A DNA stretch of 61,334 nucleotides, the filler included, from Platydemus manokwari (Eukaryota), in NCBI GenBank assembly GCA_037951405.1. It is 6 parts of 6 records of this genome, joined end to end, with 100 filler letters (N's around TTAATTAATTAA, not from the genome) between each part and the next. Parts side by side here need not be neighbours in the genome. Positions count along the whole stretch, not along the records: positions 41,084 to 51,206 come from JBBMOY011166102.1; 5 more parts are not named here. One strand, written 5' to 3'. Position numbers and translations under genes: made by a program. The number at the start of each line of letters is the position of its first letter. Position 1 is the stretch's first letter. Shown here piece after piece: positions 1-61,334 of the stretch. The notes under the pieces are model-generated. The model worked only from the letters and a program-made list of their open reading frames with translations, had not been told where the DNA came from and did no database searches.

Positions 1-53
1 TGATAATGATAATGATAATAACATTAATAGTAATAATAATAACAATGATTATG

Positions 54-84
<31 letters not shown>

Positions 85-88
85 TAAC
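1..88 (+). repeat. (AAT/GAT)n microsatellite
   Basis: Visible taataa/tgataa repetition. Confidence 0.85.
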
Positions 89-3000
89 AGAAAAAAGGTT
101 TTAATTCAATATCTCTCATTCCGTATTGTTATTGCGAAAGGTCTTAAAAATAATAATCGGAAAACATTTATTATTATGTTGAAGTTTACTTTCATATGAT
201 GCTGGCTTCAATATTCATTGCTTCTTCTTTTCCTTCATCATACAAGCAGGTTAGTGTCGAATTCAAGAAGAAATATACAATGTGTAATACAATCCAAACC
301 AGCAACGTAATATAAAGCTTTATCAATAGGAAAATATGTCGAAAGATTGAAATTATTTTTGAGGGTTTTGTAAACCATTCATTAAAAATATAATTGTATT
401 CTTTGTTTTAATTTCATTGCTTTATTATATGTTTTACTTTGCTTATCATATTCGTACAAAACGAATGAAAACAAATAGCTGATTAAATCATACTAAAAGA
501 ATCCAAGCTGAATAATGAAAGAATAAATGCAAATAATTATAAATAAACGAGAAATTCTAGTTGTTGTTTTGTTGCGACGCAATTGATAAACGGATTGAAG
601 ACATATTTCCGATCCGATCAATCTCCACAGACATCATTTTCGTTTGAAACCTCATCGGCGAAAAAAAACACCGAGAGAGAGTGAGAGGCAATTCAATTCG
701 CGATCGGTTGTTGCGATGCAATAAACGACAACAACGAAACTGAACACGGCTTATTTTAACTAAAATTTTCCTCTTTTCATGAATATTTCAAACGAAAATA
801 GAGCTTCAAATGAATGAGTATTTGTTTTTTCCTCTCTCATTTCTGTAAATGATTTCCTCCATTTTCTCTCTATAAAAAGAATTGATCATCAATTGGTTTT
901 TGTTTATATTTTTATATTTCGAGAATACATAACCATTTCCCGTGGTTATCGTGCTTGGAGTTTCCACATGGAAAGCACAATATCAAAGTTATTTGAGAGT
1001 ATTTTGAGAGTAAAATCACTAAACAAAGGAAATAAAATGAAAAGGAACATTAATTTTTCGATTAAAAACTAATGATCAAATAGAAGATTTGATTTGTTTA
1101 GCTTGATCTCCATTTTATTCGCTATAACTTTCAAAATGTGAAGGAATTAGAGTATTCCTGTTGCAAAGAACGTAAAAGTTTATTCTCATAAAGAATTCTA
1201 CTAAATGCCTCGGCTCTATTCTTTATCAAATTATTTATAGTATTTCTAATTCCTTCCTTTAGTCTTGATCTGTAGATTTCATAGAAACTCGTCTAATATG
1301 ATTGCTGCTATTACGTCACTTCAGCATTCCATGTTTCTCACATGGGCCTGCAAATGGGGGTAGCTCATTATTGTTTATTAATCCTGAATTTTATCAATTT
1401 ATCAATCTCTTCTAAAATAAAATCTGACTACTCCGTTTTTCATTCGGCAATTAGAAAAACGGTAAAAATCATCAATGGATGATATTTTGATTTCAAGGGT
1501 CACTAAAAATTATTCTTTCTGTTTCTCTCAACTAAACATAGTAGATACGGTCAACTCTTTTATATTCACGGTGTTTTAAAATTATCAGGTATTTTGTATA
1601 ACTAAGGTCTTCGAATTCTCTGTATAAACTATATTGACGTGCTCTGCTCGTTATATATTCAGGCTACAATCTCACTTCTATCGTCGAGATGATCTATTGG
1701 TCAAAATAATTTGAAAATAAACTGCTTTGTGTAATACTAAAATATGTAAATAAATTTATGAGAAACATTAAAGCTAACTACAGCACATGGATTTCAAATT
1801 TATTTGAAAGAGCTCTTATTTCTCAATCAGAATTATTCTTCAGTAAATTTGCCAATATCATGAACAATATCGCGTTTTGTGCTTCAAATCTATAAATTGG
1901 TTGTGATCGATAATGGAAGTTGAAATGGAAAATCGGAGAGATTATCCATTTGAGAAGCTCAGACAGGCATTCACAGTTTTATACGCTACATTTAGATTGT
2001 TTTCATTTCTCCACAAAGCCGTAACCAGTGACAGTAATCATAAAATGAAAATGAATATACAAAGGCAGAAAATTATTATTATTATTATTATTATTTTTTA
2101 GCAATAATTTTTATTATCATTAGTCTTAATAGTTACAATGATTGCATTAAATTTATTACAGAATCAGTATTATTATAACAATAATAATTATTATTATCAT
2201 TATTATTATTATTGCCGCTCTTTTTAAGTTTGATATAATTCTCATAATCCTAACTGGGTCTGGTTTCTTATCTGTTATATATGCGTCATTACATTACATT
2301 ATAATTCAGTGTGAATGTATCTTATTATTATTATATCTTGTGCTGACTATTTCGTAATAGGGGAATAGGTTTTGCATTATTTTTATTAAAATCAGTATTG
2401 TTATGATTTTATGAGCTAAATTAAATAAAATTGAAATTTTGATGATTAAAAGGCAACTAAAAGCTGGTAAAATAATGACTATTATAATCAAGGTTACGAT
2501 TCTGTTTCCCAACAGAATCCGCTCTTCTCACATATGCAGGAAGTCTTCGGAAATAATAATAATAATGATGATAATAATTAAAAGATAAATAGTCAGGCGA
2601 CTGTGTAATTTCTAAAAATATCTTCAATGATAACAAAATCAATAAGACAAATGAAATTTATAAATTCTACATAGACCTAAATATCTATTGTTATCCGTTA
2701 AATTTCTCAGTATAAGGCGTACGTGAGCCCAACTGATTGGCGAGACATCCTCATCAATAAAAAATAAAAGTGGGAGATGGATAAGAGATAGTCTTAAGTA
2801 TTTAAAGGTAACCATATCAACTATCAAAATACCTATGACGCATAACAATAAAATAATTATTTATCATGATAACAACTGGAATAATTTATAACAAATCTAT
2901 TTAGAAAATTACTTCTTGCAAATCTGTTTTCGGGATCAATAAATAATTGAAATTTAAATGAGTCTTCTTGGAACTGGAGTCAATCATTTAGTGAAATTCT

Positions 3001-5671
3001 AAATATTAAGTGATCCGTTTTAAGTGCTTCGTAAATTTTTTGTGCCAATGACTGAATTTCTCGGCTCTTATATAGTGCCTTTGTAGATCGCTTGCGTCAT
3101 ATATGTGTGTATTATTCTTTGTCTTATTTCGTTACTAATTTTAGTAACTTTAAAGAAGTCGTGCCTAAATTTGGGAACCTCCTACTGTTTTTATGTACCA
3201 AAGTTGCTAAATTGACTTACGCTATTTTTAGTATTGATGTAGTTACTAAAAATAGAATAGAAATTAAATTTCTTAAAACTTTGAATATTTTCTAGATGAC
3301 TTTGAGGTCGTTTAAATAAAAAATTCGTTAAAATAATTTATTTTATTTTATTTTAATATAATTTTTGTGTATTTATACGTTAATTGCTTAATTTTTTTTA
3401 ATTTAAAATTTACATATCTTTTAATTACTTAAATTATTTGCCTATTTATTGATGCCTAACATTTTATTTGTGTACTGTAGGTTGGATTTTAAAATTTTTA
3501 TAAACTTGTTTTATTCTTAGTTTTCTCTTTAAATTTTAAAATTACTCCTAAATTAGTGTGTCATATTTTAAGGACCAAGTTGGACTCCACAGATATTCTA
3601 ATATGAAAAATTACAATTTATTCCAGCGGCCCATATTCAAGCCAAATGATCTTATGACTTTGTTAACTTGGGATTTCGTCATTTTTATCTTTGTTAATAT
3701 TATTATAACTATTATTATTTTTATAACAATTATTGTTATTATTGTTTCTGCTATTTTTATAATTTTTGACATTTTTTCTTCATTATTATTTATTCTATTA
3801 TTATTTAGATTATAGATTATTTCATGTTGTAGTCATCAACGGACATCATGTTTGCCATGATCTCGCAACACAATTGCTGTATAAATCCCATTTCAAGACA
3901 TCTCGATAATAGATATTTCGGAACATAAATCTGAGATTTTCTTTGACTCAACCATTTATCAAAGTCAATGTGAATCATCGATAAAAAATCAGAAACAAAA
4001 AATATTGCCAACCTCTCCCAACGGTTATTATTTATGAGAAGAATTTGTTTTTTTCATCGACTAAATGAATCTCAACTTGATATCGAAAAAAAACTTAAAT
4101 TTTTCCCTTTTCTCAACGAAAATCATTTCTCTTCATGCCCAATAATTATTTTCTCCTATTGTCATCTTACAAATTAAACTTGCAGATAATTACGATTGAA
4201 TAGTTCGGAATTATAATTGCATATACTACCATCACAGCTCGGACTGCAGTTCCAATGATTGGCTAGAGAAAATGCTTAGTTTTTTCCCGTAGATTTTCCT
4301 TTTTTGATATCGTTCACTTATATCGTACGAAAAGGGAAATTTTACGATTGCACGAAACAGTAGATTAAATAAAAATATAATAAGTGATTGGAATATGGTA
4401 CTTATAATACCGAATGGTTGGTGATCTAGTAATATAATTTTTTGTCTTATTAGTATGGGTCAGGTTTCTAATTTTAATCTTATAATTTCTAAATTTTAAT
4501 CTTACGAGTTAAGTAAAATAAATCTCTAAATATTTAGAAGCAATTGTGAAGTGTACCATTTGTTATTGCATTTTGGTTTCAGGTCAACATATCTCTCTCA
4601 CAATGGTGAGCTGAAATAAAATCTGACCAATTAATCAGCTAGTTATGAACAAATATTTTTCAACATTTTATTTCATTAAATTCAAAAACCAAAATCATAA
4701 TATCTATCTTAGAACCGTTGAATATCTTAAAGTATTCACAAAAATGATTTTAAATTATTCCCAAACGAAAAATTACAACTCAATTATCCTAAATCCAAGA
4801 ACAGATTTTATCGAATGAATCGCTGTGGATTGCTTATCTCCCATATTACAGAAATAAATGCTCGTCAAAAACATTGGATGATTTTCTTTCAACGAGAATG
4901 CCTTACTATTTTACTGTAAAACAATGGATTTAAATTATTTTAGATATCATTCTAGTTTGTATTGATTATTAACCGATATAAAGTCGATTCTTACTCGATG
5001 GATATAGTTATGAAATGGCGAAGAAAAGATTCGATATTATCAATAATTAATTAGTAGTGGCTAAAATATGAAGAAATTCATCATTATCATAAATATCAAG
5101 GGCCTCAATTAATTTTTCACTTCTTAGAGTTGACTAGAAATATAAACGTTATATTTTGAACATGATCCCGGAGGGAAATAGTATTTCTACTTATAGAACT
5201 CATTACTTACTCTACTTCACATAAAAAATAAGTAGTATCTCAAATGAGGAGTCAAATCAGACCAAAAAACTTCTCAAAAAATCAATTAAATAAGTATGAT
5301 GGAGAGTAGGAGGGAAGATTTACTTATTTTAATAATTTTGTTGATGTCGGTTTGGTATTATATAGTGAAACAAAACTCATTTTTTATGTTTACAGCATCA
5401 TCAAATAAAAAACCACAACAACATTAATGTAACGATATTAAATTTCCTTGTAAATGGAATAAAATTGATGTACATCTTATTCTTTGATTTTTATCGACAC
5501 AAGTGCATTTGATGGAAATTTATCATGATGATCGATTGGTGAATGAAGGATTGGTTTTAGTAAGAATTAAATTTATAGAAAAGTCTAACAAAATTTTTAC
5601 AAAAATCCTTTCAAGTGATGATGTGATCAAAATGAAAACCTCATTCATATTCTTTTCAAAGAAAAAAGGTC

Positions 5672-6215
5672 CTTTGCATGAGATAATTTTATAACTTAGT
5701 TTTATATATAACTACTATGTTCAACTTATTCGTACAATTCAGTTAATATCTCATTTTCAAGATGTCTAATAGCGTCAAAACATAGTTTTAAAACCAATCT
5801 CCATTTCTAATCACAACACTTCTATATAATTATAAGAGTTTTTAAATTTACATTTTTATAATTATAAATCGAGTAAGTTAATTACAGATATGTTTAATTA
5901 TATCATTACTTATTTTTAGAAAATAATTGTAAAAATTGAGAATTTCTCTCAATTTGCTTCTAATGTTAAAAAGGAGTCTTTGCTATTTTTCAATAAATTG
6001 CCATTCGACCTACTTTGTTCATTTTTTCTAATAATCAAATTTTAGGAGATTTTAAAGTTCTAGTATGTTTAATATTTGATTTCAAACAACTAAAATTCTT
6101 CTTAAGTACTTAAATTAAAAATATTTTTAAAGAATATAATTAAATATAATTAAATTTTGCAATACACTCAACAAATTTAAATTTCCATTTTAGGACCCTT
6201 TTTTAACTTTAGCCC
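5672..6215 (+). mobile_element. Non-autonomous TIR element (MITE) family A copy
   Basis: About 540 bp that align by eye, reverse-complemented, to 27658-28208; ends in CCCTTTTTTAACTTTAGCCC, resembling the family TIR. Confidence 0.75.
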
Positions 6216-8515
6216 ATTATTATTAATAATATTTAGAATTGAAAAATATAAGTAATTTGAGAAAGAGCGGTTCTTAATAGAAAATAAGAGAACAATTTTC
6301 AGGAAGATCGACGAACTAAAATTACGAAGATGAGCCTTTGAATCTGATCTTACACATCACCAAACTGCGCTCGTCTTACACTGGAAAAACGGATTGAAAA
6401 AACTGTTCGAAAGTTTAAAAAAATTCAAAAAATGGCCTCAAGAAAACTTTCTTTCATCAATAATCTCTCACTTTCATCTTTAATAGGTAGAAATGAAAAA
6501 GAATTTCCAACGTCTGTCGTTGAAAGTTCGATTGAAATTATATTGTGGGCTCTGTTTTTGATGTTCATCATTTGAATTGATGATGAATGGGGTAAGAAAG
6601 GAAATATGTTTACAATAAATATTTCTATAATCGCAATAGAACGCATTGCCTTTTCATTATGTTTAATAGGATTTGGAAAAATGTTTCATTCAGGCATTTT
6701 TGAAATCGAATTCTTTGTTCGGATTTTAGAATGACATTTCCGTTGTTTCGAGAATTCCGATATTTTGATTCTTCTCTTTTTGTAATAATTACTGCTTCAT
6801 TACCATGGAAAAATCCTTTTCATTTCATCATTATGTATTTATTTTAAAATTCGAAAAGATACATTTTATTTACTCTGCGATTTTTCGACATGGAGGAACA
6901 CGATGTTAGAAGTGACTTCATTAATTAGTTCACTGATCAGTTGATAGAGAGGACTTATCCCCGTGTGTCGAATCGACAACAAAGAATAATTGTTTGTGAA
7001 AGAAACGACAGAGATAATAATTCATAAATCGCTCAGACAGACATAATCTGAATTTTTTCCTTTACAGCTCAGAATAATCATAATCTTGACGTTCACGATA
7101 TCTGTTCTTTATTTTTTCAAGCAATACACGTTAGGTTAACTATGTTTTCATAACGAAGATCTGACGTAAAAAGAAGATATATAAAATGTGGAAGCATGAA
7201 TGGAAACTAATATTATGAACATTAAATCCACTAGTTACCGCATGTGATAATTTTCTAGTGTTGTTTACAACATAACGTGTCAAACACAGCTGATGCCAGT
7301 TTCAGATGGTTTGCATCTCATTCATAAACAAAGCGCAAACCCAGTACTAGTTTTTCATGTCAGAATTTTTCGTTGTTGGATCAGCTGCTGAGTCTGACAT
7401 CTGAAAAAATGTCGTTGGATTTCATGAATTGTTAGAATTATAGAAAGAGTAAACTTTGAGAAGAACATTTTCCATTTTCTTTAACTTTATCAATACCATA
7501 GGCGATGATACAGATTGGAGTAGATAGTTCGGGATTATTTTGAAAGGCGAGGAAACAAATATCTAAAAAAGATATTCATAATTAAAATTATAAGCTATAA
7601 GGAATGTTTTAGTGTGAAAATGAAAGGAAAGCACAACAAATGCAAGTATTTTGGTCATAGGTTTGAACATTTCAGTACTGATATGCAGTGACTTTCTTCG
7701 AAACCTGTATTGATATTATCAGCTATTCCTCTACTTTATAAAATCAAATTCTCATAAAATCTTCAGGTTTAGGGGGAATTCAACTGTTCAGTTTTGTGGT
7801 ACAAAGGTACCATTATGTGTGCATACATCTACAATGATCTAACAATAATTTGAATCAATAAATTTACAATTTATTTATGATATTGATTTATTTATCATAA
7901 TTTACTGACAAATACATAGTAGTATATTATAAAATTAATTTCTCATATTTTTAAAATCATATGCGGAAATTCTAAAAATCAATAAATGATTGTGTTCATC
8001 TTTGTTAAGAAAAAGTTAAATATTAAAAATTTCATTTTTGTTTTTTCCGGATAATAAATTAATTTTCGAATCGATAATTTGACCACTTTGTCCTTTTCAT
8101 TCTTAACTGTGGTCTATAAAATCAAATCTGTTATTTCTTTTGTACGAAATTTTTTAGTAGTTACGTGAATTGATTGCAATACTTTGAATCATCTGAGAAT
8201 TGGTGAATTCTCTACCACTGATGGATTATGCTATTTCATAAGAATTATTCCCAAGGTAACGTTGCGGTGTATAGATTTATTTAATGTTTATTTATAAAAA
8301 TGTAGTCTTTCAATCAAAGGGGTTCAATTATTATTGTTTTGATAAATGAAAATTATTACTATTTTGTTTATAATTATTTATATTTATGGAAATAACTGTA
8401 ATTATGTTATTATTACTAATATATTTATTAATAATAATGATCAGTATTTATATAGTTACTATCAACAATGTAAGTAATGGTAAGTATGATAATGATATTA
8501 ATAATAATTATTATA

Positions 8516-8652
8516 NNNNNNNNNNNNNNNNNNNNNNNNNNNNNNNNNNNNNNNNNNNNNNNNNNNNNNNNNNNNNNNNNNNNNNNNNNNNNNNNNNNNN
8601 NNNNNNNNNNNNNNNNNNNNNNNNNNNNNNNNNNNNNNNNNNNNNNNNNNNN
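8516..8652. other. Intra-scaffold assembly gap
   Basis: Run of N without the linker, flanked by AAT/TAT-rich low-complexity sequence. Confidence 0.95.
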
Positions 8653-8679
8653 TATTATTAGTATTTATGAGGATATCAA

Positions 8680-8850
8680 ATTGATTTTATATTGAATTTA
8701 GTTTGATGTTAAATTTTATTTGATGTTAAATTTATTTGATATTAGATTTTATTTGATATTGAATTTTATTTAATATTGAATTTTATTTGATATTGAATTT
8801 TATTTAATATTGAATTTTATTTAATATTGAATTTTATTTAATATTAAATT
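8680..8850 (+). repeat. About 17-bp minisatellite (TTTAATATTGAATTTTA-like)
   Basis: Tandem copies of ttttatttaatattgaa / ttttatttgatattgaa. Confidence 0.85.
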
Positions 8851-8890
8851 ATATTTTTTTTGTTTAAATAATAAATATATTATTATAGCA

Positions 8891-8931
<41 letters not shown>

Positions 8932-9932
8932 TATTATTTACAAAACACAACATTTGTAAAAATTTGAATTCATTGTAGCGACATAATATAAAAAATCGAT
9001 ATTATAGAAATGTAATTCGTTTATTATGAATAATTATTATTAAATCATTATAATCAATAATTATTGTACGAGTTGAACCATTTTATTATATTATTATCAG
9101 TCCCAACAAACAGTTCCAAAATAGTCAGATTTCGTATTTCTTTCTCTTTACTAGAATATACTCTTAAATGGAATATCAAATCCACCAAACTAAAATTTCC
9201 ATTTTGGTACACTGAAACCAATTGGCTTTTATATTTTCTGTGAATGGATTGTGATTACTTGTCGAATATTCTTCATAATTACAGATACAGAACAAGCATA
9301 ACAAATACCGATAGAATATCATTCGAATTTTTCATTATTGAAAATCGAACAAAACATTATATTTCGCAAGGAAAATGTTTTGTTTATGCTTGTATTAAAG
9401 GTATATCGTATAAAAATATTATATTCCATTATAAAATATTATATTTTGAATTATTTAATTATAAATTTTGAAGACAATCAATAAGTCGAATCAACATCGT
9501 AAAATTTTATCGATTATGTTGTTCGAAACGATTAATCACAAATAACGCCGTATTATAGATAACATATCTGAAACGATAATCAGAGCAGATTTAATTTTGC
9601 TTGCAAACTATTTGATAAGAGTTTTCTCTTTTGTCAATAAATCAATCGGTGATATCTGTTTGGTATCGAGACAAACGAATTTTATCATTAAAAATTTTAT
9701 TTAATGACCATTTCTAATCAATTTCATTACATAAATTTTGTTTCAAATTGACCTCATTGCATATCTCTTATAGATTACCTATTCTAGCTTAAATCGTAGC
9801 TATTTTTTGTCTCTGGGTAACTGTTGTCATGGTTTGTTCAATTCCATAGCAATAGGAAAGAAAAATTTAAATTCTGAAAATTAATTTTGATCATTCTTAA
9901 TAAACGTAAATACATTTCCAATTATTATTTAG

Positions 9933-10004
9933 GACCATTTAATTATTGATTCACTTGTATTGAGTTGTGTTGTGTTGGAGAACTTTCTCCTCACAATCGG
10001 CTTG
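9933..10004 (+). CDS. Possible isolated 72-nt internal exon (DHLIIDSLVLSCVVLENFLLTIGL), product unknown
   Basis: Flanked by tttag and gtaagt; open only in phase 0; no recognisable homology; could be UTR. Confidence 0.3.
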
Positions 10005-10214
10005 GTAAGTACAAATGTTTTTCCTTTTCAAATTATTTACCGCACTCGGTTTAGATAATTTTTGTGACAATTTTTGTTCATTTACGATTATAGAAACAGA
10101 TTTTCCAATTTTCTGATAATCGATTTTGTGTAAACAATTTGTTATTGATGTTTTATTGTGAAGTATAGTTTTGTATTTTGTTTGATTCAGTAATCTTAAA
10201 TTGTTGATATAGGC

Positions 10215-10314
10215 NNNNNNNNNNNNNNNNNNNNNNNNNNNNNNNNNNNNNNNNNNNNTTAATTAATTAANNNNNNNNNNNNNNNNNNNNNNNNNNNNNN
10301 NNNNNNNNNNNNNN
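10215..10314. other. Artificial contig-joining spacer (44 N + TTAATTAATTAA + 44 N)
   Basis: The identical 100-bp construct occurs five times; TTAATTAATTAA puts a stop in all six frames. Confidence 0.97.
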
Positions 10315-11175
10315 CAAAGTTTTAATGATTAATTATATAAATTTTCTCTCATAAAACATTCATAATTATAAAGCATTCTGAATTTCTAAGACTAAAAACA
10401 GACTCTTTATAAAACTTCTCCACAAAGAGTAGGCATTGGAATATCATTCAATCATCTCTCTATATAGCTTTATTTTTATCGATTATTGAAAAAATTGATT
10501 TTATATCCAATAAATAATTAATTTAATTTAATGATTTTTATTTTAATTAAAAAATCAATAAATATGAATGACCATCATTAATTATTTAAAAAACCTAATT
10601 GATTAGTGGGTTACAATAAATATTTTATAATCGATGAGAACTTTATGTTGTATAACGTGTTTCGATACCTTGATCGACTCAAATGAAGTTATGAAAAATA
10701 ATAATTTTATCGATAAATTTACAGTACAGCGGTTAAAATCTACATTTATAGATATTGGGACATTTGAAAACAAAAAAATCGATTTAGAAGTCAAATATGA
10801 GAAAATCGAAAAATGTGATTTCATTGACGGACAATGACGACTTTGAGAAGGAACAACGACCTATGTCACCGCTGAGTCCTGTATTGAACCCTTGTACACA
10901 CGCATGTCTACACAATCATAGGAACGATAACCGAACAATCAGAGGCAAAAAAACTAACCCCGTTCACGATAAATCAATAAATACCATTAGAACAGTTGGG
11001 ATCATATTATCGAATAAAATTCTATCATAGAAAACATAAAATTTTCCTATTATATATTGGCATTCGGAATCCAGTTGCAGTCACCAATTTTTTATATCAC
11101 ATTGTATATCAATACACATATCACTTCTCATTTTATATTGTAGTATTTAAATATTATGTACATTCTTATTTTCAG

Positions 11176-14100
11176 GTCCATTTCTGGTCTATTTCGAAAT
11201 GTGGAGATTTCAATATTTTTCCTCTTCGCAATGGTTGGAGGATTTATCACATCTGTGTTATTGGAATACTATTTTCTCATTATGTTCCATATGTTCCACG
11301 ACTTGCCGAAATTCTTTCCGGGAATTGTGCATGCCACGATGACAATATCGGAAATTATATTCATAGGAGTCTCACCAATCATTCTTAAATTTATGAGTGA
11401 GGAATAAGATTCTATAATTACCAGTTCATAATATCTATCCTTCACATTCACCAACAATATCGAATTGTTTACCATGGTTTCAAAATCAAGACAAATTTAT
11501 TTCATTTCCTATCACTTACTTCTTAGGCATTTTTATTAATTTTCGCTTATTAAATAGATTAAAAATAGATAAATAAAAATAAATTTCGTAGATTTGATGC
11601 TAGTGTGAGAATGTCTGTTATTATTAACGGTGTCAAGGTTCTCATTTCCTAAAAATCCACTGATTAGTCTACTAATTTAAACATCATTTTTGAATGGAGA
11701 AGACATTTTCAGAGAAATGGTCGAGTCGCAATCACATGACTGAGTGCCAGGACTAAAGTATTGGGTAAAAATTCTCCAAAGTGCTTTGACTCCATCGTCT
11801 CAGTTTTTAAACTTTTTATTACTGTCAAGTCATTGTATTTATTAATTACCATACGACAGGTCACATATTTTTCCAAAAATATGAAATTATTTAAACATCA
11901 AATGACTTTAAATGTTACGGTAACAAATTTTTATTCGATTATAATTGGATCGATTTATTGGCAAAATTATTAACAGCAATTTTTATATTTAATATTTAAA
12001 TATAAAGCCGACATTAATAAATAATTAGATTAAACCAACTTATTTTATATCTCTCATATAATTCCATTTAATAGCTAGTCACATCTGGTCTATAAGGATA
12101 TTGTCAATCTTTTGAGATTACTATAAATTATTGTAATTTATTTTCCATTTTTTTAATTTCTCAGACGATTAATTTACAATTATTGCGATGCCGATCACTT
12201 TTATGAGATCGCAATAGAATGGGAAATAATAAAAAAATTATCATTTAAGATAACGAATTTTGGATCTCGATCTCATTTGGATTTTGGTTTCTCAAATGGT
12301 TAAGCTACAATTTCGTCACGAATTATTGGTTATTTCTACTAATCGAAGTTCTTCACGGACCTGCCTATGGGTTGATGCTGCCATGTATGATGTCGCATAT
12401 CAGTAGATTTGCGGACCAATCAACTCAAGGTCGAATACACAGTGTATTTTCTAGTTTATTTTACAATATAGGTAATTTTTTAATGTGTGTTTTGTCCTGA
12501 ATATCAGAGAATTTAATTAATTTTACAGCGTCGATGTTGTGCATTATGAACCATGATTTTTCCATCGAAAAATATTAAAAATATCACATAATAAGATTTT
12601 CAAAATTTCGATGTGCTAAAGCTTTTCAAAATTTTTTCATTAATTTTTATTAGATGTTCTAGTAAACTCTGTCAATCCAACTATTTTCGTTCCATCAACA
12701 AATTGGGCTGTAATAAATACATTTAAAACTAAACATAATTGATATTGTGCTGGTATGTTTATTCGTATCACTGCCACAACATCTTCGGTATGAGATTCCT
12801 TATAATTTATGATAAGTAACAAAGGCACAAGTTGCAATATCTCACATATTTTATTTGCAACCAATATCGAGTTTAAGTGATTTTTTTAAAGTTAACTTTA
12901 AAATTAAGTGGATAAAATGGAAAAAAATAAAAAATTATAAAGCTCAGTTGGAACAAGAATGTTTTAAATAAAAATAGAAAGAGAGAAAGACACGCACAAC
13001 TCGATTTGGGGTATAATAACAAATTCTAAAGGAAAATTGGTAATGAAGACATTTAAGAAAAGTAAAGAGTGTCTTACACAATGAGAATGGTCTCTTATTT
13101 GAAATTGTAAGGAATAACCGGAAGGAAATTATGGTAAATCAGTAGGATATTAAAGAAATTGTAACGAAAGACCAATAAACATCAAATAGTGAAGATATTA
13201 GTCAATTTAGATGAAGTAATTAAGAATATATGTCAAAGTAAGATAGTAAGGGGGTACAAATTACCTTAGAATTCCGTTCGTGTTTGTATATAGAAGAAAG
13301 AACGAAAATGAGTTTTTATTATACCTCGTACAGGTATTTCTTTTCAATAACGTATATACATGCAATTTCAATGAAAATGTAGAAGAAATGTATATACTTT
13401 GCACAGTTCCAACTAGTTTACAACAATTGGATTGACTATTGTGTAATATTAAGTAGAGTTCGATGGAAAATCCAAAGAATAAACACTACTTTAAATGAAA
13501 AATTGACAATATTGTTTCATTAAGATGCTATTTGATATTGAGGACTGAATAAGGAAGTACTTGGGGATATGAGAGATAAAAGTACAGTACTTTACTTAGA
13601 CGTCACATTAATAATTTCAAAAATAGTAGCACAGAGAATATGAAAATCTGGATTACGGATACAAAAGATAAATCAAGTTCCTTTGGTAAATAAAATTTGG
13701 AACTAAAAATATAACAAACCATTTCAAGAAATGATGAAAACTTTGACAGACGCACAAATTTTGACATTCCCAGACTTTATTGAAAAATGTATACTGCATA
13801 ACAATGTACGTTTTGACGCGATACGGGTAGTTCTATTGCAAAAAGTTGATCAAGCGCACGTACTTGAAATTGCACACAAATCCTACACATTCAAAAAGCA
13901 GGAAAAATGGTATTGCAAGAATTACTGATAATATATTATATTATTATTTCAACTATTATTCGTATGTCAAAGATGTTGACTAAGAAAGAACTGCAAATCA
14001 ATTTCATCGTTGGCAAAAAACAAATCCAATAGCATCATAATTTCGGAGATAGTTGAATTATCTAAGTGCCTTAAATAAATGAACCAAAAAATTAATTACT

Positions 14101-15469
14101 ACATAAAAGAATTTTATAACATTGTTTTGAAAAGAATAACACAAATGTCTTATATCCTTTGGCTTTAGCACCACTCCTTAGTCCCCCAGAAAAAAAGATA
14201 AAGGAAGCAAAAAATGAGTTTAAATAACTTAGTTATTTAAAGTTATTAAACATAAACCTGTGTGATTTTAAGCACATTTGTTTATCTATTAATGATGATA
14301 AATTTCAAATTCCAGCTCATCTGATTCATTACGTACAGAATAAAAGAATTCGAATAATATATAATTGCTGCTAATTCCGGTAATTTAAAGTGGAAATTCA
14401 GTAAAAATTGAATTATAACTTTTCTCGATTAATAGCTTTACAAATTTCTCAGTAATTTATACTATCTCGTTCTGTCGAAAGTCTTGTGAAAATATTTTTA
14501 CCGGTAATAGTTTTTGTGTTGATTTTTGTGCGAAAATCTCCTAGAACAGTTAGTTTATATAGCTCAAATGTCTTTGATTGTTTTCACTTTTTGGCTATGC
14601 TTTATCACGATATTCTGTCTTAAAATTAACATTGTTCAGATTTCGCTGTCGGTTTACTGTTTGATAATGAAACTATTCCAGTCCTGGATGCGTTGTTTTC
14701 GTGTAGAATATGTTTTATTATATTTATTATTGCTTTCAAAACATACTGAAATCAAATTTAGATACTCTGTGACAAAGGTATTAAATGAAGTAAAGGGTGA
14801 TTTTTAAATTTAAAAGATTTTAACTTCTTCCTGGAAATGTATGTTTGATAGTAAAAATATATTTTTAATAACAATCTATCAAATCCAGAACATTGCAACA
14901 TTATTTTAAAAAAATATTGATCTTGTAGAATGTTAGTAGCCGCTACTTCACTTGTTACTGGTATTTCATCAAAATAACTCATGATTAGGATTTTCTCAAA
15001 TTTTTTTAATAAACAAATAAAAAATTTTTCAAACAAATTTTGGAGAGCTTTGTATTTTATTTTTATTATATATATAAATATTTATTTTAAAAAATCAAGT
15101 ATAAATTAAATTTTAATTATAAAATTTTAAAACATTTTACACAAAGATATTAAATATTTGTAATTTATTTAATGCTTTTAAATTATAATTTAAAAGTTGC
15201 TATTTTTAATTATTTTAATTAAACCTCACACAGGATTTTTTATTTTAGGGGGCGCTCTCGGTGCATTGTATGGAGGGATAATTATAGATTATTACGGATA
15301 TCGAGGTATATTTGTTTCTATGGCGATACTGTCTTTGTTGTGTGCCATTCTTTATTATCCAATACAAGTGCTATTAGTACGGAATTATTGCTCAAAGAAA
15401 AACCAATACATTACAAATGAGAGAGAAATTCATATTTTTCATCTTGAAAAACAAGAAGTGTATCTTTAA
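11176..15469 (+). CDS. MFSD6-like major facilitator superfamily transporter, 3' part (exons 11176-11396, 12250-12471, 15249-15469)
   Basis: GT-AG exons splice in frame (phase 1/1): ...FAMVGGFITSVLLEYYFL...TISEIIFIGVSPIILKFM / NNEFWISISFGFWFLKWLSYNFVTNYWLFLLIEVLHGPAYGLMLPCMMSHISRFADQSTQGRIHSVFSSLFYNI / GGALGALYGGIIIDYYGYRGIF...; matches the MFSD6-type C-terminal helices. The upstream exon near 10790-11000 is unresolved. Confidence 0.75.
12950..14070 (+). mobile_element. Degenerate Ty3/Gypsy pol fragment (RT and RNase H) in the transporter's last intron
   Basis: NKEVLGDMRDKSTVLYLDVTLIISK (decayed YLDD motif, about 13548-13622) and LTDAQILTFPDF...IRVVLLQK...FKKQEKWYC (RT-RNase H junction); many stops. 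Boundaries approximate. Confidence 0.75.
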
Positions 15470-17035
15470 ACAATGGAAATATTTGTCAACAAATTCCAGT
15501 TCCTGTTGATATTTATAATTTCTGACACCGAAATGCAAAATGTTCTGTTATGGATTCCGATTTGTACCTCATTTGAAATTTCAGAATATCTTTTTGTATG
15601 TGCCGCAGATAATATTTTTAATTTATTTTCTAAGAAATATATAATCTCGTTTATATTAAATTAATAATAAATATAAAAAAAAGTTCGAATTATTTTTAAC
15701 ATTCACAAAATCATTTCATGGTATTTATTAATTTATTATTTTTATCAAATACTTTCTTAACCGTTAATTTAATGGTGAAATTTTACTAGTAATTAACATA
15801 TTGTCCGAAATTTTATTCCTAAATACTTATTAGTCCAACATCAAATCTTATTACTTTAACTCGCGTCGAGTAATTAACCGGAAATCAATTATTCTTCAAT
15901 AAATACTTTATAAAACAAGCTTCGTTATTTTATAAATTCAAAAAACAATTAATCAAGGATTAATTCGTGAAGAAATCTCAATAAAGAACCTGATTCTGTT
16001 TAATAAAGTCTGCTGCATATTTCTAAATGCGAGGAATCGTAAATTTGTGATCTATCAAGTTGATTTGGATAACATTTATTGTACGAATAATCAAAAACGA
16101 TTTCAATTCACTTTTATTAATGATCTATTGAAAAAAAGAATTTTCGAAAAATGAAAATCAAATAGAAAATAATATTCTTTATGATTTTACAGATTCTTAG
16201 GCTTTGATACAATTCTCAAGTATAGAAATTGAGTTAGGTGCAAATGCTAGTTAGTATCAACGAGAAAGAAGTGTATAGGAGCCAATATTTAACATTTTTG
16301 CAGTTTGTGTTAAGAAACAACCCAAGGTACTTATGATTAAAATAAATTTTACCATTATTAAAAAATGACAACGATTTGATATTTCAGAAAAGTGTACTTG
16401 CTAAATTTTTGGTGATACTGTGCATATCTTTATTATAATGTTTAAATGCTATTTTTCTGATATTCCATTTCCTTTATTAGATTTGATGCATTACGTTTTA
16501 TTTAAATGATTATTATGGTTTTGAAAATAATAACTATGGCCTCTTTTTTAGATGTGTTCCAGTAAATAATAAAATATGTAATGATTTCGAACAATTTACC
16601 TAAAGGTCTTTTAATATATTTTTCAACAGAACAGGTTTATGTTCTTGCAGAAAGAATTGGAACAAATTTGTTGAGGAAATATGAATCGAATAGATCATTT
16701 ATTCATGCAGAGCTATCATAAATTTATGTTTCACTAATTGGGATGTCGATGTTGGTGTGCTGAACGAGTTGATTGGGTAATATGTATTGAAAAGATGAAA
16801 ATGGTATTACTCTTGGAAATGGAGAAATAATTGATAATGTAGTTTTATAATTATGCTTCGTTAATTTTTTTATGTTCAGAAGTGTTTTAACCAAACTTTA
16901 TCAACATGCTGAATCTATTTTCTAAATATCTAACAAAAAATATCGAATGCAAAACGATTGGAAATCTTGAGCAATTTTTTTTCCAAAAATTAGTGTCATT
17001 ACTTTTTATAAAAATTAAAATATTCTTAGAAAAAT

Positions 17036-17194
17036 ACTGTGGAACTTTTCACTTTTGTTGTAGGGGTTCTAGGAACTTGGCAAACACAGACCAACGATAC
17101 AAACCCAAAGAAACTAGGGATGATTAAGAAAATGATAAGCAAAATAGCTCTTGATTACATAAAGTCAAATGAAAATGCTAGGTATTTGCAATGA
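17036..17194 (+). mobile_element. 3' end of an RLE-type non-LTR retrotransposon (NeSL/R4/R5-like)
   Basis: Translates TVELFTFVVGVLGTWQTQTNDTNPKKLGMIKKMISKIALDYIK, resembling the fvVGaLGsW..nd..l..LG tail of restriction-like endonuclease domains. Confidence 0.5.
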
Positions 17195-17508
17195 AGGTCC
17201 CAGGCTGGAAAGAGGATAGTAACAAAGGCTGATTTAAAAATATAGGAAGAGAATATCCCAGACAACAACGACAGAAATTATTGGAAAGTTGAATTGATTT
17301 TATGGTTGAACTTGTGAACTGTTATTTATAGAACGATCGTAGGAAAGAACCATACACATCCCATATTTTAATGTATATGTATCTCGATTATCAATGTTTG
17401 AGTAAGTATTTGTATATATTATCTCTAACCTATAGTCAGAGATATTTATAATCATTTTATTTAATAATAAATTTAATATTGTCGAAAATCTTATAAATCA
17501 TAATATAT

Positions 17509-17935
17509 TGTTGAATATATCACAAAACAATCAAAAGGTTCATAATAATCAAGGAAAGAACACTAAAAATGGTCAGTACACACAGACCCGATAAACACAC
17601 TTGCGTCAACCAATCAGATTCTTTTAAATATTAATCCATAATGAGAAGCTAAGAATTGACAGGCACACAACTATAAATGGCAAAAAGCTCAAATATCCGG
17701 CAATGACACGAGAGATGCGAGGAAAATTTCAAGTAGATCGATCCATGAACAAATTCAGGAAATGGAAAACGAAGATTCTCAACATCAAGCAAACACACCG
17801 GATGGGTCTATAAAACAAGTTGAGTTCCAGGAAAATCTGCTAGTCTTTTTTTATCGGTAATCTCCTTATCTTTTAATGATTTTAGAAATCAGTCTTTTTG
17901 ATTGCATTCCATTCTGTTTTTGACTTTCGGGCGCT
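17509..17935 (+). mobile_element. LTR-like interspersed repeat family B
   Basis: Starts TGTTG; colinear similarity to 32763-33134 (aaggaaagaac, tacacacaga, gctaagaat, tctataaaa, tctgctagtcttttt, ttccattctgtttt). Confidence 0.6.
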
Positions 17936-18183
17936 GATCTGGTTTTGAGTGATTTATCTTGTGAATTGTATAAAGATTTACTGTCGTTATTGAGACTTTG
18001 ATTGTAATATTTTGTTTAGTACAATTTTCAGATTCAAATTGTTGATTGATAATCCAACAATAGTAATTTGGCAAATTATATTTAAAAGGTTTCATGGAAT
18101 TTCTTTTGAAAACCACATTAAATTGTATATATCTCGCACGTAATATTTTCATATCACAATTTAGCTTTTCTTTCTTATCATTT

Positions 18184-18972
18184 TGTTAGGATCCGAACCC
18201 ACAGTGAGTCACACAACGCCAAATAGCATATTACGCCCACTAATGTAATCACATAAATAAAAATCCTAAAAATAAACTTGCAATTAAAAATAGAAATATA
18301 TAATTACAAAAATAGAATAAAAAATAAAAGAATCTTAAAGTAGAATTTAATAATTGCGAAAAATAGAACAGAAAACAAACATAGAATTTTAAAATTCCAG
18401 AAATAGAAAAATCACGATAGGTTAAAATCATAACAAAAATAGTATATAAGAAGCTAAAGATTTAGAGCAAATAAAATTAACTAAGACAGTGAAAGCCATA
18501 AAGTTAATTGTAAACAACAAATTATCGGATTTGAAGCACAGTCACATAGCAGACAGACTACGACTCGATAGCAGCTTGAGAAAATCAGTCATAGAAAGAA
18601 GCATTAGTCAGCTAAGAGCCAAGCACAGTGTAACAGAAATCTCCATTACAAGCCAATTGATTTAGTCAGCGAAGTATAGACTGAATTATTGATAGTTTCA
18701 TACCGTGTCGGTAGATTCGGTATTAAGTAATCCACTCTTCGTTTGCTACTATCTTTTTAATAGCGTTTATTCATTGTACGGTTCACTCTTATCGTGAATC
18801 TTACCCTCTGGTTAAGTGAGTCAATAATTCGTCAGTTCTGTTTTTACATAATTCTAGTTATCCACCGTGTTAACTATTTATTGTAACTGATTGAATATTA
18901 TCTATAATTAAATCGCAACCTACATTACTTCACAGGAAACACAACAGACTGTTTGGAGTCCTATCTGTAACA
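18184..18972 (+). mobile_element. Candidate solo LTR
   Basis: Begins TGTTAG, ends GTAACA (TG...CA, 5-bp inverted termini), TATA-like GTATATAAG near 18442; no clear TSD. Confidence 0.4.
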
Positions 18973-19301
18973 ACAGCGAGCAATTCAATAACCAATCTCA
19001 TCACACTTCCACAATCAGTATAAAAACTAATAATTTGGAAAAGTAAAGTCTTGAATTACTTTTAAAAGTTGTTGCATTATCATCACTATAAAACTCATAA
19101 CTTGAGAGTAAATTATACAGGCCTGCTTGAATAATATACTAAGTAGTTTTTTTATTATTTATCAAACAATTAATGTAATATTTTTATTCGATTTAATAAT
19201 TAAAAATTTATTGCATAGTTTTTGTTTTGTAAATGTTTTAATTTATAAGTATTGTTTAAAATTTTGTTGTCAAGGCTCTATTGGTATCGATATTTTAAAA
19301 T

Positions 19302-19666
19302 ATGTCAACTTGTCGTGATAGTTATATGAGGGATTCTAAATTTGGAATAGCTGATCCACAGACACCTCAAGAATTGGCTCATTATGTTAGTTTTGTATTG
19401 ACACATGAATGTATAATGTTCCTTATAAAATAGATTGAGCGAATCATGCAACAGATGCAGGATAATGTTGATCGAGTTTCGGAAAAAGTTAACAACAATT
19501 ATATCCTTTTATTAATAAATATATTATAAAATATTAATCTAAATCTTATAAAATATATTATTCCTTGACTATTTTGTTTTCACTGGATATAATAGGTCGT
19601 GGTGTCAATGATTTAGAAAGAAATATTGGAGACCTGATGACTCAAAGCAGAATCGAGGAAGCATAA
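19302..19666 (+). CDS. HSBP1: Heat shock factor binding protein 1 (exons 19302 or 19326-19385, 19434-19500, 19584-19666)
   Basis: Spliced product ...ADPQTPQELAHY/IERIMQQMQDNVDRVSEKVNNN/LDIIGRGVNDLERNIGDLMTQSRIEEA* matches the HSBP1 pattern (DP...DL...LLQQMQD...IDDLEKNIADLMTQ). The start codon is ambiguous (ATG 19302 or 19326). Missed by the ORF track. Confidence 0.9.
19501..19583 (+). other. U12-type (minor spliceosome) AT-AC intron of HSBP1
   Basis: 5' site ATATCCTTTT, branch site TTCCTTGAC (19561-19569), 3' site TTTTCAC; removing it restores the HSBP1 frame (phase 1). Confidence 0.9.
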
Positions 19667-19672
19667 TTGTGT

Positions 19673-19772
19673 NNNNNNNNNNNNNNNNNNNNNNNNNNNN
19701 NNNNNNNNNNNNNNNNTTAATTAATTAANNNNNNNNNNNNNNNNNNNNNNNNNNNNNNNNNNNNNNNNNNNN
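19673..19772. other. Artificial contig-joining spacer
   Basis: 44N-TTAATTAATTAA-44N. Confidence 0.97.
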
Positions 19773-22113
19773 TAAAGAGATTTTGATATGAAAATAAATG
19801 AATATTATATTATCATAGATATATATGTAGTTTGATACATGGAATATAGAAAATATTGAGAATAAATAGATTTCATTGACAAATGAGGTGGAAAAACTTA
19901 ATGGTTTTAAAGAAAGATGTTTGGATTTTAAAGTTTCTATAAATAATTTTTAATCGATTTCAATTAATGTATTGATTAATGTATTTGAATATTCTTTTAA
20001 AATATAATTTTGTGCTGTACTTTTTAAATCGTTTGCAATCCGTGTTTAATGAAACAGTAGCAGATAACAACTAACATTATTATTTTACTTAGTGTTACAT
20101 AATTTTCAATACCCATAAATTACCAAAGCTCCAACAAATAATTAAAATCTTTTTATGACGTCATGTAAAAATAACTAACAAATTTTAATTTCAAATACTG
20201 TTCACAATGATAATTAACCGTGATGCCTGATTGTTAACGTTAACAGTTATCATACAAGAATATTAGCCAATTTGTAGAGATGTACTTATTCCGACTACAT
20301 TGTATCGATTGAGAGATTAAAGCAGACAAATTATATTCTTAAGCATCTTGTTTATGCCAGCTTGTGTCTACACAACCACCCACGGTTTGCATGCGTGCAC
20401 ACACTCACATATTCACGAACACACTTGAATTATTGACGTAAATGTATTTTCTCTAGTTCAAATGTACCAAATAAACGGAATCTGTAGGTAAAACCATTTT
20501 TATTGTAATGTGAATGCATAAATGCCTCACAATTTTCCAAAGACCAATCATTTCGAATCGATAATTAATAAGTCAACATTTTCTTATTAAAAATTTTAAT
20601 TCGGTACTTCTAAATCCATCCCCCATTCATTGAAAGTCTTGAATTTCGATTTTCGTCCACAAACTATTCCAAGATTCAATTGACCAATATTTTGACATTG
20701 ATTCTATGTCATTGACAAGCTTACCACTGAACGATGTCTTAATTACAATTGTTGTTATTTTTTTATTCAACTCACCTTTCAATCGGTGCTAGATATCATT
20801 AGCGTTCAATGTTGAATTTCAAATTGACAACATTAATGCACGCATTACAGAAATGCGATCACTTTTTGAATTGCTTGTGTTATCCATGGTGATGGAGTGT
20901 TTATGCAAATATTTATTTATCGATAACATATTATCGATAACTTGGTAAATTACAACGTTATGTAAATAAAAATTATAAAACATTTGTTGCGTAAACATCA
21001 ATCGGAAACTTGTTGCTCAGTTCCAGACAACGAATCAACAATATAATTACGTATAAATCTTTATCGGTCAGATAATCAGACGCGAACATTTATCAAACAG
21101 TCAAATTCGATAATGACAACATTAAACGCATAATTTCTCCGATGTAAAATGGTATTTTCATGGTACCTCTTTTGAATAAGTTGGCTTTAATTACTCCAAT
21201 TATAGTCGTTCGTCGTTGCTCGGCAACACTATTTAGAGGTCAAATAAATTTGGTATAATTTCGCTAATTTACCTTCGTTACCAAGTAACTGATTTCGATA
21301 TTTTTTGCTTCATAAAAAATGTTTATATCTGCACAATTTTCATGCTAATAAAAATAAATATGCTACTATTTACTAAATAACATGAAATTATATTTTAATT
21401 ACAAGTATTAAAACAAAATAATAATATTTTATACAAAATTTGAAATCAATCAATACAAATTTAATTCATTTTGAAATCCTCGCAGATATTAGACATTAAT
21501 AACGAAACTCAAATCGTTGTCAAGTGAACAAACAATAAATCAATTTTAATAAAAATTTCATTTAAAAATTTATCAATAAATCAATGTTTACTTTGAAATT
21601 ATTTTTGTAACGTATTTATCAGCCTGTCACCAAGCTGTGAGCGAATATGTAGGTAAAAATGTACTCAAATATTTTATTATTCACTGTAAACCGAGATCAT
21701 TTATACGTCAAAACATGTTTGAAGAGTAAAGTCAAGTTTTGTGACACCAAAATGAATTAATTAAGTCAATCTCAAAAACCGGTGAATAAACATCGAAATA
21801 GTTCAACCTAAATTTGTAAAAAAATACGGAAAGTGTAAGTCAAAAATGATACCCCGAATAAATATAGTTAGAGCCCATATACGTACATGGGTATATATAG
21901 GGGTTATAGAAGCCTTTTATAATTCCATCATTTATAGTACTATATGTAAAAATATATTCCATAATTTTGAAATAATTTTATAATTATAATGATTATATTT
22001 ATCACCAAAGAGATTTCCATAAGCATTACATTTCACCCAAGTCCTGTATTTCATAATATATTATCATATAAATAAATTGACGTATATAATAACAATCCTT
22101 GCATACAATATGT

Positions 22114-22236
22114 CAGAGGTGGCCAACTTTTGTGTACGTAAGACAGACTTTTCATTTGAATAACATCTCACGCGACCAACTAAAATTGGCTTCAAGATCG
22201 ACCAGTCGATCGCGATCGAGCGGTTGGCCACCCCTG
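22114..22236. mobile_element. 123-bp hAT (Charlie-like) MITE
   Basis: TIRs CAGAGGTGGCCAAC / GTTGGCCACCCCTG; perfect 8-bp TSD CAATATGT (22106-22113 and 22237-22244). Confidence 0.9.
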
Positions 22237-22974
22237 CAATATGTGATTTAAATACGGTTTAAATGTGATATTCGGATAGATGTAAAAATAAAATGAAAAA
22301 TCATTACGTTGTGGTTGATTGGAATGATATTTGATAATGAAATTTGACGTATTTGTTTGGTCAGATAATTACATATTGAAAAACGGTATAATCATTATAT
22401 ACACACACATTTAGTAATTAAATTTCGATTCACATCACTGATCAAATAAATCTTTTATTATTATTGACAAAAATCAGATCTCTCATCTATTTATTAGCAT
22501 CTCATTGATGATCAATAAATTAACGATTTAGAATGCTACGCAAATTGACGAGCATTTCCATTTCAGTTATTAATGTTTGAGCTTCAGATGAATTTGTTTT
22601 TTACAATCTATCCGATATGATGATGATTAAAAAAAGCTGGATAGTGTGACAAGTCCGGCACTAGCCATCTAACGATAACGTTTTGTTTGAACTGGTATTT
22701 TTATTGATGAAGGACAATGTTGATCAGCCGGTTTATCAGTCCGGTGTTAAAAAGAAGTTTTTATTTCGTTTATTATTCATGGAAAGCAATTTTGGTTTGA
22801 GCTAATTTAAAGACTCGAAAATACATTAAGATGGGATAATTATTATTCCATAATAATGCAATTTCCTTTAATAATCTAAAACATTTAAAGTGCTGCCACA
22901 TTTGTAATTAATGGGTTTTATTTTCTACTTCACAATCAGATAATTACCTATTGTTATATCGATTATTTGAGTTC

Positions 22975-23330
22975 GTTTCAAAAGTTGAGAAACCAGGTCA
23001 TAAAATAAAATTTTTAATTTGTTAAGAGTATTGCAAGAATCTATATAGTTTATTTAATTATATTTTTTAAAAACATTTTTGAATTTTTGATTTAAGTAAT
23101 TTAGAAGAATTTGGAGTTGTTTGAAATAAAATATTAAATAAATTAGAGCTTTTAAAATCTTCTAAAAATTTATTATTTGATAAACGAGCCAATTAGATAA
23201 AATTACTATTTAATGAGAGAGGAAGACATTTTATTATTGTAAGCAAATTGAGAGATATTTACAATTATTTTATGAGAACAAGTAATATTAGATTTTTACA
23301 TATATCAGGAGTTTACTATATCGATTTAAT
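22975..23330 (-). mobile_element. MITE family A partial copy
   Basis: Similar to 27680-28020 (ttgcaagaatctatatagtttatttaattatatt...agagcttttaaaatcttctaaa). Confidence 0.65.
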
Positions 23331-25539
23331 AATAATGAAATTCGAATTTACAAAACCAAATCCGTGCAGAAGTGCTGATGATAAATTAGGAATTTGATTC
23401 GAGAATCTTGTTTTGTTCCGGTTCGACATGCTAAAATATGTGCTATTAAACTGAGCTCCACGATTAAATCAAACATCACAAAATACCAAAAAAATGTCAT
23501 AAAAAACTAAATATTTTCATAACTTCTCATTTTCATAATAAAGACAACATGTAACGATTCTAGAGGCAAAAATCATATCTTGATAATGTTAACCATTCAA
23601 ATTGCTCCATCAGTCACATGAACTGAGAGATTTAAAACAATAGCGATCAAGAACAATAAATTCATACAAATTCATTTAAGTATAATTAAAATTTTTTTAT
23701 AAAAATAAATTTTTACATGAAATCTACAAAACATATACTCAAAATTTTACTTTTAAATTTTAGCTTTAATGCTGAAGATTTGAATGAGTTCTATTATCGA
23801 TTGTCAAATTAAGTAAATGTAGATGCTAGACAGAGTATTTATTAAGGTCTACATGGTCACTTAACTATCTTTAACTTACCTTATTAATAATTGCTGTGCC
23901 CTTAACTCGGTATGGTAGAAAAATATTATTTAAATGATAAATATCTGAAAAATATTATCAAGGAATAAAAAGCAAAGAAATAACATAAAAGTAAATATAT
24001 ATATTTGAATTAGCTATAAAATATAATTTTTAAGTTCTAGAAATCCAGTGCAATTATCATGGAAGATGAGAGAACAATACTCGTAAGACAACAGTGTAGG
24101 AAGTGGCTCTTAGATTTGTGGAAACGCTTCTCAAATAAAAAGACAGCTGAGAATTGACAATTAGTTAATTATCCGATCTTAAGAAGACCAAAATATTGAA
24201 AATCAATTGTGGATCTTTGTTTAAAGATGTTGGAACATCCACATAATACCACATCTTAATTGTACATAACAAAATCACCGATATTACAACCCATGTATAT
24301 AAAAATTATAACAATTAGAACCCTTGGTTATGGACAAGCGAGCACAGAACAGCAAGAGAAAAAAAATGCAGAAAGGCTCACCGTTTTTTCTATGGATAAT
24401 TTGTGCAATTATCGCGCAATTTAATGTGCAAAGTCTTTCTTTTAATTTTCGATTTGTTTATGATTTTATCTAATTTTCATTTTATATTATCTAATGACAG
24501 AAAACTGGAAAATTAATTCAAAGCACAATGTCTTCGGATTTTAAAATGGTTTACCAATAAATCAAATAAAAAGGTTCTCAGACAATTTATAAATCAACAA
24601 AATGTTACTGAATAAATATTCGATATTTCCACAAAGGGCTGCAATGTCTGATTATGATTAACATTCTCAAATCATAAACCAAGAAATATCATACGAAATT
24701 TTCTATAATTGTTCTTGAAAAAATTAATTTACTTCACCAAATTCAAATCGTATCACTGAAATGGTGAACTCGTAGAAGTATATATTGCTCTTGAGCATGG
24801 AGAAAAATAGGTGAAATTTGTCGTTAGTAGCTTTTGTGATTTTGTCTTAAGCTGCTCGACATTATGGTTATCTCACATCACAACCATAGGTTTTTATTGA
24901 TATCGGACCTTGATATTAGATGGAAAAATAATATTGTGCCTCAAAAGCAATTCGTCGAGATCTAATAACCGGAAACACAATTGGTGAATAATAATAATTA
25001 TTAATTTTTAGAATTTTGGATTGATACATAATTGAAATAAACGAAAATGGAACTCGACAAAATCTTGTGACAAGCAATAATGATTAATATAATGTTTTAT
25101 ACTTTTTGTAATCAAAGCTACGAGAAAGAAATATTTCCATTAGTTTGAAATAATCGAATGACTGAGATAGGAAATCAAATTTAACATACCGCGGAGAAAT
25201 ATACTCGAAATGTATCAGGTGAGTTTGTATCGTTATAACCATTAATATGAATATTATAGATAAAAAAGTAATTGGTTTGATTTTAGCTATACCAATTGAA
25301 TGCCAGAACAAGTTTTAAGTAAAATTATAATATTATTAATAATATTCGCAAAAAAGTCTATTTTAAGCCAGTTACATTCACAGTCGATAGGGGAAATATT
25401 TGATCAAATCAGAGTCAAAATCAAAATCCTTTAAACAATATTTATTAAAAAACCACAAATTAAGTCCAATACGTACATAGATGTTGGTCTAATAAATAGA
25501 ATGATTGAAATTAAATCTATGATTCAGAAATCCACCCGT

Positions 25540-26265
25540 TCAAAATTTATAAGGTGCTGATAGTAAAAGTTCTCCATTACACCAGTCAGCTTGTAATTGG
25601 TCAAGATCAACATTATTCGGGAATTTATGTTCACTATTGAAGTTTCTTGTGCTTACACAACCATTGGAATCCACTCGTTTCTGTGATGCATTGACCGTGA
25701 CGACTTGATCATTGATATTGATCTTTATATCATCCTTTGCAAAATCGGGATCCATTTTCATTTTTTCCGAATAGATTTGTTTTCCATTTCTCATCAGCGT
25801 TTCGACCATCATGGCTTTGTCACGAGGTGATTGAGAGAGACTGTGTGGTATTCTCGAAATAGCAGTAAATGGTGAAAATGGATTGGGAACGATTGGGATT
25901 TTCAGAACCAATTTCCCATTCACGTAACTCGTGTCCAGTTTATGATTCAAATCAGCATTCTGAGGCAACAAAATGGTTTTGTGATATTCTTTCTTTTCTG
26001 ATCTACTGCACGATGAGCTTTCTTCACTCGATTTACTGGATCTAGAACAACTGGCGTCCACTGTTACCGTGTGATCGTTCTGTTTCACTTTGATTTCTTC
26101 TGGTCGGAAATCACTGACATCGATTTCATATGTGTACTCGACGTCTCCATGATCGTTGCGCTCAAATCGTGGAGAACTGATCCGCTGATTCGGAGTACTA
26201 CATCGAACGTAATCGGGTTCTTGTGGCAATGACAGTAAAGTTGGTGTGTGCATTGATTTGCTCAT
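25540..26265 (-). CDS. Small heat-shock protein with two alpha-crystallin domains (flatworm p40/major egg antigen type), 241 aa, intronless CDS
   Basis: ACD1: YEIDVSDFRPEEIKVK...VTVDA...KEYHKTILLPQNAD...SYVNGKLVLKIP; ACD2: DPDFAKDDIKININDQVVTVNA...RNFNSEHKFPNNVDLDQLQADWCNGELLLSAP. The real start is probably ATG 26265 (MSKSMH), downstream of a splice-acceptor-like tttttttctgtcag at about 26299. Confidence 0.9.
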   Translation of the reverse strand: MSKSMHTPTLLSLPQEPDYVRCSTPNQRISSPRFERNDHGDVEYTYEIDVSDFRPEEIKVKQNDHTVTVDASCSRSSKSSEESSSCSRSEKKEYHKTILLPQNADLNHKLDTSYVNGKLVLKIPIVPNPFSPFTAISRIPHSLSQSPRDKAMMVETLMRNGKQIYSEKMKMDPDFAKDDIKININDQVVTVNASQKRVDSNGCVSTRNFNSEHKFPNNVDLDQLQADWCNGELLLSAPYKF

Positions 26266-26539
26266 GCTAGTAATAATTTTCCGATGATGAGATTGAAACT
26301 GACAGAAAAAAATGATAGAGTTGAACGATAACAATTTATATATTGGCTAGTTAAAACTATGTATGTTTAATATATGTTAAGTATATGCAACAAACTAATC
26401 AATTTGAATAACTCAATTGTTATTTTATACCAGTGTCAATATGTGATTGTGTGCCAAGCATAAATATGAAATAGATGTGTTAGAAGATTGATTTTGTCAT
26501 GGAATATTTGTTGAATAAAATGTGCAATAGAAATATGAA

Positions 26540-26780
26540 TAATTTATTGGATATTGATATATTTATTGATAATTTATTGATGTATTTATTAATATATTGA
26601 TTGATATATTCATTAATCACTTATTGATATATTTATTAATTATTTATTGACATGTTTGTTGATAATTTCTAGATATATTTATTGATATATTTAATAATAA
26701 TTTATTGATAATTTATTGATATATTCATTGATAATTTATTGATTTATTTAATAATAATTTATTGATATATTTATTAATTA
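26540..26780 (+). repeat. AT-rich minisatellite (ATATATTTATTGAT-like units)
   Basis: Tandem degenerate atttattgat/atttattaat units. Confidence 0.8.
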
Positions 26781-27657
26781 TCTTGCTTTCTTATTTATAA
26801 ACATTTAAAGGATAAAATAATATTCGAAATTGCATTAATATTTATAATAATTATATTATTATAAACAATTAATGTTATTATTAATATTGTAGTATTTTAA
26901 TTATTAATAATATTATAATAAATATTATTATTTATACAAAAATTATAATTATTTCGTCCACAAATTAATTAATTTTGCAAATTAATTTTTCATTGCAACT
27001 AGTGTTTAAAATCTCTCTGTTTCGGGAAGATTGACGAGTCAATTTGAATGGTTAACCGTGAGATCTTGATAACCAACCTTTGGTGGACATCTGTATGACC
27101 TCCGATAAAACTTATGAATGATTGATACGACCGTATCCATTTATCAATTAAATATAAAGTAATGCTTAAAATATTGATTTTATCTTTATCTCGTTATTTT
27201 TGCCTTTAGAATGAACATAACAAGGAATCATGTTACTGACAAATTTTATAAATCGATGATTTTTTAAAATATTTACTTTTATTTCTTTCATATTTTTCAT
27301 TACTTTATGGTGTTTGATTTGTTCACGGAGTTCAGCTGATAGCACATTTTTTAACATGTCGAATAGGGTCAAAACATAATCTTTAAACCAAGTTCCTGTT
27401 TGAATGTCAACACTTTCATGTGATTTTGGTTTTGTAAATTTAAATTTTATTATTAATAAATCGATATTTTATAATAATCAAATATCACTTGTTCCTGTAA
27501 AATAATTGTAAATAATTACAATGCCTCTCATTGTGCTGATAATGACAAAATTTGGCCAGCTCTAATTTAATATAAATAGCAATTTGACCTACTTTGCTAG
27601 TTTATCAAATAATTATATTTTAGGAGATTTTAAAACCCTAATTTATTTAAAAATTGA

Positions 27658-28260
27658 GCTTATGTTAAGAAAAGGGATCTCAAAATGAAATTTTAAATTT
27701 GTTGAGTGTATTGCAGAATTCTATATAGTTTATTTAATTATATTCTTTAAAAACATTTTGAATTTTTTATTTAAGTACGTACGAAGAATTTTAGTTGTTT
27801 AAAATCAAATATTGAATACACTAGAGCTTAAAAATCTCCTAAATTTTGATTATTTGAAAAAGTGATCAAAGTAGGTCGAATTTCAATTTATTGAAAATAG
27901 CTAGGACTCCTTTTTTAAACATTAAAAGCAAATGGGAGATATTCTCAATTTTTTCAATTATTTTATAAAAATAACCAATCATATTATTAAACATATCTGT
28001 AATTAACTAACTCGATTTAAAATTTAAAAAAATATTTAAAAACTCAAATTATCATTTAAAGTGTCGTGATTACAATGGAAACTTGGTTTAAAAACAATTT
28101 TTTGTCCCGGTTATAAGTTTTCAAAAGTGAGATATTAAATGAATTATACGAAAAAATCAAACATAGCAATGATATGAAAAATTAATTGATAAAATTATGT
28201 CATGCGTGAAAATTCATTATATCAAAAGTAGTTCAAAGCACCCCTTTTCTTAACTTAAGC
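27658..28260 (-). mobile_element. MITE family A, full-length copy of about 600 bp with 19-bp TIRs
   Basis: Left GCTTATGTTAAGAAAAGGG (27658-27676) and right CCCTTTTCTTAACTTAAGC (28242-28260) are reverse complements with one mismatch. Confidence 0.8.
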
Positions 28261-41589: not shown

Positions 41590-43220
41590 TTATACAGATC
41601 AATCCTTTGGCTTTTTAACCACTCACTCGAATTGCGCTGTCCAAGACTGGTCAGTACAATGGTCAGTATCGTGTCAACAAGTTTTTTGAAGCTAAAGTCG
41701 GCACTCTGTGAAGCACCAATTTTGGATGTCCCAAGAGAAAATAGGATATTTGTACTCGAGTTTTGATTAAATCGGAGCTGTTCTAAAGCCAAGTTACTGA
41801 AAAAGGAACAGAGGTAGTTATAGCCTATTGGTCTCGATCATTGACTAGTAACGAGAAAGGATACTTTGTTACCAAGAAGGAACTACTGGCTATCCACGAG
41901 TATGTTATTTACTTTAGGCAATACCTGCATGGGAATAAATTGAAGAAGGAACAGAAGTAGTTTCCAGTGCAAGACGAGACGCGATGGAACAAAGACAGAA
42001 AATCCGAAAACCAAATATTTAGCATAAATACAAATAAAATCGGAGTTAATGCAGAAAATACAGGATGCACAGCATTAAGATGCAGAAATAGTGAAGACAT
42101 TCAGATTTCTAAATTATGAAATAACTCTAACTAGCGCGGAGTTCTGGAACAAACATTCACTTTCGAGAATAAAAGATAAGATGAAAGTGGTCGACAATAT
42201 CCTGGTGCTGGAGAAAGCGAAAGGTTTGGCTGCTATAATACCGAAAAATTTTGCCGCTCAATTTGTCAAGACAATTCACGAGGAGCTCTGCTACTTAGGA
42301 TCAAAGAAAACCTTCTCATATTCGGACTACAGTTTTTATTGGTCTAACATGTTCAACACTATCAAACAGATACTGAAAGAATGTATTATATGTGCAAAAA
42401 GAAAGGAGTTCTTTCTCTCTCGGTTAGGCTCTGAGTTTCAAGAGCAAATCGTGGTGAACATTGCTCAAATGGACATGGTGCATAGTAACAAGAAGTATCT
42501 AGTAGTTATTATCGATAGATTCAGCAAGCTAATGAGCCTCACTGCTACATCTAAGCAAGATGGAAAGACAATCTGCTAGTCATTTTAAACCAGTGGATTT
42601 ATCGTTTTGGAAAACCAAACAGAATTCTATCTGATAACGGGAAACTATTTGGAAGCAAATTTATGAAGGAAGCGTGTTCAAAGTTGGATATCAAACAAGA
42701 ATTCAGGTCACGATACCATCATCAATCGAACGGGCTAGCTAAAAGAGTCATCAGGACGATACGAGATATGATAACAGCTACTTTAAAGGGTATGAGCCAT
42801 GAGAAAAATTGGGCTGAATTGTTGCTTGTGATAGAGTTTCGCATCAACGCAACACATCAATCAACAACGAAATTCTCGCCTTTCGAGAAAATCTACGGGC
42901 GGAAGATCAATGTTCATACAGATGTGAGTCACAAGATCTAAACTCGATATGATATTACAACAGCAACTAGAGAAAACTCTAAAGTCGCGGCCGACATAAT
43001 GTCTAACCGAGACAGGGGAAAAACAACACATCGAGCTTTTCAGGTGGGAGAGAAGGTGCCAGTTCGCCTAGATCCCCATGACAGGAAGAAGAATGGATAC
43101 CAATACGGAGCACCCTATCAAATTACCGGATTCAAGTCAGACAGACAACTGGAAATTCAATTCCCTCATGCGATAAAATCCAGACAATTAGAGTGGCTGA
43201 AACGATTTAGCGGGTCTTAA
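41590..43220 (+). mobile_element. Ty3/Gypsy pol relic: RNase H and integrase, with frameshifts and stops
   Basis: IAYWSRSLTSNEKGYFVTKKELLAIHEYVIYFRQYLHG (RNase H); HEELCYLG...CIICAKRK (integrase Zn finger); IDRFSK, WIYRFGKPNRILSDNG, YHHQSNGLAKRVIRTI, FSPFEKIYGR (rve core); FQVGEKV...GAPYQI (GPY/F-like). Confidence 0.92.
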
Positions 43221-43771
43221 GAGTAGTAACGTGATTAATTAAAGAAACACGTTGTATTTGTTTAAATATTTGATTGGCGGATTAATGTAGTTTTTTAAAA
43301 AAATATTACGTCTGAAATTGTTTATGACGTAACTAATATTAATTATAACAAATATTTTTAATCGATTATATTAAAAATATTTAATATTTGTATTTATAAA
43401 ATGGTCTTTCTCAAACCATTACTGTAATCTCTCAATTTGTTAAAATAATGGGAAAAATAATATAAAGTTATATTATTTGTACCGTGAAATTATGAAACAT
43501 GAAGAAGTGTTAGCAACAAACACATTATTTAAAAATTAGCGAAAATTAAATGTTTTTCAAAAAAATGATTCATCATTAAATTCTTGCCGATTTTATTATC
43601 TTTGATTGTATCTCCTAATACCTCCATAGAATGATGATAATGTTTATTTATTTTATTATTTTAAAATTCAATTTAAATGATAATTTAAACCAATAATATT
43701 TTTAATAAATCATTTTAATTTCAATTTTTATTTTATTTATAAAATATTATTTATATTATCAAATATAAATC

Positions 43772-45073
43772 ATGTCAAATATGTCGTTGGAAAATAAACT
43801 GAAAGCCATTGAAATGTATCAAGAAGGCGCTAAGTTGAAAGATCTCGTGAATATGTTTGAAACGCCCATACTAGAACTTATGTACTGCATAAACAACAAA
43901 GCACAAGTAATAGACCAAATGATTAAAAGCACAGATAAAATTACATCAGAAGAACTGGAAAGATTGGAAAAAATTGCTACGGGAAGGAGAAATACAAAAC
44001 AAAAAGAATTTTCAATCGATAATAAGTTGAAAGCCATTGAAATGTATGTAGATGGAGTCAAATTTGAAACAATAGCGAAAACATTAGAAATGTCTCCACA
44101 GGAAATTAAGTATTTCAAAAGATATAATATCAAAATTTTAGAAAAGATGGCAATAAACACAAATCAAATGACATCTGACGAAATAAAAAGATTGGAAAAT
44201 ATCACAAATCAGAGCAGAAAGAATAGGTTAAGAAAACCGAACTCTATCGATATTAAGTTAAGAGCCATTCAGATGTATATACAAGGAAATAATGTGAAAG
44301 AGATTGCAGATACATTGAAAATATCGGTTGACTTGGTTTCACACCTGGTAAATGATAAAACTAAATTGTTAGACAGAATCTCTAAAGATACGAAGGAAAT
44401 GGCTCCAGCAGAAATGAAAATTTTGGAAAAGCTCACAAATCGGAATAAAAAAGTTAAGTATTGGCAACCGAATTCTATCGAAGATAAGTTAAAGGTTATT
44501 GAGATGTATCAAGAAGGTGAAAAGGTGAAAACAATAGCAGATAAATTCCAAATGACTTCACAACAGGTTGTGTATTTTGTAAGAAATAAAAATAAATTAT
44601 TGGAAATGATAACAAAAGACATAGATCAAATGACTCCAGAAGAAATAAAAAGATTGGAAAAGCTCACAAAATGGAATGGACGCATGAGAAGATTCAAACC
44701 GAATCATTTTTCTCTGGAGACTAAGTTAAAGGCTATTAAGATGTATGAAGATGGAAGTAGGTTAGTAGAATTAGGAGATATATTCAAAACCTCTCCCACG
44801 GCAATTAAAAATTGGATTAAAAATAAAACTGTATTATTATATAAAAGCTTATCAGAAGAGTTGATAAAATTGGAAAATATCACTGATTTCCGACCCAATC
44901 CAAATGATCATGAAACTACGTCCATTGAAAAATTGGAAGAGAAAAGTGCAAATGACGTATCATTTGAAAACAACCAAACGAAATCAAATTATAATCTTAG
45001 ATCAAGAAATCTGAAAAGGAAAATTACTGAGATAGAAGAATTGGATAGACTCAAAATAAGACGAATTAATTAA
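43772..45073 (+). CDS. Intronless 433-aa protein of five tandem 76-79-aa HTH repeats (CENP-B N-terminal/pipsqueak-like); putative DNA-binding protein
   Basis: Repeats start at aa 5, 81, 158, 235 and 314 with consensus S(I/L)(D/E)xKLKAIEMYxxGxxxxxIAxxFxxSxxxxxxxxxNKxKLL; long intact ORF in about 25% GC DNA; basic C-terminus YNLRSRNLKRK; AATAAA near 45192. Confidence 0.85.
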   Translation: MSNMSLENKLKAIEMYQEGAKLKDLVNMFETPILELMYCINNKAQVIDQMIKSTDKITSEELERLEKIATGRRNTKQKEFSIDNKLKAIEMYVDGVKFETIAKTLEMSPQEIKYFKRYNIKILEKMAINTNQMTSDEIKRLENITNQSRKNRLRKPNSIDIKLRAIQMYIQGNNVKEIADTLKISVDLVSHLVNDKTKLLDRISKDTKEMAPAEMKILEKLTNRNKKVKYWQPNSIEDKLKVIEMYQEGEKVKTIADKFQMTSQQVVYFVRNKNKLLEMITKDIDQMTPEEIKRLEKLTKWNGRMRRFKPNHFSLETKLKAIKMYEDGSRLVELGDIFKTSPTAIKNWIKNKTVLLYKSLSEELIKLENITDFRPNPNDHETTSIEKLEEKSANDVSFENNQTKSNYNLRSRNLKRKITEIEELDRLKIRRIN

Positions 45074-45965
45074 ATGAGAGATACGAAAATTGAATTTGTT
45101 ATTTAATATATGTTTAGTAATAATAATTAGTTTTAATTTTTTGACTTTGTATATTATTAAAACATTTAATTTAAAAGAAGTCATGTTAACCAATAAAAAT
45201 TAAAAATTCAGTAAATAATATTTTTTCATATTAAATTCGAATTCATTAAATTAATATTTAGTGGATTTCAAATTATACAATTTCGAGACTGAAAACTTTT
45301 TTTCTGCATTACTCAAATTTATATGAAAAATTAAAATGCATTTCTTTTTATTATCTTTTTAGCCTTGAAATTTTCTTTAATTTTTATATCTTCTATTTCT
45401 ACTTTTCAAAAGCTTGTTTGTGAAAGTTAGAAACATTTACAATAAATTCCATTAAATATCTCACCCCCAATCTCTATTTTTGTGAGATTTATAAAAATTT
45501 ATCAAAAAATAAATAAATAAATAATTAAAATAAATATTAGTAATTACTAAACATAATCAAATTACGAAAATCAAACATATTCAAATAAAAGTATGAAATC
45601 AATGGGTTTTATATGAATTAATTATTATATGAAGGATTTTATATGAATCAATTTAATGATGGGCTCGGTATTTTCATTATTGAAACTGGAACTTTCCACC
45701 AATTTTTAAAATGTTATTATTCCATCAATTTTACTAACTAAAAAAGTTTATAAAATCCTTTGTAAGGATAATATTTCTTAAATAAAATTCGAATACAAAT
45801 AATACCTTAATGTCTCACCAAAAAAGATTATAAAATGTTATTTAAAAATGATGAGTATCGATCCAGACCTGGATTGTCTCTAGCAGAATAGCACTGCATA
45901 CATTTAGTCTCTCACTGGTGAGAAAGGACTCGCCCTGCGAGGTTCTTACGGCGAAATATCGAATT

Positions 45966-46208
45966 ACTTCATCATATACCGCTCAAGCCAAGTATGTCTT
46001 TGAAGACCGATTTCATGCTGACACTGTCCGGCTTTACAACTTCGTTGTTCTTTCAGTCAACAGCAGGTAATCCCTTTGAGCAGAATTTATTGCCAGATTT
46101 TTGGACCAGCAGTAAATGAGTAGAATTACTGTTCTAAACTTCATCCTATACCGCTCAAGCCAAGTTTCCTTTGAAGACCGATTTCATGTTGACATTATCG
46201 GGCTTTAC
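45966..46208 (+). repeat. Direct duplication of about 72 bp (45966-46037 and 46138-46208)
   Basis: Both copies read cttcatc.tataccgctcaagccaagt.t..ctttgaagaccgatttcatg.tgaca...ggctttac. Confidence 0.85.
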
Positions 46209-47388
46209 TCCTCCACCAGCCAGAAACAGTTGAAAGTGTCATTTGGTGGTCATTGTTGTATAAACGTTGCTGATGAATCACTCTGCGGGTTTGTAAAAAA
46301 AATTTGTAGTTAAGTATGCTGTGATTGGTTGATTGCTTTGCCTGTATGGTTATGTAAATATACAAATGCTTAAAATTCAAAATTAATGTTTCCACTGTGC
46401 ATAATCGTTTTTCTTTTTCAAAATTTTGTCTCTACTATGGAGATTTTTATTACAATGGGAATTTAAAATGGTTTTTGAGTTGTATTATTTTGATAGATAT
46501 TATAAACTAATTTTACAATATTACTTCGGATTTAATTTATTTCATTTTATTTATGTCAATCGCAGACCCTCCAGAATTTTACATTAAAATATTTAATATT
46601 ATTTCATGAAAAATACTTTCATACATGGGCAACTATTATCAGATCATTGTATTTTCAAATTATCCCAAACCCCAATATATAAATTCAAATATCATGATCA
46701 AAATAACTGAAACTTAAAATATATAATATTCACAATAATTCGATACCTATAAATAAATAACAGATGACATATGAAAGCTTTTTCTGTGTTTAAGCTGATG
46801 CACTAAAAATAATTTACAACCCGCATTTGGAATTAATATCACTTAACTCTGGAGAAAGAAGAATGCCTAAGAAAACTCAATGTTAATAAGTATGTCAAGT
46901 GTTATATACAAAATTTGACAAATTTAATTTTAGGTAAAAATTGATTAGTAAATCGTTTTTTAAGTTATGTAACACAAATTTACTCATTGTTCCATTCTGA
47001 TAGTTGAATTGAATTCTACATTGAATGATTGGAAATGTCTGCCTAAAATTGGGTTTACTTGTGTTATCATGGTAATATTAGAGGTTACAACAGTAATCAA
47101 AAACAAAGTATAATTAACATGTTTATGCAAATAATTACTTCTTTGTCAATATGCAACGACTAATTTCTTTCTTAACTCTCAGTAATATATTTAGAGCTTT
47201 ATTATTTTGGTAGTTGTTTTCATTAATAAACTTTTTCACGGCTTGTTTCTTAATAAAATATTAGGTAGTGTTTTGTCCTTGTTAAAGTGATCATTTAACA
47301 ATACTCAATATTCCATAATATATTTCCAAATGATAGATAATACCAACTTTAATAATATCAAACAACAAACTAGAATTCAAACTAAAAA

Positions 47389-48360
47389 TTATGGTTTCCA
47401 AACGACATTTATTGGCCAATTTTGATGACCTATAATGTTCAACTCAGAACCCTCTAATGTGTATGGCCTGAATTTGTGTCGCTTGAATAAAAGTATTAAT
47501 TCAATAATATCTGCATTGTCTTTTATCCAGGCCCATTCAATAACTATTGCGAGGAATTTGAAATTTTTGAACATCAATTCCGATTTTCGAAAAGCTGATA
47601 TTTCATGGCCTTCTATATCGATTTTCATAATGATATTCTTATGTTTCAAAAATGGTACCAAATCATCCATATAGATCCCTTTTACGCTCTCAGGGTTGGA
47701 ATTATTTAACTTTACAATATCTATATCTGTTTTCATTCCGAAATTATCGTGAGAATCAGTTAAGGCATTATTTATTGTTACTACTTGAGAAGTTAAATTA
47801 TTCTTAACAATTGTTTCATATAATACTTTAATATATAGTAAATGTGCATCGACAGCAATCACATCAAATCCAAGGCAAGCCATATTTAGTGTATGGATAC
47901 CTATGTTGCATCCGATGTCGATGAAATGAAAATCTTGATTTTTACTTAGTATAGTCAAACTGCTAAACACATCGTCTTCAAATGAAAGTCCACGTCTAAA
48001 TAAATTAGACAAAAAATCCGTACTGTTACTAACTGATACTTCCATAGACTTTTGGCCGCATTTTCTTTCAACCATATCATATCCTTGTAATTTACTACTG
48101 TTGTAAACATTAACGAATTTTGATAAATGTAGCTTGGACTTATTATCGAATAGAAAATCATTTTTTAAGGAATATGTTGAATATGACGGGATGCTTTCAG
48201 ATGGTTTTACATTTTCAAATGTAGTTGTTGTATTTTCTCTAATATATATAAGCCTTTGAATGTTTTTCTCGTCACTTTCTGTTGTATAATTGAAAACAAT
48301 AATTCCACCAATAATAAATAGAATAAAGAGTACGAGGAAATAATGAAATTTATTCAGCAT
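47389..48360 (-). CDS. FkbM-family (Methyltransf_21) SAM-dependent methyltransferase, type II membrane protein, 323 aa, intronless
   Basis: N-terminal TM FLVLFILFIIGGIIVF and stem with NxT/S sequons; motif I FIDIGCNIGIHTL; VIAVDA; INNAL; IIMKIDIEGHE; IVIEW are FkbM hallmarks. Confidence 0.88.
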   Translation of the reverse strand: MLNKFHYFLVLFILFIIGGIIVFNYTTESDEKNIQRLIYIRENTTTTFENVKPSESIPSYSTYSLKNDFLFDNKSKLHLSKFVNVYNSSKLQGYDMVERKCGQKSMEVSVSNSTDFLSNLFRRGLSFEDDVFSSLTILSKNQDFHFIDIGCNIGIHTLNMACLGFDVIAVDAHLLYIKVLYETIVKNNLTSQVVTINNALTDSHDNFGMKTDIDIVKLNNSNPESVKGIYMDDLVPFLKHKNIIMKIDIEGHEISAFRKSELMFKNFKFLAIVIEWAWIKDNADIIELILLFKRHKFRPYTLEGSELNIIGHQNWPINVVWKP

Positions 48361-48879
48361 TTATATTTTTTAGATAATCGATTGAATAATTTATTATCAA
48401 TAAATGTAAAATAACCTTAGAAATACATTTTGATTAAATATATTATTATTAAAGTTAATCGAAGAGTTAATAAAATGAAATAAGCAGTCTTAAATTATAA
48501 ATAGTTAATCTTTGTAATTGATTGAAACAAAATAATAAAAAACAACATGTGAGAATTTTTAAATGAATTTAATTTTTAAAGATTTAATTCAAATTCCATA
48601 AAATTATATTTGTTTGTTTAAAAATGTAATATGGTCTTATGATTTTTCAGTTCGTTTTCAATGCGTGCTTCACAAAATAATAAAATCTTAGTATGTATTT
48701 TCTTCATTAACTATTTCATATTAAAACGAAAGCATAACTATCTATAAACTGTAAATATTATGAAATCAATAAAGATTAAAAATACTGAGAAAAAATGAAA
48801 ATTAAAATGTAATCTATATTCCTCAAAAATAACAAATTCAATTACAAAAACATTATTCAAATCCACTTCAAATTCTTCA

Positions 48880-51152
48880 CTATTTTGGCATTTTGAAATT
48901 TGCAAGCTCCATTTCTCTTTTTCGAATCATTGCATAGCAAATAGATCCACCAATTATCACAACATTACTTAACCACCACAATACACTTTTAATTTCATTA
49001 AAAATGAAGTATGCAATGATTGTCTGAGCGCAAGCTTTAGCAGTTCCAGAAACGCTGTGAGTAAGAGGACTTGTAACTTTGATTTGCAGACCAGTTACAT
49101 ATCCGATTGCAAAACCAAACAAACCACTAGTTATCATTAAAAACCAAAAATGTGTGCTAAAAACAAAATAATATCATGATTATTAATACACTGATTTTGA
49201 ATAATAAATTCGATATTATTTATGAATAATTAAAATGAGGTAGTGTTTATTTTTTTAATATTTTTTATCATTAAAATAATATAAATATTATTAACAAAGA
49301 TTTATAACTTGTTTAATGTATAACTTATAGTTTGTTAATAGTAAAAACTTCAATAAAAATATTTCATAAATAGTCCCATAAAATAATGTTAACATAATTT
49401 TAAAATTGTTAAAGCTTAAATGCGAGTTTTTGACTGAATTCGGTGCAATTACGAAGTTGAAGCTTTCAAATAAAACGACTTATCTTGAAACATTTAATTA
49501 GGTTATTTATCGCTTTTTAATTTCAGTATATGAACCGGAATTATCCATTCCACTGAATCAGAGTCAATTAATTTTCTAATTCAATCTACAATTCAAATAT
49601 TTATTATTTATATCTTTATGAAATATAATTCAGAAATGAATCTATATTATCAATATTGTACACTTCGGTTTTTCATCATAGTAAAAAGGTCTCACTTTTT
49701 AACTGAATTACGTGAACAAAGAGCGAATAAAAAATTGACGTGTTAATCAGCCGACATAAATTTCATTAAATTCTTATCAATTTTAATACACAGCCATGTT
49801 TGTCGTGATTTATTCAGTGGTGATTTATAAACTCTTTTGAATTTCACAGAATTTAACAATCTTATTAATCTTTGTTAATTAATTAATTTTAGCGTGTGGT
49901 GAAATTAAAAAATGTTTTGTTTTGACGATATCATTTAAAGATTTCATATCTTAAAAGTTGTTCTTGGTAATAAGTTTATCTGAAGTAAAATTAAAAATTA
50001 TTTTTATTCCGTCAAGGACTAAGGAAATTTTAACCCGAACTAATATTTCTGCTCATAATTACACTTTCCAAACAATAAAATCTGGTCAAATTTTATAATT
50101 TTTAACAAATAAACTGAAACATTTTAATGTAAATAGACTGATTTTATCAGCTCATTAAGGTTTCTGTTTCCTTTTGTCCAAACTCATTCAATAATTATTG
50201 CGAGGAATTTGAAATTTTTGAACATCAATTCCGATTTTCAAAAAGCTGATATTTCATTCAATATTTCATTCTGTACACACATAATTTGTTACCGTGCCAT
50301 ACACATTTATAATTTTTGATGTTTGTAACGTGGAAGTAATATTTGTTTTAATAATTGGTTTAAAATATATATGAAAATAAATCAAATATGATAAAATCTT
50401 CACGGGTTTTTGATTTGCCATCGTTTCCCATTAAGTAATTCAAAATATTTATTCCTTCAAATAGAGATAATATAAATAATACTAATATTTATTCGCTATA
50501 TTTCATTTTAAATAATCTATTAATAATCAATAAATGTATGAATTGTATTTTAGAAAATAATTTATAATATTATAAATAATCAAACTAAAAAAATATCAAA
50601 TATTTTATGAGAATAATATTATTAACAAGTTAATTTTAATTCCAGACAATCTAGAAATTGTGCTTCTTTTTATAATATAGCTGGTTTTAAAGAATATTTC
50701 TCAGCTGCTCATATGATTGAATAATAACGCTTAAAATGGAAGCCCAATGAATTTATCAAAAATTATTTATCAAATATCAATCAATATCGTTTGTATTTAA
50801 TTTAAATTTTTATGAATGTTATTATTTTAAATAATATTTATTTAATAAATAAAATGTCAAGGATAGATATATCGTTATTAATGGGCTATTTTAAAGCTAA
50901 TAAATTTTATTACAAATTAAATGGATCCTACATCCTACTTCAGAAAATGTGGAAAATTCTTTAATTCCTCGATTTCTCCAGTCAGATAAATAATGGGAAT
51001 GAAAATAATGCAAGCATTAACATTGTTGTAAAAGCACAATATCCAAACATCGTCATTGACGACCGAAATTTTCTTTCTTGTATAGATGGAATTCAGAGCA
51101 ACAAAAGCACTGGCACCCACGCCAAATATAACCCCTCTCCATGAGACATAGC
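48880..51152 (-). CDS. SLC35C1: GDP-fucose transporter, last two exons (51152-50939, 49156-48880); 5' part beyond the contig end
   Basis: [26 protein letters not shown]...FYNNVNAC...[52 protein letters not shown] matches the SLC35C1 signature; GT-AG phase-2 splice is in frame. Confidence 0.93.
50172..50257 (-). pseudogene. 86-bp duplicated fragment of the FkbM methyltransferase CDS inside the SLC35C1 intron
   Basis: Near-identical to 47521-47606 (cattcaataa.tattgcgaggaatttgaaatttttgaacatcaattccgattttc.aaaagctgatatttcat). Confidence 0.85.
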
Positions 51153-51206
51153 CTAATAAGTAAATAGTTGGTTCAAAATTTTCAAACAGATTATCAGATA
51201 TATATA

Positions 51207-51306
51207 NNNNNNNNNNNNNNNNNNNNNNNNNNNNNNNNNNNNNNNNNNNNTTAATTAATTAANNNNNNNNNNNNNNNNNNNNNNNNNNNNNNNNNNNNNN
51301 NNNNNN
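51207..51306. other. Artificial contig-joining spacer
   Basis: 44N-TTAATTAATTAA-44N. Confidence 0.97.
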
Positions 51307-51554
51307 ACGACATTATATGCAAGCAATACTCCCAGCGACATCTTTTATCAAATCGAAATTTTAAGGTTATACACCCAATATTTCCTTATTCAAAATAATT
51401 AAAAACAAGGCATTATCAAAATTAAAGTGCTCGATAAAACAAAACACACCAAAATCACAAGGTCAAAAACATATTATAAAGTTGATATTCGATGTCAATT
51501 GCGAAATTTCGAACACACAACAAAGTATGTAATGTTTACATTTTGCCACTCAAC

Positions 51555-53096
51555 TATGAACACAAAGGTGATGCGGATAAACAAATGTGAGGATAATTAA
51601 ATGAATTAAATAAGCAAAACATTGATTGCGTTGATTTGTCCAGGTATTTTATAGGATCTATAAATTTACAGGTGATATTATCATGGTTAATTGGTTTGAA
51701 TGTTTTTCCTGTAATAATTTCATAAAATATTGATTGATTGATAAAATATTGAAGATTTATTTCAGAATTATTGATAATCGAATAAATTATATTTATTTAA
51801 TAAAATATTTTATTGAAATTTAATTGTCTATTGATGAACAGTAGATTGATCAAAGATTCGATATTAAAGGAAATCAATTTCAAAAATAGATTATTATCCC
51901 AACATGTTTAAAATGACCAATGATGACTCGTAACATCATGTTGTGTCTATAGGGCTGTGAACAAAATTGCTATTTTTATTCTATTCTTTTATTATTATTT
52001 TAAGATCAAACTAAAAGGATTTTAACATATTGAACAATTTCTCAACAAATTCAACAACATTGACAAAGAATCTTTGAATTTAGAAAATCCAAAAATTTCT
52101 TACGATCTTTTATAAATATAATTTTTCATTAAAATTCATTACAAAAGTTGGAATGATAAATGTATAATTGTAATGAATTGTCCAAATATTAAGAGAAATT
52201 ATAATAAACAAAATTAGAATAATGCTTTAATTTTGCCGCTCCGAACACTTTGAAAGGAAAATACGTTTTACATATAAAAATTACGTACTCTACAATTGTA
52301 AAAATTAATCAAAAATTTTTAATTAATTAAAATTATTTCCTCTTTTTTCTTTTAGATATTTCTATGTTATTAGATATTTCTCTAGAAATTTTGCCTCAAA
52401 GTTTTGTTATAGAGAAAAGCGATCACGTTTTATTAACTATGAAATGATAGACGGAATTTTTCCAGTCAAAACAAATATTTATTCAATTGAGATTGGTTGT
52501 CATGACAGTGTGTTATTTATTCTTCCCACACTTTATTGTTTGCAGACACATGTCTGCTACCGCATTTATTATAAATTCAAATTGATGTTTAGTTCTTGGA
52601 AAAAAGTTTCTTTTTGAAAAAATTACTTGAGTCGTCTATCTATAAATTGATACAAAAATGTTTTCAGTTTTTAGATTTTTCTTTTTCCTTAATAATTATA
52701 TGAGTTTTATATCAATGTTCGAATTCTTTTAGATATTTCCAAATCTTTGATTTTAATCTAGATAATTATCAATGTCAGGTTATATTTATATAAGTATAAT
52801 TAAATAAGCAATAGTGGTTTTAATTATTAAAGTAAAACAATTATTGAAGTTTTTTTGTCATCAATCATAAAAATTCATAACACGGTACTGTGATTTGTGC
52901 ATAAAATTACTCAAAAATCTCGAACATAACCTTGAAATAAAGTCAACAATGCAGTGTACACCGCCATACAACACACATCACCCCAAAAGTAAATCACCTG
53001 CATTTGAATTAACGATCTTTGATTGGATTTGGTTTGAAATACATTGAAATACACCAATGGCAGAAGAAACAGAAAGAAATTTGCCCATGTAAAATT
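51555..53096 (-). pseudogene. Possible degenerate membrane-protein gene (exon 53096-52931 spliced to an exon starting about 51657)
   Basis: Splice-site-bounded 166-nt open exon NFTWANFFLFLLPLVYFNVF...IYFWGDVCCMAVYTALLTLFQ; the phase-compatible next exon DPIKYLDKSTQSMFCLFNS... stops early; family not identified. Confidence 0.3.
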
Positions 53097-55938
53097 CTAA
53101 ATAGCAAGTAAATACAGACACAACACAGTTTATAAAAAGAGTCGACTCTCGAGAACAACTGTCAATTATTGCGATCACTATTTGTTAACTATATTTGATT
53201 CTTTTGAATGCTGAACCAGCCATGTGATTTGACATTGATTCTCGGACTGGCTTTCATTTTGCTTAATAATGTTATTGATTGATTAAGTGATATTACATTC
53301 CAGTGTTCTCATTTGTGAGTTTCATAATTTAACAATACATAAGATTTAATAATAGGTAAAATTTAATCAATTATAAACACTATTTATTATAAAACTATGA
53401 ATTTTCGTATAAGTGACTTCTCTTAGGGTCATGATTTTATTATTCAAATCCTAGTGCAAGTTCCATACTACCTGTTGAAGAGCAATGCCAATCGCAAAAA
53501 CCGAAGTTTAATTTAAAATTCATTTTTTAGAAAAATTTGCATTCAATCAAATTTAATTCATCTCTCAACCACCCGAAATTACAATTTTACCCAAACTTAT
53601 ATGTTAAAAACAAGGTTTAACAAGTGAATACTTTGACAGCGTACCCCGTTTGTGCTGAAATATAGATTTTTTTTAAAATATGAAAGATGTTATAATATAG
53701 GTAAGCTCCTTTCGAACGATTATTATTATTTGAAATCGTACTAAGTGCTCGATAAATTCATTTTTCTCAACGCTATTTCTCTCAGTAAAAGTTAGTTCTC
53801 TTTTCTGTCGAAATATTTTGTGTGAGCTAATTTTCTGATTTTTCTACTGCTTATACACTGTTATCTATTACGGATTATGAATAATTATTTTTGTTCATTA
53901 TTTTCTTTGTTCCTATTGGATTTAAAAATTATTTTATAAATCCACTACATTATTAATCTCGATTTTTTTCGCCTACTTTAATTAATTATAATTTTTATTT
54001 CGTCCATATTTATAGATTTTATTATAATTTTATTATTGTTATTCTCGAAAATATAATTTCATAATAATTCCACCAGTCATAGATCTTTTATTATAATTTT
54101 ATAATAAAAAATATACATGTTTAAGTCAAAATTTTCTTCATATTCAAAAATAAATTATATACATTTCATACAAAGATGATCACAAAAATCACAAAGTCTC
54201 ATAAAAATAAAATCACAAGGTTTCTTCATCGATGACTACTTTCCAATTGAATCGGGGCTTTCATAGACTTTGATAGGAAGATTAGGTTTTTAATTGGGAT
54301 TCTATTTTCTGATAAAACTGATAACCTGAATTGATTAGATGATCCACCTTGTCAAGGCAATTGAAAAACTGAAGGTAGATATTGATAAATTGATAGCTGT
54401 TATTGAGATGATTGAGATTTAGATGTTCGAGATTTATTTGTCGTTACAGCTCTGTAACACTTCGATCGACGTTTAGTGAATATGTCAGGTCTCCTAAGAG
54501 CTTAGATTTGTTTTTTCAGCTTATTTTTCATTTTTAAATGCCATCAACTTGATTTCAGACCTTAAGTATACCCTTAACAATCTAAGACTTATTTATTTAA
54601 GTTTTCATTTATTTCAATATCTGAACATTCTTTTTCACTATCTAATTTTCATTTACCATTACAATGACTTTTAAAAATTAAATTCAAGTTTCTTTATGAC
54701 TGTGTCATTTAGTGGTGATCACAATCCGAGTTATCCTACAATGAAACTATGCAGCTCGACTGTCAAGATGGTGTGTCTTCTTTCGGGGTTCTCGGTAATT
54801 TTCAAAATTATTTTTATATATTTTCATATATATATATCAGGATTTGCATTATTTTGTTGTTTTTATGTAATATGAAAGTGTAAGATTACACTAATTCTGC
54901 TTAATCAAAATTATAAACATCAATTACAATTTTAATTTAATCAAATCGCAAAATTATTATGACCTCAAAACGTTCTCACAATAACTAAGTAATAATCAAT
55001 TCACAACTGGATCAACACGTGAGGGATAAAAGAGAAACAAAGATTATAAAAGATGAAGACACAAAAGAATAAAACAGACCAAAAAATACCGATTATAGAA
55101 GACTGGCAATTTCTTCCCAAATCTGACCCATTTTGTAGACCTACCAAGTATGTCTGTATAATGTCCTGTAGCTTTATCTTTTTATTCACTAGTTCACGAT
55201 TAGATTATCTCCAAACTCTTATGCCATTGGCTTGCTTTGATACTTGTTGTCTGCTGTGAGTGTGTATCAGCTGATGGTTTATTAATGGTTTTGAATTCTG
55301 GGAGATGTCAAGTTGGTTATTGGAACGTGACCTCGTTGAATCTGTGTGTATTTCCAGGGTTATTTCGAAGTGCCCCTAATTATCTTGTTTGTATTTCTTA
55401 TACCAACTCTTCACATTTATTGAATACGTGAGACTATCATTCGACATCATATAAGTACTTCCTGCACAGTATACTTCCTATATATCTTTGTTCAACGTTG
55501 GGAGAATGTTTGAACATGATTTATAGATGAAATGAAATTATTTTATCGGTGGTTTGGATGTATCTGTAATTTGGATATGTGTATATAACGTCGAGTATTT
55601 TCTAAATTTTTATATTAATAATTTTGTAGGTCAAGAAAAAAATAAAATAGTTAGAAGAAATAAAATCAAATTTCATGCATTATTTTAAATTTACACTAAA
55701 TAACATCTATTGCAAAATACAAAATGTACAGAAAATAATTCTTATATTGTGGTCTAAAGAGAGACATTCGCTTAATTGCCATAACTAAATATTTAAATAA
55801 TTGGTCATAACGATTTAATTTTAATTAAGAAAACACATGTTCAGTATTTTGTTTAAATATTCACATTTTATGAAGGTTCAACAAGCTAATAGTGAGATTC
55901 TTTAAAGTAGTTATATTTTCATACTAATTTGTATTTAG

Positions 55939-58379
55939 ATGAATAAATATTCTCAAATAGATATTGCTGTTAAAAATGTGAAGTCACCAATTAATATAAT
56001 TACTTTTTCAAATTTATTAAATTTTGTAGCTGTTGGAAGGCACGATGGAATAGTTGAAATATATGACTTATCCCAAAATTTCTTATTACTTGCTAAAATT
56101 GTAATTTCAAACACAAATCCTGTGGATGGGCTAAAATTTATGAAATTTAAGAATGATGTTAAACTTTTCGGAATTTCATCAACTAAATTATTCGAAATAG
56201 ATCTTAGTAAAAATTATGTTAAACAAGAAATATTATTTCACAGTAGTAATTGTTCTCGGTCAATTGTGCAGGCTGTTGATAAAATCATTGTCGGTTGTGA
56301 TGGAGGATATTTACATATTTATGAATATGTATCAGAACTGAAATTTCTACGCACTATTCATAATTCTAGTGAATCTATACTTTCCATGGCATTCAGCAAA
56401 AAGATGATGGATTATGTATTTGCTGGTACACAAGGGAGAATGTATAAAATAAATCTTTCAACTAATAATTCCGATTATTTCGATTTAATCAAAGAAAAGA
56501 ATCGATCACCAACTTATATTTGGTGTTTGGAGTTTGTTGGGTAAGGCATTATTTTTAAAATAATTTCAATACTTTTAAAATGTAATTTATTTCGAATTTT
56601 ATGAAGGTTTTAACATGATTTAATATTAATTATATTAGAAAATACCTATGCAGTGGAGATAGTAAGGGTGCCATAACGATCTGGAATCCTGAAACATTTG
56701 GCATAATTCAATGTTTTCAAACGCACAAAGCCGATATTTTAACGATTTCAGTTGGTGTAAATTGTTTATTTGCAAGTGGATCCGATCCACAACTGGTTAG
56801 ATTAGATCTCGATGGTGATAAATGGACCGAAGGGTCCAGAAGATATGGAATAACTGGAGATATCAGATCATTATGCTGCACCAACAATACATTGATAGCA
56901 GGTGGATTAAGTTGCAGTTTGCACATTTACGATTTGTTTCCAAATCATAATGAGCGACCTGATAAACATTTAAGAATTGACGATCTCCCGCCATTGGGTG
57001 AAATCCACCAGTTTGACACAGATCGAACGGTTTTGTTTACCGAAATGAATAAATCGATCAAAATATATGAAATCAACAGCAAATCGCACACAAAGTGCGT
57101 TCTCCGTACGATTAAACCTTCAAACGAAAGCCATCTCCAAGCATGGAGCGCCTCGAAATCGCTTAAATATTTGGCCTACTCCACCAATAGCGAAACACGA
57201 GTGTTGAAAATGCAATTTTCCGATCACAAACGATCATTGAGTGTTGATTTGAAACGGTTTAACGCAGTTGAATTCACCAATTCTCACAAAGCCGAAGGCC
57301 AGAGTGTGTGTTTACCGCCATCATATCTGTTGAAATTTATCGAAATGAAACAGAAAACCTTTCTGCTGCTCGTCGAATCGTTTGTGACGAATGTCAAATC
57401 GGATAACAATTCGAGATTATTCATTTACGAAATCATTGAAACGGACACGAAACCGATTTTAATCACATCGATTTTGGCGAAAGAAGAAAACTATTTCAAT
57501 GGTGTTCATAAATTGGAAATATCTGACAATGGCGAATTGATCGCCTTTTCGACATTGGACGGTTTATTGTTCATTTATTCGCTCGACAAATTGGCTATCG
57601 TGAAAAAGGTCGCTCGTCAAGTCGTTCCCAACAAGAAAGACATTCCACGAGTCGTTTGTATGAGATTCAATTCCCAATCGACGAGTTTGGTGGCGATTTA
57701 TTCGAATAAAAAGGTTTGGAAAATGGATGTCAACGAGACGAAGCCATCGAAATGGTGTACGGCATTTAACAGTAATATGAAGAAAGAATGGATGCACTTG
57801 ATTCCACGAGACGTCGAATTTCTCGACGATAACAAATTGGCCATTCTCATGACAAAAGGACTGATCGTACAAATTAATATGGAAAAGGTAAAGCGATATG
57901 TGTAAAATGATATGTGTGTATATATATTGATAATGATAATTAATGACAGCCTGCAATCGTTCCTGGCAATGTGCCATTGTTCAATAAGAGAAAAATCTCC
58001 AAATATATCAAAGAAAAATCAGTGGTCAATGAAATCGCTTCAATCAATAAAAACATTAACAAAATGAAGAGAATTATCGATCTATTGACAACTCGAAATG
58101 ATGTTGGAGCCTTGAAAGGTTACCAGAAACGATTGGAGAGATATCAGAAGAAAAAGAGCAAATTACAATCAATTGAAGTTGATACAGAAACTGATACTTG
58201 TTTTTCATGGGATTTTTTGAAAAAGGTTTTGAAATTATTGATTTGATATATTTGATTGGATTGTTTAGGATACGGTTATGTTGAAATATCTTTCAGATCA
58301 AAACAGAATTATTTCTGTCAGTCTTGAGGATGCCGATCAAATTGATTTCACTTACAGAAAAAAAATTTTCGGATTATAA
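55939..58379 (+). CDS. UTP4: U3 snoRNP-associated protein 4 / cirhin, WD40 protein, about 745 aa (exons 55939-56540, 56639-57887, 57950-58225, 58269-58379)
   Basis: VAVGRHDGIVEIYDLS; IWCLEFVGKYLCSGDSKGAITIWN; HKADILTI; DIRSL...LIAGG; C-terminal RKKIFGL match UTP4. All introns are GT-AG and in frame (2238 nt). Confidence 0.85.
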
Positions 58380-58620
58380 TAAATATATATATATTCAACT
58401 CATAGTTGATTGTTTCAATTTTATCGATATGAATTGTTATTGTGATTTAATTATGATTTGTTAAAAAATTCATGGTCATAAACTACAGACTCATGAAAAC
58501 GGATAGCAGAAAATATTAATAAATATTTATTATCTGAACATGGAACCATTAATCCTATGTTGATTAGACAACATTCATTCTGCTTATAAATTGATCTCAA
58601 CATTCTACTATTAATATTGA

Positions 58621-60879
58621 TTAATCCATTGAAGGTAAATCCAATTCCGAACAATCAATTTCGAATCGAATCCATTCCACAACACCGTTGTCTAAATCCA
58701 ATATATGGTTGGATTTTTCTTTCCGATTGAGTTTCATCTAAATAAAATGAAATAATAAATAATATTTGATTGGATAAAATAATAGATGGATAAATTTGAA
58801 ATAAATGTTATACCGAAAGAATAATAAATTTCAGCATTAACAGTCATTTCAAACAAAATAGGCACATAAAAATTGCAAGCCCTTTAACGTCAATATTTTT
58901 TCGACCAATTAGAAATGGTAAATCAGAAGTTTCGTTTCGTTACATTTGAAAATTTATAATTCGAATAAACGTAGCAGTATCAAAATTTATTATTTTCAAT
59001 CATCAAGTTAAGGAATGACAATTTTTAATGATCGATAATAAATATTGGAACGGTTCCAAATTTTATCCACTTCTATTGATTTTGAAATTGAATAAGCACT
59101 ATATTTTTTAAAAACCATTAAAATTCCAATCCATTTTTCAAATAATTTTTTTACAAATTTACTTACCATTTTGGGTTGCAATGCAGATAATTCTTTCCCC
59201 ATGAATTGATAACTGACTTTGATCATTGTTTCAAAACTGTCTTTCAGAATCGCATCATAGTCGCCTTTCTCAAAAATCAGATAAAGATCTTGATTTTCTT
59301 CATTGTTTTTATTCAATTCCAATCGCATTTTATATCTTGATATAATTAAAATCATTCAAAACTGCACCATCATAAAACAATTGTTTTAATCTCACCCGTA
59401 TTTTCCGGTAAAAAACACCGGTGATTTGGACGATTTTAATTCATTGTCCGTTTCAGAAATCATCCAAACCAAAGTGCCGTTGAAACTAGTCAATTGGATA
59501 TCAGTAATTGAGTTTTCGAGCAGTTTCATAAGTTCTTTCTAGAGTGAATAACGTTTGTTGGATAAATATATAGTTTCTATGGAAACCACTACCAGTGATG
59601 ATTTATAATATTATAATTGTATAAAAATAAAACTTGTATAATGATATCGTTATAAATAATGGAAAATGGAGAGAAGTATTGGTGCTATAATCGTAACTGT
59701 TGGAATGATAATAAAGTTTTCAATATCTGAAAACAGGCCATCAACATGTTATCCACCCAAGCAACATATATATATGTGCGTGAGTGTGTGTGTGTGGTTA
59801 CGTTGATACTGCATTCTCTCTCAGACAAGTAACCAAAGTTAGAGAATCTAAGTTTAAAATAATAAAAAAAAACTTAGGAATAATATTATTTGACATCCAT
59901 GATGAACGGCCAAAACTAACATCGGGAAATAAAATAATCAATAAAAATAACATAATAAATCCCAATTTTATATATCATTTAAATCGGACATCAAGAAAAA
60001 ATTAGCAAGCTTTATCAAAGATATAAAAATCTAAATAAAATGTCATAAAAAATTAAGCAAATTAAACATGCTCAAGCACAAATATTAATAGAAATCAATC
60101 AATATACATATATAAAGAAAATTCTCAATACAAAATAAATTTTCAAATTTAAACATTGAATAGTTTGCATATCATTGACATGATTAGAAAAAATCTTAAA
60201 TCACGAATAATTCTTGTTAAACACATTACGTTGAGGTATTTTAAAAATACATTTCAAAAACTGCAATTGAATGGTCCAATCAAATTGCTTTATAATATCC
60301 TTTATTAATAACTTATAATCATATCAATGGTACACAATTATATAATATATTATATATACTCGTTCATTGAATACCACTGAAATTTTTCCCTTCAGATATT
60401 CAATTTCGGATGATAATTGCCTGGCGGTTTCTATCGGCCCATTTAATTGAGAAATGACTTGACATTGTAACAAGCTCTTATTTTCATTTCCAATATCTAA
60501 ATATTAAAAAACAAACAAACAATATTGTTATGTTGCAGTTTATGATTCCTTACAGAATTCTTTATCTAAACCTAATTCCTTAAGTCGAGCATAAAATATG
60601 TCGAGATGATGATGATACTCCTTTGATCGATGCTCAATCAATTGATCTGGACTTTAGTCAACATATTTTAATTTAAAACATAGAAATGATAATTATTTAA
60701 GTAATAATCTAAATTTAATTAATTATTATTATAGAAAATTAAAGAAGTCTAGGAATTATACAAATAATGGTAGATAATAATAACCTGTATCCCTTCGTGT
60801 CACAACCGTAGGGACACATTAACTTCCAATTTAATTGAATGTTTTCTATCGTTTTATCATCGATTGAATTTGTTTGCAT
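58621..60879 (-). CDS. Divergent TRAF-like protein (single zinc finger, coiled coil, MATH/TRAF-C; no RING), about 247 aa (exons 60879-60785, 60651-60554, 60496-60375, 59538-59396, 59335-59167, 58737-58621)
   Basis: CPYGCDTKGYSPDQLIEHRSKEYHHHL (TRAF zinc finger); TSFNGTLVWMI...SPVFFTGKYGYKMRLEL...LYLIFEKGDYDAIL (MATH motifs). All junctions are GT-AG and phase-consistent; a small extra exon near 60300 or upstream exons cannot be excluded. Confidence 0.8.
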
Positions 60880-61009
60880 GAAAATATAATAAATTTCCCC
60901 CCTAAGAATAGAAAAATATGATTACATTAAAATAAAGATTTTAAAATTCAAAATTTAATAATAACATACGAGAAAGAACTTAAGAAAAATATTCCTGATA
61001 TTAAATTTT

Positions 61010-61195
61010 AAATTTACCGGGTGTTTTGCAAAACTATATAGTTAATTTAATTAATTATATTCTTTATGAACATTTTGAATTTCTTCAGAAAAATTTTAGT
61101 TGTTAGAAATCAAATATTAAATATATATCAGAGCTTTAAAATCTTCTAAAATATGATAATCTGAAAAACGAATTAAAGTAGGTGAGATTTTGAAA
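61010..61195 (-). mobile_element. MITE family A partial copy
   Basis: ttgcaaaactatatagtt...ttagttgttagaaatcaaatattaa...agagctttaaaatcttctaaa...aaagtaggt is similar to 27710-27880. Confidence 0.65.
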
Positions 61196-61334
61196 TTAAC
61201 AAAAACAGAAAATTAAACAAAATTTGCTTATTTAAATGAAATTGCATATAATTTTCATTATGCAAGAGATTTAGTTACTAGCAGTAAATGGCACATATTA
61301 TTAAATTATTAAAATAGTATCTTTTAAAAATTAT

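What the first reader, a model, noticed from the sequence alone, without database searches (positions are those of the whole stretch)
43772..45073. Tandem array of five transposase-type HTH modules with variable recognition helices: a candidate modular DNA-binding protein
Seen: an intact intronless 433-aa ORF made of repeats of 76, 77, 77, 79 aa and a truncated fifth. Helix 1 (SIDxKLKAIEMY..G) and the linker helix (QMTxxEIKRLEKLT) are conserved, while the predicted recognition helix differs in each repeat (PILELMYC, SPQEIKYF, SVDLVSHL, TSQQVVYF, SPTAIKNW). Each full repeat ends in a basic arm (GRRNTK, RKNRLRKP, RNKKVK, RMRRFKP). Known: CENP-B and pogo/Tigger transposases have one such N-terminal HTH followed by a second HTH and a DDE domain; Drosophila pipsqueak has four shorter psq repeats. 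Here there is no second HTH type and no DDE domain. Inference: a domesticated transposase DNA-binding domain amplified into a repeat array that could read a long composite site, such as TE termini, satellite or centromeric DNA. I do not recognise this architecture.
Basis: partly seen in the sequence, partly recalled or inferred. Interest (0 to 1): 0.75.

Follow-up and report, generated by a model that had tools for sequence, protein, structure and literature searches.

The report
Five-fold CENP-B-type HTH repeat protein
An intact, low-copy, intronless gene encodes a protein made of five tandem copies of the DNA-binding helix-turn-helix found at the start of pogo/CENP-B transposases, most likely a transposon-derived DNA-binding protein; this is an unusual variant of a known theme (as in Drosophila Pipsqueak), not a wholly new architecture.

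Summary
Chance would give such an ORF with P about 1e-17.

Pfam assigns the units to the transposase-type HTH families HTH_23, HTH_28 and CENP-B_N. A predicted single unit superposes best on CENP-B(1-129) bound to DNA.

The gene is low copy, whereas the integrase fragment upstream is roughly 1000-fold more abundant. Its codon usage matches the neighbouring host genes. The repeats have near-saturated synonymous sites but conserved protein sequence, which indicates purifying selection.

- The architecture is not unprecedented. An exhaustive HMMER search found 22 relatives, several of them pure tandem arrays of the same unit (6 units in the best hit, 8-9 in bacterial-like proteins), and none has a DDE domain.
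- Helix 3 shows relaxed constraint, not diversifying selection.

Expression, the DNA target and the host taxon could not be tested.

Verdict: probably a pogo-derived multi-HTH DNA-binding protein, a new variant of the Pipsqueak/CENP-B kind, of moderate interest.

The parts
43772..45073 (+). Intact intronless ORF of 433 aa (stop included). The protein has net charge +19 and 19% K+R.
   Evidence: Pfam HTH_23/HTH_28/CENP-B_N
43778..44005 (+). Unit 1 (aa 3-78). It has an HTH core plus helices 4 and 5, has no N-terminal basic arm, and ends in GRRNTKQK. It is the most diverged unit and gives no Pfam hit on its own.
44006..44236 (+). Unit 2 (aa 79-155). It ends in SRKNRLRK. Alone it gives only weak Pfam hits.
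44237..44467 (+). Unit 3 (aa 156-232). Alone it matches HTH_23 at 25.8 bits, above the cut-off.
44468..44704 (+). Unit 4 (aa 233-311). Alone it matches CENP-B_N at 24.2 bits, above the cut-off. It was modelled alone and its best structural match is 1hlv_A.
44705..44914 (+). Unit 5 (aa 312-381). It lacks 7 residues between helix 4 and helix 5, keeps the family's Trp in helix 3, and is not followed by a basic arm.
44915..45070 (+). C-terminal tail (aa 382-433). It is modelled with low confidence, has a basic cluster RSRNLKRK (possible nuclear localisation signal, inferred) and a predicted long helix at aa 400-432.

Best explanation
The ORF is a real, selectively maintained, low-copy gene for a DNA-binding protein. 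Its five modules each descend from the N-terminal helix-turn-helix (CENP-B_N / Psq type) of a pogo/Tigger-like transposase.

Each module has four parts: a basic arm, a three-helix HTH, a fourth helix (KNKxKLL) and a fifth linker helix (QMTxxEIKRLEKLT). The basic arm is supplied by the end of the preceding unit. It is equivalent to the N-terminal arm that lies ahead of helix 1 in CENP-B.

Inferred mechanism: helix 3 of each module enters the major groove and the preceding basic arm enters the adjacent minor groove. The helical spacers string five modules along the DNA. The protein would then read either a long composite site or several copies of a reiterated short motif, for example in repetitive, transposon-derived or AT-rich DNA.

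Units 1-4 probably arose by internal duplication within this gene lineage.

Shown here: the ORF, the repeats, the HTH family and fold, low copy number, and constraint on the protein. Inferred: DNA binding, groove contacts, the type of target, and host (domesticated) status.
For: - ORF and repeats. The chance probability is about 1e-17.
- Family: HTH_23 E 1.2e-18, HTH_28 E 3.4e-15 and CENP-B_N E 5.1e-11, all above their curated cut-offs. Units 3-5 match individually.
- Family consensus from 53 units: xIxEKLKAIKMYENGESLKDIASKFNVSPSTIKYWIKNKEKL.
- Fold: the AlphaFold model has HTH cores at pLDDT about 90 and five helices per unit. pTM is 0.31, so the modules look independent.
- Single-unit model: the best match among 48,161 chains is 1hlv_A, CENP-B(1-129) with DNA (Z 6.0, rmsd 1.6 A over 55 residues). 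IstA, Brinker DBD and Tc3 are among the next rows. Foldseek probabilities are 0.94 for 1hlv, 0.99 for the Sin HTH and 0.91 for the paired domain.
- Selection: between units pS is 0.42-0.87 and pN is 0.28-0.41; dN/dS is 0.27-0.57 in eight of the nine pairs where it can be estimated, and 0.95 for units 4-5. Helix 1 is the most constrained. Units this diverged would not remain open without selection.
- Copy number: summed contig depth is 40-120 over the ORF, against a single-copy level of about 25-36. Over the integrase fragment at 41600-43345 it is 20,000-65,000. One contig of 684 nt is 85% identical over 44283-44938, which points to a paralogue.
- Codon usage: the RSCU correlation is 0.71 with neighbouring host genes and 0.40 with the integrase fragment. 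GC3 is 0.31, against 0.27 in the neighbouring FkbM-type gene and 0.42-0.47 in the fragment.
- No relative carries a transposase catalytic domain.
Against: - There is no expression evidence. The only public run that holds the sequence is not RNA.
- The exact protein is absent from a collection of 15 billion sequences. The neighbouring FkbM-type protein is absent too, so this says little.
- Structural Z-scores of 5-6 are within the range common for small helical domains (note). Foldseek gave no E-value at or below 1e-3.
- Units 1 and 2 do not reach any Pfam threshold alone.
- Four of the five units have lost the family's conserved helix-3 Trp. This could mean a changed or weakened DNA contact.
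- No candidate target sequence was identified.
- Relatives come from short, unannotated, singleton contigs, so orthology and conservation across species are unknown.
Confidence: 0.6

Rival explanations
1. The ORF belongs to a low-copy mobile element. It could be an accessory DNA-binding protein, or the remnant DNA-binding part of a pogo-like or other DNA transposon. In that case it serves the element, for example by binding its ends, rather than the host.
For: The HTH type is the one used by pogo/Tigger transposases. The gene is intronless. At least one paralogue of about 85% identity exists in the same genome. It sits in a repeat-rich neighbourhood, with an integrase fragment upstream and a multicopy repeat at about 46060-46640. 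One bacterial-like relative is labelled 'transposase-like protein' by its source.
Against: No convincing terminal inverted repeats flank the ORF. The best pairs are AT-rich, 26-33 nt and 77-79% complementary, among 89 such pairs in the piece. Neither the protein nor 2.3 kb of downstream DNA holds a DDE or other catalytic ORF. Copy number is about 2-4, not hundreds. Codon usage matches host genes. None of the relatives examined carries a catalytic domain.
Confidence: 0.2
2. It is a silent relic. The ORF was once functional and is intact by recent history only, with no present expression or function.
For: No RNA evidence could be obtained. The sequence is not in the protein collection. Units 1 and 2 are degenerate relative to the family profile. 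dN/dS between units 4 and 5 is 0.95.
Against: A fully open run of 433 codons in DNA with 8.6-8.9% stop-codon probability per codon cannot persist long without selection. The hydrophobic core positions of all five HTHs are intact. The listed indels in the paralogous contig are a 3-nt insertion and a compensated +1/-1 pair, so they keep the frame there. Not all indels were listed.
Confidence: 0.12
3. The array does not bind DNA. The HTH-like three-helix units would serve as a helical repeat scaffold for protein or RNA binding.
For: The protein is all-helical and repetitive. The helix-3 Trp is lost in four units. Whole-model Foldseek hits are generic helical proteins.
Against: The net charge is +19 and a basic arm precedes four of the five HTHs, as in CENP-B and paired-type domains. 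pTM of 0.31 indicates that no packed solenoid is predicted. The best unit-level matches are DNA-bound HTH domains.
Confidence: 0.05

Closest known systems
Drosophila Pipsqueak and the Psq/CENP-B HTH superfamily (Siegmund and Lehmann 2002, as cited in PMC10027918; the Dan paper is PMC11178893)
   Same: It is a pogo-transposase-derived HTH used as a DNA-binding module, repeated in tandem within one protein and without a transposase catalytic domain. Lineage-specific expansions of such transposon-derived factors are reported across Metazoa.
   Different: There are five units rather than four. The unit is 76-79 aa rather than about 50 aa, because each carries two extra helices and a basic arm. There is no BTB or other partner domain. 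The Pfam HTH_psq model did not appear among hits at E up to 1, whereas CENP-B_N, HTH_23 and HTH_28 did.
CENP-B N-terminal domain and pogo/Tigger transposase HTH1 (PDB 1hlv)
   Same: It is the best structural match of a single unit (Z 6.0, rmsd 1.6 A over 55 residues). Pfam CENP-B_N scores above its cut-off. A basic arm precedes helix 1.
   Different: CENP-B and pogo have one such HTH, followed by a second, different HTH (Tc5 type) and a DDE-derived domain. Here the first HTH alone is reiterated five times and both other domains are absent.
Uncharacterised tandem-HTH proteins in public metagenome and assembly data (P0001 with 6 units; P0005 6; P0006 5; P0009 4; bacterial-like P0002 8, P0004 9, P0010 9)
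   Same: They have the same unit, the same beads-on-a-string layout and no other Pfam domain. P0001 is 39% identical, with E 1.4e-31.
   Different: Their period is 50-62 aa, against 76-79 aa here. The conserved linker helix QMTxxEIKRLEKLT plus basic arm is particular to the window protein. Some relatives (P0015, P0018, P0022, L001 ORF) instead carry a shared C-terminal helical domain that the window protein lacks. None has a known function or a known organism.
Bipartite HTH domains of Tc1/mariner transposases and the Pax paired domain (PDB 1u78, 1tc3, 1pdn)
   Same: Several transposase-type HTHs are joined by a linker that tracks the minor groove, and together they read a longer site. These structures appear among the structural matches.
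   Different: Those have two non-identical HTH subdomains. Here there are five homologous ones. Sequence similarity is weak.

Membership tests
Pfam CENP-B_N (PF04218), the pogo/Tigger/CENP-B N-terminal HTH | Profile score above the curated gathering cut-off of 21.2 bits | tested here: met
   The whole protein scores 42.5 bits, E 5.1e-11. Unit 4 alone scores 24.2 bits. Unit 5 scores 18.2 and unit 3 scores 14.2, both below the cut-off. Units 1 and 2 give no hit.
Pfam CENP-B_N (PF04218), the pogo/Tigger/CENP-B N-terminal HTH | Three-helix HTH fold that superposes on CENP-B residues 1-60 | tested here: met
   The unit 4 model against 1hlv_A gives Z 6.0 and rmsd 1.6 A over 55 residues, rank 1 of 48,161 chains. 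The Z-score is modest for a small helical domain.
CENP-B / pogo-derived proteins (full architecture) | A second HTH (HTH_Tnp_Tc5) and a DDE_1-derived domain after the first HTH | tested here: not met
   No such Pfam hit at E up to 1. No further ORF lies downstream.
Pipsqueak (Psq) family | Match to the HTH_psq profile (PF05225) | tested here: not met
   HTH_psq is absent from the hit list at E up to 1. The related BrkDBD profile matched 4 of 16 family members. The Brinker DBD structure 2glo gave Z 5.4.
Pipsqueak (Psq) family | Tandem reiteration of the HTH within one polypeptide | tested here: met
   There are five units.
Pipsqueak (Psq) family | Sequence-specific DNA binding by the repeat array (GAGA-type sites for Psq) | not testable with these tools
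   This needs EMSA, SELEX or ChIP.
Domesticated (host-co-opted) transposase gene | Single or low copy, not bounded by element termini | tested here: met
   Depth is 40-120, against about 30 for single copy and 2e4-6e4 for the adjacent retroelement. No credible terminal inverted repeats were found.
Domesticated (host-co-opted) transposase gene | Purifying selection | tested here: inconclusive
   Comparison between units gives pN below pS, and the ORF is intact. No orthologue or population comparison was possible.
Domesticated (host-co-opted) transposase gene | Expression, and syntenic orthologues in related species | not testable with these tools
No eukaryotic genome collection was available.

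The most novel reading that the evidence does not exclude
The protein is a natural modular DNA reader. Each of the five HTH modules would specify its own subsite of about 6-10 bp through the variable exposed residues of helix 3 and its basic arm. The rigid helical spacers would set the register. The array and its paralogues with other unit numbers would then read composite sites of 40-50 bp, for example a satellite or the ends of a transposon family, in a way that could be recombined, somewhat like zinc-finger or TALE arrays.
Probability: 0.12. Interest if true: 0.75.

Novelty: new variant of a known kind. Interest (0 to 1): 0.42.

Why it matters
Transposase DNA-binding domains are a recurrent source of new transcription factors and chromatin proteins. 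Examples are CENP-B, Pipsqueak, and the lineage-specific HTH-Psq and CENPB expansions described in PMC10027918.

This gene shows a different route. The first HTH of a pogo-type transposase, together with its basic arm and a helical spacer, is reiterated five times with nothing else attached. It has been kept under constraint at low copy number.

The search also uncovered a small set of uncharacterised proteins built the same way, with 2-9 units, in AT-rich eukaryote-like and bacterial-like contigs. Tandem arrays of this HTH may therefore be an overlooked architectural class.

If the modules bind DNA independently, the family offers a simple system for asking how multi-HTH arrays read long or repeated sites. 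If it is silent or belongs to a mobile element, it is an ordinary by-product of transposon decay.

Tried and rejected
- Word-index homologue search with the protein found nothing. With a family alignment it found only P0007 and two near-identical proteins. The lysine/asparagine-rich composition defeats the word filter.
- PDB sequence searches found only designed repeat proteins. 8vd6 'CAP repeat' and 7mcd come from protein design (PMC12339374 cites 8vd6). No natural relative appeared.
- Foldseek with the whole 433-aa model returned generic helical proteins such as albumin and sigma factors. This is meaningless for a multi-module chain with pTM 0.31.
- The ESM Atlas gave only sub-threshold leads, with a best score of 0.79.
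- Scanning viral contigs with the repeat profile gave no relative. The JGI metagenome scan gave one locus, L001, a 201-aa single-HTH relative. Alignment A3 was too diverse for locus scans.
- Rfam and tRNA scans of the piece found nothing.
- The bacterial-type promoter and terminator scan was at the level of shuffled controls and is not relevant to a eukaryote.
- I considered that the ORF is an extra gene of the upstream LTR retroelement, which lies on the same strand about 550 bp upstream. I rejected this because the multicopy signal stops at about 43350-43540 and the ORF is about 1000-fold less abundant, with different codon usage.
- I considered the 171-172 nt spaced duplication at 45966-46208 as a possible satellite target. 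It is only a two-copy local duplication inside a dispersed repeat.
The genomic context of the relatives and earlier notes could therefore not be consulted.
- The host taxon ('flatworm') could not be verified.

Full report
**1. The observation**

The piece 41084-51206 has no N and is 27.8% G+C. The ORF listing reports an ORF at 43772..45073 on the + strand, 433 aa with an ATG start. A TAA lies in frame two codons upstream of the ATG.

The anchor KL[KR][AV]I[EQK]MY recurs at residues 9, 85, 162, 239 and 318. This cuts the protein into units of 76, 77, 77 and 79 aa and a shorter fifth unit, followed by a 52-aa tail.

Ten columns are invariant among the five units: S3, K7, L8, I11, M13, Y14, G17, E59, L63 and E64 of unit 4. 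At DNA level the units are direct repeats spaced 228/231/231/237 nt and 61-72% identical. They are old enough that Tandem Repeats Finder misses them.

With the local composition, stop codons make up 8.6-8.9% of random triplets. An open run of 433 codons therefore has P of about 1e-17, and 1000 shuffles never exceeded 115 codons.

**2. What the units are**

- **Pfam, whole protein.** HTH_23 has E 1.2e-18, HTH_28 E 3.4e-15, CENP-B_N E 5.1e-11 and HTH_7 E 7.3e-10. All four score above their curated cut-offs, and no other kind of domain is present.
- **Pfam, single units.** Unit 3 reaches HTH_23 and unit 4 reaches CENP-B_N. Unit 5 is just below threshold. Units 1 and 2 give nothing convincing.
- **Whole-protein model.** AlphaFold2 with a 16-row alignment gives five helices per unit, HTH cores at pLDDT about 90 and weaker linkers. 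pTM is 0.31, so the modules are independent and not packed into a solenoid.
- **Single-unit model.** A model of unit 4 (pLDDT 76.6) was aligned to 48,161 PDB representatives. The best match is CENP-B(1-129) bound to its DNA box (1hlv_A, Z 6.0, rmsd 1.6 A, 55 residues). IstA transposase, the Brinker DNA-binding domain and Tc3 transposase are among the next rows.
- **Foldseek.** It found nothing at E 1e-3 or better. Tight local superpositions were seen on the Sin recombinase HTH (prob 0.99), 1hlv (0.94) and the paired domain (0.91).

These Z-scores are modest for a small helical domain. The fold evidence corroborates the profile evidence and does not stand alone.

Each 'basic arm' at the end of a unit lies directly before helix 1 of the next unit. 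This is the position of the basic N-terminal arm of CENP-B_N-type domains (sequence; general knowledge of CENP-B and paired-type HTHs). The natural module is therefore arm, three-helix HTH, helix 4 (KNKxKLL) and helix 5 (QMTxxEIKRLEKLT). Unit 1 lacks an arm.

**3. Relatives**

The word-index search found nothing. The exhaustive HMMER scan of 1.84 billion representatives found only 22 proteins at E 1e-3 or better. The best is P0001 (367 aa, 39% identity, E 1.4e-31).

A profile of the window's HTH cores finds multiple units in these hits:

| Protein | Units | Note |
|---|---|---|
| P0001 | 6 | period 61-62 aa |
| P0005 | 6 | |
| P0006 | 5 | |
| P0009 | 4 | |
| P0003 | 4 | |
| P0002 | 8 | bacterial-like, has an N-terminal hydrophobic, signal-peptide-like stretch by eye |
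| P0004 | 9 | bacterial-like |
| P0010 | 9 | G+C-rich |

Pfam finds only HTH families in them and no DDE, rve or other catalytic domain.

The eukaryote-like hits are lysine/asparagine-rich singletons from short ENA, Logan or JGI contigs of 1-3 kb. One JGI metagenome locus, L001 (22-24% G+C), encodes a 201-aa relative with one HTH plus a C-terminal helical domain. P0015, P0018 and P0022 share that domain and the window protein lacks it.

The consensus of 53 units is xIxEKLKAIKMYENGESLKDIASKFNVSPSTIKYWIKNKEKL.

Tandem HTH-only arrays of this unit are therefore not unique to this gene. What is particular here is the long 76-79 aa period, created by the conserved fifth helix plus basic arm.

A tree of units places units 1-4 together and unit 5 apart, near units of P0001. 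This suggests internal duplication of a unit that already had the spacer. With 42 columns it is only indicative.

**4. Real, host-resident gene or transposon cargo?**

Contigs of the only public run that holds the sequence were laid on 41600-47400 at 80% or higher likeness.

| Region | Summed depth |
|---|---|
| Integrase fragment, 41600-43345 | 20,000-65,000 |
| 43540-43733 | 80 |
| ORF | mostly 40-120; 488 in the bin 43734-43927, which borders a skipped low-complexity stretch |
| Single-copy contigs | about 25-36 |

One 684-nt contig matches 44283-44938 at 85% identity. Two of its listed indels are a 3-nt insertion and a compensated +1/-1 pair, so there is at least one diverged paralogue that keeps the frame at those places. 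Not all of its indels were listed.

The ORF therefore lies outside the high-copy retroelement and is present in a few copies at most.

No credible terminal inverted repeats bracket the ORF. The candidates are AT-rich, 26-33 nt and 77-79% complementary, among 89 similar pairs.

Codon usage resembles the neighbouring genes (RSCU r 0.71, GC3 0.31 against 0.27) and not the integrase fragment (r 0.40, GC3 0.42-0.47).

Between units, synonymous sites are near saturation (pS 0.42-0.87) while pN is 0.28-0.41. Where it can be estimated, dN/dS is 0.27-0.57, and 0.95 for units 4-5. Together with the intact frame, this indicates purifying selection on the protein through most of its history.

**5. The 'variable recognition helix'**

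By region, pN/pS is as follows:

| Region | pN/pS |
|---|---|
| Helix 1 | 0.33 |
| Helix 2 | 0.66 |
| Helix 3 | 0.67 |
| Helix 4 | 0.55 |
| Helix 5 | 0.57 |

Helix 3 is the least constrained, but no more so than helix 2, and nothing exceeds 1. Across the family the buried positions of helix 3 (S, I/V, W, K) are conserved and the exposed ones vary. This is the ordinary pattern of HTH paralogues. Four of the window's five units have replaced the family's Trp by F, C or L.

The data allow different specificities per module. They do not show diversifying selection.

**6. Mechanism proposed**

The most likely reading (about 0.6) is a transposon-derived DNA-binding protein. Helix 3 of each module would sit in the major groove and the preceding basic arm in the minor groove. 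The helical spacers would set the spacing. Five modules together would bind a long composite site or reiterated short motifs.

The net charge is +19, and a basic cluster in the tail (RSRNLKRK) would fit nuclear import. All DNA-contact statements are inference by analogy with CENP-B, Brinker, Tc3 and paired-domain complexes.

Rivals:
- cargo or remnant of a low-copy mobile element (about 0.2);
- a silent relic (about 0.12);
- a scaffold that does not bind DNA (about 0.05).

**7. Comparison and novelty**

The closest named precedent is Pipsqueak, with four tandem Psq HTHs derived from pogo transposase. Lineage-specific HTH-Psq and CENPB expansions are documented across animals (PMC10027918; PMC11178893).

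The window protein passes the CENP-B_N profile and fold tests. It fails the full CENP-B/pogo architecture (no second HTH, no DDE) and does not match the HTH_psq profile.

I rate it a new variant of a known kind. The unit and the principle of tandem reiteration are known. The five-fold array of a 77-aa arm-HTH-spacer module with no partner domain is not described in the literature I could search.

**8. Limits**

- No RNA run was available.
- No eukaryotic genome collection could be searched, so the taxon, orthologues and full paralogue set remain unknown.
The data show only an AT-rich eukaryote with intron-containing neighbouring genes and a retroelement at roughly a thousand-fold depth.

Noticed in passing
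window 42091-43220 (+), multicopy signal from at least 41600 to about 43350-43540: This is a degenerate LTR-retrotransposon integrase split over three frames. Integrase_H2C2 has E 1.1e-10 and there is a weak rve hit. G+C is 37-45% against about 28% for the piece. Summed contig depth is 20,000-65,000 against about 30 for single-copy DNA, so this element family is present at roughly a thousand-fold excess in this genome.
   Followed up: partly
window 47389-48360 (-): This is an intronless 323-aa ORF with an N-terminal hydrophobic segment. It gives weak methyltransferase hits (TehB E 1.9e-06; FkbM-type Methyltransf_21 at 23.0 bits, just above its cut-off). It is probably a membrane-anchored FkbM-family methyltransferase gene. 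The exact sequence is absent from the 15-billion-protein collection.
   Followed up: partly
window 47494-47606 and 50145-50257: A 113-nt stretch near the 3' end of the methyltransferase ORF recurs 2.65 kb away at 84% identity, and an inner 35 nt is 97% identical. The second copy lies between the two putative transporter exons. It is a local fragment duplication of unknown meaning.
   Followed up: no
window 48880-49137 (-) and 50935-51120 (-): Two short ORFs look like exons of a nucleotide-sugar/triose-phosphate transporter (TPT/SLC35) gene. The first aligns to the C-terminal end of the Pfam TPT profile, but only at E 0.019. This implies an intron-containing host gene next to the intronless HTH gene.
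   Followed up: partly
window about 45870-46640: This dispersed repeat has depth up to about 3000 at 46256-46449. It contains an internal two-copy duplication spaced 171-172 nt (45966-46037 against 46138-46208, 90-96% identical). It is G+C-richer than its surroundings. No tRNA or Rfam match was found.
   Followed up: partly
P0015, P0018, P0022 and L001:336-941: A subset of the relatives combines 1-3 HTH units with a shared C-terminal helical segment (motif around SDYF..I..RY..L, or NLVERIKYLETIL in L001). It has no Pfam match. It may be a dimerisation or effector domain of this otherwise uncharacterised family.
   Followed up: no
P0002, P0004, P0016 (bacterial-like relatives): These proteins consist of 5-9 near-identical HTH_Tnp_1-type units of about 55 aa (FTxEQK.EAIRLV.EG...). 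P0002 has an N-terminal hydrophobic, signal-peptide-like stretch by eye and sits on a 2.66-Mb contig. They are an unexplained bacterial tandem-HTH architecture.
   Followed up: no
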